Below are positions 1 to 64,000 of a stretch of DNA of 64,000 bases, piece after piece. Origin of the DNA: an uncultured Gemmatimonadaceae bacterium (GTDB lineage Bacteria > Gemmatimonadota > Gemmatimonadetes > Gemmatimonadales > Gemmatimonadaceae); assembly GCA_963817955.1 (NCBI GenBank), contig CAWFQK010000001.1:192001-256000 (forward strand), read 5' to 3'. How positions within the stretch are numbered: position 1 is the stretch's first letter; each line of letters begins with the position of its first letter. Below the pieces are notes generated by a model that worked only from the letters and a program-made list of their open reading frames with translations, did no database searches and had not been told where the DNA came from. Both the position numbers and the translations under genes were made by a program.

Positions 1-105
1 GAGCAGGTGAACGGGGTGATTGAGCAGCTGAACGCACCGCTGGAGCAGGTGAACGTACCGGTTGAGCAGGTGAACGTACCGGTTGAGCACCTGAGACGCC
101 GAATA
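1..105. repeat. Degenerate 21-bp tandem repeat (about 5 units visible, GAGCAGGTGAACGTACCGGTT type), runs off the window start
   Basis: Units start at 1, 22, 43, 64 and 85, all with GAGCA; units 43-63 and 64-84 are identical. Confidence 0.8.
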
Positions 106-284
106 GAGGGACTGGCCTGCCGGATGGCAGGCCCGTTCCACTTCCTATACCAACTGTGCGTTACGCTGCGGCAGCCGTTGGCGGTGCCATGCCGGCCGTA
201 GAACCAACCGCGGCGGTGTTCGCGGTTGTATTGGCGACAGCGACATCGACGAGCGAAGTCGTATCCGGCTGCGCGCCCGTCACT

Positions 285-2450
285 TCAACGCCCAGGATAC
301 GCCTTCGTCACGCGTTCGAGGGCCCGCACGGTACGCAGGCCGGTGAGCGTCGAGTCGGGCATGAGGGGCGGCGCGTCACCAATCTGCCAGACCCACGTGT
401 AGCGACCTTCAGTCATCGGCAACACGACGACCCACGCATCCCCGCTCTTCGTGGCGGGAATGGGGCTCCGCAGGAAATCTCCGCCCAGCGTTACCCGCGT
501 CGCGTTGCCGGTTCGGGCGACCGGGAGGCTGAAGCGCACCGCCGACTCGCCCCAGTGACGCGTCAGAAGAAAGTGATAGTCGGGATCGACATGGACCTCG
601 GTCACCACGCCGAGACCTTCGACGTTCACCGTATCGGCCCGCTGCGAGAGATGGAGTATCTGGCGCGACGTTCCGGCAGCAGTCGTCAACGCGATCTCCA
701 GCTTTGGCAAATCGAACAGCTCGCCGGGTTGCACCTGCGTCACGATCAACCGGCGACCGTCGTCGTCGAGGCGCGCTTCGACATCCGGGATGTATCTGCT
801 CGTCAGCCATGGCATGACAAACGAAGACATGCTGTGGCCGGCCGCTGCCGACCAGGCCGCGATCAATTCCTCATAGCCGCCCGGTCCCTTGCCCAAGCCA
901 TCGATATACGAGTGCATGCCGCGGTCGAATGCCGTATCGCCCATGACATAATTGCCGGAATACAAGATCCATGATCCCTTGCGATAATGGATCGTTCCGT
1001 TGTCATAGTCGCCAAGGATGCTCTGATTGCCCTCGAACCCGCCGGTGAAGCCGCGGCGATCGTTGCCTACGGCGTACAGGTCGCGCTGCCGCTCCCAGAA
1101 CGTATGCTCGTCGTTCGCACCATACTGCGCGTACAACATCAGCGCTTCCACGTACGTCGCCCAGGCTTCGTGCAGGAAATTCGAGCCTCGGCCCGTGCCG
1201 TTCAATGTCCATGCATGCCCCGTCTCGTGCGCGAATGTCTGCGATGCCGGCGAACCAAGCTGCCCACCGTCCGCACCGGACACCGCGGCGTTGTTGATGC
1301 GCACGACAAAGCCCCCCGAGCCCAGCGTCCGATCCTGGACGACGGCCATGTATCGCGATGGAGACTGCGGCTCGCCGAACCGCGGCGTCAGCACGTCATA
1401 CACGCGCTTGGTGACGGTGGCGAGTGAATCGTGTGAATATTGAAAACCCGGTCCGGTGAAGGACTCGAAGCGAAAGCCGGCGTACTCTGTGGTCCTCGGC
1501 CGCCAGTCGCGATCGAAGATCAGCGCGAGCAGGAACGCCGGGTGCACACTCCGCGCGTACACGGTGCGCACACCGTGGCGAACGGTGTCGGTCTGCGGCA
1601 CGGTGGTCGTGAGGTAATATTCGGACGGGATCTGCACCGTGGCCGAGATCTGCGCCAGGTCGTTGGCGCTGAGGTAGTCGAAGAACGGATGCCACACGTC
1701 GGTGTTGTGGAATGCCCCGTACGCCGGAGGCGGCGCAGCAGGATTGTCCGCCCCCGCGCGCGTCGAGCGACTCGCAGCCAACGTATACGACAGAACGAGC
1801 CGCGACTGCTCGGCGACGGAGGCGTTCACCCACAGCACTCCGCCACCAAACGCATACTTCGCCGGCGCGTCGTCGATCGACACATCCTGGAGTTGCACCG
1901 CACTGTTGAGCCGGACGCCGAAGCCATACGGCGCGCGGACCGTGATGTCCAGCGTGTCCAGCACCTGGATGCCCGTGGACGGCGTCACGATCACGTGTAG
2001 GCGCTGTGACCGCACGTAGTTCCCGCTGTCGAGTGGAATCTGATGGACAATCCGCCAGCCGTCAGCCGTGTCGCGGGCCTCGTAGAAGCCCGAGAAATGA
2101 CGCGCACCATTGGTCTCGTCCGCGCCGTCGGTCACGCTGCGACTCGCACGCCCGCTGGGCAGCACGACGCCCCCGAGCAGCAGAACCGCCCGGTGCGGTT
2201 CTTTCCAGATGACCTGCGCCAGTTCAGTCCGTCTCGACCCCCGGGCCTCGCGCATGAAGACTCGACCGGCCGAATCCGGGTAGATGGCCGCGAACTCATC
2301 AGCGGTGCCCGCCGAGAACACCTGCATGACCTGCGTTGCGAGCGCCTCGGGTGATGGCGCCGCACGCGCATGCACCCGTGGAGCGGGCGATGCGGCGCCC
2401 ACCCCAATCACCGCGGCAACCATGCCGAGTACTGAGAACTTATTGAGCAT
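285..2450 (-). CDS. Secreted M1/gluzincin-like zinc metallopeptidase with a C-terminal CBM48/AMPK-beta-like domain
   Basis: Signal peptide; HETGH followed 15 residues later by E (HEAWA); HYRKG motif typical of M1 peptidases; C-terminal 'VTLGGDF...WVVVLPMTEGRYTW' resembles glycogen-binding E-set domains. Confidence 0.75.
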   Translation of the reverse strand: MLNKFSVLGMVAAVIGVGAASPAPRVHARAAPSPEALATQVMQVFSAGTADEFAAIYPDSAGRVFMREARGSRRTELAQVIWKEPHRAVLLLGGVVLPSGRASRSVTDGADETNGARHFSGFYEARDTADGWRIVHQIPLDSGNYVRSQRLHVIVTPSTGIQVLDTLDITVRAPYGFGVRLNSAVQLQDVSIDDAPAKYAFGGGVLWVNASVAEQSRLVLSYTLAASRSTRAGADNPAAPPPAYGAFHNTDVWHPFFDYLSANDLAQISATVQIPSEYYLTTTVPQTDTVRHGVRTVYARSVHPAFLLALIFDRDWRPRTTEYAGFRFESFTGPGFQYSHDSLATVTKRVYDVLTPRFGEPQSPSRYMAVVQDRTLGSGGFVVRINNAAVSGADGGQLGSPASQTFAHETGHAWTLNGTGRGSNFLHEAWATYVEALMLYAQYGANDEHTFWERQRDLYAVGNDRRGFTGGFEGNQSILGDYDNGTIHYRKGSWILYSGNYVMGDTAFDRGMHSYIDGLGKGPGGYEELIAAWSAAAGHSMSSFVMPWLTSRYIPDVEARLDDDGRRLIVTQVQPGELFDLPKLEIALTTAAGTSRQILHLSQRADTVNVEGLGVVTEVHVDPDYHFLLTRHWGESAVRFSLPVARTGNATRVTLGGDFLRSPIPATKSGDAWVVVLPMTEGRYTWVWQIGDAPPLMPDSTLTGLRTVRALERVTKAYPGR

Positions 2451-2602
2451 GTTTTGACACTGCCGCGGCCGAGCTACAGCGCGTTCCTCACCCGGCGGGC
2501 GCGGTCACATTCTTGGAGGGGACTACTACTACCGACGCCTGGATCACGGGTCGCGCAACGCCAGCGTCATCCGCAATCGTCACTCGATCGGGGCTCGCGC
2601 GC

Positions 2603-3700
2603 TCAACCCGACCCCTCGATCACGCCCCACGCCCCAACGCTCACTTCATCGACAATCCGCTGGTACTCCACACGATTCTCCATCAGCAGATTCGCCATAC
2701 GGTGTTCCCCGAAGCGTCGCAGGTGCGTCGCCATCATGCCGTCCCACCGGAGGTCCAACCGCTCCTGGAGCGCCAACCACTCCTTCGGCTGCGTGCCTTC
2801 GGGAAATGTCTGCGTGGCGCTCAGTCCATGCGTCCGCTCGATCGCCGTCATCGCGCGCGTCAGACGAGCGCATTCGCGGTCGACATCCCGCAACTCCAGG
2901 ACAACGTCGCTCACGATGCTATCGAGAAGTCCGAGCGACTCTTCGTAGGTGATGACTCCGAGCTCGCGCACGGTCTGCACCGCTGCCACGCCCGACGGAA
3001 CACCTTCGTTCCACATCACGTCAACGAACGCATGCCATTCCCTCACCGCTTCCCTGGAATTCTCCGTCGCCGACAATCCCACGATCCGCTCGCTGATGCG
3101 GACGACGGTTCTCGGATCCGGATCCGACTGAACATCCACCGCCTCCGGCGGCTTGTCGTCGACGAGCGTCAGCGATCCCTCGGCGCACAGCAGTCCATAC
3201 GCCTCGGGCCGGTCGAGCAGCATTTCGGCAAGACCAAACTCTCCGCGCGCGCGGTGAAACTCGGCTTCGAGCTCCTTCATTCGCCGCGCGATGGCCGCAT
3301 GGAGCTGTTCCTCATGCCATTTCGCCTGTGCTGCCGCGGTACCCTGCTTCGCGGCGTCACCGGCGTGCAGCGTCCAGTCAACCAATTCATTGAGGCGCCG
3401 CTGCAACTCGGCGTCATTGTCGTGGTACTCGTCCGAGCCGAGGTCATACAGCGACTGGAAAAGGTAGGCCGCTTCACCAGCGTCGAGCGTGTCCAGGTCA
3501 CGCAACGCCTGCGCGGCAGCGAATGCCGCGTCCCGGTACTCCCCCGACTTCTCGGCGCGATCGAGGAATTGCTCGAAGCGACGCTCTGATTCCGGTTGTG
3601 TTTCCGCGTCCGCGATCGCAGCGAGCGACTTCATTGCGGCGGTCACTCGCTTCCACGGCGGACGCACGGCAACGCCGGCAATGTTCGGTGAATTGGACAT
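2603..3700 (-). CDS. Hypothetical helical protein with apparent internal domain duplication
   Basis: Long ORF; ATG at 3700 chosen because the longer ORF-track start overlaps the HTH gene; two segments end in similar 'R..GE..(L/M)A..L......Y' motifs. Confidence 0.7.
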   Translation of the reverse strand: MSNSPNIAGVAVRPPWKRVTAAMKSLAAIADAETQPESERRFEQFLDRAEKSGEYRDAAFAAAQALRDLDTLDAGEAAYLFQSLYDLGSDEYHDNDAELQRRLNELVDWTLHAGDAAKQGTAAAQAKWHEEQLHAAIARRMKELEAEFHRARGEFGLAEMLLDRPEAYGLLCAEGSLTLVDDKPPEAVDVQSDPDPRTVVRISERIVGLSATENSREAVREWHAFVDVMWNEGVPSGVAAVQTVRELGVITYEESLGLLDSIVSDVVLELRDVDRECARLTRAMTAIERTHGLSATQTFPEGTQPKEWLALQERLDLRWDGMMATHLRRFGEHRMANLLMENRVEYQRIVDEVSVGAWGVIEGSG

Positions 3701-3743
3701 ATTGAACTCCGGTTCGGTGCGTGGTCCGCCGGCGTACCCCCGC

Positions 3744-4034
3744 CTACCGCGTGGACAGCCGGACCTTTCCGGTACCGCCGCGCTTGGTCTTGCGCACGAT
3801 GATGTCGACGTCTTTGCCGAGGCGCGTGAGCGTGCGGATGAGCCGCTCCGCCGAGAACCCTCTGACATGGCCAGTCACCATCAGCGAAACCTGCGATGGA
3901 GCGTCGCGGATGATGTACGCCGCCTCCTGTTGTGTGAGTTCCCGTTCTTCGAGAATGCGCGAGACGGCCTTGGCCAATTCCGCCTTCGGAATGAGCTGCT
4001 CGACTCGTTTTCGCGGTCTGCGTGCCTTCGCCAT
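3744..4034 (-). CDS. XRE-family HTH regulator (HTH_37/HigA-like)
   Basis: 'LTQQEAA...SQVS...G..RGFSAERLIRTLTRLGKDVDI' is characteristic of the family; AAGGGG upstream of ATG 4034. Confidence 0.85.
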   Translation of the reverse strand: MAKARRPRKRVEQLIPKAELAKAVSRILEERELTQQEAAYIIRDAPSQVSLMVTGHVRGFSAERLIRTLTRLGKDVDIIVRKTKRGGTGKVRLSTR

Positions 4035-4123
4035 GGTTTTTCCCCTTGAATGAATGAATGCTATATGAAGAATACCAGGAAACGTCGCGATCCGCCATAC
4101 TGGACATGGGACAACGCGATGCC

Positions 4124-4153
4124 CTGTCATCCTGAGCGAAGCGATGGATCTCT
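4124..4153 (+). repeat. REP-like element GTCATCCTGAGCGAAGCGA(A)GGATCT, left copy
   Basis: CTGTCATCCTGAGCGAAGCGATGGATCTCT; inverted partner at 4668-4697 and another copy at 15945-15974. Confidence 0.8.
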
Positions 4154-4667
4154 GTGAACGAAGAGCTAATGTAGAGACGCGAAGGGCGGCCAGGGTGGGC
4201 GGCGGCGAGCGGGGGGATGGCGCAAGCGATCGGGATGACGGGTGACTGTGATCAGTCATCAGTGCGGAGTTCTCAGACCTCAGTGACTGAGGACCCCGAC
4301 AGCCCTCGATTGGGCGAACAGACCCACGACCATCCACCCCCCAATCAGACGCGCGGCCGCGAAAGCCGACCCGAGCGAGGAGCCGTCGCCTTGTCGCGCG
4401 ACTGACGACTGACAACCCACCACTGGCCACTGACGACCTCACCCGCTGTCCCGATCGCGAGATCCCGCGTGTCGCTGCGGACCCAGTCTCAACGGTTCGG
4501 CGGTCCTCTGCGCTCTCCCCGGTAACCAGCTTCTCCACGGCCCCAGGAATCATCCATTCGCGCGCTCATCTCCGGGATGACCCTCCTTCGAGGTAAACGC
4601 GATTGAACTGGCATCAATTACGCTGGCAGGCATGTGCGTGTTCGAATCCGGCCGCCCCGCCGGTCAG

Positions 4668-4697
4668 AGAGATCCTTCGCTTTGCTCAGGATGACAG
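4668..4697 (-). repeat. REP-like element, inverted right copy
   Basis: AGAGATCCTTCGCTTTGCTCAGGATGACAG is a near reverse complement of 4124-4153. Confidence 0.8.
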
Positions 4698-4703
4698 GCA
4701 CCG

Positions 4704-4739
4704 CGTGTCTCGTGTCTCGTGTCTTCGTGTCCCGTGTCA
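4704..4739. repeat. Heptamer tandem repeat (CGTGTCT)n
   Basis: cgtgtct cgtgtct cgtgtctt cgtgtcc cgtgtc; similar heptamers at about 51230-51275. Confidence 0.6.
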
Positions 4740-4768
4740 TCGAACCCTCGCGCAGGTCACATTAGATC

Positions 4769-6409
4769 ATGGCCGAGTTCTATCAGGACGTACCCCGCCT
4801 CGACGACCAGTACGAGAGCGACCAGCTCCTGCGGCAGTACCTCCGCTGGCGCCTGCCGTCGTCCATGCTCGCCGAGATCGAGCCCGAGCTCCAGCGCCTC
4901 GGCGCGCGCGCCGCGACCGACATTCTCGCGCTCGGCGACGCCGCCGAGTCGGAGCCACCGCGACACGTGCCGTACGACGCTTGGGGGCGCCGTATCGACG
5001 AAGTTGTCGTGTCCGACGCCTGGCGCGAGCTCGACCGCATTTCCGCCGAGGAAGGCCTCGTCGCCACAGCGTACGAACGCCAGCATGGCGCGCAATCGCG
5101 CGTGCATCAGATGGCAAAGCTGTATCTCTTCCACGCCTCGTCGGCGACATACAGTTGCCCCCTTGCCATGGGCGATGGCGCGGCACGATTCATCGAGGTG
5201 TACGGCGGGGATGACGCCTGCGCACGTGACGCATTCGAGCATCTCACAACGCGCGACCCGGCACGGTTCTGGACCTCCGGCCAGTGGATGACGGAGCGCA
5301 CCGGCGGGTCCGATGTAGCGACCACGTCGACCATTGCGCGTTGGGACGAGGAGGCGAGAACGTTCCGGCTGTACGGCACCAAATGGTTCACCTCAGCGAC
5401 GTCGTCACAGATGGCCATGGCGCTCGCACGCATCGAGGGTGGCCCGTTGGGCGGCCGCGGCTTGAGCGTATTCCTCATCCAGCTGCGAAACCAGCAGGGT
5501 GCGCTACGCGACATCCGCGTGAATCGGCTCAAGGACAAGCTGGGCACGCGCGCGTTGCCGACGGCAGAGCTGACGCTCGAGGGCACGCCGGCAGTGCTGA
5601 TCGGGGGCGCGGGCAACGGCGTGCGGAAGATTGCCACATTGTTCAATGTCACGCGCATCTACAACGCCGTCGCCGCCGTATCGGGCATGCGCCGCGCTAT
5701 CGCACTGGCGCGCTCGTATGCGACTCGTCGCGTGGTGTTTCGCCAAACACTCATCGAACAGCCACTCCACGTTGAAACGCTCGCCGAGTTGGAGGCCCGT
5801 TTTCGCGCGTCCTTCCTGCTCACGTTCCAGACCGTGGAGCTGCTCGGCAAGGAAGAAGTGGGAGAAGCGAGCGACGCAGAGCTCGCGATTCTTCGGCTGC
5901 TCACGCCCGTCGCCAAACTGTACACGGGCAAGCAGGCCGTCGTCGTCGCGAGCGAGGCGCTCGAGGCGTTCGGCGGCGCGGGGTACATCGAGGATACCGG
6001 GTTGCCACGGCTGCTGCGCGACGCACAGGTACTGCCGATCTGGGAAGGAACGACCAACGTGCTCAGTCTCGACGTGTGGCGGGCCATTGAGCGGACTGGC
6101 GCGTTCGAGCCATGGCTGGCCAACGTGGACGAGCGGTTATCGGCGGTAACAGGCGGAGCGCTCAGTAGCGCCGTGGGTCGCGTGAGCGATGCGGCGGCGC
6201 GGGTTGGACGCTACGTCGCGCGGGCACAAACCGACGCGGCACGCCAGGCCGGCGCGCGGCGGTTGGCGTTCGCCATCGCGCGCGTGACTGCGGCGGTGGG
6301 CCTCATGGAATACGCGGCCTGGAATGGTGCGGACACTGACGCCATGAATGTTGCCCTGCGCTGGACCGACCGCGACCTGGCGCCGGGGCTCACAGCGCCG
6401 CGCGAATGA
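4769..6409 (+). CDS. Acyl-CoA dehydrogenase family protein (AidB-like)
   Basis: GQWMTERTGGSDV, GTKWFTS, RLKDKLGTRALPTAE, GGAGYIED and IWEGTTN motifs. Confidence 0.9.
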   Translation: MAEFYQDVPRLDDQYESDQLLRQYLRWRLPSSMLAEIEPELQRLGARAATDILALGDAAESEPPRHVPYDAWGRRIDEVVVSDAWRELDRISAEEGLVATAYERQHGAQSRVHQMAKLYLFHASSATYSCPLAMGDGAARFIEVYGGDDACARDAFEHLTTRDPARFWTSGQWMTERTGGSDVATTSTIARWDEEARTFRLYGTKWFTSATSSQMAMALARIEGGPLGGRGLSVFLIQLRNQQGALRDIRVNRLKDKLGTRALPTAELTLEGTPAVLIGGAGNGVRKIATLFNVTRIYNAVAAVSGMRRAIALARSYATRRVVFRQTLIEQPLHVETLAELEARFRASFLLTFQTVELLGKEEVGEASDAELAILRLLTPVAKLYTGKQAVVVASEALEAFGGAGYIEDTGLPRLLRDAQVLPIWEGTTNVLSLDVWRAIERTGAFEPWLANVDERLSAVTGGALSSAVGRVSDAAARVGRYVARAQTDAARQAGARRLAFAIARVTAAVGLMEYAAWNGADTDAMNVALRWTDRDLAPGLTAPRE

Positions 6410-9353
6410 AATGCGCAATGCGTCTGAGGAGATCTGACTGGGGCGGCACGAACGCGTTCAGTTCCGTCTGGTTCTCGATCCACTGACTGCGAGCCATCAG
6501 CTCGAAGAGATCGGCCAGTCCGGCGGAGGCGGCCAGTCCGGAAACGATGAGGGTCGTCTCGGCGTCGGACACGATCCCGCGCGTATCCTGGTTCTGCGTC
6601 CCGAGGCTGAAGTAGAAGCTCATGCGCTTCCGCTCGCTCTCCGGCAGAGTCTGCTCGTACCCACGAAAGAGTACATCCGCACTGCGCGCCGCTGTTGAAT
6701 CGATGTCCGGGTTCGTCCATCCGAGCTGCTCCTCGAAACGCGCCGTGATCTGCGACTCGACGCGAATGGTCCGCGCCAACACCACATCCCAGCCTGGTTG
6801 CCGAACCAGCGCCGCGATCGCGCCAGGCCGCGCGACGAGCTGCGACTTCTGATGGAGCTGCGGAGCGCGTGGCTTTTCGTCATGTGCCAACGCGGTTGCG
6901 TCTTTGCCCGTCGAGGCGGTCGCTTCGGCCTGCTGGAGCACCGCCAGGGTCTGGTCGTCGAACGGGATGACGGCACGGATCCACGGTGCGCGCACGAGTC
7001 CCTGCCGTACCTCGCGTGCGCGGCCTGCGGCGTCATCCACCTGCGCGTGCGCCGCGAACACCGCCACGCGTAGATCGCCGCCGGCGCCCTGGATCTGTGG
7101 GGCGAGCAAACGGCGTACATCCAGGAGTCGTTGCAATACGTCATGCTGCAACGCCATCAACGGTGCCTGCGGACTCGGCGCGTTCGCCTCCGCAGGCGCG
7201 ATCACATACACGCGGCATCCGCGAGCGGCGGCACCGGCCAACATCCCCGCCCAGGCGTTGCTGAGCCACATCGGGTCGGGAACGATGATCACGCTCCCTG
7301 GCGGCGCGAGATCATACAGCATGGCGCGCGCGACCGACGATTCCTTCGGCGCAAATCCAACCTCGTTGTTCACCTGCAGCGTCCGGCCAACGTAGTCACC
7401 GACGTTCATGCGGTCTTCCTCGCCCCGAACGCTCGCGACCGCGCGTAGCGGCACTGGAATGTCCGCCTCCGAGAAGCCGTTGCGGATGAGCGCAATTCGC
7501 ACCGCGCGACGCACCTCGAGTGTCGCCGGGCCGCGCAGACGGTATCCGCGGTCTTCCCACGTCGCGCTCGCGTAGTGTTCGCCAATGCCCACACCCATCA
7601 GCAACATGGCGCCGCGGTAGGGATCGGCCTCGTTCAAATCGTAGAACACGATCTTGCGGTGGTCCCGCATGACGTTGTCCGGCGTGAACGGCAGCCCGGG
7701 AATGATGTGACTGCTGCGGAAGGAGAAATCGCTCTGCTCCACGATGTTGACGTGCACCTTGATCAGGCCTCGGAGCCAACGCTCACCTTCGCCGCTCGCC
7801 GCCGCCGCGGCCTGCAACCGCGTCGACGAAGCGACGGCGGCGCGGAGCGCCGTTTGGCGGGCACGTAGATGCGCTTCGCGCTGGCCGCTGTCGCCGCGCA
7901 GACGCATGGAGGCGTGCAGCGGGTCTTCCAGAATCGTCATCCACAGCCGGTTGTCGCGTGGCTCGTAGAAGAACTGATCCTGTAGAATGACATAGGTGGG
8001 AAACACACCCGTGCTGTCGTAGCGCTTCACAGCCGCGGTCAGTGCCGGCAAGTAGGCATCGGCCACCATGCTGTACCCGATGTTGTCGATCGCGCCCGAC
8101 ACGCGCCGCCCGGTGAAGTCGTGCGTCCAGAGGACGTGATAGTCTCGGGCAGCATAGATAGAGCGGGCAATTTCCAGCGGCAGATCGGAGGTCCGGAGAT
8201 AAGTGAGCGCGTTGCGGTCGGTGAACGGGTGGCCGACGGCCCGCGCGATGAGCGAGTCCAGCTTCGCCTGTCCGTCGTAGTCCGCGGGCTCGAGTGCGAG
8301 CTTCAGCGGCAGCCAAACGAGCCGTGAATCCTTCGCATCGCCGAGCAAATCGCCATTCACGCGCCCAATGACGTTCATCCAGTCCGCAAAGGCGGACAGC
8401 AGCGCCGGCTTCGCCGCCGCGGGTGCATTCGAGGAGTCGTTCAGCCACCGCCGCATCTCGGCGGTCGCGGCGTTGGTGAGCGGGGTCAGGTCTCTCGGAT
8501 CAGCCTTCGCTTGTCCGAAGAGCGAGTCCAGCGGGAGCACGACGCGGTCGAATAGCGCGATGCGTCCGCGATGCACGACTCGCCGTGCGGTCGCATCGTC
8601 GCTGACCGAGCCGAACAGTTTCACGAGCCCCGCGTCGTAGAGCGCCAGCGCCTGAGTGTACCCCAATCCGGTACGTGCGATCGTCCGCACCGCGCGATCC
8701 GAGTAGGCGTTCGTGTACCCGGCAATCGCGTCAACAGCCCTGATGATATCGTTCAGCGGCGCCCCGGCAGGTGCCGCCCGAACGGGTACCGTCAATTCGT
8801 TTGGGGAGGACCCGCTCGACAAGTGGACGTCGGATTGACGTGGCCGCGTACGGCCGGCGAGCGGCTGGAAGAGCGGAACCGTGAGGCCAATGGAGACGGA
8901 TTGGGAGCGTGTCGGCAGCCAATCGACGCGCACCATGCTTCCGTGGGTGAGGATTCCACCGCGTAGAATGGCGCTCTGAAAGCTGAGAATCGGGGCGACA
9001 TTGCCCGGGCGGGCGTTCCAGTCTATTCCCGCCGACAAGCCCAGCGCACGGGCTGTCGCGAACAGATGTCCGCCCAGCGCAGCTCCATCTCTATCCGCTA
9101 CATACGCTTCGCCGGTGATGCCGAGCAACCCAGCGACTGGATCGACCAACGCGCGATAGACGCCATAGCCCAGCGACACACCGGTTCCGCCGGTCATTCC
9201 CCGCAACGAGGCGAGCGCGCTTGCCTCCTGTTGCCACTGCACTGGCTGACCGATGGAGAAAGGCAGCGCACTCCCGCTCTGCGCGTGCGTAACAACGGGC
9301 CACAGAGCGATGTATGTCACGAGTAGCACCACTCGGCCGATACTCTGTAGCAT
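6390..9353 (-). CDS. Large secreted phospholipase D superfamily-like protein
   Basis: Signal peptide; canonical HxKxxxxD (HRKIVFYD); second HxK (HQKSQ) with a distal GTQNQD; GGAGG upstream of ATG 9353 (alternative start 9368). Confidence 0.7.
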   Translation of the reverse strand: MLQSIGRVVLLVTYIALWPVVTHAQSGSALPFSIGQPVQWQQEASALASLRGMTGGTGVSLGYGVYRALVDPVAGLLGITGEAYVADRDGAALGGHLFATARALGLSAGIDWNARPGNVAPILSFQSAILRGGILTHGSMVRVDWLPTRSQSVSIGLTVPLFQPLAGRTRPRQSDVHLSSGSSPNELTVPVRAAPAGAPLNDIIRAVDAIAGYTNAYSDRAVRTIARTGLGYTQALALYDAGLVKLFGSVSDDATARRVVHRGRIALFDRVVLPLDSLFGQAKADPRDLTPLTNAATAEMRRWLNDSSNAPAAAKPALLSAFADWMNVIGRVNGDLLGDAKDSRLVWLPLKLALEPADYDGQAKLDSLIARAVGHPFTDRNALTYLRTSDLPLEIARSIYAARDYHVLWTHDFTGRRVSGAIDNIGYSMVADAYLPALTAAVKRYDSTGVFPTYVILQDQFFYEPRDNRLWMTILEDPLHASMRLRGDSGQREAHLRARQTALRAAVASSTRLQAAAAASGEGERWLRGLIKVHVNIVEQSDFSFRSSHIIPGLPFTPDNVMRDHRKIVFYDLNEADPYRGAMLLMGVGIGEHYASATWEDRGYRLRGPATLEVRRAVRIALIRNGFSEADIPVPLRAVASVRGEEDRMNVGDYVGRTLQVNNEVGFAPKESSVARAMLYDLAPPGSVIIVPDPMWLSNAWAGMLAGAAARGCRVYVIAPAEANAPSPQAPLMALQHDVLQRLLDVRRLLAPQIQGAGGDLRVAVFAAHAQVDDAAGRAREVRQGLVRAPWIRAVIPFDDQTLAVLQQAEATASTGKDATALAHDEKPRAPQLHQKSQLVARPGAIAALVRQPGWDVVLARTIRVESQITARFEEQLGWTNPDIDSTAARSADVLFRGYEQTLPESERKRMSFYFSLGTQNQDTRGIVSDAETTLIVSGLAASAGLADLFELMARSQWIENQTELNAFVPPQSDLLRRIAHFIRAAL

Positions 9354-9616
9354 CGCGGTCGCCTCCATGTGGTACGTGGTCGCTGGTATCGCCGTCCCAA
9401 CGTCGAACTCGCCAATCAGCGAGCAAGAGGCGTGCTGAACGCTGGGTGACGGGGGCCGCGCCAGATCGTCATCATTTGTTCACAGGTCCGGCGCCACCCT
9501 TCAGTTCATGGCCAACCAACCATTTCGCGCGCTGATCGAGCCTGCGAACACGAAGTGCTCGAGGCAGAACACCGCCGCGTCGCGCTCGCGCTCACCAACC
9601 TGCGCGCGGGCACGTA

Positions 9617-12600
9617 ATGTCGATGCTCTCTGTTGACGCATTCGATGGCGCAAGCCCGGTCCAGAACATGTATCGCATCATGTTCCAGGACCACCCACAA
9701 CCAATGTGGGTGTACGACGCCGATACGCTCGCATTCCTCGCCGTGAACGAGGCCGCCGTGCGCCGCTACGGGTATTCACGCGCCGAGTTTCTGCGATTGA
9801 ACATCCGGAACATCCGGCCCGAAGAAGATATCGATGCGTTCCATACCCTGTTCAAGACACCGTTCCCCGCCACGGTGAATCATGGTGTGTGGCGGCACCG
9901 CACCAAGAGCGGGAGTATCATCGACACTGAAGTCATGTCCGCCGCGACCACGTTTAGCGGACGCGCCGCACGCATGGTGCTCGCCCAGGATGTCACCATA
10001 CAATTGCGCGCCGAACGCCTTCAGGCACGCGCCCTTGCGACGATCGAAGCGATCGTCGAGGCGTCGCCGCTGGCGATCGTGGGGATGGACGCGGCACACC
10101 ACGTCACGATCTGGAACCCCGCGGCGGAGCTGCTCTTCGGGTGGCGGCGCGACGAGGTCCTCGACCGTCCGCTCCCGTATCTACCAACAGGCCACGAGCA
10201 GCAGTTCCAACACATCGACCAAGAGTTGGCCACCGGTAACAAAGTGGTCGGCGTCGAAACCAAGCGCGTGCGCAAGGATGGCGCGACCGTTGATGTACTC
10301 CTGTCCATCACCGCGCTACCCGCTGAGGACGGCGGAGCGCCCGGCGCGGTAGCGCTGTTCGTCGACATCAGCGCGCGCAAGCTCGCCGAGGAATGGACAT
10401 TGACGGCGCTCTCTGCCGCGGACACCGAGCGGCGTCGGCTCGAGGCGGTGCTCGAAGCGCTTCCCGTCGGCGTCTGCATCGCCAATCTGGACGGGGTGCT
10501 GACACAGGCCAACAGCGAATCCTGCCGCATCTGGGGCAGCTCGATTTCTCATCCCACGAGCTTCGCCGAGCTCACAAAGAACAAAGCCTGGCAGGCGGAC
10601 AGCGGCGAAGCGCTCGCGCCCGGCGACTGGGCGGTTGCGCGTTTGTTGCGTGGCGATCGAGTGGACCAAAGCGAAGTGCTGGAGATCGAACGAGCGGATG
10701 GCACACACGGCTTCGTGTTGAATTCCGTTGCGCCCATCATCGGGGTGGATGGGAGTATGGCGGGCGTCGTGAATGTGAATGTGGACGTGACGGCGCAGCG
10801 TGAGGCAACCCGCGAGCGGGAGCGCCTCCTCTCGAATCTCGAATGGGAGCGGCAGCGCCTGGCGACACTCTTCCAACAGGCGCCGGCGTTCATCGCCGTG
10901 CTGCGCGGCCCGGATCACATCTTCGAGCTGGCCAACGACGCCTACATGGAGCTGGTGGGCGACCGCCGCGCAATCATCGGCAAGCCCGCCGCTGAGGCAT
11001 TGCCGGAGATCGTCGAGCAGGGCTTCGCGCGCGTGCTCGACGAGGTCTATGCCACCGGCAAGGCCTTCACCGCGAATCGCATGCGCGTGTGGCTGCACCG
11101 CATTCCAGGCGGTGTCCCCGAAGAGCGTTTCTTGAACTTCGTGTACCGGGCCATGGAGGAAGTCGACGGCACGCGATCCGGCATCCTCGTCCATGGGGTG
11201 GACGTGACGGAGCACGTGCGCGCCGGCGAATCGCTGGCGCAGAGCGAGGAACGTTACCGAACGCTCGTGGAGCTGTCGCCGGATGGAATCGTGATTCACG
11301 CCGACGGCATCATCGTATTCGCGAACGCCGCCGCTGCTCGCATGGCCCGCGCTCAGCGGTCCGGGGATCTGGTGGGAAGACCAGCGATGGACTTCGTCAC
11401 ACCCGAAAGCCGTTCGGTGGTGGCAGAACGTTGGGCCGCTATGGCGGCGGGAGGCGACGCCCCGGCCATGGAACAGCAGTGGCGTCGACTGGACGGCCGA
11501 ACGACCTACGTGGAAGTCACGTCGACACCGCTCCACTTCGACAACCAGCCGGCCATTCAGACCATCTTCCGCGACGTCACCGAACGGCGGAACCTCGAGG
11601 AGCAGTTGCGCCAATCACAGAAGATGGAAGCCGTTGGCCGACTTGCCGGCGGCGTGGCGCACGACTTCAACAACATGCTCACCGTGATCAAGGCGAACGC
11701 CGAGTTCCTGTTGGGCGAGAGCGTGCCGGGTGACGAGCGGTACCGCGATGCACTGGAGATTCGGAAAGCGGCCGAACGCGCGGCGGCGTTGACGCGCCAG
11801 TTGCTGGCGTTCTCGCGTAAGCAAATTCTCAAGCCCCAGTTGCTCGACATGAACGAGATCGTGTCTGGCATCCTGCCCATGGTCTCGCGTCTCGTCGGCG
11901 AAGACGTGCTCATCGAGCATCATCTGGCGGCGGGCGAGCTGCTCGCCATGGCGGACCCGGGGCAGATCGAGCAGGTGATTCTCAATCTCATCGTGAATGC
12001 GCGCGACGCCATGAAGCACGGCGGCTGCCTGACCATCGAGACCGCCGCGGTCGATCGTCTACCGCCCAACTGTGACACGGGGCCGGACGAGCGGCGCGGC
12101 CCGTATGTCCTGCTCGCGATCCGGGACACCGGCATCGGGATGAACACGGATGTGCAAGCCCGCGCGTTCGAGCCGTTCTTCACCACCAAGGCGGTGGGCG
12201 AAGGGACCGGGCTTGGGCTGTCCACCGTCTATGGTATTGTCAAGCAATCGGCCGGGCACGTCACCGTCACGTCGGCGCCGGGCGCTGGCACCACGATCTC
12301 CGTCTACCTGCCTCGCGCCGATGAGCGCGGCGTTGAACGCGCCAAGCCGCGGGCGCCGGTCGTGCTGCAGCCGGCGGCGACCGGCACCGTTCTGCTCGTC
12401 GAGGACGAAGACTCGGTCCGCGCCGTGGTCCAACGCGCGTTGTCTTCCTGTGGCTACACGGTCCTGGCCGCGAACGGTGGCCATGAGGCCCTGTCGATTC
12501 TCGAACAGCACGGCGACGACATCGAGCTCGTGCTCACCGACATGATCATGCCCTATATGACGGGCCGCGCCCTCGTCGATACCGTGCACGCGACGCATCC

Positions 12601-12769
12601 CAACATGCCAGCGCTCTACATGTCCGGCTACACCGACGCCGAGATCGTGCAGCGTGGCGTGCTCGACCCCGGCGTCTCCTTTCTGCAGAAGCCGTTCACA
12701 CCAGACGCCGTCTGTGAAGCGGTCCGCGCCGCGCTTGCGGCGGCCGGCCGCACCAGTGACCATGGATGA
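9617..12769 (+). CDS. Multi-PAS hybrid sensor histidine kinase/response regulator
   Basis: Five PAS-like repeats, GGVAHDFNN H-box, N/G1/F/G2 boxes, C-terminal receiver (LTDMIMP). Confidence 0.93.
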   Translation: MSMLSVDAFDGASPVQNMYRIMFQDHPQPMWVYDADTLAFLAVNEAAVRRYGYSRAEFLRLNIRNIRPEEDIDAFHTLFKTPFPATVNHGVWRHRTKSGSIIDTEVMSAATTFSGRAARMVLAQDVTIQLRAERLQARALATIEAIVEASPLAIVGMDAAHHVTIWNPAAELLFGWRRDEVLDRPLPYLPTGHEQQFQHIDQELATGNKVVGVETKRVRKDGATVDVLLSITALPAEDGGAPGAVALFVDISARKLAEEWTLTALSAADTERRRLEAVLEALPVGVCIANLDGVLTQANSESCRIWGSSISHPTSFAELTKNKAWQADSGEALAPGDWAVARLLRGDRVDQSEVLEIERADGTHGFVLNSVAPIIGVDGSMAGVVNVNVDVTAQREATRERERLLSNLEWERQRLATLFQQAPAFIAVLRGPDHIFELANDAYMELVGDRRAIIGKPAAEALPEIVEQGFARVLDEVYATGKAFTANRMRVWLHRIPGGVPEERFLNFVYRAMEEVDGTRSGILVHGVDVTEHVRAGESLAQSEERYRTLVELSPDGIVIHADGIIVFANAAAARMARAQRSGDLVGRPAMDFVTPESRSVVAERWAAMAAGGDAPAMEQQWRRLDGRTTYVEVTSTPLHFDNQPAIQTIFRDVTERRNLEEQLRQSQKMEAVGRLAGGVAHDFNNMLTVIKANAEFLLGESVPGDERYRDALEIRKAAERAAALTRQLLAFSRKQILKPQLLDMNEIVSGILPMVSRLVGEDVLIEHHLAAGELLAMADPGQIEQVILNLIVNARDAMKHGGCLTIETAAVDRLPPNCDTGPDERRGPYVLLAIRDTGIGMNTDVQARAFEPFFTTKAVGEGTGLGLSTVYGIVKQSAGHVTVTSAPGAGTTISVYLPRADERGVERAKPRAPVVLQPAATGTVLLVEDEDSVRAVVQRALSSCGYTVLAANGGHEALSILEQHGDDIELVLTDMIMPYMTGRALVDTVHATHPNMPALYMSGYTDAEIVQRGVLDPGVSFLQKPFTPDAVCEAVRAALAAAGRTSDHG

Positions 12770-14357
12770 GCCAATCTACGAGCTGCTGTTCGAAGAGAGC
12801 CCGCTGCCAAAGTGGGTGATTGACGAGACCACGCTGTGTTTTCTCCGCGTCAATCACGCGGCGATGGAGCTGTACGGATATTCGCGCGAAGAGTTCCTGA
12901 CCATCACGCTGGCTGACATCAGTCGTGGTCAGTCCGCAGAGGATCTGCGACGGCGCTTTGCGACACCCGCGCACGGGCTCCACATCGGTCTGGTTCGCCA
13001 CCGCACGCGGGACGGCCGGGAAATACAGGTAGACGTCGTCACGCGCTCACTCGTGTATCACGGCCAGAGTGTGCGGGTCGCCGTGATCACCGACATGACG
13101 GAGCGCCTCCAGCTCGCGGAGGCGGCGCGACAGGCAGAGCAGATCGCCGACCAGGGAAGGCGCATGGAGGCGGTGGGCCAACTCGCCGGCGGCATCGCCC
13201 ACGATTTCAACAACATTCTCACTGCCATTCGCGGATACAGCGAAATCGTACGCAACGCCCTCCCCGTGACGCATCCCGTTCAACCGGAACTGTTCGAGAT
13301 CTTGTTGTCCGTCGATCGCGCGGCCGCGCTCACGCGCCAACTGCTCGCGTTCAGCCGCCGACAGGCCGTGCGACCCGATTACCTGAACCTCGCGCCGGTC
13401 ATCTATGACATGGAGACCATGTTGCGCCGCGTGCTCGGCGAACGGGCGGAACTCGTGATCCGAATCGCGGACACCGCCCAGAGCGTCGTGGCCGACCGGT
13501 CGCAGATCGAGCAGGTCATCATCAATCTCGTCACGAACGCCCGCGACGCGATCGACAGCGCGGGCGTGGTGCTCATTCGGGTGGACGATGCCAACCTCGA
13601 CGAGACGTTCGCGGCGCAGCACCCCGGATCGGTGCCCGGTCATTATACTTCCATCACGGTGGAGGACACGGGGCATGGCATGCGACCAGAGGTGCGCGAA
13701 CGCGCATTTGAGCCTTTCTTCACGACTCGAGCGGTGGGCGCAGGGTCGGGGCTCGGGCTGTCGACCGTGTACGGGATCGTGAAGCAATCCGGCGGGTACA
13801 TCACCGTGGACAGCTCCGTGGGGGATGGAACTCGCGTCCAGCTGTGGCTGCCGGTCGCGCCAGAATACAGCCGGGATGACGAATCGTTGTCGGTAGAACT
13901 CGCCGCGCTCAATGGCATGCCGGCCGGCGTGAGCGAACGCAGGCAACACACGGCGCTGGTGGCCGAAGATTCGGCGGCGGTGCGCACCGTCGTGCGGCGC
14001 TCGCTCGAAGCGAACGGGTATGACGTTCTGGAGGCCGAGGATGGGATCGCGGCCATTGAAATGATGCGGCGCACGACGAACGTTGATCTGGTCATTACGG
14101 ATCTGCGAATGCCGCGCATGGGCGGACGCAAACTGATCACGTCGCTGCACGAGCTCGGATATCGGCCGGCACTGCTCGTCATGAGTGCGTATTCACGCGG
14201 CGCCGATCAGCCACAACCTGAGCTGCCGCCGGTCGCGGTCTTCCTGGAAAAGCCGTTCACGACGACCGCGTTGCTCGCCGCGGTTGAGCGGGCGCTCGAG
14301 CAGCACCGTCTGCAAGGCGACCTGCTTGTATCACGATTGCACCAGGAGATTCCATGA
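12762..14357 (+). CDS. PAS hybrid sensor histidine kinase/response regulator
   Basis: ATG 12762 overlaps the upstream gene end; [22 protein letters not shown], receiver (ITDLRMP). Confidence 0.92.
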
Positions 14358-15895
14358 TTCCAACGATGCCATCCGTGCAGGAATCGCTGGCGGCGATGGT
14401 TGAATTTTCGGACGACGCGATGATGGGCCTGACGGTTGATGGCATCGTCACCAGCTGGAACGACGCGGCCGCGCGGATGTACGGCTTTGCCGCCACGGAC
14501 ATGATTGGCCGGAGCGTGCTGGACATCGTGCCGGCGGAGCTGCACGACCTGGAGCGGCGCAGGTTGGCCGCGGCCGCCGGCGGAACGCGCGTTGGCAGTG
14601 TCGAGACGTCGCGCGCCCGACGCGACGGTACGCGGCTGGCCGTGTCGTTGAGTCTGTTTCCCGTACCGTCCATGGGACGGAGCGTGAGCGGTATCGTTGC
14701 CATCGAGCGCGACCTCACGCAGCAACACGCCCTCGAGTCGCAACTCCTGCAAGCCAAGCGGATGGAAGCCGTGGGCCGCCTGGTTGGCGGCGTCGCGCAG
14801 GAATTCAACAACATCAACACCGCCATTCTGGGGTTGGTCGAATTCGTCGGCGAACGGCTGCCCGATCGCTCCGAGGCGCGCGCAGATCTCAACGAGATCA
14901 CGAAGCAGGCCATGCGCGCTTCGCGCCTGGCCCGGCATCTGTTGGCATTCGGTGGCCGGCCGGCGCTCGCGGCACACCCCGTCTCGCTGGACGATCTGTT
15001 GCACGCTATGGAGCCGCTGCTCGGGCGGTTGGCCAGTGAGGGCGTGTGGCTCTCGCTGGATCTGGCGCACGATGGCGCGCACGTGCTCGCCGACGAATCG
15101 CAGCTCGAGATGATCGTCTTCGACCTATTGGTCAACGCGTCGCACACCGTAGGCGACCGCGGCACCATCCTGCTATCCACACGCACGCGCGTGATCGGCG
15201 ACACGTCGTTGACCTCGCGCGCGGGTGTGCCGAATGGCGAGTATGTGGAATTGACGGTGCGTGACTCGGGTCCGAGTTTCGGGTCCCGCTCCGGCAGCGG
15301 CTCTGGCTCTGGTTCCGGCGCCGGCAACGCTGCGCGGATTGAGCGGGACGTGTCGATGGTCTCTGGCGTCATACATCAACTCGGCGGATATCTGCTGACG
15401 TCGACCACCGAGCCGTCCGACACCGAAGTGAGCGTGTTTCTTCCGCTGGCCGCGGCAAGCGAGACCGAGCGTGCTCCAGCGGAGGCATCGGTCGGTGACG
15501 TGCGGGGGAACGAGACCATTCTCGTGGTGGAAGACGAGAATGCCGTGCGCGACGTGATCGTCCGGGGGTTGCGAGCCAACGGGTACAACGTGATCGAGGC
15601 GCGAAGTGGCGAGGATGCGTTGGCGGTCGCTGGAGACTACGCCGCACCGATGCATCTGGTGGTGAGCGATGTGGTGATGCCACAGATGGACGGGCGCGAG
15701 CTCTTCGACCATGTCCGTGCATGGTATCCGCACATCCGCTTTCTGTTCATCTCCGGCTACACGCGCGGCGTCATCACCGGCCAGCAGTTGCAGGGCCCGT
15801 TCACCGGCTTCCTAGCCAAGCCATTCAGTGTGGACGATCTCTGCGCCAAGGTGCGCTCGCTGCTCGACGCCACGCGACCGCCAGACGAACCTTGA
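14354..15895 (+). CDS. PAS-pseudokinase-receiver protein (degenerate hybrid kinase)
   Basis: ATGA overlap; H-box reads GGVAQEFNN; F and G2 boxes are replaced by a (SG)n linker; receiver intact (VSDVVMP). Confidence 0.85.
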   Translation: MIPTMPSVQESLAAMVEFSDDAMMGLTVDGIVTSWNDAAARMYGFAATDMIGRSVLDIVPAELHDLERRRLAAAAGGTRVGSVETSRARRDGTRLAVSLSLFPVPSMGRSVSGIVAIERDLTQQHALESQLLQAKRMEAVGRLVGGVAQEFNNINTAILGLVEFVGERLPDRSEARADLNEITKQAMRASRLARHLLAFGGRPALAAHPVSLDDLLHAMEPLLGRLASEGVWLSLDLAHDGAHVLADESQLEMIVFDLLVNASHTVGDRGTILLSTRTRVIGDTSLTSRAGVPNGEYVELTVRDSGPSFGSRSGSGSGSGSGAGNAARIERDVSMVSGVIHQLGGYLLTSTTEPSDTEVSVFLPLAAASETERAPAEASVGDVRGNETILVVEDENAVRDVIVRGLRANGYNVIEARSGEDALAVAGDYAAPMHLVVSDVVMPQMDGRELFDHVRAWYPHIRFLFISGYTRGVITGQQLQGPFTGFLAKPFSVDDLCAKVRSLLDATRPPDEP

Positions 15896-16446
15896 CAGAC
15901 TGTTGAACTACGAGTGAATCGCCAGTCATCCTGAGCAAATAAGCCTGTCATCCTGAGCGAAGCGAAGGATCTCTATGACCGATTCAACAGCTTTGAACAC
16001 AGAGGTCGCAGAGAACTGCAAGAGAACTGCAGAGGACCGTGAAGGATTGTCTCGCGTGGGTGTCTTGGGTGATGCCGTCGTGGGGCTCCGATGGTATCGC
16101 CCAAGTCGGGATCATCAACGATATAGGCGGAATGTTTGTGGACTCGGCATCCACGGATCATTCCACTGATACGTGCTTCCCTCTTCCGTACGCTTACAGT
16201 TCTCTTTGCAGGCCCCTTTTCCAGTATTCTTTTGCAGTTCTCTTTTGCAGTTCTCTGCAGTTCTCTTTTGCAGTTCTCCTGCAGTTCTCTTTTTGCAGTC
16301 CTCTGCAGTTCTCCTGCAGTTCTCTGCGACCTCTGCGTTAAAGCTGTTCGGCCGCTCCGCGTTCAAACGCTGTTCCGGCCCTCGAATTGATGCGCATGCC
16401 CTCGAGCTTCTGACTCCTGTCCAGCACTATTTCAACAGTCTGTTAA
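15892..16446. mobile_element. Nested palindromic element: outer IR, REP copies, inner IR and TGCAGTTCTC-type tandem array
   Basis: Outer IR TTGACAGACTGTTGAA (15892-15907) / TTCAACAGTCTGTTAA (16431-16446); GTCATCCTGAGC twice in 15925-15974; inner IR 15986-16037 / 16298-16348; tandem array about 16195-16325. Confidence 0.7.
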
Positions 16447-16472
16447 CGCGCGGCGGCTCCCGCGCACCGTGA

Positions 16473-17573
16473 CTACGGCCGTCGGCCGCTCGGACCAGGC
16501 GCGTGGCCGCGCGGCACACCGAACGGCTGACGCGGCGCGTCCTGTCTCGGCTCGTGCCGGGATTCTGCACCCGGGAATCCATGCGCGCCGCTGCGATACA
16601 CGATGATCGGCGCCGGATAGACATACGGATAGGTCGCGTATGGCGAGTACATGCTGGCACCGTACTCCGTTGGATATGCTGGATACGCTTGCGCCTGGTA
16701 ACAGCCGGCGGGCGGGCAGACGTACATCGTCGTCATCTGCGGCGGAGCGTTCGCGTAGATGTCCGCATTCTGGCTCGGCGCAGCATATTGCGCATCCTTG
16801 TCGCGCGGCGTCGCGCCAAGCATGGCCTGCAGCACCGATGCCGGTAGATTCGCCCGCGCCAGCAACGTCGCCTGCTCGGTATTGAAGTCAAAATGCTGCT
16901 CGCTCGCGATGAGCCACGACCGCACCACAGCGGAATCCGCGATGCGGAGCGCATCCATCACGTCATCGATCGTGATCGGCGCCGTGGCGGCCGCACGCGC
17001 CGTGGCGATCGCCAGCCGCTGCTGAGCAATCGCGTGAGCAGTGCTGGCCGAAAGCTCCTCCGGCGGGTCTACCTCGTGTAGACGGCTGACGGACACGATC
17101 GCGCCGCCGCCCGATCGCACCGAGCCAACCCGAAGCCAGTCGCCTCGCGGGGTAAACGCAAATAGCGTGGACGAACTTCCGCGCGTTCCGCCGCACGCGT
17201 AATTGGCGCGCACGTATGCGCGCCGCGCGCCGGCAGCCCAGCTCACCGATTCCGTACCGCTGCAGCCTTGGCCGTCCAGCGGCTGCGCGCGTCCCATGGC
17301 GTCGAGCCGCTCACGTGACACCTCGCGTCCGTGCAAGAACGTGAGCACATCGACCACGCGCGAACCAGCGACGGGAACGACGCACGTCACACTCGACGAC
17401 GACGTGCCGCCGCTGCCGGGTAACGAATCCGGCGCCCAGCAACCGAGCCACGCCGTCCAGCGGCGGTCGGGATTTACCGCGGTAGCTTGGCCGCGCGCCG
17501 AGTGCGCCACGGAGCCACCGACAGTGAACGCCGCCGCAAACAGCAGGCTGGTAAGTCCGACGTGGTGCCGCAT
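16473..17573 (-). CDS. Hypothetical secreted protein with Pro/Tyr-rich C-terminus
   Basis: 366-aa ORF with a signal peptide, paired cysteines and a low-complexity tail. Confidence 0.75.
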   Translation of the reverse strand: MRHHVGLTSLLFAAAFTVGGSVAHSARGQATAVNPDRRWTAWLGCWAPDSLPGSGGTSSSSVTCVVPVAGSRVVDVLTFLHGREVSRERLDAMGRAQPLDGQGCSGTESVSWAAGARRAYVRANYACGGTRGSSSTLFAFTPRGDWLRVGSVRSGGGAIVSVSRLHEVDPPEELSASTAHAIAQQRLAIATARAAATAPITIDDVMDALRIADSAVVRSWLIASEQHFDFNTEQATLLARANLPASVLQAMLGATPRDKDAQYAAPSQNADIYANAPPQMTTMYVCPPAGCYQAQAYPAYPTEYGASMYSPYATYPYVYPAPIIVYRSGAHGFPGAESRHEPRQDAPRQPFGVPRGHAPGPSGRRP

Positions 17574-17639
17574 GAGTCCGGTCCGGTTCGCCTATAATGG
17601 ATGCATATAGCACGGACCGTGGTAGCGCCAGACGCGAGG

Positions 17640-19124
17640 CTACCGCACGAGCGTCGACGGCGGATCGCTCGGAACCCAGAGCGTGAACGTACTTCCAACG
17701 CCCGGCGTGCTCGTGCAGGTAATCGTCGCACCGAGCGCGCGCGCCAGCCGCTGACTGATCGCCAGTCCGATTCCCGATCCCTCAGCCGCGTCGGGATTGA
17801 AGCGCGTGAATTCACGGAAGATCAGATTCTGCCGTTCCGGTGGAATGCCGGGTCCATCGTCGGTGACGACGACGGCCACCCAGCGTCCGAGTCGTGGCGC
17901 CTCGCCGTCGTGGACAAGGTGTGTTCGAACGCTGATACTCCCATCCGCTGGGGTGTATTTCACCGCATTGGAGATCAGGTTCGCGAGAATCTGGCGCACG
18001 CGCGCGCGATCCGACTCGACGACGACCGAGTCGTGGTCGTCATCACCTGGCCCCAGCAGTCTGATGCTGACACGCTTCGCATGTGCGGCCGCGCGAAATT
18101 CCTCGACGATCTCGCGGGTGGTGGCGCCGATGTCGACGCGCTCTCGCTGGATCATCAGCTGCCCCGCCTCTGCACGCTCGATCTCCATGAGATGCAGGAC
18201 CAGATCGAGCGCTGTGCGGATGCACCGGCGCGCGTGCCCCACACTCTCCGTCTGTGCCGACGACATCTCGCCGAACGCGCCGAGCTCCAGCAATGACAGA
18301 TAGCCGTCGGCTGCGCCCAGGGGGTTCTTCAGATCATGTGTGAAACCACGAACGAGCCGCTCATGGCTCTCGATGACCTGCTTGCGGTCGGTGACGTCCT
18401 CGGTAATGGTGGCGCTGCGGTAGATCTCACCTCCCGCGTTGCGCACGGGAAAGCCGCGACTCCATACCCAGCGCTGCTCGCCATCCGGGCGCACGACGCG
18501 GAACTCCACGTCATACTCGCCGTGCGATGAGCCGGCGATAGCCTCGCGCACCCGGTCGCGGTCGTCGGGATGCACGCCGTCGAGGATCGCGAGCGGATTG
18601 TCGTACAGGTCCGTGCGCGGCCGGCCCCAGATACGCTCGTACGCGGAGTTCACGAAGAAGATTCGCGTACGTCTCGCGTCGCTGAGCGAGACCACGTCGT
18701 GCAAGGCCTCCGCGATCTCCCGGACGAGTTCCTCGCTCACGTTCGCGAACTGCTCCGCACTCATGACTTCAATGGCAACGTAGCGCTCGTTCCCCTCGAC
18801 CCAGGCGTCGTGTCCAGCCGGGATCGTGTACGATTCGCCCGCCACAACGGTTCGTTCTGCCCCATCGTTCATGCGCACGCGGATGCGCCCAGAAATGGCA
18901 TATCCCACGTGAGGAACCTGGCACGAGTCCGTCTTGACCACCGGCTTGATGCATTCCGACCAGCGCCAACCCGGCTCGAAGATGAAACGGCCGAGGGTAA
19001 AGCCATCGAACCGAACGACATCGACCCGACTCTTGTCCAGCCTACGAACCTCGTCGGGCGAGTCGTGCGATGTCACTACGAGTTCACTTACGCCCACTGA
19101 AGTCGGTATGTTCTGCTCGGGCAT
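17640..19124 (-). CDS. Cupin-PAS-histidine kinase fusion
   Basis: N-terminal cupin (EPGWRWS...CQVPHVGY...IPAGHDAWV), PAS_3-like region, THDLKNPL H-box, NAVKY, DDGPG, GSGIGL. Confidence 0.88.
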   Translation of the reverse strand: MPEQNIPTSVGVSELVVTSHDSPDEVRRLDKSRVDVVRFDGFTLGRFIFEPGWRWSECIKPVVKTDSCQVPHVGYAISGRIRVRMNDGAERTVVAGESYTIPAGHDAWVEGNERYVAIEVMSAEQFANVSEELVREIAEALHDVVSLSDARRTRIFFVNSAYERIWGRPRTDLYDNPLAILDGVHPDDRDRVREAIAGSSHGEYDVEFRVVRPDGEQRWVWSRGFPVRNAGGEIYRSATITEDVTDRKQVIESHERLVRGFTHDLKNPLGAADGYLSLLELGAFGEMSSAQTESVGHARRCIRTALDLVLHLMEIERAEAGQLMIQRERVDIGATTREIVEEFRAAAHAKRVSIRLLGPGDDDHDSVVVESDRARVRQILANLISNAVKYTPADGSISVRTHLVHDGEAPRLGRWVAVVVTDDGPGIPPERQNLIFREFTRFNPDAAEGSGIGLAISQRLARALGATITCTSTPGVGSTFTLWVPSDPPSTLVR

Positions 19125-19310
19125 TTGGAAGTCGTGTGGCCAGCAAGGGTAGAAACACTACGAGGCCCGTCACTGCAGCGTGGGCAGAGCCCATCGCACG
19201 ATCCGAATATCGTCTTCAAGTACAGAGTTCGTTAGCCGAAATGGCCAGAGTTAGCAAAGAACGCGCAAGTCACCCGACATTGCGTACTGGAATTTCGGCG
19301 TGTGTCTACG

Positions 19311-19342
19311 CAAAAAGGGCGGCCCCCCGCTTCACCGCCTCC
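19311..19342 (-). terminator. Possible intrinsic terminator
   Basis: Minus strand GGCGG...CCGCC stem followed by CTTTTT at the end of the 19332-19769 gene. Confidence 0.35.
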
Positions 19343-19769
19343 GTAGCTGCAATGCCTCGATCGCCGAATGTATCCCGGCGTCGGTGAGCATGGCTCTACC
19401 CGTGATCGTGGAATCGGCACCCATTGTTCCCGCCACCGACAACGACCGTGTGGCGTTCATGGCCGTCAGTACGAACGCCAACGACGTCCCTGTCCGGAAG
19501 CCATCGATCACGATCCCGCTGTCAATGCAGGCGGCCGTGCATCGCGAGCGCGCACCAGTCCACGTTCCGAACAGAATGCGACTGTCCACGCGCTCGGTCA
19601 TACGCAGCACCACCTTGCTGTAGGCCGCCGTCGTTCCGGTCCAGGCGCCGTCCATGGGGGTGAAGACGGTCACCGGCGTATCTCCACCGCAACCAAACAG
19701 GAGAGCGAAGCTCAGGCCCGCACGACTGATCTTGCGCATATGCTTGCTCGTAGAGGAGTGGTGGTTCAT
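19332..19769 (-). CDS. Hypothetical lipoprotein
   Basis: Hydrophobic stretch with lipobox-like LFGC; beta-rich body; start could be 19739. Confidence 0.65.
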   Translation of the reverse strand: MNHHSSTSKHMRKISRAGLSFALLFGCGGDTPVTVFTPMDGAWTGTTAAYSKVVLRMTERVDSRILFGTWTGARSRCTAACIDSGIVIDGFRTGTSLAFVLTAMNATRSLSVAGTMGADSTITGRAMLTDAGIHSAIEALQLRRR

Positions 19770-19895
19770 TCCTCCTATGCGTAGATGTCGGACCAGAGCC
19801 CATCCACTGTAGTTCGCCGGGCCGAATGTCGGCCGATGCAGGACATTGAGCGGAATTCATAAGCGCGCGTCAGCCGCAGCCGCGCGTCCAGAGCA

Positions 19896-19923
19896 CGAAC
19901 GGCCGTCTGAGGACGGCCGTTCG
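19896..19923. terminator. Perfect 12-bp stem hairpin downstream of the 19949-20290 gene
   Basis: CGAACGGCCGTC-TGAG-GACGGCCGTTCG; no U-tract. Confidence 0.45.
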
Positions 19924-19948
19924 CCGTTCGTCGCCGATCCCCTATCGG

Positions 19949-20290
19949 CTATCGCGCCGGAACAACGAGCCCAACCCGCTTCCCCCGCTCGATTTCGACG
20001 TAGTCGGTCGCTTCCTCGACCTGTCCAGCCGGCCGCGCGAAGAATTTGATTTGCCCCTCGCCGAGCATGAAGTCGGGAACGCGCAGCGTCGAATCAGTCA
20101 ACGCCGCAACGACACCGAGTCGTACGTCACGCATGCCCTGCTCCGCGTAAATGGTCACGGGAACATTGCGGTCGTTCTCCACCTCGACCAGAGCGATTTC
20201 GGTCGAGTCGACCGCGGCCGGCGGCGCACTCGCGGCCGGTCGCCCAACCGCGAAGAAGGGAATGACGAACAGTGTGAGTATGCTGACCAT
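19949..20290 (-). CDS. Hypothetical secreted beta-sandwich-like protein
   Basis: GAGG before ATG; signal peptide; 'VEVENDRNVPVTIY' pattern. Confidence 0.7.
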   Translation of the reverse strand: MVSILTLFVIPFFAVGRPAASAPPAAVDSTEIALVEVENDRNVPVTIYAEQGMRDVRLGVVAALTDSTLRVPDFMLGEGQIKFFARPAGQVEEATDYVEIERGKRVGLVVPAR

Positions 20291-20611
20291 GATGTCCTCT
20301 CCGTTGTGTGGCGCCAGCGGCGCGTTGACGTTAGTTCGTCTGCACCGAATGACGGAGCGCGATCACGGTCGTTAACGGATCTCACAACATCTTAGTGTTT
20401 CGTTAACTATTCAATCAAAGGTTTATTGCGGCGCCGCGCTTGCTGAGATTGCTTACCACCGCTGCTCGTTCCATGCTGACGGCGATCCGGAGGCCGTGCT
20501 TTCGCCACAACCGAAACGGCGCTCACTGAACCCAACAGCATCAAAACGATACACATTCGCAATCCGCGCCGTTCGATGTCGATGCTCCGGACAACCAGTG
20601 AAGGAGCCGCA

Positions 20612-20788
20612 ATGTCAATAACTCACGCAGACGCGATCACCCCAGCACAGACTGGCCGTCAGGCCAGAACGAACGTCGCGGATGCCCAATCTCAGCGAAG
20701 TCGCTTTCAAGATTCTGTTCATATCAGCGATGCGGGCCGCGCCAAGGCGGCAAGCGGAGACACCGATGGAGACAGCGACGGAAAGTAG
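20612..20788 (+). CDS. Small hypothetical protein with a DSVxIS (FlgM-like) motif
   Basis: AAGGAG 5 nt before ATG 20612; 58 aa; 'QDSVHISDAG'. Confidence 0.6.
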   Translation: MSITHADAITPAQTGRQARTNVADAQSQRSRFQDSVHISDAGRAKAASGDTDGDSDGK

Positions 20789-20845
20789 GGCCGCGCCAGC
20801 CAATGCTGGTCTCGCGCCATCGATAGATTTTCGAGAGACGATTCG

Positions 20846-22792
20846 TCAGACCGCCGCGCACCGCGCCGCCTGAGCGTCCACAATGGCGCGCAGTAAGGAT
20901 GGCGCGGCGAACGGCTTCTGCACGAATACCGCCCCCGTCGGAAGTGCACCACTGCGTATCACCGCGTCATCCGTGTATCCCGACATGAGCACCGCCGCAA
21001 ACGTAAATCCCGCCTCACGCAGGGCGGAGATCAGCGCCGGCCCGTTCATCTCCGGCATCAGGGCGTCCGTCACCACGATGTCCATGGGCGGCGCGGCGGC
21101 ATGCGCCATGTCCAGCCCCTCACGCCCATTACACGCCTCGAGCACCGTATAGCCCCCTTCGACCAGCATTCGCTTCGCGACGGCACGCACCTGCTCGTCG
21201 TCTTCGACGAGTAGGACCACTCCCTTCGCCATCGGCCTCTCGGGCCGGACGGCGGCAGTCCCTCCCGAGTCCAGGACGTCGCGCTCGGCTCGAGGGAGCA
21301 AGACGCGAAAGCGCGCTCCGTTGCCCGGCGAGCTGTCGACCTGAATGAAGCCGCCGGACTGCTCCACGATCCCGTGCACCGTCGCGAGGCCGAGGCCGGT
21401 TCCCTTCCCTTGCTCTTTGGTCGTGAAGAACGGCTCGAACACTCGACGTCGCGTCTCCTCATCCATTCCTTGCCCCGTGTCGACCACGGTCAGCGCGACG
21501 TAATCGCCGGGTACCGGTTCGTTGGCCACGCCGCCGAGGGCCGCACCCTTGGACTGGATGCGCAGATTCGAGGTGCTGATCGAGAGCGATCCACCCCCCG
21601 GCATCGCGTCGCGCGCATTCACCGCCAGGTTCAGCAGCACCTGCTCGATCTGTGTCCGGTCGGCGAGCACCCGGTGCAAGCCACCGGCACACTCCACGGT
21701 CAGCGTGATATGCTCGCCGATCAATGGGCGCAGCATGCTCTCCATCGCGACACAGACCACATTCAGATCGAGCACGCGCGGCGCGAGCACCTGCTGCCTG
21801 CTGAACGCGAGCAGTTGGCGCGTGAGTGATGTGGCGCGCACAGCGGCGCGCACGATCTCGTCGGCGTCGTCGTGCATCGGGCTCGCCGGATTGAGATCCT
21901 CGCGCAGCATTTCGGCGTGCGCACTGATGATGGTGAGCACGTTATTGAAGTCGTGCGCGATGCCGCCGGCCAAGCGCCCCACGGCCTCCATCTTCTGCGA
22001 CTGGCGCAGCCGCTCGTCGCGCTCCCGCAGGGCTCGCTCGGCCTCCGCAGTAGCCTTCGCTCCAGCAATGATCCGGCGCGTCAACGACATCCCAATCAGC
22101 ACGAGAGCGATCGCCACGACCGTCGAGATGGACAGCAGGACCTCGCGCAAAGTGCGCGTGGCGTCGCGCAGCGCACCCGAAAACAATTGCGTCATGGAGC
22201 TCAGCATCAGATCGTCATGCTCGATCTGATTGAGCTCGCGCTTGACCGTCAGGGTCTCTCCGCGGGCGTGCGCAGCCACGAGTCGCCCAAGGCTGGCGTC
22301 GATCGAATCGATCAGTACGTCAGCCCGCATCCAGATCCTCGCCGCGCGCGCAATGTCGCTCTCGCGACGGGCAATCCGGTAGTAGGCCGCCATGAGGTCC
22401 GCGTCCTCCGGATCGTTGCCACCGCGGACGAATGCTGCGGTAGCGGCACGATGGTCTGGGCGATCACTCTCCAGGATATCGCGAGCCTGTCGGTCCCCAA
22501 GGGAGATCTCCCGCGCGCGGGAATAGGCGGCGAGATCGGCGCTATCACCGGTATTGACGAACCGCTCAATGGCAAGAACGCCGTCCTTCTGCGCCCGCGC
22601 CCAAGTGCTCTCGCCGCGATTGTACGACGAAACCGTGAGCATTGCGGTCATGCCGACGTAGAGCAGCGCGAGCAGCAACCCAATCGCGGCCGGGAACGCC
22701 AACGCCGCAGGACCCGGCGATGGGTTCGTCAGAATTCGACGGAGGGACTGACGGAATAGGCGAAATGACTGGCTGGGAGGGAGGGGGCCCAT
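20846..22792 (-). CDS. Membrane-bound hybrid sensor histidine kinase/response regulator
   Basis: Two TM segments around a sensor domain, [20 protein letters not shown], receiver. Confidence 0.92.
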
Positions 22793-22907
22793 GAAGATGA
22801 CAATGGTCGGCGTCGACCGAATTGGTCAGGAAAGGAGGGATTGAGAGAGTCTCGGTCGATCTGACGGTCGGGTTAGGGGGTGGAATGACTGGTTACTAGA
22901 TGAAATC

Positions 22908-23259
22908 TGACGGCGCGAACTGCTAACGGCGCTGACTCCCTGACGGCGCTGACTCCCTAACGGCGCTGACTCCCTAACGGCGCTGACTCCCTAACGGCGC
23001 TGACTCCCTGACTGCGGCTTACGGCGGCTTACTGCGTTTGCGGCGCTGACTCCCTGGCGGCGGTTACTGCGCCAGCATCGCTGACCGATCCGAGGTCGCG
23101 TATTGAAGGTGGCCTTACGTCCGCCGTAAGCCGCCGTTCGCGCCGTAAGCCGCCGTCAGGGAGTTGGCGCAGTCAGGGAGTTAGCGCCGTTCGGGAGTCA
23201 GCGTAGGTAGGGAGTCAGCGCCGTCAGGGAGTCAGCGCCGTTAGCAGTTCGCGCCGTCA
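22908..23259. mobile_element. Family A palindromic element, copy 1 (arms of 17-bp ACGGCGCTGACTCCCT[G/A] units)
   Basis: 52-bp perfect terminal inverted repeat starting TGACGGCGCGAAC; core shared with copies at 27334 and 29651. Confidence 0.85.
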
Positions 23260-23805
23260 ACACTTCTCGTGTTCAGACCAATTTCTTACCATCTCCCGTT
23301 GCGATTCAGTCTGCGGCGATCCCGACCCTTGCAGCGAGCGAATCTTTGCGGGCGACATCGTCCGGAATAATTCGGTGACCTGACGCAGCGCTTCATCGCC
23401 AGTGACGCCCTGTCGAACGAGCCAGCATCCCACCACTGTACCGGTGCGACCGACCCCTCCCCAGCAGTGAACGTAGACCACCCGTCCGCGATCTACCTCC
23501 GCAGCGATATGGTCGAGGATCTCAAGCATCTCACTGTGGGAAGGCACATCCATGTCGCGGATCGGCATGCGCAGATACGACACGATAGCGCCGGTTCTCG
23601 CCGCGATGTCGTGGAGCATCGGCTCGTACGGCTGCAGTGGGTCCTGCGTCGTGGTGAGATCGACGAACGAGTTGACCCCCGAATCGAGTACGAGGAGCAG
23701 CCTGGTGAGCGCGGTCCTCTCGGAATGCGCACCGGGATACTCGCCCGCGGCGATCCGCCGGTCGGGGAGCCAGTATGAATTGGGAATTGGTGGCGGGTGT
23801 TTCAT
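23257..23805 (-). CDS. Protein-tyrosine/dual-specificity phosphatase family protein
   Basis: CX5R active-site motif HCWGGVGRT; SPQT..Q motif. Confidence 0.9.
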   Translation of the reverse strand: MKHPPPIPNSYWLPDRRIAAGEYPGAHSERTALTRLLLVLDSGVNSFVDLTTTQDPLQPYEPMLHDIAARTGAIVSYLRMPIRDMDVPSHSEMLEILDHIAAEVDRGRVVYVHCWGGVGRTGTVVGCWLVRQGVTGDEALRQVTELFRTMSPAKIRSLQGSGSPQTESQREMVRNWSEHEKC

Positions 23806-23879
23806 GAGACATCACCGCGAGGCGAACTCGAGGATGGTGAGAGAGCGGACATTGGCATCGTTTGAAAATTCGCCATGTG

Positions 23880-24448
23880 TTCCCACTCGGGCAAATCTGT
23901 CCCCAGTTGCTACCTGATCTCTTCGAAGAAGCCGCGACTACAATTGACCTCAAACTGTCGGTACTTGACCTCAAACTGTCGGTACTTCATGCGCCGGCTC
24001 CAGTTCGATGACCGGCGGGGTAGCGAAGAGTTGCGAGGTGACCAGGGTCGTGCACCCACCCGGCTACGAACGCGTCCGCGGTTGCGGTCCCCGCCAGCTG
24101 CATCGCGATGTTCTCCCCACTCCGTCGAAGCGGCCGCCGACTGCGCAAACACGCTCGGCGGGAGTGACATGTTCGGGTATCGGCGATGTGTGAGAGAAGA
24201 AGTGGTACTGCCCCATGGCTCGGCTGTGGCATTCCGCGGCGACGCCGAGCGTGTCGCTCCAGCATAGCGCCGATCGGCCATTGCGTTTCCGAACCGCATT
24301 CACGCGCTCATGAATCGCCTGGATGAGCGCCGTTGATTGCGCCATCGCTCGACACTGGAAGACTGTCGAATCGTCTCGTGCCATGGTGCAACTACCACGA
24401 GGCGACGAAGATGATGATCGCGCCTCTGATGCCAATCGTGCTGGACAT
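23880..24448 (-). pseudogene. CAP/SCP domain protein, disrupted
   Basis: VNAVRKRNG..L, HSRAM..HFFSH in one frame; GENIA and W..DPGH in another (shift at the C4 run 24115-24118); in-frame TGA at 23987-23989. Boundaries approximate. Confidence 0.8.
23944..23985. repeat. Exact 21-bp tandem duplication
   Basis: TTGACCTCAAACTGTCGGTAC twice. Confidence 0.9.
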
Positions 24449-24796
24449 GTCTGGTGTTCTGACAGTCGTTTGCGCAAGGTATATGAGGTGCTCGATGTCG
24501 ACCGTGAGCGGACCTGGCTATCGTCGCCAGGCGAAGTTCAGCGCAATGGACTGCTCGGTATTCCGCACACAAGATCTGTCACACGATTTGAAGTTTCAAT
24601 TGTTTCGCAGCAAGAGTGATCGATATGGAGTTCTCAATTGGGGAATGGCTACAATCGGATCTGGAGGAAGCAGCCAGGATGTTCTCGGATGAAGTAGGCA
24701 GGAATGCTCTCGGACGAAGCGGCTAGGCTGTTCCCGCTGGTCTGAGGTTGTCCGCGCCGTTACCAACCAATTCCGCCTCTGCGCTGTCCAACTGTC

Positions 24797-27331
24797 ATGC
24801 TCGCTCAACCTCTCCTCGCTCGCTGGCGCGATTCGCTGGCCCAGGACCTCCGCTACTCGCTCCGCGGTCTCCACACACGCCCGGGCTTCGCCCTCATCGT
24901 CGTCTTCACCATTGCACTCGGCGTCGGCGCCGATGCGACGATGTTCGGTGTCCTCGACCGAATCCTTTTCCGCGCGCCGGACCAGATCCGCGATCCCGAT
25001 CGCGTGGTACAGGTCGAGACGCATTCTGCCGGATCCGCGTATTGGCAGTCGAGCTGTTCCTACGCGACGTACACCGATTTTCGCGATCAAGCGGCGGGTT
25101 TCGACGGCGTTGCCGCCACGTACTCCGGGGGATATTTCCCGTTGGATCGTGGGTCGAGCGCGTCTCGCGTCGCGGGTTCGCTCGTGTCGAGCAGCTTCTT
25201 TTCAACGCTCGGCGTCCGCCCGGCGGCGGGTCGCTTCTTCTCGGCCGACGAGGACAACGTTGCCTCTGCAGGAAACGTCGCCGTCATCGGTTACGGATTC
25301 TGGCAGCGGCATTTTAACGGTCGTGAGAGCGCGCTTGGGCAAACGCTCAACATTGGCGTTCAGCGGTACACGGTAGTCGGTGTCGCGCCCAAGGGGTTTA
25401 CCGGCGTCGATCTCAATGATGTAGACGTCTGGCTGCCGATCACCGCTCCGTCCGGGTTGCGCTTCGACAACTCGCCGGGCTGGACGAAGAACCGCCACGC
25501 GAATTGGCTGCACATCGTGGCGCGACTCAAAGGTGCGGAATCCGTGCAGCTCGCTACCCAGCAGGCGACTGCAGTGCATCGCGGGGCGCTCCGGCAGCAG
25601 ATCGCGGAGGACCCGAAGGCCGCACGATATATCAAGCCGGATTCCGAGAGCGTGGTGCTCGCGTCGCTCATCCCGGGCAAAGTCAGCCCGGGAATGAGTG
25701 CCATCGGCCATAGTGTGAAGGTATCGCAGCTGCTCGGTGTCGTCTCGCTGATCGTGCTGATCATCGCCTGCGCGAACGTGGCAAATCTACTGCTCGTTCG
25801 CGCGTTCAACCGTCAGCGCGAGATCGTCGTGCGGCTCGCCCTCGGCGTCAGTCGCGGCCGACTCATCACCCAACTCTTGGTCGAAGGCCTGGTGTTGGCG
25901 ACGCTCGGCGGCGGCGGCGCATTGCTCGTCGCACACTGGACTTCCCAGTCGGTGCGGATCTGGTTGCTCGGCGCGGGCGCGTGGACGGCGGAGGCTGTGG
26001 ATGGGCGACTGCTGGCGTTCACCGCGGTGGCGACACTGGTCACCGGGTTGGTGACGTCGCTCGTGCCCGCGCTCCGCGCGAGCCGCACGGATCTCGCGCA
26101 GGCGCTCAAGCAGGGAGTTCGCGAAGGCGGAGGACAGCGCTCGCCACTGCGCGCCGCACTGCTCATGCTACAAGCGGCGCTTGCCATCGTGATGCTCACC
26201 GGCGCGGGACTGTTCATTCGAAGCGTACAGAATGTCAACGCGCTGCCGTTTGGCGTAGACGTGGACCACGTACTCGTTGCCGACATCGCGCACGCGAGCG
26301 CCGGGCTCACGACCGAGGAAGCGCGCCGCCTGTATGACGACTTCAATCGGCGCGTTCGCAGTGTGCCCGGCGTGAAGTCGGCGGCGGTGACGATCGGATT
26401 GCCGTTCGGACTGTCGTGGAGCACCAGCGTTGCCGTTCCGGGCCGAGTGCTTCCGAAAACCGAGCAGGAGCCGGTGCAGTACGCCGTCACGCCAGACTAC
26501 TTCACCACGATGGGAATCCGTCTGCGCGGCGGCCGTGCGTTCACGGTGGGCGACCGGATGGGCACGTTGCCGGTGGCAATGATCAACGAAACGATGGCGA
26601 CGTTGTACTGGCCGAACCAGAATCCGGTGGGTCAGTGCGCCAAGATCGACGCGGACACGATGCCATGCACCACGATCATCGGCGTGGTGGGAAACACGCG
26701 CCGTCAGAACCTCGTGGAGGGTCTCGTTCCGCAACTCTACCGCCCACTCGATCAGCTACCGACGTCGGCAATCGATCACACGGTCTCTCACTTCGGCTAT
26801 GAGCTGGTGGTCAAGACCGACGGCGACCCGGCGCGCCTGGTCGAACCGGTGCGCCGCGCGATCCACGCTGCTGCCGCCGTGGTGCCGTACGCCAACGTCC
26901 GCCCGATGCGCGATCTGCTCGATCGGCGCATGCGTTCCTGGCAACTCGGCGCACGGGTCTTCTCGGCTTTCGGCGCCCTCGCGCTCGTCCTCGCGGCGGT
27001 CGGGCTGTACAGTGTACTCGCATTCACGATCGCTCAACGGACGCATGAATTCGGACTGCGAGTTGCGCTGGGAGCCCAATCGGCGGACATCGTTCGCGTG
27101 GCGTTAGCGACCGGCCTCGCGCCGGTCGTCGGCGGAATCGTGGGAGGGGTATTGCTGTCGCTTCTATCGGGGAAGTTCGTTGCCGGGTTGTTGTTCGGGG
27201 TGTCGCCACGTGATCCGATGGTATTGGCGGGAGTGGCTGGGATTCTGTTGGTGACCGGGATAGTCGCGAGTGTGGGGCCGGCTTTGAAGGCGGGGAGGGG
27301 GGATCTGGTTCGGGTGCTTCGGGAGGAGTAG
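24797..27331 (+). CDS. ADOP/MacB-FtsX family duplicated ABC permease
   Basis: QDLRYSLRGL, IACANVANLLL, RQREIVVRLALG, RTHEFGLRVALGA; lacks the N-terminal prefix domain present in the 57256 paralog. Confidence 0.92.
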   Translation: MLAQPLLARWRDSLAQDLRYSLRGLHTRPGFALIVVFTIALGVGADATMFGVLDRILFRAPDQIRDPDRVVQVETHSAGSAYWQSSCSYATYTDFRDQAAGFDGVAATYSGGYFPLDRGSSASRVAGSLVSSSFFSTLGVRPAAGRFFSADEDNVASAGNVAVIGYGFWQRHFNGRESALGQTLNIGVQRYTVVGVAPKGFTGVDLNDVDVWLPITAPSGLRFDNSPGWTKNRHANWLHIVARLKGAESVQLATQQATAVHRGALRQQIAEDPKAARYIKPDSESVVLASLIPGKVSPGMSAIGHSVKVSQLLGVVSLIVLIIACANVANLLLVRAFNRQREIVVRLALGVSRGRLITQLLVEGLVLATLGGGGALLVAHWTSQSVRIWLLGAGAWTAEAVDGRLLAFTAVATLVTGLVTSLVPALRASRTDLAQALKQGVREGGGQRSPLRAALLMLQAALAIVMLTGAGLFIRSVQNVNALPFGVDVDHVLVADIAHASAGLTTEEARRLYDDFNRRVRSVPGVKSAAVTIGLPFGLSWSTSVAVPGRVLPKTEQEPVQYAVTPDYFTTMGIRLRGGRAFTVGDRMGTLPVAMINETMATLYWPNQNPVGQCAKIDADTMPCTTIIGVVGNTRRQNLVEGLVPQLYRPLDQLPTSAIDHTVSHFGYELVVKTDGDPARLVEPVRRAIHAAAAVVPYANVRPMRDLLDRRMRSWQLGARVFSAFGALALVLAAVGLYSVLAFTIAQRTHEFGLRVALGAQSADIVRVALATGLAPVVGGIVGGVLLSLLSGKFVAGLLFGVSPRDPMVLAGVAGILLVTGIVASVGPALKAGRGDLVRVLREE

Positions 27332-27333
27332 AG

Positions 27334-27762
27334 GACAGCGCGAAGCGCTGACGGCGCGAACGGCTGACGGCGCTGACTCCCTAACGGCGCGAACGGCTGA
27401 CGGCGCTGACTCCCTGACGGCGCCGACTCCCTGACTACGCCAACTCCCTGACAGCGCTGACTCCCTAACGGCGCTAACGCCCTGACGGCGGCTGACGGCG
27501 GCTGACGGCGGCTTACTGCGTTTGCGGCGCTGACTCCCTGACGGCGGTTACTGCGCCGGCATCGCTGACCAATCCGAGGTCGCGTACAGAAGGTGGCCTT
27601 ACGTCCGCCGTTCGCGCCGTTCGAGCCCGCCGTAAGCCGCCGTCAGGGAGTCAGCGCCGTTAGGGAGTTGGCGCCGTTAGGGAGTTAGCGCCGTCAGGGA
27701 GTCAGCGCCGTCAGGGAGTCAGCGCCGTCAGCCGTTCGCGCCGTCAGCGCTTCGCGCTGTCA
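27334..27762. mobile_element. Family A palindromic element, copy 2
   Basis: Both ends carry the private extension GACAGCGCGAAGCGC; same core as copy 1; fills the gap between two convergent genes. Confidence 0.85.
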
Positions 27763-29553
27763 ACCCATCACGCGATTTCGGCCCGCCCCCTTCGCCTCAT
27801 ATAACTTCCCGTCCGCCTTTTCCAGCGCCGCCCAAGCATTGTCGCCCGCCATTCCATCGGCGAGCCCGATGCTGATGGTGACGCGAAGGCCGGTGGCAAT
27901 CGTGGCCCAGTCGTACCGTTCGATGGCCGCGCAAATGTCGTCACACACGCCACGCGCGTCGATGAGGGTGGTCTCGACAAAGAGCAATGCGATCTCCTCA
28001 CCGCCGTACCGCGCGACGACGTCGACCCGCCGAGTGCGTTCGTGAAAGATCTTGGCGACCGTGCGCAGGACCTGGTCGCCTATGGCGTGCGAGAATTCGT
28101 CGTTGATGCTCTTGAATCGATCGAGGTCGGCAAGCGCTATCGTGAGCGGGTGCCCGAATCGACGCGATCGCTCCCATTCGATGGGCAGCCGCTCGTCGAG
28201 ATCCCGACGATTGCGAAGCCCGGTGAGTGCGTCTTCGCGACTGCGGCGCTCGAGCTGGATGGCCTGCGCTTCCAACTGCCTCACCAGTTGCGACTTTTCG
28301 GCGTTCGCCGCGTCCAGCTGCGCGTTTCGTTCTCGGAGGAATTTGGCTTCGCGCTCTTTCTCCCGTAACTCCATCTGCACCATGGCGCTCAGCACCCGTC
28401 GCTCGGCGTCCGCGCCCCGTAGCTCCTCGTGCAGGGTATGGTACTCCTTGAAGTGCCGGAGGGCGGGCTCCCCCTGACCGAGGGTCTCGTATACGGTGAA
28501 CAGCGCCCGATGGATGTCGGCCCGCTGTTGGCGCGATCCGCCCGCGCGGTTGACAGCGAGCGCCTCCATCAGCGACGTCAACGCCGCGTCATGTTGGCCA
28601 ATACGCGCGAGCGTTTCACCGATCTGAAGGTGCGCCTCCGCATGATGGCCCCCGAGGTGCCGCGCCTCACTCGTGGCGTGGACCTCCTGGAGAATGCTGA
28701 GGGCGCCCTTGAAATTGCCGGCGTCGCGGCGGAGCAGCGCGATGTTCTCCAGGATCTCGACTTCGGCGTCGGCATGGCCTGCTTGGCGTGCGAGCTGCAG
28801 GCCGGCATCATAGTGCTTGAGGGCAACGTCAGGATTGCCCAGACGAGCATAGGCAAAGCCGACGTTGCTCTGGGCGAGCGCGGCATTCAGGGTCTCGCCG
28901 CGGCTCAGATAGTCGGCCAAGGCGCGCTCATGAAAGTGCAGGGCCTCGTCGTCCTGTCCAAGCGCTCCGAGCGCCGAGCCGATGTTATGCACGGTCCAGG
29001 ATATTCCCTGGTTGTTACCGAGTTCCTCAAAGAGGTCGGTGCTTGCGCGGTACTGTTCGAGGGCTGGCGCGATCTCGCCCGCGACGGCATGGACACCGCC
29101 TAGTGCGCAGCGCGTTTCCGCTTCACCGGCTTTGTCGCCAAACTCGCACTGGAGCTCGAGCGCGGTGAGGTAGAATCGAGCGGCTTCGTAGCAGTCGCCG
29201 AGACTCTGATGCACGCGACCCAGGACGGTGAGCGTCGCGGCGCGCTCTGTCGTCTCGCCGAGTCGATCGAAAATCGCGCACGCGGCGGTCGCATCCTGGA
29301 GGGCACCGTCGAGATCGAGCAGCCGTGATCGGCACGCCGCACCCGCGCGCAACGCCCGTGCCTCCCCATGGCGATATCCGGCGGCGCGAGCGAGGGATAA
29401 TGCCTCTGCCGCCAGAGACAGTCCGTCAGCCCCGCCGGTAAACCGCATGGCGTCGGCGCGGGTGGTCAGCGCATCAATATGCTGCGCGACGTCAAGGGTG
29501 ACGCCTGCAGCATTGCTTCCCTCATATGACGTACTGAGGTCAAGCTGCTCCAT
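27760..29553 (-). CDS. TPR-repeat diguanylate cyclase (GGDEF)
   Basis: TPR-like repeats; DALTGLRNRR; RxxD I-site (RRVD) and GGEEI; start placed at ATG 29553 because the ORF-track extension runs into a repeat. Confidence 0.9.
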   Translation of the reverse strand: MEQLDLSTSYEGSNAAGVTLDVAQHIDALTTRADAMRFTGGADGLSLAAEALSLARAAGYRHGEARALRAGAACRSRLLDLDGALQDATAACAIFDRLGETTERAATLTVLGRVHQSLGDCYEAARFYLTALELQCEFGDKAGEAETRCALGGVHAVAGEIAPALEQYRASTDLFEELGNNQGISWTVHNIGSALGALGQDDEALHFHERALADYLSRGETLNAALAQSNVGFAYARLGNPDVALKHYDAGLQLARQAGHADAEVEILENIALLRRDAGNFKGALSILQEVHATSEARHLGGHHAEAHLQIGETLARIGQHDAALTSLMEALAVNRAGGSRQQRADIHRALFTVYETLGQGEPALRHFKEYHTLHEELRGADAERRVLSAMVQMELREKEREAKFLRERNAQLDAANAEKSQLVRQLEAQAIQLERRSREDALTGLRNRRDLDERLPIEWERSRRFGHPLTIALADLDRFKSINDEFSHAIGDQVLRTVAKIFHERTRRVDVVARYGGEEIALLFVETTLIDARGVCDDICAAIERYDWATIATGLRVTISIGLADGMAGDNAWAALEKADGKLYEAKGAGRNRVMG

Positions 29554-29650
29554 CCTACTGTTCAGCCCATCCTGGTCGTCGGTCACAACTGTGCTCCGCC
29601 GGATCATCCCACGTCGGGGTATAGTAGCGTTTGCTAGTGACAATTCCAAG

Positions 29651-30048
29651 GACGGCGCGAACGGCTGACGGCGCTGACTCCCTGACGGCGCTGACTCCCT
29701 ACCTACGCTGACTCCCGAACGGCGCCAACTCCCTGACTGCGCCAACTCCCTGACGGCGGCTTACGGCGGACGTAAGGCCACCTTCTGTACGCGACCTCGG
29801 ATTGGTCAGCGATGCCGGCGCAGTAACCGCCGCCAGGGAGTCAGCGCCGCAAACGCAGTAAGCCGCCGTAAGCCGCAGTCAGGGAGTCAGCGCCGTTAGG
29901 GAGTCAGCGCCGTTAGGGAGTCAGCGCCGTTAGGGAGTCAGCGCCGTCAGGGAGTCAGCGCCGTTAGCAGTTCGCGCCGTCAGGGAGTCGGCGCAGTCAG
30001 CCGTTCGCGCCGTTAGGGAGTCAGCGCCGTCAGCCGTTCGCGCCGTCA
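29651..30048. mobile_element. Family A palindromic element, copy 3 (core inverted relative to copies 1 and 2)
   Basis: Core GCCACCTTCTGTACGCGACCTCGGATTGGTCAGCGATGCCGGCGCAG is the reverse complement of the copy 2 core. Confidence 0.85.
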
Positions 30049-33000
30049 GAGACGCCACTCTCTCTACCCTCCCCTCAACCGGTTGTCCCGACACCCCTCC
30101 AATCACTTTCGCATACTCCTCCACTTGCCTCCCATACCGCTCGTATCTCGCCGACCATCCAGCATCGTCGACAACGTCGGTCTTCCAGTCGACCACACTC
30201 CATCCATCCGGGCCAACCGCGGCGGCATCGATCACGCCTTCGGTGATCGTCTCGACGCCATCACGCTCGGCACTTGCCATGATCGCTAACTCCACATGCA
30301 GCGTGCCGGCTGCCGTCAGGGCTTCCCACGATTCCGATTCCGCCGTTCGTTCGATCAGAGGATAGAGCGCCGCCGACAGCTCTTCGTCCAACCGCTCCTC
30401 GATCGCTACGGCACGCGCGAAGGCGAGGAGCGAATCGCCCCGGCGGCCGCGGCCGAGTGCTGCGAGGCAACGATGAACGGCGGTTCCCCAGGCGGTTCCA
30501 AGTCCCGTTCCATGCGTTGGGCTTTCTGCCGCGACTCGGTCTTCCATTGCGCCCTTTGCTTCCTCAGTGACGGTCACGAAGCGCAGGGATGGCGTGGCGG
30601 CGACGCGAATGCGGGCGGCTGCGTCGTCGGTCGCCTCCATCAGCGACTGGGTGGTGCGGTCCATACACTTGCGGCCGGGAGCGGACTCTACCTTCAGCTC
30701 TTTGGGAATCGCATGCTCATCGAGCATCGGGGCCAGCGGCCGCCACATGGAGTTGTCCAGCTTGGGGGTCGAACTCGTAGCGACTTCACACTGCGCCACA
30801 TAGAGCTCCCGCTTCGCTCGAGTCGCCGCGACGTAAAGCAGACGGGCTCTTTCTGCGTCCTGAAAGCGCGACTCCAGTTCCGCCATGTCGGCCCACTCCG
30901 GCGGCTGCGCCAGCACGTGAGTGTTGTGACCCTGTTGATGGGTGATGGACAAACCTCCCCTGGCACCACCGCTCTCACCGCGCGAAATGTGCACGCGCGG
31001 CTCGAACACCTTTCGGTCGACAGGTTCTGCAAGAATGACCACGTCGGACTCGAGACCCTTTGCCTTGTGCAGATTCATTACGCGCACGACATCGGTGCGG
31101 CCCGGGCGGAGCGGAGCGTCGGCCGCCTCGGCTCTCAGAATGGTTTCGAGGTATTCCATTGCGTCCGGAAGGCCATTCGCCCCCGCCACGGCCGATTCGC
31201 GTAGTGACGCAAGCAGATGGAGCAGCGCACCAGCGCGTGTTTCCCCGAGCGGCTGCGCCGCGGCGTGCAAGAGCAGACCACTCTCGTCCAGAATGCGTTC
31301 GAGAAGAATGTCCGCGGGATGACGTTGCGAGGCTTTCCACCACTCGTGTAATTGCAGCAGCGCGCGGGCTGCTGCGTCGGCCTCGTCGAGTGGCCGATGG
31401 CTGACGGAAAAGCGAATGCCGCGCTGTGATGCGTTCCACAGGTCCGCCGGGCTCATACCAAAGAACAGTCCTTCGAGCGCCGCCACGACGGCAATCGTAT
31501 TGTCCGGATCGGCAAGGGCGCGCAACACCACGAGGAGCTCGCGCAACTCATGCTCCTCTACCAGGCGCGCCCCTGTGGTCGCAACCGGAATGTTTCGCTC
31601 GATGAGCGCACGGGCGTACTGTTCGATGGGCGTCTTGGTCGCGGTGAGCACCATGAAATCGCCGGCTACCTTTTCGCCTTTCGCAATCCTGCCGGCGATG
31701 AAGCTCGCCACCATTGCTGCATCCAACTCGATGACGGCACCCTTTGCTCGCCCAGGTGGACGAACGGCGTATGTATAGACGCCGTCCCTTCCTTCCGGCT
31801 CGTGCTGGGTCTCCATGGGGCGATACGCCGCTTGTTCCGGCGTGGCCATCGCCGGAAACACTTCTGAGAAGTGGCAATTGACCACGGCTTCAACGGAACT
31901 CACCGAGCGGAAATTCGACGTGAGCGGCAGCACGACGCCGAACGCCTCCATGCGGCGTTTCACCAGCTCGTACGTCTCGATGTCAGCACGACGAAATCGG
32001 AAAATGCTCTGCTTCGGGTCGCCAACCACGAACAAGCTGCCGGGCCGCGGTGTCACGCGCCGCCAATCTTCGCCTTCGCTGGAATTGGACGTGAGCAGAA
32101 AGCACACCTCGGCCTGAATCGGATCAGTGTCCTGGAATTCATCCACGAGCAGGTGGGCATAGCGTGCACCAAGGTCATCCCGAACCGCCGGATGTTCGCG
32201 CAGCAGCCGGGCGGTGAGGAGCAGCAAATCCTCGAAGCCGAGCTGCCCCGTTGCGTGCCGTTCGCGGGCAAACTCCGACGCTGCGCGCTGAAGCACTTCC
32301 ATCACCAACGGATAGCGGTGCTCGCGCCAACAGCGGAGGACGTCGGCAATCGGCCCCTCGACCAATGTTGCGAAATCGTCGCGCAGGTTCTTTGCTTGAA
32401 GCTTGTCTTCCTTGGAATCGCTCCAGCGCTTCTGGACCACTTTGCAGTCGGACTTGGAGATCGACGCCAATACATCGCACAAGGTGGCGATGTCATCGAA
32501 CTGGCCGACGCTTCGCTTGAACTCCAGTCGACGCACGAGACTCATCACGCCGTCCCAACCGTCGCTGGGCTCTTCACGCGGCATCGCATGGCGCGCAGCG
32601 GCGAGGAGCCTCTCCAACTGCTCGCGACACAGCGTCGTATTTGGCTTCGCGACCGGGGTGAGCGGAAAGTCGACGTCGGGATACGTCATCACCAAGTTGA
32701 ACCCCTGGTACAACACGGATGGATCGATCCCCACCGAGTACAGCGCCGTGAGCCCGGCATCGTTGTTACGCTTCGCTCGCTCCACCCAGCGTCGCCAGAA
32801 GCGCCGCGTCATCTCCTCCCAATCGTCGTCACTGACCTCCTGAAAGTTCGGGTCCAACCCCGCTTCCAGCGGCCGTTCCCGCAGGAGCCGCGCACAGAAC
32901 GAGTGAATCGTGCCAAGGAACGCACGATCGAGCTCGTGGAGCGCACGGTCATAGCGCGCCGTCTCTTCGGACGTGTCGCCGGATTTGCGCAGTGCCTGCT

Positions 33001-33223
33001 CCAGTCGCACTTGAAAACGCTCCCGCAGCTCATTGGCGGCTTTGCGTGTAAACGTCACCGCCGCAATGCGCTCGATCGGCGTGCCAGTCCGCACATGCTC
33101 GAGCATGCGTTCGACGAGCGACGTCGTCTTGCCGGATCCAGCACCCGCCTCGATCAGCATGTTGGTGCGCAGATCGGTGCGAATGCGTTCCCGTGCCGGC
33201 TGGTCCCCGGGGACGCGGCTCAT
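29930..33223 (-). CDS. addA: AddA-like UvrD helicase/PD-(D/E)XK nuclease
   Basis: AGAGSGKT, TFTRKAA, VDEFQD, VGDPKQSI, HKAKGLE, LLYVAATRA; nuclease GTAVH...ID...VDWKT; ATGA overlap with the upstream gene. Confidence 0.88.
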   Translation of the reverse strand: MSRVPGDQPARERIRTDLRTNMLIEAGAGSGKTTSLVERMLEHVRTGTPIERIAAVTFTRKAANELRERFQVRLEQALRKSGDTSEETARYDRALHELDRAFLGTIHSFCARLLRERPLEAGLDPNFQEVSDDDWEEMTRRFWRRWVERAKRNNDAGLTALYSVGIDPSVLYQGFNLVMTYPDVDFPLTPVAKPNTTLCREQLERLLAAARHAMPREEPSDGWDGVMSLVRRLEFKRSVGQFDDIATLCDVLASISKSDCKVVQKRWSDSKEDKLQAKNLRDDFATLVEGPIADVLRCWREHRYPLVMEVLQRAASEFARERHATGQLGFEDLLLLTARLLREHPAVRDDLGARYAHLLVDEFQDTDPIQAEVCFLLTSNSSEGEDWRRVTPRPGSLFVVGDPKQSIFRFRRADIETYELVKRRMEAFGVVLPLTSNFRSVSSVEAVVNCHFSEVFPAMATPEQAAYRPMETQHEPEGRDGVYTYAVRPPGRAKGAVIELDAAMVASFIAGRIAKGEKVAGDFMVLTATKTPIEQYARALIERNIPVATTGARLVEEHELRELLVVLRALADPDNTIAVVAALEGLFFGMSPADLWNASQRGIRFSVSHRPLDEADAAARALLQLHEWWKASQRHPADILLERILDESGLLLHAAAQPLGETRAGALLHLLASLRESAVAGANGLPDAMEYLETILRAEAADAPLRPGRTDVVRVMNLHKAKGLESDVVILAEPVDRKVFEPRVHISRGESGGARGGLSITHQQGHNTHVLAQPPEWADMAELESRFQDAERARLLYVAATRAKRELYVAQCEVATSSTPKLDNSMWRPLAPMLDEHAIPKELKVESAPGRKCMDRTTQSLMEATDDAAARIRVAATPSLRFVTVTEEAKGAMEDRVAAESPTHGTGLGTAWGTAVHRCLAALGRGRRGDSLLAFARAVAIEERLDEELSAALYPLIERTAESESWEALTAAGTLHVELAIMASAERDGVETITEGVIDAAAVGPDGWSVVDWKTDVVDDAGWSARYERYGRQVEEYAKVIGGVSGQPVEGRVERVASLTARTADGADSLTARTADCADSLTARTANGADSLTALTP

Positions 33224-36200
33224 TGGGCTGCTCCCGTTGCACGCCGAGCCAACATGGGTGCGTATTCCGGCAGTGACTCTGCGTGTTCGCTCGCCCATGC
33301 GGCGCGCGGTGAAGTGGTCTGGAACTCGCCTTGGCTCGCTCGGCAGATCTCCCGATGGTCGCAGAAGCCGCAGTCGCCGGCATCCGTCGTGGGAATGAAT
33401 TTGCCGTCGCACACATGCGCGATCAGCGAAGCAACGACGTGCGGAACAGCGGACAGCTCGTCCTTGCCATACGCCATGATCTCGTTTCCACCGCGTTCGG
33501 TGGGGAAGCGATACTCAAAGCTCGACACCGGCTTACCGGTCAGCGCGGTGACCGCAGCCACGTAGATCGCCGGTTGCAGTTGACGTCCGCCGTTGAACGG
33601 ACCCGCCTTTGGATTCTTTCCATAGGAAGAGGACTTTCCCGTTTTATAATCGACCACGCGCAACGTGCCGTTCGGCAGCTCATCCACGCGATCGGCACGG
33701 CCGTGCGTGAGCAGCGTCCGTCCGTCCGGCAGGGTGAACGGTCCAGCTTTCTCGCCGCGACCAAACGCCAGCTCAAAGTTGAGCCAGCGCCCCGCATCAC
33801 CGGCAGTGCGTCGGTCGCGCTCCATCTGCAGAAACGCCGTGGCAGCACGGTGAACCTCTGCGCGCTCCGCCTCGAACACGGTCTCGGCGGGTGGCGGAAC
33901 CTCTTTGCGCCACCGCGTCACCGCCTCAGCCGCGATGTCGCTCATACGGACACGCACATCGTCGCCGAATAGCGCATCTTGCCGCCCCTGGAACTCGCGC
34001 GTGAACGTCTCGAATACCTCGTGCAGCAACGATCCACGCTGCAGCGGGTCCAGCCAGCGGGCTTCGTCATACTGGGGATCCTGACTGGGGTAGAGCGAGA
34101 GTCCGTACTTGTAGAACCAGGACAACGGACACTTGGCAAGCGTCTCGAGCGACGAGGGAGAGATCTCACGATCGGGCCGCGCCGCTGGATCCAGCGCCGG
34201 TCCAGCGTCCGGGATCAGGCCGTGGAATGCCGTGAGTGCGTTGCCGTTCGTTGACCGGTGCGCGTCGAGCCCAGCCGCCAGCACCGGGAACGCATCACGC
34301 ACCGCGCTCGTCCCATCGAGCAGCAGCGCGCCATCGGCGAGGGCATCGAACCAGACATCGCGGCCATCGAGTAGGGCGGTTCCACAGAGCGCGCCGGACT
34401 CGTCGCGCGCCGGAACGGCCGACGCCAGCGGATGAAGCGCATGACGCAGGTTCTCATATGAGAGACTCGTGTCTCCTTTCGACTGACGCCACGCCTGGAG
34501 CATGAGCGGCGATGGTCCGGCCTCCCGGCCATCCATGGATCCGTTGATCGAATAGGAAAGTGTGATTCGTCCGCGTAGGCCGGCCAGCGCTCCCAATAGC
34601 ATTCGGTCGGACTCCTCACGTCGCTCGGCCGATGTCGCCAGCCGCCCCGGTCCCACTGCCCGGCGCACGGCATCCGGCAATAGCGGATCCTGCCGTGCGC
34701 CACCCATGGTACGTGCTGCGTCGAACCCCACGACAAACACTCGCCGGCGGCCCGTGGTACCTGCATGCGATACGGTCGTGAGGTGCGGCATCTCGCCGGC
34801 CGAACTCCACGGTTTGCGCTCGCTGGTGACCAACGGCCAGGCGCGAAGGTCGGCGAGCGCTTCGCGCAGCGCGGCGAGCGCGCTCGAGAAGGCGACGTCT
34901 TCCTGTTCGACTTCCGCGAGCAGAGCAAGCCGCGAACAGAGGCGGTCCATCGTCTGTACTTCAGCCTGCCCGTGCACCGGACACAATGCCAGATAGCCGA
35001 GCGTTGCGCGGGCGAGCGCCGAGCAGGAGGAGCGCGGCGGCTTGGCAGCGCCACGCTCATTCACCGCCGGCGTGATGGCCAGAATGCTAGCCAGCAGCCT
35101 CCGCAGCGCCTTGCAGGTGCGCTCGCGCGAGGCACGACGCGACGCGAACCGCTCATCGGTCTCGTCTTTCTGCGGCATCATTGTGGCAACGCGCGAGCCA
35201 CTCCTGAGCAGCACGATCGCCGCCTCGAAGCGCTCCCGGCCCCACCCAATGCGCAACGACCGCAGCTCGCGCGCGAGCGCGGTGCTCGGCAAATCTGAGT
35301 CGTTGTGATTGAGCTCGCCCGCCTCGAGCGCCTGCCGCAGCACATCGGCGGAAAGACCGTCGCTCAGCCACCCAAACCACCGATCGAGCGCTCGGCCAAT
35401 GCGCGTGCGTGTCAGCGGAATGCCCTGCAGCATCGTCGCGCCAACGCCAAGCCGCTGGCAGAGCGCGTCGAGCGCAATACCGTAAGTATCCGGATCTGTG
35501 GCGACGATCTCCACGTCATCCCACCGGAGATCTTCGCCGATGACGCGCCGGAATACCTCCCGGAGCTCATCCGACGGTGTACCGGCAGCAAAGAGATCGG
35601 CGTCGACACCGTTTGCGAGCACACGGTCCGGCTGGAACTCATCCACCGCGAGGATCTGCGCGCCGTGCGCGATTAACAGGTCGTGAAACTTCCCAGGCAG
35701 CCCGCGTGGCGTGCGTGACGGGACCATCGCGATGATTCCGTCCAGCGCGAACGGCGCTTCCAGTTCAAATGCTTCGATCGCCATCCGGAACACTGCCGCG
35801 GGATCGGCGAGGTGATGTTCCTGGAGCAGCCGTTCGTATTCCGCCAGCACTGCTGGTAGGTCATATGCGGGTGTTCCGGCAGTCGCACACCGCCGGATTT
35901 CGTCTACACTCACGCCCCCCGTCCGAATCTCGAGCAAGGTGTCGAGCAACGCGCGACGAAAGCCAAGACCGGGCGCGAGCGCGGCGAAACTCGCTCCCAC
36001 CGTGTGCTCCGCAATCGCACGCTCGAGCGCCGAGTTGGCAAGTGCATTGATGGTCACATCGTCGGCGACCCGTACGCCGGCTTCGGCGAGCGGCACGAAG
36101 GCGACCGACTGAGCGAGCTCCCGAAGATTGGTGGCTTCCCACCCGATCCAACCGCCGGTTCGGCGAGCGAGCGTAACGAGAAGCTCGCGGCCGAAGTTGA

Positions 36201-36288
36201 CGTCAGGGCCAACCAGGCGCTTGCGAACGAGGGGGTGTTTCGCACCGATGGATTCGACGGACAGCAGAAGCGCGGACGGGTCGATCAT
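33220..36288 (-). CDS. addB: AddB-like PD-(D/E)XK nuclease subunit with Fe-S cysteines
   Basis: SPSSLE...CP, RGSLLH, GRADRVD, VDYKTG, Q..IY, CGFCDHREIC; directly upstream of the addA-like gene; start 36288 or 36312. Confidence 0.82.
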   Translation of the reverse strand: MIDPSALLLSVESIGAKHPLVRKRLVGPDVNFGRELLVTLARRTGGWIGWEATNLRELAQSVAFVPLAEAGVRVADDVTINALANSALERAIAEHTVGASFAALAPGLGFRRALLDTLLEIRTGGVSVDEIRRCATAGTPAYDLPAVLAEYERLLQEHHLADPAAVFRMAIEAFELEAPFALDGIIAMVPSRTPRGLPGKFHDLLIAHGAQILAVDEFQPDRVLANGVDADLFAAGTPSDELREVFRRVIGEDLRWDDVEIVATDPDTYGIALDALCQRLGVGATMLQGIPLTRTRIGRALDRWFGWLSDGLSADVLRQALEAGELNHNDSDLPSTALARELRSLRIGWGRERFEAAIVLLRSGSRVATMMPQKDETDERFASRRASRERTCKALRRLLASILAITPAVNERGAAKPPRSSCSALARATLGYLALCPVHGQAEVQTMDRLCSRLALLAEVEQEDVAFSSALAALREALADLRAWPLVTSERKPWSSAGEMPHLTTVSHAGTTGRRRVFVVGFDAARTMGGARQDPLLPDAVRRAVGPGRLATSAERREESDRMLLGALAGLRGRITLSYSINGSMDGREAGPSPLMLQAWRQSKGDTSLSYENLRHALHPLASAVPARDESGALCGTALLDGRDVWFDALADGALLLDGTSAVRDAFPVLAAGLDAHRSTNGNALTAFHGLIPDAGPALDPAARPDREISPSSLETLAKCPLSWFYKYGLSLYPSQDPQYDEARWLDPLQRGSLLHEVFETFTREFQGRQDALFGDDVRVRMSDIAAEAVTRWRKEVPPPAETVFEAERAEVHRAATAFLQMERDRRTAGDAGRWLNFELAFGRGEKAGPFTLPDGRTLLTHGRADRVDELPNGTLRVVDYKTGKSSSYGKNPKAGPFNGGRQLQPAIYVAAVTALTGKPVSSFEYRFPTERGGNEIMAYGKDELSAVPHVVASLIAHVCDGKFIPTTDAGDCGFCDHREICRASQGEFQTTSPRAAWASEHAESLPEYAPMLARRATGAAQ

Positions 36289-36382
36289 ACTCACCACGGT
36301 TACGGAAGCCAAACACGCACTTTGGATTGGGACCTGCGCGGCGACCTGCGGACAGTACGGCTACGGTCTGACAGCGGAGGAA

Positions 36383-36950
36383 TCACGGATCCGCCACTCG
36401 TACCCTTACACGCTCGAGCAGTCGATCGACGTCAATTGTCTCCAGTACCCCCATCCGGATGTCATCCTCGACGGCGCCAACCATGGCGCCGCGAATCTCC
36501 ACCGCCGACTGGGTCGGCCGCGCATCGAGAAACCCTCCGCGCTCCAGATACTCGCGCAGCTCGGCGGTCTGCTTCGCCCGAAAGCCAGACAACTCCTTCC
36601 GTTCGAGTGCCTCCACCAGACCGTTGGCGCTCTCACCATAGAGATGCGCGAGAGCCAACACCTCCGCCATCCTGCGCTCCGACACGGCGCCTGAATCGGT
36701 CAACACCACCCGGTCAACTGGGCGTCCACGGCCGATCGCGGCGCCCTGGTGCATCGCGTCGACAGCCCGCGCCAAGGCTCTGGCACGGGCGCCGACATTG
36801 GGGAAATCCGCCAATACGTTCACGCCGCCGCTCTCGGCCAGGTTCTCAAGCTCTCCCCACGTCGTGACCCCGCCAGCGAGTAGTTGGTGCAGTGCACCGA
36901 GATCGTCAATCAAATACCACAAGTGCGTCCCTCCCGCACTGCCGCTCCCG
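36383..36950 (-). pseudogene. Out-of-frame C-terminal part of the YhaN-like protein
   Basis: Protein-like frame (HLWYLIDD...) with no convincing start, overlapping the end of 36906-39887 in the +1 frame. Confidence 0.7.
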
Positions 36951-39887
36951 GGAGCGCACGGCCGGCACGTGGAGCGCAGTACCATAACTGTCATGGGTGT
37001 GCTCACAGGGTAACGGGAGCGCCGCAATCGTCGGGGTTGCAACCGGACCGACAGAAAGGTCTATCGGGAGTGCCCCGTGAAGGTCCCGCCGCGCCGCCAG
37101 GTCCAACACTGTATGACTGGCCGCGCGTGCATCCAGCGCCGACATCCACTTCGCTAACTCGTCGCGCTGAGCGGTGAAGTAGAACACCTGGCGTCCACCT
37201 TCGGCGAGCGTGATCACCGCATCGATGATCGCAGCCGCCCGGTGATCGTCGCTATTGCCGAGCGTCTCGTCGAACAAGAGCGGAAGCTTGACGCCATTCT
37301 CCTGGGATTCCACAAACGCGATGCGCACCGCGAGGAGCAACTGCACCCGCGTGGCGCTCGACAGCTCATCCAGCGCGTGCCCGCGCCTGGTCCTTGTGTC
37401 GAGTGCACGGAAGCCGGCATCACCGCCAACTTCTGGTTCCTCGAACTCCAACTGATACCGTCCCCGCGTGATCGCGGAGAAGAGTTCTCGCGACCGGTGA
37501 AATACGCGCGGTCGCTGATGATCGCGCGTTGCGCGCTGAACGTGCTTCACGAGCGCACCGCCGATCAGGGCGTCAAGGTCTCTCCGGCGAGCCGTGCGGA
37601 GCGCTTCTTCCGCAGTTGCCTGCCGAGCCAGCGCGGGTTCGACTTCGCACTGCTGCTTCGCCTGATCGACAAGCGCGCGCAGACGCGTGCTCTTCGTCAT
37701 CAGTCGCTCGTGCTCCGAGGCGAGCGCCGCTGCCGCCGCACGCTTTCCGTTCAGTTCGATGACGTCTGTCGTCGCAAGCGTCGGCTCATACAGCCCGTCT
37801 GACTCGAGAACGTGCTGCGCGGAGTCACAGTCGTGCTCCGCCAGACGCACCGCCTCGAATGTTTCGACATACGATGATCGATCCGCGCAGAAGGCTTTCA
37901 GCGCGTCCATGTTTCCGCGGTCACACTCGCACGAGTCGAACACGGCGTCGATTGCAGCCTGGTTATGTACTCTGGCAGCGGCGGCTTCACGTTGGCGGTG
38001 AACGGCGTCCTTCTGCCGTTGCACGGCTGCGTCGTGCTTCTGTACGCACTGCTCGACGCTGGCCGCCAGACCTAGTGCTTCCGCGGCATGTGCCGGCGCA
38101 GAAAGACGCACCGCTGCGGCAGCGCACACCGTGTTGGTCTGAGCTCTCGCTAATTGCGCGCGGGCGGAAACACGTTCAGCCTCTGCACCTCGCAATTCCT
38201 GGAAGGCGTCGAACCAGTGGCTGACATGCTGGCCAATCCAGGAGAGCCGGTGGGCGTCCGCGTCTGGCGCAACGCCGAGGCGCTGCGCGAGCGCGACGCG
38301 ATCTCTGTCAAGAACGGACCGTTTGTCATCGAGCCCCTGGCGCTTCCGCCGTGCGTCCTCAGCCCATTGTGCGCGCCGGTCAGCAACGCGTATGTCCGCT
38401 GCGAGCTGCTCGAGCCGGTCCAGAGCTTCGATCACGTGCGCCGTACTCCAACTGCGCGGCGGTTCGATTCCGAGCGCAGCGTAGTCGCGCTCCCGTCTTG
38501 GACGCGCGCTGTCTGCCACAGGCTTTTGGCGATGCAACAGCACTGCGATCGCTAGGGCCAGCAGCAAACCGACACCGGCGACCGGATGCCACGTGACGGC
38601 GGCGGCAAGCGAGCCAACACCGGCAAGGCATGCGAGGACCCACATCAGAAGATCCGAGGAGGGCCTTTCCGCTCCTGTCTGCTGCGGATCGGCCTCACTC
38701 AGCCACTGTACCAGAAGACGCATGCCATTATTGACGACATCGAGTTTCACTGCTGGGCGGCCCTCCTCTCCTTCCGCGGCGAGGCGCTCCTCGGCCTCGG
38801 CCGCGGCGTACGCGGCCTGCAGTTGGTCCGCTCGGAGGGCGAAGTCCGCCAGATCACCGAACGAATCGCCGTCGATCGCCTCCAGTTTTTCGTTGGTGGG
38901 AGTTCCGCCAATCGCACGCCGGGCCGCCTCGAGTCGGGCGCACACTTCCTGCACGCGACGCTCGCACACGGCGACACATCGCTCTGCGTCGGCGAGCGCC
39001 ATCGCAGTCTCTTTGAGGACGAGAACGGCCTGTGGCGCGATCGGCCCTCCCGGCAGCGCGAGGGCCGCCGCCTCAACGGCCGCCGCGACTCGCTCGGCCT
39101 CCTCCATCTCGGTCTTTGATGCGGTGTCGAGCCGGGCGTCGAGTTGTTCGAGCTTCTCGATCTCGTCGCCATGAACGTGCTGGAGCACAGCGGGATACTT
39201 GGCGAAGCGCGCGCGCGTTTGATCGAGCACAGCGATCTTGTGCGCGTAATCGATCGCCTTCGCGAGCACCTGCTCCTGTGCGCCCGCGCAGCTGGCTGCT
39301 TTCGAACGTGCTTCCAGCTCTTCGAGACCGCTCGCGTCCCGGTGCAGAGCAGCCTGATCATCCTGGGCTTCCTTCAGATCCTTGCGCGCAGCCTCCAGCG
39401 CGCGGCCCTCCGAGGCAGCTGTTGATGGTTTACTCAGAAAGCCCAAGGCATCCGCGGCAGCGGTGAAGTCGTACCCGCCTGCAGACTGACGGGCGATCTC
39501 ATCCGCAAACTGATCGGTTCGATCGGTGGCGAGGAGCAGCTCGTGCAGTGACAACTTGTAGCGCTGTCGGAACTCTGGCGCCGGGAGCTCGGGCGGCCTG
39601 GATTCCGCGCCATTCCGCTGCACACCGAGATGTCCCGCATCCAGTGCCACGACGAACTCAGATTGGCCAATGGAGTAGCGAGCCGAGACGCTCAGACGAT
39701 GTGTGGCGTCTGCCGCCGGCCAGAGCACCGCCTCGATCGCGCGCGCCGTGCTTGTCTTTCCGGAGGCGTTTGGGCCGTAGACCAGGTTTACGCCCGGAAC
39801 GAAATCGTCCAGCAGGAACGGGTCATCGATGCCCGGCGTGCGCCGCACGTGCACGTAGTGCAGGCAGAGAGATTCTTCGGCGCTCAC
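36906..39887 (-). CDS. YhaN/Rad50-SbcC-like ABC ATPase with long coiled coil (frameshifted near the 3' end)
   Basis: GPNASGKT Walker A, coiled coil, LSSAT signature, LLFDE Walker B, GNSD D-loop; GTGA overlap with the upstream nuclease. Confidence 0.88.
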   Translation of the reverse strand: MSAEESLCLHYVHVRRTPGIDDPFLLDDFVPGVNLVYGPNASGKTSTARAIEAVLWPAADATHRLSVSARYSIGQSEFVVALDAGHLGVQRNGAESRPPELPAPEFRQRYKLSLHELLLATDRTDQFADEIARQSAGGYDFTAAADALGFLSKPSTAASEGRALEAARKDLKEAQDDQAALHRDASGLEELEARSKAASCAGAQEQVLAKAIDYAHKIAVLDQTRARFAKYPAVLQHVHGDEIEKLEQLDARLDTASKTEMEEAERVAAAVEAAALALPGGPIAPQAVLVLKETAMALADAERCVAVCERRVQEVCARLEAARRAIGGTPTNEKLEAIDGDSFGDLADFALRADQLQAAYAAAEAEERLAAEGEEGRPAVKLDVVNNGMRLLVQWLSEADPQQTGAERPSSDLLMWVLACLAGVGSLAAAVTWHPVAGVGLLLALAIAVLLHRQKPVADSARPRRERDYAALGIEPPRSWSTAHVIEALDRLEQLAADIRVADRRAQWAEDARRKRQGLDDKRSVLDRDRVALAQRLGVAPDADAHRLSWIGQHVSHWFDAFQELRGAEAERVSARAQLARAQTNTVCAAAAVRLSAPAHAAEALGLAASVEQCVQKHDAAVQRQKDAVHRQREAAAARVHNQAAIDAVFDSCECDRGNMDALKAFCADRSSYVETFEAVRLAEHDCDSAQHVLESDGLYEPTLATTDVIELNGKRAAAAALASEHERLMTKSTRLRALVDQAKQQCEVEPALARQATAEEALRTARRRDLDALIGGALVKHVQRATRDHQRPRVFHRSRELFSAITRGRYQLEFEEPEVGGDAGFRALDTRTRRGHALDELSSATRVQLLLAVRIAFVESQENGVKLPLLFDETLGNSDDHRAAAIIDAVITLAEGGRQVFYFTAQRDELAKWMSALDARAASHTVLDLAARRDLHGALPIDLSVGPVATPTIAALPLPCEHTHDSYGTALHVPAVRSRERQCGRDALVVFD

Positions 39888-41170
39888 GTGCGGCTCCCTT
39901 TCTGCGAGAGGAGCTCGTCGAGCAGCAGGTTTGCCTGGCGCCCGAGTTGCGCACGCAGTCTGGCAGCACTGTACTCTTCGGCATTCGCAGGCAACGATCG
40001 GTAGGCCTTCGCGGCTTGCAGCGTGTCGGGAATCGAAGCAATGGATCGCAGCAACTCTCGATGCTCCTCATGGTCATGGCCACCATCCAGCGACTCCAGA
40101 AGCCGAGCAATGGACGCTGCGGCGTCATTCCCCGCTGCCAGCGCGCCGAGGTCACGCTCGGGACGCGTGAACGGATCTACGCGCTCCACGTAGACGCTCA
40201 AGTCGTTGATGTCGAGGTCGAGATCGATCGCCCTTGCCCCATCGCGCGCCAGCTCACGGTGCAGCGCACTCCGGCCAGTGAGTCGAATGCGCAACGACAG
40301 GTGACGCAGCACGCCGGCATCGCCCGCGAACCGGTCAGCCGCGGCGCGTACCGCCTGCACCATGACGACGTGAACATCCTCCAACCGCGTCGCTCCAGTC
40401 ACGTCGACATCTATGGATTCGTAACGTACGCTCGCGACCGGAACCTGTTGTGGTGAGACAGGCTGTCCGTGGGAGAGATCGACCACCCAGGCACCGTGAA
40501 CCCCCGTTTCGCCAGGATCGAGAGGTTGCGGTGAGCCTGGGTAGAGCACTGGCGGTTTCCCCGCCGCGCTCCGCAACGCAGGCGCGTGTACGTGGCCGAG
40601 GAGCCACATGGCGACCGGCTTCGCGTGCAAGTCGGCCAACGCCACGGGCCCATAGGCGCTGGCCATCTGGTCGAGATCTGCGTGGAGCAGACCAAGCACC
40701 GGAGCGTCATCAGCAGCGGGCAGTGTGTACGCGGCGAGCGGACTTTCCCGAACATGTTGAGTGGGAAACGACCATCCATCCACGTGCAGCAGCGCACCGT
40801 CCTTTGCGGCGATCGTCGTGCGTTCCCATCTCCCGCCAACGCCGAGCAGCCGCAGGTATCCGTGCGGGAGCGACCGGGCGAGTTCGGGCAATACGGCGAA
40901 GTCGTGGTTACCGGTGACTGCGACGGTCGCAATTCCGGCAGCGCCGAGGCGTCGCAGCCCGCGCTCCAACGGACCGAGCGACTCGTAGTAACGGTTTGCC
41001 TGATCCACGACATCACCGCTCAGTGCGACGACGTCCACCTCCTGGGCCACCGCGTAGTCCACGATCGCCGCCCATGCAGCGCCCGCGGCAATTGCCCGAG
41101 CGTCGACATGGGTGGGCAGTCGAGAGGAACAGCGACCCAGATGAAGATCACCGGCACAGAGGACACGCAC
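39884..41170 (-). CDS. YhaO/Mre11-SbcD-like metallophosphoesterase (DNA repair exonuclease)
   Basis: GDLHLG, SGDVVD, GNHD, LLH, LGHVH, YPGSPQ motifs. Confidence 0.92.
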   Translation of the reverse strand: MRVLCAGDLHLGRCSSRLPTHVDARAIAAGAAWAAIVDYAVAQEVDVVALSGDVVDQANRYYESLGPLERGLRRLGAAGIATVAVTGNHDFAVLPELARSLPHGYLRLLGVGGRWERTTIAAKDGALLHVDGWSFPTQHVRESPLAAYTLPAADDAPVLGLLHADLDQMASAYGPVALADLHAKPVAMWLLGHVHAPALRSAAGKPPVLYPGSPQPLDPGETGVHGAWVVDLSHGQPVSPQQVPVASVRYESIDVDVTGATRLEDVHVVMVQAVRAAADRFAGDAGVLRHLSLRIRLTGRSALHRELARDGARAIDLDLDINDLSVYVERVDPFTRPERDLGALAAGNDAAASIARLLESLDGGHDHEEHRELLRSIASIPDTLQAAKAYRSLPANAEEYSAARLRAQLGRQANLLLDELLSQKGSRT

Positions 41171-41259
41171 GATGGGTGGCTTCAGGAGGGGGCTAAGGAC
41201 GAACGAACCGGACGACGGTGGAGTGTGACGACTCGGGGAATATTACCGAAAGTCGCACC

Positions 41260-41287
41260 GGAATATAGTGATGGAACGATATATTCC
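41260..41287. promoter_or_regulatory. Candidate operator: 8-12-8 perfect inverted repeat
   Basis: GGAATATA-N12-TATATTCC about 90 bp upstream of the repair cluster start. Confidence 0.4.
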
Positions 41288-41500
41288 TGACACTGCCGTT
41301 GCCACTCGGCCAGTGCAGCAAACTCTGAAATCCCGTAACAGTGAGGACCGCCCAGCCCCCTCCGTTACGACTTTTGAAGTACTTGAAGAACACCGGTCAA
41401 CGACCTGGAGTCCAATCCACGGTGCGACTGATGCTTGTGGCCCTTCAGGCGTCGTTGTACTACACCAATTAGGACTGTTGTATCTCAGACCCGCCACCGC

Positions 41501-42454
41501 TCAGGGAGCAGGCCGCGAGCTCCCGCCATCCAGGACATACCGCCACTCGCCGTTCGACTGCTTCTCCCACACCGTTAAGTATTTCGAGAACGACGCGCGT
41601 GCCGGCGCCGATGGTCCCGTTGGCACGGTAATTGTCGCCTCGCCGACGGTGAACGCGAGGTCGCCAGAAGACGCGGCGTCGGCGCCCACGGGCGCCCAAG
41701 TCAGGCGCGTGCCCGCAGGCAGGTTCTCGAAGTTCGCGTGAATTGCTCGCGGTCCCCGGGTCATGCTGGAGTCGGCGGAGAGTATCATCGCGTCGTTTGC
41801 TGCAAAGATGCCGAATGCGTCGGCGATCGACGACGTGCCAGCGAGCCGCGAGAATGCCGAGTCGGCCTGCATCGCCTGCGCGCGCGCTGATCGTGCGTCG
41901 TCCGCGGCGCCACGGGCCACTCGCACTGGCACCTTCATCGCCAGCACCGAGTCTGCGTTGGCCTGTCCTGGACTCTTCGCGAGCACGAGCGCCACAATAT
42001 GCCACGCACCGTCGAGGTGCTTCCACATCGTGATGTACTTCCCGTACTCCCGTGTGCCGGCAGCATCGGCGAGGCTCTCGGTGTAGCCAGCGGTGTAGCC
42101 GAGGCTCAGGTCGGCCGAGAGACCCGCCTTGACGGGTCGCACGGTCAGACCGTGTGCGAGAAAGGTCGTGTCGCGAGCCAGAAACGTGGCGACGTCGCGC
42201 GTTCCGCGGATGATCGGCTGGCCGGCGGTGAGATAGAAGACCTCCGGCGCCGCGATATCCGAGAAGGCGCGGGCAAACCCGGCGAGGCGCGCACGCGCCG
42301 ACCAGGCGCTATCGGCCGCCAACAAGCTGATGCGTTCGGCCGCAACGGCGCTGGCCGCCGGTGACTGTGCGGATGCAGGCGTCCCCCCAAGAGCAATCGT
42401 GCCGAGGAGAGCCGCGATGAGGTTCGTGCACGATCTTGTCGATTGATGAGTCAT
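41501..42454 (-). CDS. Secreted protein with two NTF2-like/DUF4440 domains
   Basis: Signal peptide; two repeats with AD.A.S, S.DL..T.G and KY.T.W motifs. Confidence 0.85.
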   Translation of the reverse strand: MTHQSTRSCTNLIAALLGTIALGGTPASAQSPAASAVAAERISLLAADSAWSARARLAGFARAFSDIAAPEVFYLTAGQPIIRGTRDVATFLARDTTFLAHGLTVRPVKAGLSADLSLGYTAGYTESLADAAGTREYGKYITMWKHLDGAWHIVALVLAKSPGQANADSVLAMKVPVRVARGAADDARSARAQAMQADSAFSRLAGTSSIADAFGIFAANDAMILSADSSMTRGPRAIHANFENLPAGTRLTWAPVGADAASSGDLAFTVGEATITVPTGPSAPARASFSKYLTVWEKQSNGEWRYVLDGGSSRPAP

Positions 42455-42680
42455 ATGAACCCGAACGTTTGAAATGAGTTTCGATATCGGGCACATAGCG
42501 CGGAACTCAGTTTCGGCGCCACGCTTCCGGGATGGGGCGCAACGTGGCAGGGAGGAGTAGCACGCGGCCCGGGCGGCTCGTCCCGCCGGAGAGCGCACCA
42601 TCCCAAATCATCTGGCGGCCCAGCGGCATTTGAGCATCTTCAATCGCACGCCACTTCCCCATCAATATCGAGATCACGAC

Positions 42681-43913
42681 ATGCTGGCATTGGAAGTCTC
42701 CCCATGGACATTGCCGGAGACAGCGACGCCTCGCCGCCTGGAATTCCAGGGTGATCGCGCGGCCACGCCCAGCATCGATTGGTCGCGTCCTGGTCCCTGG
42801 ACCGTTACCTTCGCCGCTTGGACCGCCGTCGGACTGCTCAACATCGCGCAGGTGTTCGCGATGGCGCAGATGCCACTGGCATCCGGCGCGATGCGGCGCA
42901 TGATTCTGTCGCCGATGCTCGGCGTCTGGGTGTGGTCCCTCTATACGCCTCTGATCCTCGAGGCAGCCGTACGCCTGCGGCTCACTCGCCGCGATCTACC
43001 GCGCTCCATCGCGCTGCACGTGCTTGGCATTCTCGCGACTTGCGCGCTGGACGTGCTGTTCGACCGTTCCATCGGCGACGCCCTCACCGGTCGGTTGACC
43101 AGGACTCCGCTTCGAGCGTTCGAGGCCAAGCTGTTCATTGACAGCTTCAGCTATGCAGCGCTGGTTGCGGTCGGCCAGGCGCTCACGTATGCACGTCTGT
43201 ACCGCGAGCGCCTCGCGCACGAGGACGCCCTCAAACAGCAACTGCTCACGGCGGAGAATTCGCTGCTCCGCATGCAGCTCAACCCCCACTTCCTATTCAA
43301 CACCCTCAACGCGATCGCCGAGCTGATTCACCATGATGCCGACGGCGCGGACGAGATGGTGACGAAACTGGGGCAATTGCTGCGCTTCTCATTCGATGCG
43401 CTTCGTGAGCCGACCGTGCGCTTGGGGGAAGAGCTGGACTTCGTGGAGCAGTACCTCGGCATCATGCGGGTGCGCCTGCGCGGACGACTGTCCATTTCGG
43501 TGGTCGCGTCGCCGGATGCACGCGATGCGCAGATCCCGCCGCTGCTACTCCAGCCCCTCGTCGAGAACGCGCTTCGGCACGGCATCGAACGACGCGCCGG
43601 CGCGGGGCACCTGGAGATCGAAGCGCGCTGCACGCCCGGAGTGGACGACACGCTCGTCATCGAAGTGCGTGACGACGGCCCGGGTCTCATGGGCGATCCA
43701 TTCGCCGGCAACGGCATTGGTCTGCGGAACACACGCGGGAGGCTACAGCAGTTGTACGCCGAACGCGGGTCCTTGATGGTCCGCCCGAGAATGCCGCACG
43801 GCGTCATTGTCGCCATCCAGATGCCGTATATCGTGGAACAGCCCCCAGCGTACACGACCGAATGGGTTTCTCCGTCGGCACGGCGCTTCGAGCTGCAGAG
43901 CAGCTTGGCCTGA
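42681..43913 (+). CDS. LytS/YehU-type membrane histidine kinase
   Basis: TM helices, QLNPHFLFNTLN, LQPLVENA, GIGL.N. Confidence 0.92.
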   Translation: MLALEVSPWTLPETATPRRLEFQGDRAATPSIDWSRPGPWTVTFAAWTAVGLLNIAQVFAMAQMPLASGAMRRMILSPMLGVWVWSLYTPLILEAAVRLRLTRRDLPRSIALHVLGILATCALDVLFDRSIGDALTGRLTRTPLRAFEAKLFIDSFSYAALVAVGQALTYARLYRERLAHEDALKQQLLTAENSLLRMQLNPHFLFNTLNAIAELIHHDADGADEMVTKLGQLLRFSFDALREPTVRLGEELDFVEQYLGIMRVRLRGRLSISVVASPDARDAQIPPLLLQPLVENALRHGIERRAGAGHLEIEARCTPGVDDTLVIEVRDDGPGLMGDPFAGNGIGLRNTRGRLQQLYAERGSLMVRPRMPHGVIVAIQMPYIVEQPPAYTTEWVSPSARRFELQSSLA

Positions 43914-43929
43914 GAACGAAGGCGAGACC

Positions 43930-44802
43930 ATGACTGGAGTGACAGTGCCCCTGCCGCGGTTGCTCGAACCGCTCGGCGTAGTGATCGTAGATGACGAAGA
44001 GCTCGCGCGCGTGCGCCTCAATCGGCTGCTGTCCAAGGAGTCCGGCATCGAGGTGCTCGCCGACGCGGATTCCGGACGCGCCGCCGTCGAGGCAATCCGC
44101 CGCGAGCGGCCCGACGTCGTTTTCCTCGACGTACAAATGCCGGATACCGACGGCTTCGGTGTCATCGCCGAGCTGGGCGACGAGTTCACAGGCCAGGTGG
44201 TGTTCGTGACGGCGTTCGATGTACACGCGGTGCGCGCGTTCGCAGTCAGCGCCGTGGATTACCTCCTCAAACCGGTTGCCGCCGACCGCCTGCATGCCGC
44301 CATCGAGCGGGCGCGATCGGTGATCGCACAGCAAACGGTCGCCAAGCGCTACGCCGAGGTGCTCGCGGTGGTACAGAAGCCGGTCGGAGCGGCAACGACG
44401 CCGGCGCCATCCACCGCCGGCACGTCGGATGGCGGAACACTCGATTTGCCTGACGCGCAGACCGGGGGACCCACGGAGCGCTTCCTCGTCAAGTCGGCGA
44501 ACCGCGCGGTGCTCGTCAAGGCCGTAGACGTTGATTGGTTCGAGGCCGAGGCGAATTATGTGCGACTGCACGTCGGCACGCAGCGGCATCTCATCCGTGC
44601 CACGCTGTCCAGCCTCGATGCTTCACTCGATGCAACCCGCTTCGTTCGCATTCATCGTACGACAATCGTCAATCTGGATCGTGTGAAGGAGATCCAGCCC
44701 TGGTTCTCTGGCGATCACGTCGTCGTGCTCACCGACGGAACGAAGCTCCGAATGAGCCGATCCTACGCTGGTCGCTTGATGAGTCGGGTGCGGGCGGGTT
44801 GA
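43930..44802 (+). CDS. LytTR family response regulator
   Basis: Receiver (FLDVQMP, DYLLKP) and LytTR (FVRIHR..IVN). Confidence 0.93.
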   Translation: MTGVTVPLPRLLEPLGVVIVDDEELARVRLNRLLSKESGIEVLADADSGRAAVEAIRRERPDVVFLDVQMPDTDGFGVIAELGDEFTGQVVFVTAFDVHAVRAFAVSAVDYLLKPVAADRLHAAIERARSVIAQQTVAKRYAEVLAVVQKPVGAATTPAPSTAGTSDGGTLDLPDAQTGGPTERFLVKSANRAVLVKAVDVDWFEAEANYVRLHVGTQRHLIRATLSSLDASLDATRFVRIHRTTIVNLDRVKEIQPWFSGDHVVVLTDGTKLRMSRSYAGRLMSRVRAG

Positions 44803-45583
44803 GCAAGGCGAGGGGCGGCCGCGCGCTCGTGATCGCCTGCGTGCGTCCCACGCTGTCGCGCAGCGCCCCCCTGATCAAGAAAGTGAACTCTTGTCCGACG
44901 AGTTGACGAACCGCTCGCCCGTTGATGCGTGCTGGAGAAAAACGCATCCCGGGAAGCGCCGCGCGCACAGCCGTCGCGAAGGCAGGCGCGGTCGCGCTGA
45001 GGATGATGAGCGTCGCCGTGTCCGCGACGCCGGTCGTGTCCACCACGTACGAGGTTGCCACCCGTCCCTCGATGCCGCGATGCAGCATCTCAATCGGGAA
45101 CTGTGGCGCTGCGCTGGACGCATCGCGAACCGCCACTGAATCCACCTGCACATTAGTGTAGACGCTGTCCCTCGCGGTCTCGCCGCCAACAGGCGAACGG
45201 TTCGGCTCAGCCAGCGGCGCCTGCTCGCCGGCCGATGATGTCCTGCCACCACGCACGTGCGGGCGCGCCGAAGGTACAGCCGTGAATCCGGTTCCACTGG
45301 CGAGAGGCAACTCGACGAACACCAGATGCTCGCGCGGTCCATGCCCCTCTGGCGTGCGCGGTGGCGGCGGAATGTAGTAGACGCGATTCGCGACCGAGCC
45401 CTCGGGCACGTCGACGCGCGCGCGCGTGGATACCACCGCGGTCGCGATGAGGGTCGCGTGGGCGGCCAAGCTGAGGAGCCAGGTGCTCCTATTGGTCGGG
45501 CGCGAGCGCGGCCAGGTGAAGCGAGTGCCTGACGTCAGCCGCGTGGGGTGCAGCGTGTGATGATGGTGTCTCGAGATCCGCAC
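44729..45583 (-). CDS. TonB family energy transducer
   Basis: SxxxH TM motif (SLAAHA), TonB_C-like 'GIEGRV...YVVDTTG...FSPARINGRAV..LV.QEF.F'; GGAG before GTG 45583. Confidence 0.8.
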   Translation of the reverse strand: MRISRHHHHTLHPTRLTSGTRFTWPRSRPTNRSTWLLSLAAHATLIATAVVSTRARVDVPEGSVANRVYYIPPPPRTPEGHGPREHLVFVELPLASGTGFTAVPSARPHVRGGRTSSAGEQAPLAEPNRSPVGGETARDSVYTNVQVDSVAVRDASSAAPQFPIEMLHRGIEGRVATSYVVDTTGVADTATLIILSATAPAFATAVRAALPGMRFSPARINGRAVRQLVGQEFTFLIRGALRDSVGRTQAITSARPPLALLNPPAPDSSSDQRRIGSFGASFRR

Positions 45584-45762
45584 GATGTGCTCCGGTGGGC
45601 TAATGAATACGCTCGCCGAGCGGCGCGGCTCCGAGATTGGGATGAAAGGTTGGATGCTGGGATGAATGCCCATTCCGTCATGAAGCACAGCCGTACTTTG
45701 ACGTACAGCCTTGCAGTGGGGCGGCGACCGACCGCGCCGCGCTTTCCTTGACTCGCACGATC

Positions 45763-46539
45763 ATGACCCTCATTGGCCGCCGCGATTTCGTTCGGCAGGT
45801 CGTTTCGATGGCCGGTCTATCCGCCGTCGCCTCGTGCCTGCCACCGCCGACCGCGACGGCGCCCAGCCGGGACAGCGCCCGCCTCTCCGCTCGCCCGCTC
45901 GTGCCCACGCGCTCGGTGACGCCCGGCAGCCATTCGATAGGAATCTCCTCCGGACGAGACGGACTCCTCTACGTGCCCACGACCTACGACCCCGCTCACC
46001 CAACGGCGCTCGTCGTGGGACTTCACGGTGCCGGCGGCTCGGCATCGGGTCAGATGCAACTCCTCTCATCCTTCGCCGACACTCTGGATTTCGTGTTCCT
46101 CGCCATCGATTCCCGCGATCGAACGTGGGACGCGAGCTTCGGCGGCTTTGGGCCAGACGTCGCGTTCATCGACGACGCCCTCCATGCCACGTTCGAGCAG
46201 TGCGCGATCGCGCCGTCGCGTGCGTACCTCGAGGGATTCTCCGACGGCGCCTCCTACACGCTCGGCCTGGGTATAGAGAATGGTGACTTGTTCTCCCGGC
46301 TCGTGGCGTTTTCGCCTGGCTTCATTCCCCTCCTGCCCAACCCTCCCGTCGGTTCACCGAGTGTCTTTGTATCACACGGCGTTCAGGACACGATTCTGCC
46401 ATACGAGAACACCGCGCGGAGCATCGTGCCGAGACTCGAGGAGGCTGGCTATCCGGTGCAGTTCCAAACGTTCGACGGCCCACACACCGTCCCGTCGGAC
46501 ATTGCGGCCGCCGCCATGCAGTGGCTGATCCGACGCTGA
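45763..46539 (+). CDS. Tat-exported alpha/beta hydrolase (phospholipase/carboxylesterase)
   Basis: RRDF twin-arginine signal; LHGAGG, GFSDG, HG..D, GPH. Confidence 0.88.
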   Translation: MTLIGRRDFVRQVVSMAGLSAVASCLPPPTATAPSRDSARLSARPLVPTRSVTPGSHSIGISSGRDGLLYVPTTYDPAHPTALVVGLHGAGGSASGQMQLLSSFADTLDFVFLAIDSRDRTWDASFGGFGPDVAFIDDALHATFEQCAIAPSRAYLEGFSDGASYTLGLGIENGDLFSRLVAFSPGFIPLLPNPPVGSPSVFVSHGVQDTILPYENTARSIVPRLEEAGYPVQFQTFDGPHTVPSDIAAAAMQWLIRR

Positions 46540-46541
46540 CC

Positions 46542-47603
46542 ATGTCGCGCGCTGCTCGCGTCGCTCGCATGCTCATGGTCGGCCTGCTTGCCCTCACGGC
46601 GCAGTGTGTCGTCCCACACAAGGCGCTGCGCGTGCTCGCCACCAGCCGAGCGGATGTGGTCGAGAGCCGGTGGGAGAGTGGGCATGTGCTCGTGAAGCTC
46701 TGGCTCGGCGACCGGCCCGTGTGGCTCCTGCTCGACACTGGCGCATCCGCGACGCTGCTCCGAACTTCCATCCTCGACGATGTCGGCGCGAAGCCGCTCG
46801 GTCAAGCCGAGCTGGTGAGCCTTGGGCATCGAGCCGCGATTCGCCTCTACACCGGAGGCACGCTGCGTATCGCCGCCCTCGAGGTGGATGTACCGTCGTT
46901 CGGCGCACTCGATGAGCCTGCCCCCGCGCTCGAGGGCCTGCGGGACGTCGACGGAATTGCCGGCTTCGACGTGATCGCTTGGTGCGTCATCGAGCTCGAC
47001 CCGCAGCGCCAGCTCGTGATGGCCGCGGCGCCGGGGCGCAACCTCACGAACGGAACGGATACGCATTTCCACCTGCACCAGAGAGTCCCGATCGTCGATG
47101 CCGAATTGGCCTTCGAGGACGGCACGACCGTTTGCGCTCCCTTCATCTTCGATCTCGGCTCGAATGCCGACGTGCAGTTACTCGGTTCCTTCGCCGCGCA
47201 GCACGGCTTGCGGTCACGGATCACCGAAGTCGGCCAGGCGGTTCACGCGGCCTTCGGTGCCGACGAGCGAGGCGTCGAAGGACGCGCGGCGACGCTCAGG
47301 ATTGGCCGCGGCGTGATGCAGAAGCCGAACGTGTTCATTGTCAGCGACAGCGCCGCCTCGTTCGGAATCGCCGACGTCGTCGGGACCATCGGCTTTGGCG
47401 TACTGAATCATTTCATCATTCGCCTCGACTATGCTGGCGATCGCATCGCCTTGATCCCCATCAACCTGCTCGCGTCGCGCGACACGTCCGGCTTGTGTGA
47501 CAAGCCCTCGATTCGGTGGCCGGGCATGTCTCCACGGTCCGGCGGCCCCCTCGTCATCCCCAGCATGGGCGGTCCGCGAAAAGTGGCCTGCCCGACGCGT
47601 TAG
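46542..47603 (+). CDS. Retropepsin-like aspartyl protease with two lobes
   Basis: LLDTGAS and IFDLGS; GIAG/GTIG motifs; signal peptide. Confidence 0.82.
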   Translation: MSRAARVARMLMVGLLALTAQCVVPHKALRVLATSRADVVESRWESGHVLVKLWLGDRPVWLLLDTGASATLLRTSILDDVGAKPLGQAELVSLGHRAAIRLYTGGTLRIAALEVDVPSFGALDEPAPALEGLRDVDGIAGFDVIAWCVIELDPQRQLVMAAAPGRNLTNGTDTHFHLHQRVPIVDAELAFEDGTTVCAPFIFDLGSNADVQLLGSFAAQHGLRSRITEVGQAVHAAFGADERGVEGRAATLRIGRGVMQKPNVFIVSDSAASFGIADVVGTIGFGVLNHFIIRLDYAGDRIALIPINLLASRDTSGLCDKPSIRWPGMSPRSGGPLVIPSMGGPRKVACPTR

Positions 47604-47636
47604 GTTGTGGTGAGGCCAACGCCAGCCACCGCACGA

Positions 47637-48068
47637 ATGTCAGACGAGCACTTTCGAAAACTCGAGCGGATGTATCTCGCCGCGCCCAATAACGAGTACT
47701 ATCGGCCGGCCATCCACATCGTTGATGCCGCCGCCGAGATTCGCATCGCGATTCGGCGAGACTTCTTCCATGCGGGCCATGCCGTCCACGGCAGTGTCTA
47801 CTTCAAGGCGCTGGACGATGCGACCTTCTTTGCCGCCAATTCGATCGTGCGCGATGTGTTCGTGCTCACCGTGAGCTTCAACCTCTATCTGCTTCGGCCA
47901 GTATCGGAGGGCGAGCTCGTGGCGTTCGGTAAGGTGGTGAGCCGTTCCAAGCGGCTCCTCGTCTGCGAAGGCAGCCTCACCGACGACCGCGGACGCGAGA
48001 TCGCGCGTGGGAGCGGAACGTTCATGCCGAGCACGATTGCACTGAACGAGGAAATCGGCTTCCGCTGA
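47637..48068 (+). CDS. PaaI family thioesterase
   Basis: VHGSVYFKALDD hotdog-fold motif. Confidence 0.88.
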   Translation: MSDEHFRKLERMYLAAPNNEYYRPAIHIVDAAAEIRIAIRRDFFHAGHAVHGSVYFKALDDATFFAANSIVRDVFVLTVSFNLYLLRPVSEGELVAFGKVVSRSKRLLVCEGSLTDDRGREIARGSGTFMPSTIALNEEIGFR

Positions 48069-48184
48069 CGGTATTGTCGCGGCGAAGGACCGAGGAATGC
48101 ACACAACCCCGGTTGCACTACCTATCCCATTCGCGCCGTCAATCCCCACCGCGAAATCCAAGCGCCCTCCATAACGTTTCAACA

Positions 48185-49324
48185 TCAAACCGCAGCTCCC
48201 GAGCGCGGCGGAGCGCGGCGGGCGCGAGCGATGATCTGCTCCGCACCGGTCTCGTCGCGGAGCCGAAACGTCACGAGGGAATCGAGGTATGATGTGAGCG
48301 CCGACCGCAACGTATCCGCCCTCTGCACAGAGTTGGACTCGGCGCGCATCCGGCCATCGCCGATCACCACGCGACCGATAATGGTGTTGTCCCAGTCTTT
48401 CATCGTTGCATTGCCTGGTTTGGTGATGGTCACGACGACCGAGCCGTCGTCGCCCTCTTCCGGTTCAATGGCGCCAGGAAAGGTGGCCAGGCGCGCGACG
48501 ACCGCCCGTTCTGCGTCGGCAAGCACATCGAAGTGATCAGTCGTCAACACCAGAGGATCGCCGTCAGTGTTCGTGAGGGTTGGCGGCATCACCGGCCGAT
48601 TCGCGAGGGCACGCCAGACATCGATCAGTTGAAGCTGCACCTGTGGATCGCGCAGTCGCTCAGGACGCACAGGCCTGGTGCGCACTCGGCAAATTCGGCG
48701 TGCCTCGCGGATCGCGACGTCTGCATCGCGTGGAGCCAGCGATCGTGGATGAATCCCCGCCAGAAACGAAACCCCCTCTACGTCCACCACACGGCCGAGC
48801 AGCGCGTCACGCATGCTCAGAGTTCGCGAGGCGTTGATCTCGTACACAAAGCGCTCTTCGTGGGTGAGCATATCCTTCATGGCCATGCCGACACCCGGCT
48901 CTACACGCTGGACTTCCCAGATGCCGAGCCAGGACTCGAGCTGTGCAGCGAGCAGATAGTGCAGCGTGGGGGGCAGTGGCACGTCGGACCTGTCGAACAC
49001 GACTTGCGCGACTGACCTGTCGCTTTCAGGCAGGGGAAAATGAAACACCGTCCACGGGGCGGCAAGCTGAATCTCCTCTTCCACCGTATCGGGACTTGTA
49101 GGGTCCGCGTATTCGTCGAGTGCAAGACCAAGCCAGGACTTGCCGAATCGGTCGCGAGCGAAGCGCATCAGCCGGTCGAATAGGCGGCTGTCGTCGGCTT
49201 TCACCGACTCAGCGCGTGCCACGTCCGCCCGCCGCGGGGCCGCCGTGGTGGTCACGCGACTGCAGCATTTCTTGAACTTCTTTCCGCTCCCGCACGGGCA
49301 GGGGTCGTTTCGCTCAGTCTTCAT
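48185..49324 (-). CDS. SEC-C motif protein, 3' end apparently frameshifted
   Basis: RNDPCPCGSGKKFKKCC at the N-terminus; 10-bp tandem duplication at 48201-48220 near the stop. Confidence 0.85.
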   Translation of the reverse strand: MKTERNDPCPCGSGKKFKKCCSRVTTTAAPRRADVARAESVKADDSRLFDRLMRFARDRFGKSWLGLALDEYADPTSPDTVEEEIQLAAPWTVFHFPLPESDRSVAQVVFDRSDVPLPPTLHYLLAAQLESWLGIWEVQRVEPGVGMAMKDMLTHEERFVYEINASRTLSMRDALLGRVVDVEGVSFLAGIHPRSLAPRDADVAIREARRICRVRTRPVRPERLRDPQVQLQLIDVWRALANRPVMPPTLTNTDGDPLVLTTDHFDVLADAERAVVARLATFPGAIEPEEGDDGSVVVTITKPGNATMKDWDNTIIGRVVIGDGRMRAESNSVQRADTLRSALTSYLDSLVTFRLRDETGAEQIIARARRAPPRSGAAV

Positions 49325-49464
49325 CAAGAGGTCACCTATTTCCTTCCGGAAATGACCGCCGGCAAACGGCCCCTACCGCCTCAACCACCGAATCTCCCCA
49401 CCGAACTATCGCGAAGTTAACGGACCCATTGGACGCCTACCCTCTCACCGGATATCGTTGTGCC

Positions 49465-50550
49465 ATGAATCAACCGAATCTTCTCTGGCTGAGCCGCGCC
49501 CTGTCCCCCGCCCTGGTCCTCGCCACTCTGTCGTTCTCCCAAGCCGTCGTCCTCAACGCACAGCGAGCGTCTCCCCCCGAGGTCCTCGTCCTCGCGACCG
49601 GCGGCACCATCGCCTCCACGGGCAATTACTACGGCGACCGCGGCGGCAACGTCGTTCATGTCTCCGTCGACCAGCTCGTCAAGGCCGCCCCTGGCATCGA
49701 CAAAGTGGCGACGCTCTCCGCCGAGCAGTTCTCCAATGTCGCGTCGGGCTCCATCGGCCCCACGCAATGGCTCAATCTATCGAGGCGCATTAGCGCAGTG
49801 CTTACCGAGCGTCCGCAATTGGCTGGCGTCGTCGTCACCCACGGCACTGACACTATGGAAGAGACCGCATACTTCCTCGACCTCACGGTTGCCAGCGATC
49901 ACCCGGTGATCGTCACCGGCTCCATGCGGCCAGCCGATGGTATCGGTGCCGATGGGCCGGCGAACCTGTTCAACGCCGTTCGCGCCGCGGCGGCGCCTGC
50001 CTCACGAGCACGGGGCGCGATGGTGTTGATGGATGACCGGCTGTACGCGGCGCGCGAAGTCACGAAGACGAACACGACACGCGTCGAAACGTTTCAGGCG
50101 CCCGAGCACGGTCCGCTTGCCATTGCCGATCACGACACGCTCCTGTTCAACCGCCGCGCGCCGTCGGCTCGGCGGACATTCGACATCTCACATGTGAACG
50201 AACTGCCGCGTGTCGACATCATCTATTCGTATGGCGGGGCCGACAGCGTGTTGATCGATGCGGCCGTGGCGGCCGGCGCCAAGGGGCTCGTCGTCGCCGG
50301 GGTCGGCGCGGGCGGACTCGCGTCCGGTCAGAGTGGCGCGATCAGACGTGCAGCCCAGAAGGGGGTCGCGATTGTCATGGGCAGCAGAACCGGCTCCGGG
50401 CGCGTGAGCGGATCCGGGCGCGGCAGCATCGCCGCGGGCGATCTGAACGTCCAGCACGCGCGCATCTTGCTGATGCTCGCGCTCACTCAGACACGCGATC
50501 AGACGGAGCTCGCGAAGATATTCGCCGCACACACCGGCGGCGAACAGTAA
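49465..50550 (+). CDS. Secreted L-asparaginase (type II-like)
   Basis: ATGGTIA, THGTDTMEETA, TGSMRP, DGPANL; signal peptide. Confidence 0.92.
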   Translation: MNQPNLLWLSRALSPALVLATLSFSQAVVLNAQRASPPEVLVLATGGTIASTGNYYGDRGGNVVHVSVDQLVKAAPGIDKVATLSAEQFSNVASGSIGPTQWLNLSRRISAVLTERPQLAGVVVTHGTDTMEETAYFLDLTVASDHPVIVTGSMRPADGIGADGPANLFNAVRAAAAPASRARGAMVLMDDRLYAAREVTKTNTTRVETFQAPEHGPLAIADHDTLLFNRRAPSARRTFDISHVNELPRVDIIYSYGGADSVLIDAAVAAGAKGLVVAGVGAGGLASGQSGAIRRAAQKGVAIVMGSRTGSGRVSGSGRGSIAAGDLNVQHARILLMLALTQTRDQTELAKIFAAHTGGEQ

Positions 50551-50592
50551 CGCCTCGCCGTCCACAGGAATCCGACTCGAGCGATCACGTTC

Positions 50593-51006
50593 ATGAAACT
50601 CTTCACGTATCTCAACTACGGCGGCAACTGCCGACAGGCGTTCGAATTCTACGCGGCGCACCTCGGCGGCAAGATCACGATGCTCCGCACCCACGGCGAG
50701 CAGCCTGACGCAGACAACATTCCGTCCGACTGGAAGAACACCGTGCTGCACGCACGCATGGAATTGGGGGAGACATCGATCCTCGGCGCGGACGTCCCTC
50801 CGGATCGGTATCAGCCCATGCGCAGTGCATATCTCACCTTGATGCTGGACAGCAGCGCCGAGGCGGAGCGCATCTATGCACTGCTGTCGGAGGGCGGCGA
50901 GATCTTCATGCCGATCGCCGAAACGTTCTTCGCCACTCGGTTCGCCATGCTGCGCGACCGGTTCGGCACGTCGTGGATGCTACTGCACGAACGCACGATG
51001 CCGTAG
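50593..51006 (+). CDS. VOC family protein (PhnB-like)
   Basis: YL...GNC..AF.FY, LHA, DRFGTSW. Confidence 0.9.
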   Translation: MKLFTYLNYGGNCRQAFEFYAAHLGGKITMLRTHGEQPDADNIPSDWKNTVLHARMELGETSILGADVPPDRYQPMRSAYLTLMLDSSAEAERIYALLSEGGEIFMPIAETFFATRFAMLRDRFGTSWMLLHERTMP

Positions 51007-51355
51007 AGGCGGCTTGCAGCGATCTGTCGGCTCTCATCGCCTCTCCGACGCGTGGTGAGATTGAGTCGCGCATTGCGCTCATTGCGGCAATCGTGCAGGG
51101 GTCCTGGCTCGCAAAGCCACTCTCGCCGGCCGGTGCAGCGTGGATTGGCCCCCCGGGTGTCGACCGGCTGGGTGCCGCTGGCTGCTCCGTAGCGGTCGGC
51201 CCGCCGGTCGGCGAGGTTCGAGTTTCCAGTGGTGAGTTGTGCGTTGTGAGTGTCTCGTGTCCCGCGGCCCGCGGCCCGGTCAGGCTCGAGATGTAAGAAA
51301 CCGGCGGCGTCGGCAACCAATATCAGTAGAGCACCCACTACCGCTAGGACGCCAC

Positions 51356-51862
51356 GTGCCGACCACCCAGGAACAGATCTTCCTCGACCTCGTCCGCGAG
51401 AACGCGGCGCGATTGGGAAAGATCTGCCGCGCCTATACGCGAGACGCCGATGAGCAGGAGGATCTCCGCCAAGAGATGCTCCTGCAGCTCTGGCGATCGC
51501 TGCCGTCGTTCGCTGGCGGGTCGTCGGCCGGCACCTGGCTCTATCGCGTCGCGCTGAACACGGCGCTCGCATTCACTCGGCGACGCTCTGCACGCCGCGA
51601 GACGGCGCTGGACGATACCGACGTGGCGTCCGACAACCCGCGCGCCGACGAACAGCTCGAGTCGGAGCAGCGCGCCGAAGGCCTTCACGAGGCAATCGAT
51701 CGGTTGGGACCAATCGACAAGATGCTCGTCGCCATGCTCCTCGACGACAGGAGTTATCGCGACATGGCCGACGTGCTCGGGATGAGCGAGAGCAACGTCG
51801 GCGTCAAGCTGCACCGAATCAAGAAGACGCTGGCCACGTGGCTGGCACGGGAGATGGCATGA
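51356..51862 (+). CDS. ECF RNA polymerase sigma factor
   Basis: EDLRQE...LW, TWLYRVALN, SY.DMA.VLG.SESNVGVKLHR. Confidence 0.92.
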   Translation: MPTTQEQIFLDLVRENAARLGKICRAYTRDADEQEDLRQEMLLQLWRSLPSFAGGSSAGTWLYRVALNTALAFTRRRSARRETALDDTDVASDNPRADEQLESEQRAEGLHEAIDRLGPIDKMLVAMLLDDRSYRDMADVLGMSESNVGVKLHRIKKTLATWLAREMA

Positions 51863-52404
51863 ACACGACGTTGACGAATGAAGAGATCCTGGCGCTGGTG
51901 CGATCGAAGTCGCGGAAGCTCCAGTGGCAGATCCGTATGCGCGACTGGCGCGAGACAATCGCCAGCCTCATCGTCATCGCATTCCTCGCACCTGCAGCCA
52001 TCCACGGGAATCTGCTGAGCCGAACCGGCGTTGGAGTCGTCGTCGGAGGTCTGATCTTCATCGGCGTCAAGCTCCATCGCGCGCGAAGCGGCCGCACGCC
52101 TGGCATGGACGCGCCGGTCGCGGTGGTGCTTCGCGCCGATCGTGAGCGTATCGACGCGCAAATCATGCTGCTGGAGAGCGTGCTCTCCTGGTACATCGCG
52201 CCAATCATGATTGGATCGATCCTCATCGTCGCATCCGTGCGTGCGCCATGGGTGTTTATGGCCGGCTACGTCGTGATCGTCGCGTTGCTCTCATGGGGGA
52301 TTCAGCGGCTGAACGCGTTCGCTGCTCGCAGTTACCTGCGTCCCCGCCGCGACGAGCTAACGGCGCTGTTGTCGCAAATCGAATCGAGCGAGGTCTCGAC
52401 ATGA
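51859..52404 (+). CDS. Four-TM membrane protein, putative anti-sigma factor
   Basis: ATGA overlap with the sigma gene; four hydrophobic segments. Confidence 0.75.
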   Translation: MNTTLTNEEILALVRSKSRKLQWQIRMRDWRETIASLIVIAFLAPAAIHGNLLSRTGVGVVVGGLIFIGVKLHRARSGRTPGMDAPVAVVLRADRERIDAQIMLLESVLSWYIAPIMIGSILIVASVRAPWVFMAGYVVIVALLSWGIQRLNAFAARSYLRPRRDELTALLSQIESSEVST

Positions 52405-52441
52405 CGAATACACGAATTCGGTTCACCTGCTCGGAGCACGT

Positions 52442-53863
52442 ATGACATATCGCATCTTCTTCCTGGGTGCCACCTCGAGCGCGCTGCTCGTTGCGTTGCA
52501 CGCCTATCCAGCGCGCGATGCTCTTGCGCGCTCAGTCTCTGCGATCGCGCAGACGTCCTCATTGGACGACTCGACGGTCCTGCGTCTCATTCGTGAACGG
52601 GTGGACACGCGCCGCAACGTAGGCCTGGTCATCGGCATCATCGACTCCACGGGGCGTCGGCACGTCTACGAGTACGGCCGCTTGAACGGCCAGGGCTCAC
52701 CAGAGGTGGACGCAAACACGGTCTTCGAGATCGGCTCGATCACCAAGACGTTCACCACGACGCTCCTGGCCGCCATGGTGCGCCAGGGCGAGGTCGCGCT
52801 CGATGACCCCGTCTCGAAGTTCTTGCCGTCCGAGGTCCGCATGCAGGCGAACGGACGCGACATCACCCTGGAGGACCTCGCGACGCAGAGCTCGGGCCTT
52901 CCCCCCATGCCAGCCAACTTCCACCCGAAGAATGTGGAAGATCCATACGCGGATTATGGGACGCCGCAGCTCGACGGGTTCCTCACGGGCTACACGCCGC
53001 CGACCGCACCGGGGGTGAAATATGAATACTCTAACCTCGGCGTCGGCCTGCTCGGCTATGTCTTGAGCCGCCGAGCGGGCGTGCCGTACGAGCGACTGAT
53101 CGAGCAGCGCGTGCTCGCGCCGCTCGGCATGTCGGACACGCGGTTGGTATTGACGCCGGACATGAAGCGCCGGCTCGCCCCAGGCCACAACCGTGACGGC
53201 GACGAGGTGTCAGGTTGGACCTTCGACGCACTCGCCAGCGCCGGTGCGTTGCGATCCACCGTGAACGACCTGATGCGGTACGTTGCCGCCAATCTCGACA
53301 GCACGAGTCGCCCGCTCGGAGCCGTGCTCCGCGGCGCCCATCAGCCGCGTCGGCCGACGACCATTCCCAACACGCAGATCGGGCTCGCCTGGCACGTGCT
53401 CCGTGTGAACAACTCCGACGTCATCTGGCACAACGGCGAAACGGGAGGCTATCACTCCTTCATCGCGGTCGACCCAACGCGTCACGTGGGAGTGGTGGTG
53501 CTCAGCAACTCGGCGACGTCGATCGACGATCTGGGAATGCATCTCGTGGATGAGCGAATCCCGCTACATTTGCCGCCTGCGCCGCCGATCGAAGTGGTAC
53601 AGGATTCGATGATGGTGGACACGTACGTCGGAACGTACGAGCTCGCACCCGGCGCGAGGATGACGGTGACGAGAGCGGGATCGAAGCTCTACTTGCAGCC
53701 AACCGGGCAACAGAGGGTCCGCGTTTTTCCAACGTCGGATTCGACGTACAAGCTGACGGTCGTCGATGCACAGTTGACCTTTCATCACGACGCGCAAGGG
53801 AGGGTGAGTGAGATGGAATTGAGACAGGGGGGGAGGGAGATGAGGGGGGTTCGGGTTCGTTGA
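52442..53863 (+). CDS. Serine hydrolase (beta-lactamase class C-like) with DUF3471-like C-terminus
   Basis: SxxK (GSITK), YSN, WHNG; C-terminal YVGTY domain. Confidence 0.9.
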   Translation: MTYRIFFLGATSSALLVALHAYPARDALARSVSAIAQTSSLDDSTVLRLIRERVDTRRNVGLVIGIIDSTGRRHVYEYGRLNGQGSPEVDANTVFEIGSITKTFTTTLLAAMVRQGEVALDDPVSKFLPSEVRMQANGRDITLEDLATQSSGLPPMPANFHPKNVEDPYADYGTPQLDGFLTGYTPPTAPGVKYEYSNLGVGLLGYVLSRRAGVPYERLIEQRVLAPLGMSDTRLVLTPDMKRRLAPGHNRDGDEVSGWTFDALASAGALRSTVNDLMRYVAANLDSTSRPLGAVLRGAHQPRRPTTIPNTQIGLAWHVLRVNNSDVIWHNGETGGYHSFIAVDPTRHVGVVVLSNSATSIDDLGMHLVDERIPLHLPPAPPIEVVQDSMMVDTYVGTYELAPGARMTVTRAGSKLYLQPTGQQRVRVFPTSDSTYKLTVVDAQLTFHHDAQGRVSEMELRQGGREMRGVRVR

Positions 53864-54010
53864 CGGCGCGAACTGCTGACGGCGCTGACTCCCTGACAGC
53901 GCTGACTCCCAAACTGCGCTGACTCCCTCACGGCGCCAACTCCCTAACGGCGCTGACTCCCTGACGGCGGCTGACGGCGGACTTACAGCGTTGTTTACGG
54001 CGTTTACGGC
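53861..54010 (+). repeat. Family A left arm (partner at 56720-56818)
   Basis: TGACGGCGCGAAC terminus followed by 17-bp units in one orientation only. Confidence 0.85.
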
Positions 54011-54974
54011 ACTTCGGTTTCCGACTTGCCGTTGGCGTCCCACGGCGGTGAGCTGAAAGGCATCCACCACTTCCTTCATTCGTTCGGCTTGAGTCGCGAG
54101 CGGAGCGGAAGATGCCGCCGCCTGGTCTGCGTTCGCGACTGTTTGCTGCGTGACCGTGTTCATGTGATCCACTGCCGTATCGACCTCGGCGATCCCCTGC
54201 GTTTGCTGGTCGCTGGCCGCCGCTATCTCGGACATCACCTCGCTCACCTTGCTCACGCCTTCGGTGATCCCCTGGAGATTCTTCGCGACCTCTGCCGCCG
54301 TGAGCCGCTGCAAGCTCTCGACGCCGCGCGCGACTTTAGCGTTCACCGACGATCGCTTGGCCATCGCACCCATTTCCTGTAGACTCGCCGACACCTTCTG
54401 GAGCGAGCTTGCTCGTTCTGCCGAACCGCGCGGCGGCAGCGGCGGCGGCGGCGGCTCCCGACGTTTGCGTCGAGTTCGTCTCGTTGGTCTGGATCAAGTT
54501 GACCATGGTCGCAACCATGGCGGTTCCGAATGGCATAGTAGTGGCGGCGCGCCACCAATCGCCTCCTCCGTCTTTCCCGCCCCGTACAGTTCCAGGAACC
54601 GCGGCCGCGCGTCGCGGTACTTGGGATAGACGGAATCCCGCTGCGCGAGCACGGCGCGCTCGGACGCGTCCGTCGACGTCTTCCGATATGCCGCCATCGC
54701 GTCCTTGAGCGTCTTCTTAATGCCCGCGGTCTGGTCGATGATCTTTTGCTGATCCTCGGGAGTCTTGGCGGACACGAACTGTGAGACGCCAATCCGCAGT
54801 TCCCAGAGCGCATTCTGCGCAGTGCCGAGGTTGGCGGCCCCTGGAGTCGATCGGCGTAGAGCGCTAGCCCGGAGCGCGTCGTGTACCATTGGCCGCTCCG
54901 TTGAGCAGGACGAGCACAATGACCATCCCGAAGGCTCCGAGCAGCTTGCTCCTGATACTCAGGTTCTTGGGCAT
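54010..54974 (-). pseudogene. Methyl-accepting chemotaxis protein relic
   Basis: MPKNLSIRSKLLGAFG TM1, four-helix-bundle sensor fragment and EIAAASDQQTQGI..V...MNTVTQQ lie in different frames; TM2, HAMP and signalling tip absent. 3' boundary approximate. Confidence 0.85.
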
Positions 54975-55451
54975 CGACGTGGGAACCAAGGGTGTGAATT
55001 GGAGAGACGTTCGGGCTACTAGAATATTTGAATGTTCACCGTCACGACATTGCGCGGCGACCGAAGTCGTCCGTCATCTTGTGAACGAGTTTGATCTGCA
55101 GCTGAGCTCAACCTTGGCCAATTCTGGCCGCCACGTGCGTAATGGGTAGATCGACTCCGACGTCCCTCGCGATGCACGGTTGACTACGCTCGCCGGTCTG
55201 CGGTATGCGCGCGATGACGAGCGGCCCGCTGTTGCGCGGTGGGGCACGGAGCCCGGCTCAGCTTCCCCGTCGGTCCGTGAATCAACACCCCCCTTTTTTG
55301 CCTGTGTAACGGTCCGTTGCACCCCTCAAGTGGCACCGAACCGATCCCGATACCTCAGAACGACCGGGTCGGCCAATGGATGGTGCGCTAACGCATCCTG
55401 ACTCGCCCCGGCACCGCCGCGCAGGATGCGCGATAGAGGAGCGGGGCTATC

Positions 55452-56000
55452 ATGGGGCAATGGAAGCTGGTTCTCGGTATCATCAGCCTGACTGGACTCG
55501 CCAGTACGTGGCAGCACCATCCCATCGACTACCGGGCCCACCCGCCGGAGGTGTCGATCGTCGGAGCCGCCCGCGACACATTGAACGCGGCCTACGCGGA
55601 ATACCAGCACCAGGGTTCCAACGCGCCCCTCATCGAACACGGATTCTGCGCCCGATCGTGGGTGTCTTACCACCCCTCTTGGAATAGGACGGTCGTTCGC
55701 ATCACCAGCCTCGTTCGGTCGGAAGTGGATGCCTCGCCGATCAGCGTGGGGATTCCCTGCGCCCAATCCGGGACCATAGAAACCGGAATCGTGTTCCACA
55801 CGCATCCGCCTCAACGGTGCATCATCAAGAGCAATTGGCAATCGTGGTCCGACTGCGTGCCAAGCGACGATATCGCCACTGAGTGTCGCGCGAGCTATCG
55901 CGACATGGCGGATACTCTGGAGCACCGCGGTGTGCCAGCACGCTTCCTCGTCTGCGGCGAGGATCGCTTCGTCCTGTATCACGCGACGGACGCGCTGTAA
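55452..56000 (+). CDS. Secreted hypothetical protein with JAB/MPN+-like motif
   Basis: Signal/TM segment; E(HGFC)...FHTHP...SYRD; six cysteines; GAGGAG upstream. Confidence 0.7.
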   Translation: MGQWKLVLGIISLTGLASTWQHHPIDYRAHPPEVSIVGAARDTLNAAYAEYQHQGSNAPLIEHGFCARSWVSYHPSWNRTVVRITSLVRSEVDASPISVGIPCAQSGTIETGIVFHTHPPQRCIIKSNWQSWSDCVPSDDIATECRASYRDMADTLEHRGVPARFLVCGEDRFVLYHATDAL

Positions 56001-56310
56001 TAGCCGTAGCTGTGTCCTGACACCTCTATGTCAGGGGATGTCTTCCCCTTCAGGGGCTCGAGTTCGTAGAGCACGAGCCTGGTGCTCGCGATGGCTGGCT
56101 GCGACGTGCCATAATAGATCCATCGACCATCCCGCCGCGTGGTCTCGAGCCCCGCTTCGCGAAGCGTGCGCAGATGGTGCGATACGAGTGATTGGTCGGG
56201 CCCTGTCTCTTCCATCAGGTCGGCACAGTGCGTTTGCCACTCGTGAGTATTTCGAGGAGATATCCCCGCCGCACTAAGCCCTTCCGGCGCAGCGCTGAAC
56301 AGCGACTGCG
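55979..56310 (-). pseudogene. ArsR/SmtB family regulator, frameshifted
   Basis: LLEILTSGKRTV in one frame; DLMEETG..QSLVSHHLRTLREAGL..TRRDGRWIYY in another (shift about 56222-56226). 5' boundary approximate. Confidence 0.8.
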
Positions 56311-56719
56311 CGGACCGACGGCCGACGCAAAGACCGTTGTGCCCTCACGCATTGCGTACTCGGTCATGCCGCATGGGCTTGCACCATTCCATCTCGCTTG
56401 CGAAACGCTTTCGACTCGGATGCCGACGCGCAACGACAGCGATGCAACCGGATGCGTGAGCAGGTCGATCTACGCGGCGCGCGCAACAAGCGTCTGCGCA
56501 CGTTCACCACTCAGTGTGCCACGCTGACTCAGCGAGTAACGCACGTCTGGTCGCTCCTCGCTCGCGCCGACCGATGCGGTGTATCGCTCACGCGTCACAT
56601 CGATCGCGCTCGACGCTCGATGTTCGTTCACGGACCCCGCCATCACGACGCCGCCACGGCGATCGTGGCGACGCCGGCGTTCACTCGCCCCACGGCGCTA
56701 CCGCCGGTCGCGATCATCA

Positions 56720-56818
56720 AGTCAGCGCCGTAAGAGCGTTGGCGTAGTCAGGGAGTCCGCGCAGTCAGGGAGCTAGCGGCGTTCAGGAAGTCAGCGCCGT
56801 CAACAGTTCGCGCCGTCA
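56720..56818 (-). repeat. Family A right arm (degenerate)
   Basis: Ends GTTCGCGCCGTCA; order of variant units mirrors the arm at 53861. Confidence 0.8.
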
Positions 56819-56824
56819 ACACTA

Positions 56825-56853
56825 TTGACACCGCATTCACCCTATTTTACTCT
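56825..56853 (+). promoter_or_regulatory. Sigma70-type promoter for the padR-permease operon
   Basis: TTGACA-17 bp-TACTCT, 58 bp upstream of the PadR ATG. Confidence 0.7.
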
Positions 56854-56911
56854 ATGCCTAGAAAGGATCAGTATCCGCCGCTCCCGACTCACAACTCGTC
56901 CGCTCATTCCC

Positions 56912-57259
56912 ATGCCCGACGCCAGCCCGCGCGATCTCTTTCCCGGTGCTCTCGAGATGATGGTGCTCCGACTCCTCAAGCAGGAGCCGCTGCACGGCTA
57001 CGCGCTCGTGCAGCGGATTCAACAGGCGTCGGACAACCTGCTCGAGGTCGAAGAGGGATCACTGTATCCCGCTCTGCAGCGCCTGCTGAAGGATGGATTC
57101 GTGAGTGCCGAGTGGGGGGTGTCGTCGACGAACCGCCGGGTGCGGATCTATCGGCTCACGCCAGCGGGGGCAAAGCACCTGACCCGTCAAGTCTCGAGCT
57201 ACGCTCGGATGTTTGAGGGCATCAACCTCGTGTTGGCCTTCGGCGGGGGAAAGCTATGA
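56912..57259 (+). CDS. PadR family regulator (acidobacterial type)
   Basis: LHGY..VQRI, EEGSLYPALQRL, WG.S..NRR...Y.LT..G; coupled to an ADOP permease. Confidence 0.93.
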   Translation: MPDASPRDLFPGALEMMVLRLLKQEPLHGYALVQRIQQASDNLLEVEEGSLYPALQRLLKDGFVSAEWGVSSTNRRVRIYRLTPAGAKHLTRQVSSYARMFEGINLVLAFGGGKL

Positions 57260-59907
57260 TCTGGATCGATCGAGTCTTCCGACGCCATCACATCTATGAT
57301 GACCTCTCCGCGGAAATACGAGCGCACCTGGACGAACGAGTCGACGAACTGGTGGCACTGGGGATGTCCCGCGCCGATGCTCGCGCCGCCGCGCGCCGCG
57401 CTTTCGGGAACGTCACGGTGATTGAGGAACGGGCACGAGATACGTGGCAGTGGCCAACGATCGAGTCTTTCCTGATGGACATCCGATTCGCGCTCCGGCA
57501 ACTGCGTCGTGCGCCGGGCGTGACGGCGATCATCCTGCTCACGCTGGCCATCGGTATTGCGGCCGCGGCCACGGTATTCAGCTGGACCCGCACCATTCTA
57601 CTCGATCCTCTGCCCGGCGCCGGTGAGCCGACCCGAGTGCTGGCGCTCGAGTCCACCACGCCGGCGGGAACCTGGACGCCAACCTCATGGCCGGACTTCA
57701 TAGACTTTCGTAAATACCTGAAATCGTTCGACGGGCTTGCGGCGGCGTATCCGATTTCGCTGGCGATCGGCGATGCCGTGCACTCCGAACGTCAGCAGGC
57801 CGAACTCGTGTCGGCGAACTTCTTCGACGTGCTCCGGGTGCGACCTGCACTGGGGCGCTTCTTTCCGCCAAGCCGCGACAACGTGGAAGGCGGAGATCCC
57901 GACGTCGTCATCAGCTACAACCTCTGGCACAGTCGCTGGAAGGGTGACAGCGCGGTCATCGGCCGAGTGGTACACATCAACCGGTTTCCGTTCACGGTGA
58001 TCGGCATCGCACCGGCAGAATTTCAGGGCTCCATGCCAGGCGAGCAAGTCGACGTCTGGGTGCCGATGACGATGGTCGGACAGATCCTCCCAACCGGCAG
58101 CTCCATGCTGGGCGACCGCGCATGGCGGACGTTTCGCGTGCTGGCACGCATCGCTCCAAGTGTCACGCTGGCCGCAGCGCGCGAGGAGGTGGCGCGGTTC
58201 GCAACCTACATGGGCAAGGTGAACGGCGGGAGAAGTCTGGGAATGAGTGCCATGCTGCTGCCGCTCTGGCAATCGCATTGGGGCGTACAGAACACGCTCC
58301 GTGCGCCGCTCGTGGTGCTCATGGGCGCGTGCGGTCTCGTGCTGTTGATCGTTTGCGCGAACATGGCCAATCTGTTGTTGGCGCGAGCGACGGGCCGGCA
58401 GCGTGAGTTCGGTCTGCGGGTCGCGCTCGGTGCGCCGCGCCGGCGCCTCGTTCGACAACTGTTGACCGAGGCATCGATCCTTGCCGCAGCTGGCTCGGCG
58501 CTCGGTCTGCTCTGCACGCTGTGGCTCACGCACTCCCTCCATGTGCTCCTGCCGTCGTATGCGGCAGCGTCATTGCGCGACCCGAAGGTCGGCGCTGGCG
58601 TGTTGGCGTTCACAGCGGCGCTCGCGTGCGGTGTGACGCTCCTCGCCGGCATCGCGCCGGCGCTGCACGGCTCGCGCGAGCGGGTTGGCGATGCCTTGAA
58701 TGAGGGCGGACGCGGAGCCATTGGCGGCGTTCACATCACGCGTCTGCGCAACTTGCTTGTGATTGGCGAGATGGCGCTGGCAATGATGTCGCTGGTGGGA
58801 GCGGGACTGTTCTACGACAGCTACCGCCGCACGCACGCCGTGGCCCCTGGCTTCATCGCCGAACATGTCGCAATGGCCGCGGTGAGCCTGACGCTCGCCG
58901 GTTACGATTCGGCGCACGCTGATGCCTTCCTTCGTCGCGTGTCCGACCGCATTCGACGCGAGCCTGGTGTCTCGGCCACGAGCTACACTGATTACGTACC
59001 GCTCAGCATGGGTCAGGGATCGTGGGAGGATCTGAACGTGGAGGGCTACGCGCCCCAGCCCAACGAAGACATGAAGCTGTTCCGCGCGGCGATTGGCCCG
59101 GACTACTTCGCGTCCATGCAGATACCATTGTTGGCCGGTCGCGACTTTCGGATGGACGATGATTCCGCCCACACGCCGGTGATGATCGTCAACGCTGCGT
59201 TCGTGCAGCATTTCCTACGTGGCCGTTCGGTGCTCGGCGTGAAGGTGAAGGGATGGGGCAAGTGGTTCACGATCGTCGGGGTGGCGAAAGACGTGAAGGT
59301 GTATCGTCTCAGCGAGTCGCCCACACCCTACTTCTATGTCGCCGTACGGCAGGTGTATCGTCCGGAATACGGTTACACGTTCCTGGCATGCACTGCGGCG
59401 CCGGTGGATCAAGCGGTGAGAACGATCATGCAAGCCGTGAAGGAAGCCGATCCAACTGTGCCGACATTCAACGCCATGCCGCTCACCGAGTACATCAGCG
59501 CACCGCTGCGCGGACAGCAAACCGCCGCGCAACTCCTGGCACTTCTCGCCGCGGTTGCGATGCTCCTCGCGGCCATCGGACTCTACGGCGTCATTTCATA
59601 TGCCGTGGCAGAACGGTCGAAGGAGATCGGCGTTCGCGTTGCATTGGGAGCGCAACCGTCTGACGTATTCCGAGCGGTCGCATCGCAGGCGGGAAGCTTG
59701 GTGGTTCGAGGCCTTGTCGTGGGGCTTGGGGGAGCAGTGGTGCTCGGGCGAATCGTGGCGTCGCTGCTGTTCTCCGTGGGTGCTGGCGACGTGACGGCGT
59801 TCGCCGTCGCGGCAGGAGGGATGGTTGTGATCGCCGTGGCCGCGACGGCAGTGCCGATGAGAAGAGTGATGAAGGTGGATCCGATTGGGGTGTTGAGGGC
59901 TGAATAG
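57256..59907 (+). CDS. ADOP family duplicated ABC permease with prefix domain
   Basis: EIRAHL...G.S...AR..A...FG prefix, CANMANLLLAR, REFGLRVALGA, EIGVRVALGA. Confidence 0.93.
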   Translation: MIWIDRVFRRHHIYDDLSAEIRAHLDERVDELVALGMSRADARAAARRAFGNVTVIEERARDTWQWPTIESFLMDIRFALRQLRRAPGVTAIILLTLAIGIAAAATVFSWTRTILLDPLPGAGEPTRVLALESTTPAGTWTPTSWPDFIDFRKYLKSFDGLAAAYPISLAIGDAVHSERQQAELVSANFFDVLRVRPALGRFFPPSRDNVEGGDPDVVISYNLWHSRWKGDSAVIGRVVHINRFPFTVIGIAPAEFQGSMPGEQVDVWVPMTMVGQILPTGSSMLGDRAWRTFRVLARIAPSVTLAAAREEVARFATYMGKVNGGRSLGMSAMLLPLWQSHWGVQNTLRAPLVVLMGACGLVLLIVCANMANLLLARATGRQREFGLRVALGAPRRRLVRQLLTEASILAAAGSALGLLCTLWLTHSLHVLLPSYAAASLRDPKVGAGVLAFTAALACGVTLLAGIAPALHGSRERVGDALNEGGRGAIGGVHITRLRNLLVIGEMALAMMSLVGAGLFYDSYRRTHAVAPGFIAEHVAMAAVSLTLAGYDSAHADAFLRRVSDRIRREPGVSATSYTDYVPLSMGQGSWEDLNVEGYAPQPNEDMKLFRAAIGPDYFASMQIPLLAGRDFRMDDDSAHTPVMIVNAAFVQHFLRGRSVLGVKVKGWGKWFTIVGVAKDVKVYRLSESPTPYFYVAVRQVYRPEYGYTFLACTAAPVDQAVRTIMQAVKEADPTVPTFNAMPLTEYISAPLRGQQTAAQLLALLAAVAMLLAAIGLYGVISYAVAERSKEIGVRVALGAQPSDVFRAVASQAGSLVVRGLVVGLGGAVVLGRIVASLLFSVGAGDVTAFAVAAGGMVVIAVAATAVPMRRVMKVDPIGVLRAE

Positions 59908-59913
59908 GAGGCG

Positions 59914-60407
59914 TAACGGCGCAAACGGCTGACGGCGCTGACTCCGTAACGGCGCGAACTGCTGACGGCGCTGACGCCCTAACGGCGCTGACTCCCTGAC
60001 GGCGCCAACTCCCTGAGGTCGCTGACTCCCTAACGGCGCCAACTCCCTGACGGCGGGCTTACGGCGGGCTTACGGCGGATGACTCCCTAGCACGAACGGT
60101 TCGGAGGAACCGCGCGCGGTCTACGCCGAGCCTGCGGACCAAACCTTCGGAGATACTCGCCCGATGGATTGCGCGGAATTTCAGAGCGGCTCGACGTGCA
60201 GCAGCCGGGGAGTGAAGTCGACCAGCTGAACCATCTCACCAGCTACGAGATCCGCGCCAAACGCCCGCCGTAAGCCGCCGTAAGCCCGCCGTAAGCCGCC
60301 GTCAGGGAGTTGGCGCCGTTAGGGAGTCAGCGACCTCAGGGAGTTGGCGCCGTCAGGGAGTCAGCGCCGTTAGGGCGTCAGCGCCGTCAGCAGTTCGCGC
60401 CGTTACG
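59914..60407. mobile_element. Family A palindromic element, copy 5, with a distinct core
   Basis: 112-bp perfect inverted repeat (59945-60056 / 60296-60407) around a unique core. Confidence 0.88.
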
Positions 60408-60518
60408 CCGCTTCGCCTCGTCAGCTCTATTCCCCACCACGTTGCGCGCCGCTTCGCGCGCCGAGCAGATTGAGATCATGAATGCGCTACGCCTACTCGT
60501 CCCCATCGTTCGGTTGTC

Positions 60519-62141
60519 ATGACCAGCGCCACACCACCATCGCGCGGCGCGACCAGGGCGCAGCCGCTCGCCCAGGAGACCGACATCGAGAAGTTCCGCT
60601 GGTTCATCCTGCTCGGGCTGATTACCGCGGCGATGATGGAGATTCTCGACACGACCATCATCAATGTGGCGCTGCCGGATATGGCCGGGAACCTCGGCGC
60701 GACACACGAAGAGATTGCCTGGGTCAGTACGTCGTACATCATCTCGAATGTCGTCGTGCTCCCCATGACCGCGTTCTTCGCCGCCACTTTTGGGCGGAAG
60801 CGCTATCTCACGTTCTCCATTCTGCTCTTCATCTTCGCCTCGTTCATGTGCGGCACGTCGCACAGCCTCGGCGAGCTCGTCGTGTGGCGTCTCGTACAGG
60901 GCGCCGGCGGCGCGGCGCTGCTCTCGACCGCCCAAGCCACGCTCCGGCAGATCTTTCCGCGAGAAGAGCAGGGGATGGTGCAGGCCATCTTCATGCTCGG
61001 CGTCATCGTCGCGCCCACAATGGGGCCGACGCTCGGCGGTTGGATCACGGATAATTACCAGTGGAACTGGTGCTTCTTCATCAACGTTCCCATCGGTTTA
61101 CTGTCGGCGTTCCTGGTGACCACGTTCCTGCACGATCATCCGGGCCAACAGCGGCGCTCTGGGCCAGTGGATTGGTTCGGCATCGGCTTGCTGATCGCGG
61201 GGGTTGGCCCGTTGCAGTACGTGCTGGAGGAAGGAAACAAGAACGATTGGTTCGCCGACCGGACGATCACGGGGCTCTCCATTCTCGCCGTGGTGTCGCT
61301 GCTGACGATGGTCTGGTGGGAGCTGTCGCCGCGCAACGAGCATCCGGTGATCGAGTTCCGAGTGCTGCGCAATCGCGATCTCGCCGCGTCGATCTTCCTG
61401 TTCGTCGTACTCGGCTTCGGGCTCTTCGGCGGGACCTTCCTTTTCCCGCTCTTCACGCAGGGCATCCTCGGCTTCACGCCACTGATGACCGGTCTCGCCA
61501 TGTTCCCAGGCGGCATCGCATCTGGGGCGCTCGCGCTCGTCTGCGGACGACTGCTCAACGGAAAGCGACCGCTGGTGGACTCGCGGCTGCTGATTCTCTG
61601 CGGAATCTTCCTGTTCCTGCTGTCCATGTGGAAGCTGGGACACCTGACGTCGGCAGCAGGGGAGCCTGATGCTCGATTCGCCCTGATCATTCGCGGCGCG
61701 GCACTCGGACTCCTCTTCACGCCGATCAACAACGCCGCCTTCGGCAGCCTGGAGCCGAGCGAGGCGCAGCAGGCCTCCGGACTCATCAACCTGTCGCGAC
61801 AGCTCGGCGGCTCCTTCGGTATCGCGGTGCTCACGACGTATGTGACCCGTCACATCCAGTACCACCGGGCAGACCTGGTCAGCAACGTGTACGCCGGCAA
61901 TCCGGCGTTCGAGCAGCGGTACCAGGCAACGGTGCAGGCGCTCATTGCCCACGGAGCGCCCGCGATCACCGCGAAGCAGGAGGCGATGAAGGTGATCGAC
62001 GGTACGCTGATGCGTCAGGCGTCAATGTTGGCGTACAACGACGCATGGATGCTGATCCTGCTGTCGTTCCTCTTCGTGGCGCCGGCGGTGCTGTTGCTGC
62101 GGAAACATCGCAGAAACGCAGCGCCGGCTGAGGCACACTGA
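60519..62141 (+). CDS. DHA2 family MFS efflux permease (EmrB/QacA)
   Basis: LDTTIINVALP, WVSTSY, RLVQGAGG, GPTLGG, W.FFINVPIG. Confidence 0.93.
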   Translation: MTSATPPSRGATRAQPLAQETDIEKFRWFILLGLITAAMMEILDTTIINVALPDMAGNLGATHEEIAWVSTSYIISNVVVLPMTAFFAATFGRKRYLTFSILLFIFASFMCGTSHSLGELVVWRLVQGAGGAALLSTAQATLRQIFPREEQGMVQAIFMLGVIVAPTMGPTLGGWITDNYQWNWCFFINVPIGLLSAFLVTTFLHDHPGQQRRSGPVDWFGIGLLIAGVGPLQYVLEEGNKNDWFADRTITGLSILAVVSLLTMVWWELSPRNEHPVIEFRVLRNRDLAASIFLFVVLGFGLFGGTFLFPLFTQGILGFTPLMTGLAMFPGGIASGALALVCGRLLNGKRPLVDSRLLILCGIFLFLLSMWKLGHLTSAAGEPDARFALIIRGAALGLLFTPINNAAFGSLEPSEAQQASGLINLSRQLGGSFGIAVLTTYVTRHIQYHRADLVSNVYAGNPAFEQRYQATVQALIAHGAPAITAKQEAMKVIDGTLMRQASMLAYNDAWMLILLSFLFVAPAVLLLRKHRRNAAPAEAH

Positions 62142-62158
62142 TCGCAAAGACCCGACGG

Positions 62159-62401
62159 CTAACCCTTGGTCTTCAACTCCGACTCGTGGTCGACGATGAA
62201 CGCGCGGATCTCGTCGGCCATGTCGAGGAGCTTTGTCCACTGCTCCTTATAGAAGGTGATTGGAAACCGTCCCAACCCATAGACCGAGACCCCGCCCTTC
62301 TCACTCACCTTCATCGAGATGCCCTTCGCAGCTCCTTTCTTCAGTGCCTCGTTCTCTTTCCGAAGGCGCTCCAGTTCTGCGTGTAGGTCTTGATCGCTCA
62401 T
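62159..62401 (-). CDS. Small hypothetical protein
   Basis: GGAG upstream; N-terminal coiled coil then KVSEKGGVSVYGLGRFPITFYKEQW. Confidence 0.82.
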   Translation of the reverse strand: MSDQDLHAELERLRKENEALKKGAAKGISMKVSEKGGVSVYGLGRFPITFYKEQWTKLLDMADEIRAFIVDHESELKTKG

Positions 62402-62472
62402 CGAAGTCTCCAAAAAATGGGATCCCAGATCTGCCAACAGCCAAGGTAGTCGCCAAAGATGAGAGTATCAAA

Positions 62473-63246
62473 TCAGCGTGCCAATCCGTTCGTTCGCGTC
62501 CGTGCGTCGTTCAGGACACGTTCGGCGTAATCGATGCCTGCCGCGGTCCGCGAGCCGTGCCACGACAGCAATTCACCGTCCACTTGTACGAATCGATCCC
62601 GCGGAAGACTGGCCAACGCCGATAGTTCCCCCGCGTGGTGTTCCCTGAAGGGGAAGGGCTCGCTAGACAGGAACACGACATCAGGATTTGCCGCCGCCAA
62701 ATCCGCAGGTTTGATAGCTGGATATCGAACGGGTCGATCGGCAAAGACGTTCACGCCGCCGGCGAGCGAGAGCATCGCATGAATGAAGGTGTCGCCGTTC
62801 ACCGTCATCCACGGTTCGCGCCAGATCAGGTAGGCCCACCGCACCACCTGTCGACGTACGCTGGCACGCACGCGGGCGAGCCGCGCCTCGATGTCAGAGG
62901 CGATCCGCTCGGCCGCCGTCCCACGGACGATCGCTTCGCCAATGGATCGTACCATGGAGGCTGTGTCTTCAGGCGTACGCGGAAAGCTCACGTGACAGCG
63001 CACTCCAGCGGCGGTAAGCGCATCCGCGTCCTCTCGGCGATTCTCCTCCTCGTTGAGGAGCACGAGATCAGGCGCCAGCTCAATGATGCGCGCGATCTTC
63101 GGGTTCTTGGTGCCACCAACCTTCTCGACGGCGTCCACGGCACCATGAGGATGCAGGCAGAACTTGGTGCGCCCCACCAGTTCCTGCCCGGCCCCCAGGT
63201 CGAACACGAGCTCGGTGAGACTGGGACAGAGTGAGATGATCCGCAT
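62473..63246 (-). CDS. Helical backbone metal receptor (BtuF/TroA-like binding protein)
   Basis: RIISLCPSLTE...LG, VGGTKNP, EENR, SSEPFPF, VDGE..SW.G.R; no signal peptide. Confidence 0.88.
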   Translation of the reverse strand: MRIISLCPSLTELVFDLGAGQELVGRTKFCLHPHGAVDAVEKVGGTKNPKIARIIELAPDLVLLNEEENRREDADALTAAGVRCHVSFPRTPEDTASMVRSIGEAIVRGTAAERIASDIEARLARVRASVRRQVVRWAYLIWREPWMTVNGDTFIHAMLSLAGGVNVFADRPVRYPAIKPADLAAANPDVVFLSSEPFPFREHHAGELSALASLPRDRFVQVDGELLSWHGSRTAAGIDYAERVLNDARTRTNGLAR

Positions 63247-63264
63247 GCATGGAAAGCTAGTCGC

Positions 63265-63344
63265 CGCGCGCGACGAGCTCCGCGCGCGACGAGGTTCGCG
63301 CCCGACGAGCTCCGCGCCCGACGAGCTCCGCGCGCCACGAGGTT
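63265..63344. repeat. Five 16-bp tandem repeats CGCGC[G/C]CGACGAG[CTC/GTT]
   Basis: Units at 63265, 63281, 63297, 63313 and 63329 between divergent genes. Confidence 0.85.
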
Positions 63345-63369
63345 CGCTCCCTGCGACTATCCTACTCTG

Positions 63370-63633
63370 ATGCCCAACACCGCTCTCGCTTCGATCGTCG
63401 GGTCAATCTCCGGCCTGATCACCGTGTTGTCATTCGTGCCGCAAGCCGTGCATGCATGGCGCACGGGCCGCACGCAGGATCTATCGAGCGGCACGTTCAT
63501 CATGCTCGTGCTGCAATCCGCGGGGTGGACGACTTATGGCGTGCTGCTCGACCAGGCGCCGATCGTCTGGACCAACTGCTGTGTCTTGCTGCTGACGATC
63601 TCGATTCTCGCGGCCAAGTTTCGGCACGGGTGA
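63370..63633 (+). CDS. SemiSWEET/PQ-loop family transporter
   Basis: 87 aa, three TM segments, SFVPQ, T.DLS, W..YG, P....N. Confidence 0.88.
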   Translation: MPNTALASIVGSISGLITVLSFVPQAVHAWRTGRTQDLSSGTFIMLVLQSAGWTTYGVLLDQAPIVWTNCCVLLLTISILAAKFRHG

Positions 63634-63697
63634 TACCGAGCAGCTCGGCTCCTGCCCGCGGACCACATTCTCCTCGAGACGGGATGAATCCTTGCCA

Positions 63698-64000
63698 GTG
63701 GCCAGTCCCACTCCTACGGTTACCAGCAGTCTGTCCCCTTCCTTAGCCAAAGCTGGCGTGGCGCAAATCAACACGTTCGACGGCGCGGAACGTCCACCGC
63801 GCATCCGCAAACCCTTCATTGTCCGTTGGCGTTGGCCGTTGCTTGCGGCGTGTACGATTGCGGCGGTGGCAGGCGTTCTCTGGTCCGCGCGCCACGAAAC
63901 CAGAACCATCGTTATCGTGGCGCCGTTCGAGAACGAAACCAACGACAGCGCGTTCACCCTGGTGGCCACGGCGGCAGGAAGCTGGATCAGCGATGGCTTG
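63698..64000 (+). CDS. Partial membrane-anchored protein with a TolB-N/FlgO-like domain (truncated by window end)
   Basis: Open frame with a TM segment then VIVAPFENETND...WISDGL; start uncertain (GTG 63698 or 63758). Confidence 0.6.
   Translation, partial: MASPTPTVTSSLSPSLAKAGVAQINTFDGAERPPRIRKPFIVRWRWPLLAACTIAAVAGVLWSARHETRTIVIVAPFENETNDSAFTLVATAAGSWISDGL

Follow-up and report, generated by a model that had tools for sequence, protein, structure and literature searches.

The transposases of IS5-family elements, of the DDE type, leave a 4-bp direct repeat on either side of an insertion, and members of the IS5 group typically insert at 4-bp YTAR targets. A different kind of insertion, the ORF-bearing IVS, is found in 23S rRNA, that of Leptospira among others. 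The 23S rRNA IVS of Coxiella burnetii is described in PMC4990558 as a small ORF (S23p) in the loop of a long stem of inverted arms; it is regarded as a selfish element, and the role of its ORF is given as unknown. In the accounts of PMC3116915 and PMC3337134, REPIN/RAYT systems combine many short palindromic non-autonomous hairpin copies with one or two gene copies lying between the same repeats. A MITE with an internal minisatellite has been presented from Porphyromonas gingivalis (PMC4596501). The protein family that concerns us here, GxxExxY (PF13366), is listed in a survey of PD-(D/E)XK proteins as a large family of "function unknown" (PMC3424549). In the literature we found no paper linking GxxExxY to repeats and no description of GxxExxY or IVP hairpin cassettes.

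We analysed a window of 64,000 nt from an uncultured Gemmatimonadaceae bacterium. The 555-base stretch 15892-16446 of this window is composite selfish DNA, a gene-less hairpin-armed cassette within a miniature-transposon shell, and it recalls, in part, each of the systems above. Like IS5-family IS and MITEs, it has short terminal repeats starting with CAG, a putative 4-bp flank duplication of CTAR type, multiple copies, a transposase-free interior and internal tandem arrays; unlike IS5-family MITEs, its shell matches the resident IS at only 8 of 12 end bases, and its cargo is a second, unrelated hairpin cassette. As in the 23S rRNA IVS, the inverted arms of the cassette family make a long stem whose loop contains a small ORF, and a sister family in the same genome encodes the IVS protein family itself, PF05635. 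An rRNA IVS is inserted in a 23S or 16S rRNA helix; our element lies outside rRNA, none of which Rfam finds in the window, and the cassettes further differ in that the full-length form carries a PD-(D/E)XK nuclease gene, that the arms are arrays of short tandem units, and that there are dozens of ORF-less copies. The REPIN/RAYT likeness lies in the many gene-less hairpins accompanying few gene copies. The associated protein here has the PD-(D/E)XK fold, however, rather than being a Y1/HUH transposase, with a putative link between enzyme and mobility, and the arms are modular and 100-130 nt long, whereas REPs have 20-40 nt.

A probable composite element of two layers

Positions 15896-16442 very probably form a single composite non-autonomous mobile element of 547 bp, whose two layers are a MITE shell and a gutted GxxExxY cassette (Table 1). 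The repeats of the stretch are real and well above chance. Folded as DNA, the entire stretch makes a single long hairpin (-114.4 kcal/mol, z = -9.2, equalled by 0 of 100 shuffles), and all of its modules recur, with exact genome-wide counts of 318 for TGCAGTTCTC, 172 for GTCATCCTGAGC, 62 for CAGAGGTCGCAGAG and 14 for ACAGACTGTTGAA. No long ORF lies inside the element, and Rfam at gathering threshold gave no match in the whole window.

Table 1. Features of the composite element and its flanks, in window coordinates
Feature	Position	Strand	Evidence
Left 4-bp flank TTGA, putative target-site duplication; includes TGA stop of the upstream PAS/receiver gene	15892..15895	.	Flanks of nine paired shells
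Left terminal inverted repeat CAGACTGTTGAA, outer MITE shell	15896..15907	+	Inverted-repeat search, genome-wide ends
Shell A-type subterminal segment (CTACGAGTGAATCGCCA)	15908..15924	+	Shell comparison
Tandem pair of S units (GTCATCCTGAGC, 15925 and 15947), outer arm module	15925..15958	+	Direct-repeat search; arm comparison
S-B module GTCATCCTGAGCGAAGCGAAGGATC, putative small hairpin, ATCCT/AGGAT stem around GCGAAGC	15947..15971	+	Covariation; 25-mer recurs exactly across many phyla
Left inner arm: N module (AACAGCTTTGAAC), C module (CAGAGGTCGCAGAG), two GAGAACTGCA units	15986..16036	+	Repeat search, cassette alignment
Remnant of 71-nt region upstream of the GxxExxY gene	16037..16107	+	Alignment to both full-length copies
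Remnant of first 19 GxxExxY codons; start GGG, not GTG; reads G-IINDIGGMFVDSASTDHS	16108..16164	+	DNA and protein alignment
Family-specific tail past the common deletion junction (CATTCC / ACTGATACG...CTTCCGTACGCT)	16165..16193	+	29 of 29 copies with start-codon context found
Right inner arm array: nine TGCAGTTCTC-type units, 10-14 nt each	16194..16325	+	Tandem-repeat search
Right-arm C and N modules (CTCTGCGACCTCTG, GTTAAAGCTGTT), then second degenerate N-like repeat	16322..16380	+	Inverted repeat; period 24 at 16331-16380
Shell B-type subterminal segment (...CTCGAGCTTCTGACTCCTGTCCAGCACTAT)	16381..16430	+	Shell comparison
Right terminal inverted repeat (TTCAACAGTCTG)	16431..16442	-	Inverted-repeat search, genome-wide ends
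Right 4-bp flank TTAA	16443..16446	.	Sequence read directly

A preliminary description of this DNA had seen three nested repeat families and suggested that they target one another. The outermost repeat does form a separate layer, but the GTCATCCTGAGC units and the CAGAG arrays turn out to be modules of one arm. We reject three independent, mutually targeting families on two grounds: the order of modules is identical in the nine shell-bounded copies, and the arms of the full-length cassette align colinearly with the S, B, N, C and T modules.

The outer shell

The outer inverted repeat, already noticed in the preliminary description and measured here as 15892-15910 with 16428-16446 (19 nt, 89% complementary), is the 12-bp terminal repeat of a species-specific MITE shell with two differing subterminal ends. 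The genome contains 24 A-type and 12 B-type shell ends. Nine shells are paired, measuring 117-836 bp with identical internal order, and one of these, of 117 bp, has no cassette. Terminal repeats common to many copies, small size and an interior free of transposase mark the shell as a MITE. We found it in this genome only; none of 30 further genomes from the genus yielded it.

Read as direct repeats, the 4-bp flanks of the nine paired shells match at 27 of 36 positions, with the consensus CTAA; they are identical in three shells, match at three of four positions in five (the window copy included) and are unlike in one. The two flanks of the window copy differ at a single base. In the window the insertion has captured in its flank the stop codon with which the upstream PAS/receiver gene ends.

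We found no transposase with ends matching the shell in the genome, which is 94% complete. The best candidate for a cognate IS is a resident IS5-family element of 1.34 kb (G000 C1:491059-492400), which has DUF772 and DDE_Tnp_1 domains, has CAGGTCGCTGAA ends, is flanked by a perfect CTAG duplication and has 8 of its 12 terminal bases in common with the shell. A search beside solo shell ends yielded only one transposase-like fragment, 206 nt from the end concerned, which is truncated and matches DUF772 at 19.6 bits, below the cut-off. Roughly half of the cassette copies lack a shell end in their vicinity, so that the shell cannot account for the entire spread.

The inner arms

The inner inverted repeat, first put at about 51 bp, pairs 15993-16037 with 16298-16342 over 45 nt at 93% complementarity. 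The two GTCATCCTGAGC units that had been read as REP starts are present as described and are outer modules of the cassette arms; the expansion of the right arm is likewise confirmed, its nine TGCAGTTCTC-type copies facing two in the left arm (16010-16031). Arm order is modular, with S units, the S-B mini-hairpin, the N and C modules, and arrays of CAGAG-bearing units of 10-13 nt. The S arrays of other copies reach about 13 units, and arms in both orientations surround a core in 48 of the 66 TGCAGTTCTC clusters.

In the ten copies with symmetric arms, the two arms of one element resemble each other more closely (0.945) than arms taken from different elements do (0.874), a likeness that none of 5000 permutations reached. 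Over all 43 two-armed copies the own arms are not closer than foreign ones (0.761 versus 0.749, the own partner being best in only six) because 33 of these copies have unlike outer arms. When the S-B unit is folded alone with nearest-neighbour energies, it does no better than shuffles (z = 0.04); it is covariation, not folding energy, that supports the predicted S-B hairpin.

Three soil DNA runs gave small shares of 0.17, 0.15 and 0.00, with no contig bridging the element. They contained one joint, from 16207 to 16292 inside the repeat array, on a single contig, and their only strong signal came from the S-B module, which was covered very deeply and bordered by many different sequences.

A GxxExxY relic and its full-length relatives

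Two long cores in the genome, of 486 and 497 nt, each contain an ORF of 125 aa that matches PF13366 (E 1.4e-38) and TIGR04256 (E 4e-40). These full-length copies, on contig C2, score 132 and 137 bits against the family profile, above its curated cut-off; in L001 the ORF runs over 676-1053 on the minus strand. Comparison with them bears out, in both DNA and protein, the proposed descent of the window core from a GxxExxY gene. Positions 16037-16164 align with the upstream region and first codons of both copies (L001 1124..997 and L002 1154..1027) at 79.7% identity over 128 nt (E 1.5e-29), and the plus-strand relic at 16108-16164 aligns with residues 2-30 of the intact protein with 14 identities in 29 (E 6e-6). 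The window copy and the full-length cassette run colinear from the S-B module to codon 19 (80% identity, 233 columns, E 4e-58), and homology returns in the right arm after codon 19.

The relic had been read on the minus strand, as a full-length GxxExxY gene with deletions. That reading fails: the minus-strand ORFs 15973-16161 and 15984-16154 gave no BLASTP alignment (E <= 100) to the intact GxxExxY protein of the genome, and the true relic is the plus-strand N-terminal 19 codons. Translated profile searching of the core was empty on both strands. The five short core ORFs had no Pfam match at E <= 10, and no ORF of the window matched the GxxExxY family profile (TIGR04256 / PF13366 PDDEXK_3, ~116 positions) in Pfam or NCBIfam; the relic was exposed solely by comparison with the full-length copies. 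What stands in the window is a relic, not a gene. It stops at codon 19, short of the nuclease residues E27, D67, E77 and K79, and thus has no GxxExxY/D...ExK motif.

The N-terminal remnant is found in 36 of 48 cores, 34 of them ORF-less and two full-length. The same deletion junction occurs in at least 29 copies, that is, in all 29 where the start-codon context was found, and the start position in these reads GGG in 24, GAG in three and GTG in two. A junction and a lost start codon common to so many copies indicate that the gutted form was itself copied. At the level of sequence, the homology to two full-length cassettes, the common junction with the lost start, and the fixed module order in nine shell-bounded copies are established.

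A sister family around an IVP gene

The preliminary description inferred that the CAGAG-type arms were another arm family, tied to the nuclease family already proposed for the arms at position 59914 of the window. The 59914-type arms enclose instead a gene of the 23S_rRNA_IVP four-helix-bundle family, which in the sole gene-bearing copy matches PF05635 at 58 bits. Over 167 nt the core at 59914 matches the interior of that IVP gene at 86% identity; against the GxxExxY elements its best E value is 0.077. These arms belong to the 23S_rRNA_IVP family and so give no independent support for the nuclease link. Four of five IVP genes lie between inverted repeats of 48-122 nt, and the genome has GxxExxY and IVP cassette families side by side.

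Genomic site

The element sits between a convergent PAS/receiver gene and an unnamed ORF, not in rRNA. In relatives the flanking genes have 67-77% identity and lie on different contigs without synteny, and no empty or filled site was comparable; the relatives are too distant for an empty site to be seen.

How the cassettes may have spread

We propose that two layers with separate histories would explain this element. The outer is a MITE shell with 12-bp terminal inverted repeats and a putative 4-bp flanking direct repeat. The inner ("class A") derives by deletion from a hairpin-armed GxxExxY nuclease cassette; its inverted arms are long, imperfect and modular, and its loop retains just the upstream region and the gene's first 19 codons. 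An IS5-type transposase, working in trans on the ends of the shell, may have spread the shell-bounded composites, the inner cassette may once have spread by a route of its own that depended on the hairpin arms, and replication slippage would have produced the differences in array length, such as that between the two arms in the window.

What would have driven the family is a separate matter. By a REP/RAYT-like mechanism, the GxxExxY nuclease would recognise the arm arrays or the S-B hairpin and would cut or copy its own cassette and, in trans, the ORF-less ones as well; we consider this possible, if somewhat unlikely. The genome has only two GxxExxY genes, and both lie between CAGAG-type arms. 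The same holds for 12 of the 28 genes sampled in relatives, counting as positive those whose arm scores exceed the maximum of 150 random control sites, and this much of the proposed coupling of arms and nuclease stands. Yet at 16 of the 30 GxxExxY loci sampled the score did not exceed that of random sites, and the link between gene and arms is one of association. The preponderance of gene-less over gene-bearing class A copies (34 versus 2) is as such a mechanism would have it, as is a unit spacing of 10-13 nt, about one helical turn. The four nuclease residues named above are invariant in 27 sequences, and a confident structure model (pLDDT 94.7) has a restriction-endonuclease-like fold, resembling the BpuSI nuclease domain (Z 8.2), Cas4 SSO0001 (Z 7.8) and Hjc (Z 6.5). 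These fold matches are generic, however: Foldseek with the model gave no match at E <= 0.001. A PDB sequence search with the intact protein returned chance-level matches alone (E about 0.7). A Y1 transposase that could fill the RAYT role (PF01797, E <= 0.01) was not found in the 94%-complete genome, with 6 of 14 control genomes positive. Against the nuclease stands also the occurrence of the same architecture around the non-nuclease, four-helix-bundle IVP genes, which means that a nuclease is not needed for the design; and no GxxExxY or IVP ORF lay within 600 nt of the exact S-B 25-mer at any of 80 loci of other phyla.

By analogy with the rRNA IVS, the transcribed arms might form a long stem that RNase III removes from the transcript, which would render insertions harmless and let the cassette persist in transcribed spacers. 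The layout does match that of the ORF-bearing rRNA IVS as given for Coxiella in PMC4990558, where a long stem closes a loop that contains a small ORF; the sister family carries the protein family known from the IVS, and the arms are maintained as complementary pairs. We nevertheless consider this reading improbable, for it accounts for the tolerance of insertions and not for their spread. The site, moreover, is between two convergent protein genes, Rfam is empty in the window, and among the mismatches of the arms, read on the sense strand of the gene, G-U is not in excess (27 G-U versus 45 A-C in 1110 positions, a weak measure, being ungapped and blurred by indels).

It is very unlikely that the hairpin is kept because it serves the host, ending transcription in both directions or stabilising mRNA where two genes converge: 29 of 45 assignable neighbours (by rough ORF calling that left 12 of 48 elements without any assigned neighbour) have their 3' end toward an element and 15700-16700 has three terminator-like sites against a shuffle mean of 0.9, but these sites are simply the repeat units themselves, and copy number, the common deletion junction, and the terminal repeats with their flank duplication point to selfish spread.

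Implications

Returning to the two-layered composite, the copy in the window is a decayed passenger, unremarkable taken alone, and for the cell it most likely has no role beyond that of a large hairpin between two convergent genes. The genome around it offers a clean case within a single organism: two intact genes flanked by modular hairpin arms, a single gutted derivative present in dozens of copies, and a parallel family built on the rRNA-IVS protein. An ordinary transposon shell can explain part of the spread, and copy number alone is therefore no proof that the nuclease acts as a transposase.

More speculatively, and with rather less expectation of being right than wrong by a wide measure, we suggest that hairpin-armed cassettes may be one widespread, undescribed selfish class, in which a GxxExxY nuclease or an IVP protein would work on arms made of arrayed binding units, and in which the S-B mini-hairpin found across phyla, with its covarying stem, would act as a common signal in single-strand DNA that prompts copying or nicking. 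If this were true, the present genome would show that class at work, with two autonomous copies and 34 of one gutted derivative.

The window copy and its GxxExxY relic

The element lies between convergent ORFs, and single-stranded DNA folding of the 555-nt stretch gives one long hairpin (-114.4 kcal/mol, z = -9.2). Every repeat listed in the preliminary description is present: an outer inverted repeat (19 nt, 89% complementarity), two GTCATCCTGAGC units, an inner inverted repeat (45 nt, 93% complementarity) and a right-arm array, in which we count nine TGCAGTTCTC-type units versus two on the left. The observation is real; its interpretation, which tied both this element and the arms at 59914 to the nuclease-like family GxxExxY (PF13366/TIGR04256), is half right.

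Coordinates of the features (window positions, or contigs C1-C4 of the same assembly)
Feature	Position	Remarks
PAS/receiver protein, upstream neighbour	ends 15895	513 aa
Element under study	15896-16442	ORF-less
S-B module, 25-mer GTCATCCTGAGCGAAGCGAAGGATC	15947-15971	also in reference-genome stretches
Arm-free core	16037-16164	
Downstream neighbour ORF	ends 16473	minus strand; 366 aa; no Pfam match
Hairpin elements with CTGACGGCGCTGACTCC-type arms, five within 40 kb	22907-23259, 27334-27766, 29664-30049, 53861-54010	no match to the coding region of the PF05635 gene
	59912-60403	the only one with a PF05635 (four-helix-bundle) gene remnant
Core in the last of these	60090-60255	
Heptamer array CGACTGA	4399-4443	about 300 nt before the next
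Heptamer array CGTGTCT	4704-4738	resembles GGGACAC/GTGTCCC outer arrays beside full-length cassettes
Tandem repeat	1-89	21-nt unit, 4.2 copies
Doublet	23944-23987	21 nt, perfect
Tandem repeat	63264-63341	16-nt unit, 4.9 copies
Further repeat family	C1:73398-73730, C3:64409-64773, C4:1195923-1196315, C2:970619-970955	outer arrays of GGGACAC and ACTCACA heptamers; short S-like unit GTCCTCCTGAGCGAAGGAC; one arm of an IVP2-type cassette
Resident IS	C1:491059-492400	1.34 kb; DUF772 + DDE_Tnp_1; frame of 374 aa
B-type shell end	C2:764637-764669	adjoins one of the two full-length GxxExxY cassettes; no A-type partner detected
Transposase-like ORF, truncated	C2:414188-415017 (L044 289-1118)	207 aa; weak DUF772 match, 19.6 bits; stops 206 nt from a solo A-type shell end

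When a full-length element is oriented so that its gene reads on the plus strand, its alignment with the window copy is colinear from the S-B module to codon 19 (80% identity, 233 columns, E 4e-58), after which homology returns in the right arm. The arm-free core matches both GxxExxY genes of the genome over their first 57 nt and the 71 nt upstream (79.7% identity over 128 nt, E 1.5e-29). Its plus-strand ORF aligns with residues 2-30 of the intact protein (14/29 identities, E 6e-6), and neither minus-strand ORF aligns with that protein. The relic proposed for the core therefore exists, but the proposal was mistaken about the minus strand, the residues and a full-length order lacking some blocks: only the first codons are there, on the plus strand.

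Gene-bearing copies and modular arms

The assembly (4.53 Mb, 64% G+C) holds 318 occurrences of TGCAGTTCTC in 66 clusters, 48 of which have facing arms round a core, mostly of 130-250 nt. Two long cores (486 and 497 nt) each carry an intact 125-aa ORF matching PF13366 (E 1.4e-38) and TIGR04256 (E 4e-40) in profile searches; these are the only GxxExxY genes found in the genome, and both sit between inverted repeats, so that CAGAG-type arms do enclose such genes, as had been supposed. In a BLAST search of the genome with one full-length element, coverage was 86-163-fold in the arms, 43-61-fold in the gene start and upstream region, 9-13-fold at the gene end and just twofold in the gene interior.

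In a genome-wide module map, the canonical arrangement runs from S units through B, N, C and the T array to the core and then back as the mirror image, and the full-length copies follow it exactly (arms of 90 nt, 95.6% complementarity). The GTCATCCTGAGC units, taken earlier for starts of a separate REP family, are the S modules of these arms, and are themselves tandem in up to about 13 copies. In the 10 copies with symmetric arms the variable B-N linker is alike on both arms of one element and unlike between elements (own-arm identity 0.945 versus 0.874 for foreign arms, reached by none of 5000 permutations). All 43 two-armed copies together show no own-arm excess (0.761 versus 0.749), because 33, including the window copy, have unlike outer arms.

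A second cassette type with a different gene

Arms built of CTGACGGCGCTGACTCC units, the type found at 59914, occur as pairs at about eight loci, of which the only one with a long interior carries a 133-aa ORF matching PF05635 (58 bits), the 23S rRNA intervening-sequence protein (IVP) family. The core within the 59914 element shares 86% identity over 167 nt with the interior of that gene and shows no similarity to the GxxExxY elements. The 59914-type arms are thus not a second arm family coupled to the same nuclease family. Of the five IVP genes, four are enclosed by inverted repeats of 48-122 nt, as are both GxxExxY genes, and a separate swarm of loci goes with each arm type (14, 16, 79 and about 100). 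GxxExxY and IVP cassettes are alike in build and do not form one nuclease family.

GxxExxY in relatives and the S-B module across phyla

GxxExxY genes are present in every one of 24 further genomes sampled from the genus (2-9 each). At 12 of 28 sampled loci the flanking inverted repeat exceeds the best of 150 random sites, with arms that are mostly CRCAGAG-like unit arrays adjoining the gene; at the remaining 16, flanking repeats were not above these controls. The family is listed as of unknown function in PMC3424549 and receives a passing mention in one other paper. E27, D67, E77 and K79 do not vary among 27 sequences, and a confident structure model (pLDDT 94.7) has a minimal restriction-endonuclease-like fold. 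Its closest structural matches, all of them generic, are to the nuclease domain of BpuSI (Z 8.2), to Cas4 SSO0001 (Z 7.8) and to Hjc (Z 6.5). The predicted structure and these residues fit a nuclease; the fold does not indicate its substrate.

At least 124 reference-genome stretches contain the exact S-B 25-mer, with records labelled Acidobacteriota, Bacteroidota, Bacillota, Chloroflexota, Nitrospirota, Verrucomicrobiota, Patescibacteria, Proteobacteria and others among the matches listed; soil runs show it at very high depth and in many different flanking contexts. No GxxExxY or IVP ORF was found within 600 nt at any of 80 such loci. Two inverted copies of the 25-mer often enclose a loop of 10-40 nt as a tight hairpin, and tandem GTCATCCTGAGC half-units often precede it. 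Covariation is seen in its inner 5-bp stem, with a matching right half in 11 of 15 units whose left half is non-consensus (shuffle control: mean 0.2, maximum 2). The GCGAAGC at its centre is identical to a very stable DNA mini-hairpin (PMC13037366); we found no paper containing the 25-mer itself.

The outer shell and multiplication of the gutted form

The sequence CAGACTGTTGAA terminates two different subterminal segments, A-type (24 in the genome) and B-type (12). Nine paired shells share a constant inner order of A end, S units, cassette and B end, the smallest (117 bp) holding a single S unit without a cassette, and a shell end adjoins roughly half of the cassette copies. First, the four bases outside the ends form a direct repeat (consensus CTAA), identical in three of the nine pairs, matching at three of four bases in five (TTGA/TTAA in the window) and unlike in one. 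Second, a resident IS5-family IS, whose terminal repeats CAGGTCGCTGAAAAA are 15 bp long and whose CTAG duplication is perfect, has ends CAGGTCGCTGAA that agree with the shell ends at 8 of 12 bases. Third, the shell was found in none of 30 other genomes of the genus. We therefore read the outer repeat, from these sequence features, as the probable terminal repeat of a species-specific IS5-type MITE with the cassette as cargo. Of the nested layers described earlier, the outermost stands as a separate one and the GTCATCCTGAGC units do not. From the adjoining B-type end, a gene-bearing GxxExxY cassette may also once have been in a shell.

An N-terminal remnant is present in 36 of the 48 cores, 34 of them ORF-less and two full-length. 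All 29 copies with a locatable start-codon context have the identical deletion junction, with GGG (24), GAG (3) or GTG (2) at the start position, and conservation reaches at least 90% in most columns of the core alignment; a second, smaller class retains the gene's 3' end instead. The common junction and lost start codon mean that one deletion derivative was copied many times. The gutted cassette thus behaves as a non-autonomous mobile element, and its copy in the window is decayed and non-coding, a passenger within a probable transposon shell.

Follow-up and report, generated by a model that had tools for sequence, protein, structure and literature searches.

Open reading frames are carried within the 23S rRNA IVS of Leptospira as well as within that of Coxiella burnetii. 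PF05635 proteins, to which such frames belong, and GxxExxY proteins are both very large families, and we know of no role for either outside DGRs. In C. burnetii, the IVS that contains the S23p ORF is described as bounded by stem-forming inverted repeats and regarded as a selfish insert whose ORF is prone to decay, the stem being excised by RNase III (PMC4990558). REPIN-RAYT systems are described as REP doublets together with a REP-associated tyrosine transposase gene that is itself flanked by cognate repeats (PMC3116915, PMC3337134), and a resemblance between PF05635 proteins and Avd of phage BPP-1 has been described (PMC10053308). In the literature that we searched, PF05635 and GxxExxY genes appear mainly as rRNA-IVS ORFs or as unexplained operon inserts; those PF05635 genes that are reported wedged in cas loci were read as a functional association (PMC3936711). 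Inserts with a PF05635 domain are also reported in CPR rRNA genes (bioRxiv 10.1101/2024.02.27.582315), and PF13366, a GxxExxY profile, is listed as being of unknown function (PMC3424549). Our search of the full-text literature, excluding subscription journals, brought up no account of hairpin cassettes with repeat-array arms around PF05635 or GxxExxY genes outside rRNA.

Here we analyse a hairpin element in the window, by which we mean the whole stretch of 64,000 nucleotides under study, together with its relatives in the same genome and genus. The element is very probably a dead, non-autonomous copy of a hairpin-bounded four-helix-bundle gene cassette, a judgement that takes the putative steps of decay, copying and recognition together. 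As in the 23S rRNA IVS, the intact cassettes (29 of 29) hold a small PF05635-family ORF within inverted repeats that form a long stem. Unlike an IVS, however, the window element has a permease gene and an MFS gene as its neighbours and does not lie in helix 25 or 45 of 23S rRNA, the arms are 112-280 nt of layered tandem units of 13-34 bp, and gene-less copies are dispersed; the two 23S genes of this genome carry no large insert (2975 nt vs a 2925-position model). In layout the element resembles an rRNA IVS, but it sits among ordinary genes.

The likeness to REPIN-RAYT lies in one or a few vertically kept genes flanked by inverted cognate repeats, accompanied by gene-less doublets and singlets in intergenic DNA, here five short-core two-armed loci and six single arms. 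The differences are that the protein is not a Y1/HUH transposase (PF01797 has no match in this genome, which is 94% complete) but a four-helix bundle for which no catalytic activity is known, that the arms are arrays of 5-16 units as opposed to a single palindrome of ~20 nt, and that the copy number is low (13 loci). With the Avd of DGRs the element shares the protein family, but none of the five PF05635 genes of this genome lies beside a reverse transcriptase, a template or a variable repeat; the sole RVT_1 match (G000:C4:732178-732693, in a 425-aa open frame) is more than 300 kb from any of them. Like MITEs, the element is a short non-coding intergenic derivative with long terminal inverted repeats and an internal deletion relative to a gene-bearing parent. 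Unlike them, it shows no target-site duplication, its parent has no transposase, and its arms are tandem arrays. Positions outside the window are given as genome:contig:coordinates, where G000 is the own genome with its contigs C1, C2 and C4, and G003, G009, G017, G019 and G020 are relatives.

Structure of the element

The element and its neighbours comprise the following features:

57256-59907, plus strand: upstream host gene, a duplicated MacB/FtsX-type permease (PF12704, E 4.7e-34; PF02687, E 7.5e-26)
59912-59944, no strand: additional 33-bp block on the outside, repeating the left terminus in tandem (TAACGGCGCAAAC...), unpaired on the right (period 33, 2.3 copies, 59912-59988)
59945-60056, no strand: left arm, beginning with the terminal unit TAACGGCGCGAACTG followed by 17-bp units; 112 nt, 100% complementary to 60296-60407
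60050-60083, no strand: inner left repeats, 11-bp GGCTTACGGCG-type units (60050-60078, period 11, 2.6 copies)
60263-60302, no strand: inner right repeats, 10/21-bp CCGCCGTAAG-type units
60296-60407, no strand: right arm, reverse-complementary to the left arm without a difference and ending in GTTCGCGCCGTTA
60519-62141, plus strand: downstream host gene, an MFS transporter (PF07690, E 3e-55), starting 111 nt past the element

The original prediction had described perfect inverted arms of 112 bp built from 17-bp units, and this is what we find: the two arms are complementary throughout at a spacing of 239 nt, and none of their 112 paired positions is a G-U pair. The 17-bp period runs through 7.5 copies on the left (59929-60055) and 5.5 on the right (60297-60390), and every unit can be divided into two half-units of the CTRAC type, 9 and 8 bp long; the inner repeats at 60050-60078 and 60263-60302 are made of 10-11-bp units. 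The TAG stop codon of the permease (59905-59907) lies only 4 nt before the outermost repeat block and 37 nt before the paired left arm, and the element is co-directional with both neighbouring genes. The open frames at 59596-60042 (minus strand, 148 codons) and 60310-60522 (plus strand, 70 codons) traverse the repeat arms, and in annotation such frames should be treated as by-products of the repeats, not as genes.

The predicted RNA fold of 59905-60420 has a free energy of -406.4 kcal/mol (z = -28.6), a value reached by none of 100 dinucleotide shuffles (mean -225.1 kcal/mol, sd 6.35). Scans for sigma-70 promoters and intrinsic terminators return no site in the remnant region and none in the intact cassette described below, no U-tract or terminator-like site is present at the element, and Rfam at E <= 1 yields nothing relevant, the sole row being a chance snoRNA match of 16.7 bits.

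Perfect long inverted repeats are a known failure mode of assemblers and the genome looks like a metagenome bin, which raises the question of a false palindrome made by the assembler. Read-size contigs from the soil-metagenome runs X1 and X2 (one study) nevertheless span all four junctions, that is both outer junctions and both borders between arm and core (59886-60036, 60027-60140, 60223-60325 and 60296-60498), with 0 differences, although these runs may be the assembly's own source and do not count as independent support. Related elements whose arms are imperfect are also present at 12 further loci and in other genomes, and we give an artefact hardly any credence. The matching metagenome DNA contigs contain no joint across the element.

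The core and its intact paralogue

The core had been taken for unique sequence, but it has one match in its own genome, on the opposite strand at G000:C4:1616871-1617037, with 86.2% identity over 167 aligned nt. This match lies within a 121-codon ORF on another contig (G000:C4:1616835-1617197), which sits between arms of the same family (167 nt, 85% matched) and is the only cargo of the parent cassette. The ORF matches PF05635 (23S_rRNA_IVP) with an E value of 7.8e-16 and 58.7 bits, against a curated cut-off of 33.8, and TIGR02436 (four helix bundle protein) with an E value of 1.8e-16 and 60.3 bits, against a cut-off of 24. A PDB sequence search returns only 2GSC (Xanthomonas XCC0516), with an E value of 0.0086. 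In a tblastn comparison, the intact paralogue aligns to the core with 49.3 bits (E 1.2e-15) and 72.7% identity over 33 aa, which defines one further feature:

60090-60255, minus strand: PF05635 four-helix-bundle gene remnant, codons ~12-68 of 121, recognised by DNA identity and tblastn to the intact paralogue

This stretch carries a CGA-to-TGA change that creates a stop codon at 60181-60183 (minus strand) and a frameshift caused by one base missing from the C run at 60160-60162, while deletions have taken the promoter and leader, the start codon and ~53 codons at the 3' end. The window copy does not hold a frame intact over the expected length of ~110-130 codons, and is a gene remnant as opposed to a member protein. 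Since its two minus-strand stop-free pieces have no Pfam or NCBIfam match at E <= 10, the remnant is assigned to PF05635 through its likeness to one intact paralogue. The alignments identify the core as a broken minus-strand piece of a gene of the PF05635 (23S-rRNA-IVS protein/Avd) family.

The original prediction had read the core differently, as a deleted plus-strand GxxExxY (PF13366/TIGR04256) nuclease gene, with the arms belonging to a GxxExxY-based mobile system. The short peptides on which it was built do occur in the plus-strand frames, but they are scattered over three of these and carry no family signal, and neither the four plus-strand nor the two minus-strand stop-free pieces match PF13366 or TIGR04256 at E <= 10. 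The GxxExxY motif itself is absent, as the prediction had acknowledged. Among 29 GxxExxY proteins from the genus, the highest score on the core is 17.3 bits, below the median of 18.5 bits obtained with 100 shuffles (maximum 21.6). It is true that GxxExxY genes are also boxed by inverted repeats (2 of 2 in this genome and 17 of 30 genus loci at >= 40 bits). The arms of the own-genome copies, however, belong to a different sequence family, the terminus TGACGGCGCGAAC of the present arms is found at 0 of 30 genus GxxExxY loci (30 examined of about 130 listed PF13366 places), and none of the arm-bearing loci of relatives shows GxxExxY similarity (0 of 31 and 0 of 29, or 0 of 60). Similarity no better than that of shuffled sequence, and the lack of intact GxxExxY genes between these arms in relatives, were the two outcomes that the prediction itself had named as refuting it, and both are what we observe. 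Together with the 86% identity of the core to a PF05635 gene on the opposite strand, they make the GxxExxY reading wrong in family and in strand, and we consider it extremely improbable. The remainder of the prediction fares better: the proposed non-autonomous derivation from a small gene between palindromic arms agrees with the existence of the intact cassette, of this remnant and of gene-less copies, and the proposed REPIN-like dispersal agrees with the spread of the gene-less copies through the genome.

The arm family in this genome

Arms of the same type occur at 13 loci of this genome, comprising the intact cassette, the window remnant, five short-core hairpins and six single arms. Three of the short-core hairpins share a common core and lie in the window, while the two others, on C4, have other cores. 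The additional members in the window are:

22907-23259, plus strand: short-core member, type B
27335-27760, plus strand: short-core member, type B
29651-30052, minus strand: short-core member, type B, inverted relative to 22907-23259
53861-54002, no strand: single arm, left-arm polarity
56720-56818, no strand: single arm, right-arm polarity, just upstream of a PadR gene

The layers of the arms follow a fixed order, from the outer terminus TGACGGCGCGAAC through 17-bp units to 10-11-bp units, and the dominant unit variant in this genome is ACTCCCTRA (85 of 94 listed units), each genome having its own variant. The three type B copies have the same core and the same asymmetric arms, their similarity stops at TGACGGCGCGAAC and GTTCGCGCCGTC, and their flanks are unrelated, which argues that a unit was copied whole to new places. 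Inspection by eye reveals no target-site duplication or target motif at the 13 loci, and no transposase is linked to the elements. According to crude ORF calls, 11 of the 13 loci abut the 3' end of an ORF.

The loci are strongly clustered, with 25 of 78 locus pairs lying within 40 kb where 1.3 are expected, a number attained in none of 10,000 simulations. Eleven of the 13 loci fall in two stretches of 38 and 25 kb (window 22907-60407 and G000:C4:1133675-1159071). The elements may concentrate in variable regions or may hop locally.

The two single arms in the window could be imagined to bound a composite with 2.7 kb of cargo, a candidate that we rejected by eye, as the interval consists of ordinary-looking gene fragments with two ORFs that have no Pfam match. 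Beside the arm at 53861-54002, two adjacent minus-strand frames (53564-54919) have translations that resemble, by eye, the C-terminal signalling and N-terminal parts of a chemoreceptor, and may represent a split or broken gene.

Gene-bearing cassettes across the genus

A search with the intact protein finds relatives in 19 of 31 genus genomes, the own genome included. In an intact cassette, the 5' arm is followed by a leader, a PF05635 gene of ~120 codons and the 3' arm, and the cassettes of this subfamily form discrete blocks in intergenic spacers, just past a stop codon. An inverted repeat flanks all 29 evaluable subfamily genes (of 30 loci fetched), scoring 55-354 bits and consisting of 13-34-bp tandem units, most of which share an ACGGCGC-like half; at 400 random places in the own genome, the best flanking repeat reaches 32.8 bits, within a reach of 600 nt as compared to 700 nt for the subfamily genes.

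The exact arm patterns of the own genome have no match in relatives, and a degenerate two-unit pattern was used instead. The arm family is carried by 12 of 24 genomes of the genus and by 0 of 16 from other families of the order, and among species representatives the degenerate pattern occurs in 29 stretches, all in Gemmatimonadaceae MAG records. The subfamily gene is found in all 12 arm-positive genomes and in 4 of 12 arm-negative ones, a purely descriptive comparison given that the genomes are kin. Protein clades coincide with unit types, as simple linkage would also produce. The orientation of the upstream neighbour gives no sign of a dependence on read-through: it is co-directional at 15 of 26 and 14 of 24 loci, an unbiased split in counts that use crude stop-to-stop gene calls and include many kin loci.

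The dN/dS ratio is 0.07-0.44 in 15 of 15 pairs, and by this measure the subfamily genes are under purifying selection. Among closer species, cassettes are syntenic at 87-91% identity, and those at syntenic sites of close relatives look vertically inherited, as stable residents and not fast movers. The low dS between some species (0.04-0.1) had hinted at horizontal transfer, an explanation that we rejected, as the loci concerned are syntenic at 87-91% over 3.3 kb and simply belong to closer relatives. Between closely related genomes, the arrays rapidly gain and lose units.

In 19 of 19 cassettes, the gene is preceded by a leader of 59-110 nt that sets it apart from the 5' arm. The leader contains a hexamer of the form xAxxxT, which ends 5-6 nt before the ATG and whose A and T do not vary among the 16 cassettes aligned. 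As this distance leaves no space for a ribosome-binding site, a leaderless mRNA is predicted, and we infer that the hexamer is a promoter located inside the loop.

One site can be compared in its filled, empty and decayed states. The locus of a sister-clade cassette, here called L176 (G017:C2:329768-333106), is conserved across the genus. In five genomes it is filled with a block of ~750 nt. It is empty in G020, in G003 and in the own genome (G000:C2:868600-868675), where a spacer of 76 bp, with neither inverted nor tandem repeats, separates the flanking genes; three more genomes have spacers of 49-100 bp, as judged by coordinates. In G019 only the arms and an internal gene fragment of 45 aa are left, the same state as that of the window remnant. 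The comparison of these states indicates that the cassette is a unit that is present or absent as a whole and that decays to arms and a gene fragment. In other genomes, the L176 spacer holds different hairpin repeats, 13-mer arrays and other palindromes, and in this respect it resembles a hot spot for hairpin elements. The window locus and the three short-core loci lack such counterparts among 30 relatives: in none of them do the permease and MFS genes lie side by side (best identity 80%), and the genes flanking the short-core loci are not syntenic.

These observations bear on whether the elements move at all. Local duplication or recombination of tandem arrays could produce hairpins in place, the gene fragment being captured by chance, and the strong clustering of the family, the fast gain and loss of units between close relatives, and the finding of neither target duplications nor a transposase are compatible with such an origin. 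It does not account for three copies that share a core, asymmetric arms and sharp ends but have unrelated flanks, for copies on two contigs and far apart on one of them, for the same layered architecture around orthologous genes in other genomes, or for a whole block that is present or absent at a syntenic site. We regard an immobile origin as very unlikely and retain the copying of a cassette as the explanation.

Proposed origin and mechanism

Based on the above data, we propose that gene-less hairpins and single arms would derive from gene-bearing cassettes by internal deletion, with the remnants in the window and in G019 as putative intermediates of this decay. In the window copy, deletions have removed the start with the leader before it, as well as the gene's 3' half, and the stop codon and frameshift have broken what remained.

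The perfect 112-nt arms would result from recent copying at the DNA level, either through inverted-repeat gene conversion or through re-synthesis of one arm from the other. Copying of this kind, as opposed to selection on an RNA stem, is suggested by the lack of G-U pairs in the arms and by the fact that the arms of the 19 measured gene-bearing cassettes are only 74-98% matched; those of the short-core copies in this genome are imperfect too. A direct comparison of G-U with A-C mismatches (20 vs 13, p 0.30; 12 vs 8, p 0.50), made on 19 elements with about half of the cassettes dropped for lack of a strand call, is not significant and so leaves the choice between a DNA-level and an RNA-level role undecided.

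An RNA-level role would make the element a domesticated one, the stem in the permease 3' UTR serving as an RNase III site, as an insulator or as a stabiliser between the permease and MFS genes, with selection keeping the arms perfect. Its start 4 nt past the permease stop, its co-directionality with both neighbours, the extreme stability of its stem, the position of 11 of 13 family loci at the 3' end of a crude ORF call and the excision of the Coxiella IVS stem by RNase III (PMC4990558) would all be in keeping with this role. Against it stand the missing U-tract or terminator-like site, the missing Rfam match, the imperfect arms of other members, whose mismatches show no significant G-U excess, and the pairing of all 112 positions without a single G-U. 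The same arms are moreover found at a divergent promoter region and also singly, in which state no stem can form. We judge a domesticated RNA element improbable, and continue with the decayed cassette as the preferred reading.

The remnant would have no product of its own. Read-through from the permease would yield a duplex RNA of ~134 bp, which, by analogy with rRNA IVS stems, RNase III would probably cut. For the intact protein, we hypothesise on the model of REPIN-RAYT that it probably recognises the repeat units, both those in its own arms and those in gene-less copies, and binding to these units offers a testable function for this four-helix bundle. With gene and repeat arms forming one heritable unit that is under purifying selection and is present or absent as a block, the putative decay of cassettes to gene-less hairpins would explain in concrete terms where one class of palindromic intergenic repeats comes from.

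A wider extension of this scheme is possible but considerably more doubtful. Four-helix-bundle hairpin cassettes might constitute a distinct, transposase-less class of insertable elements, in which an Avd-like protein, the probable product of a leaderless transcript with its promoter in the loop, would recognise its own 13-34-bp arm units and thereby maintain or propagate both the cassette and the gene-less hairpins. The rRNA IVS would then be the subset that landed in rRNA genes, and the remnants would link the gene-bearing form to REP-like intergenic repeats.

Packaging of other PF05635 and GxxExxY genes

The profile matches to PF05635 in this genome are as follows:

C4:1054669, C4:1553199, C4:1616850, C1:472315 and C2:824631: own-genome PF05635 genes

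Inverted repeats of 48-167 nt enclose four of these five genes and both GxxExxY genes, and every set of arms belongs to a different sequence family. When one locus is taken per genome across the genus, a flanking repeat of >= 40 bits is present at 19 of 28 evaluable PF05635 loci and at 17 of 30 PF13366 loci, as compared to 0 of 400 random places. The general idea of the original prediction was not far off in this respect, since GxxExxY genes of the genus are packaged likewise, with other arm sequences.

The two own-genome GxxExxY genes (G000:C2:315561-316243 and G000:C2:763880-764550) have inverted arms of 107-122 nt that are 92% matched, start with a GTCATCCTGAGCG.AGCGAAGGATCTC-type motif and finish in 10-13-bp AGAGAACTGCAAA-type repeats. 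The GTCATCCTGAGCG.AGCGAAGGATCTC-type motif recurs as a repeat in G009, at the site orthologous to L176. Another PF05635 gene, near G000:C1:472057-472224, has arms made of heptamers of the AGTTGTG type, and the interval named, between its 5' arm and the gene, holds seven copies of a 24-bp tandem repeat with 97% matches.
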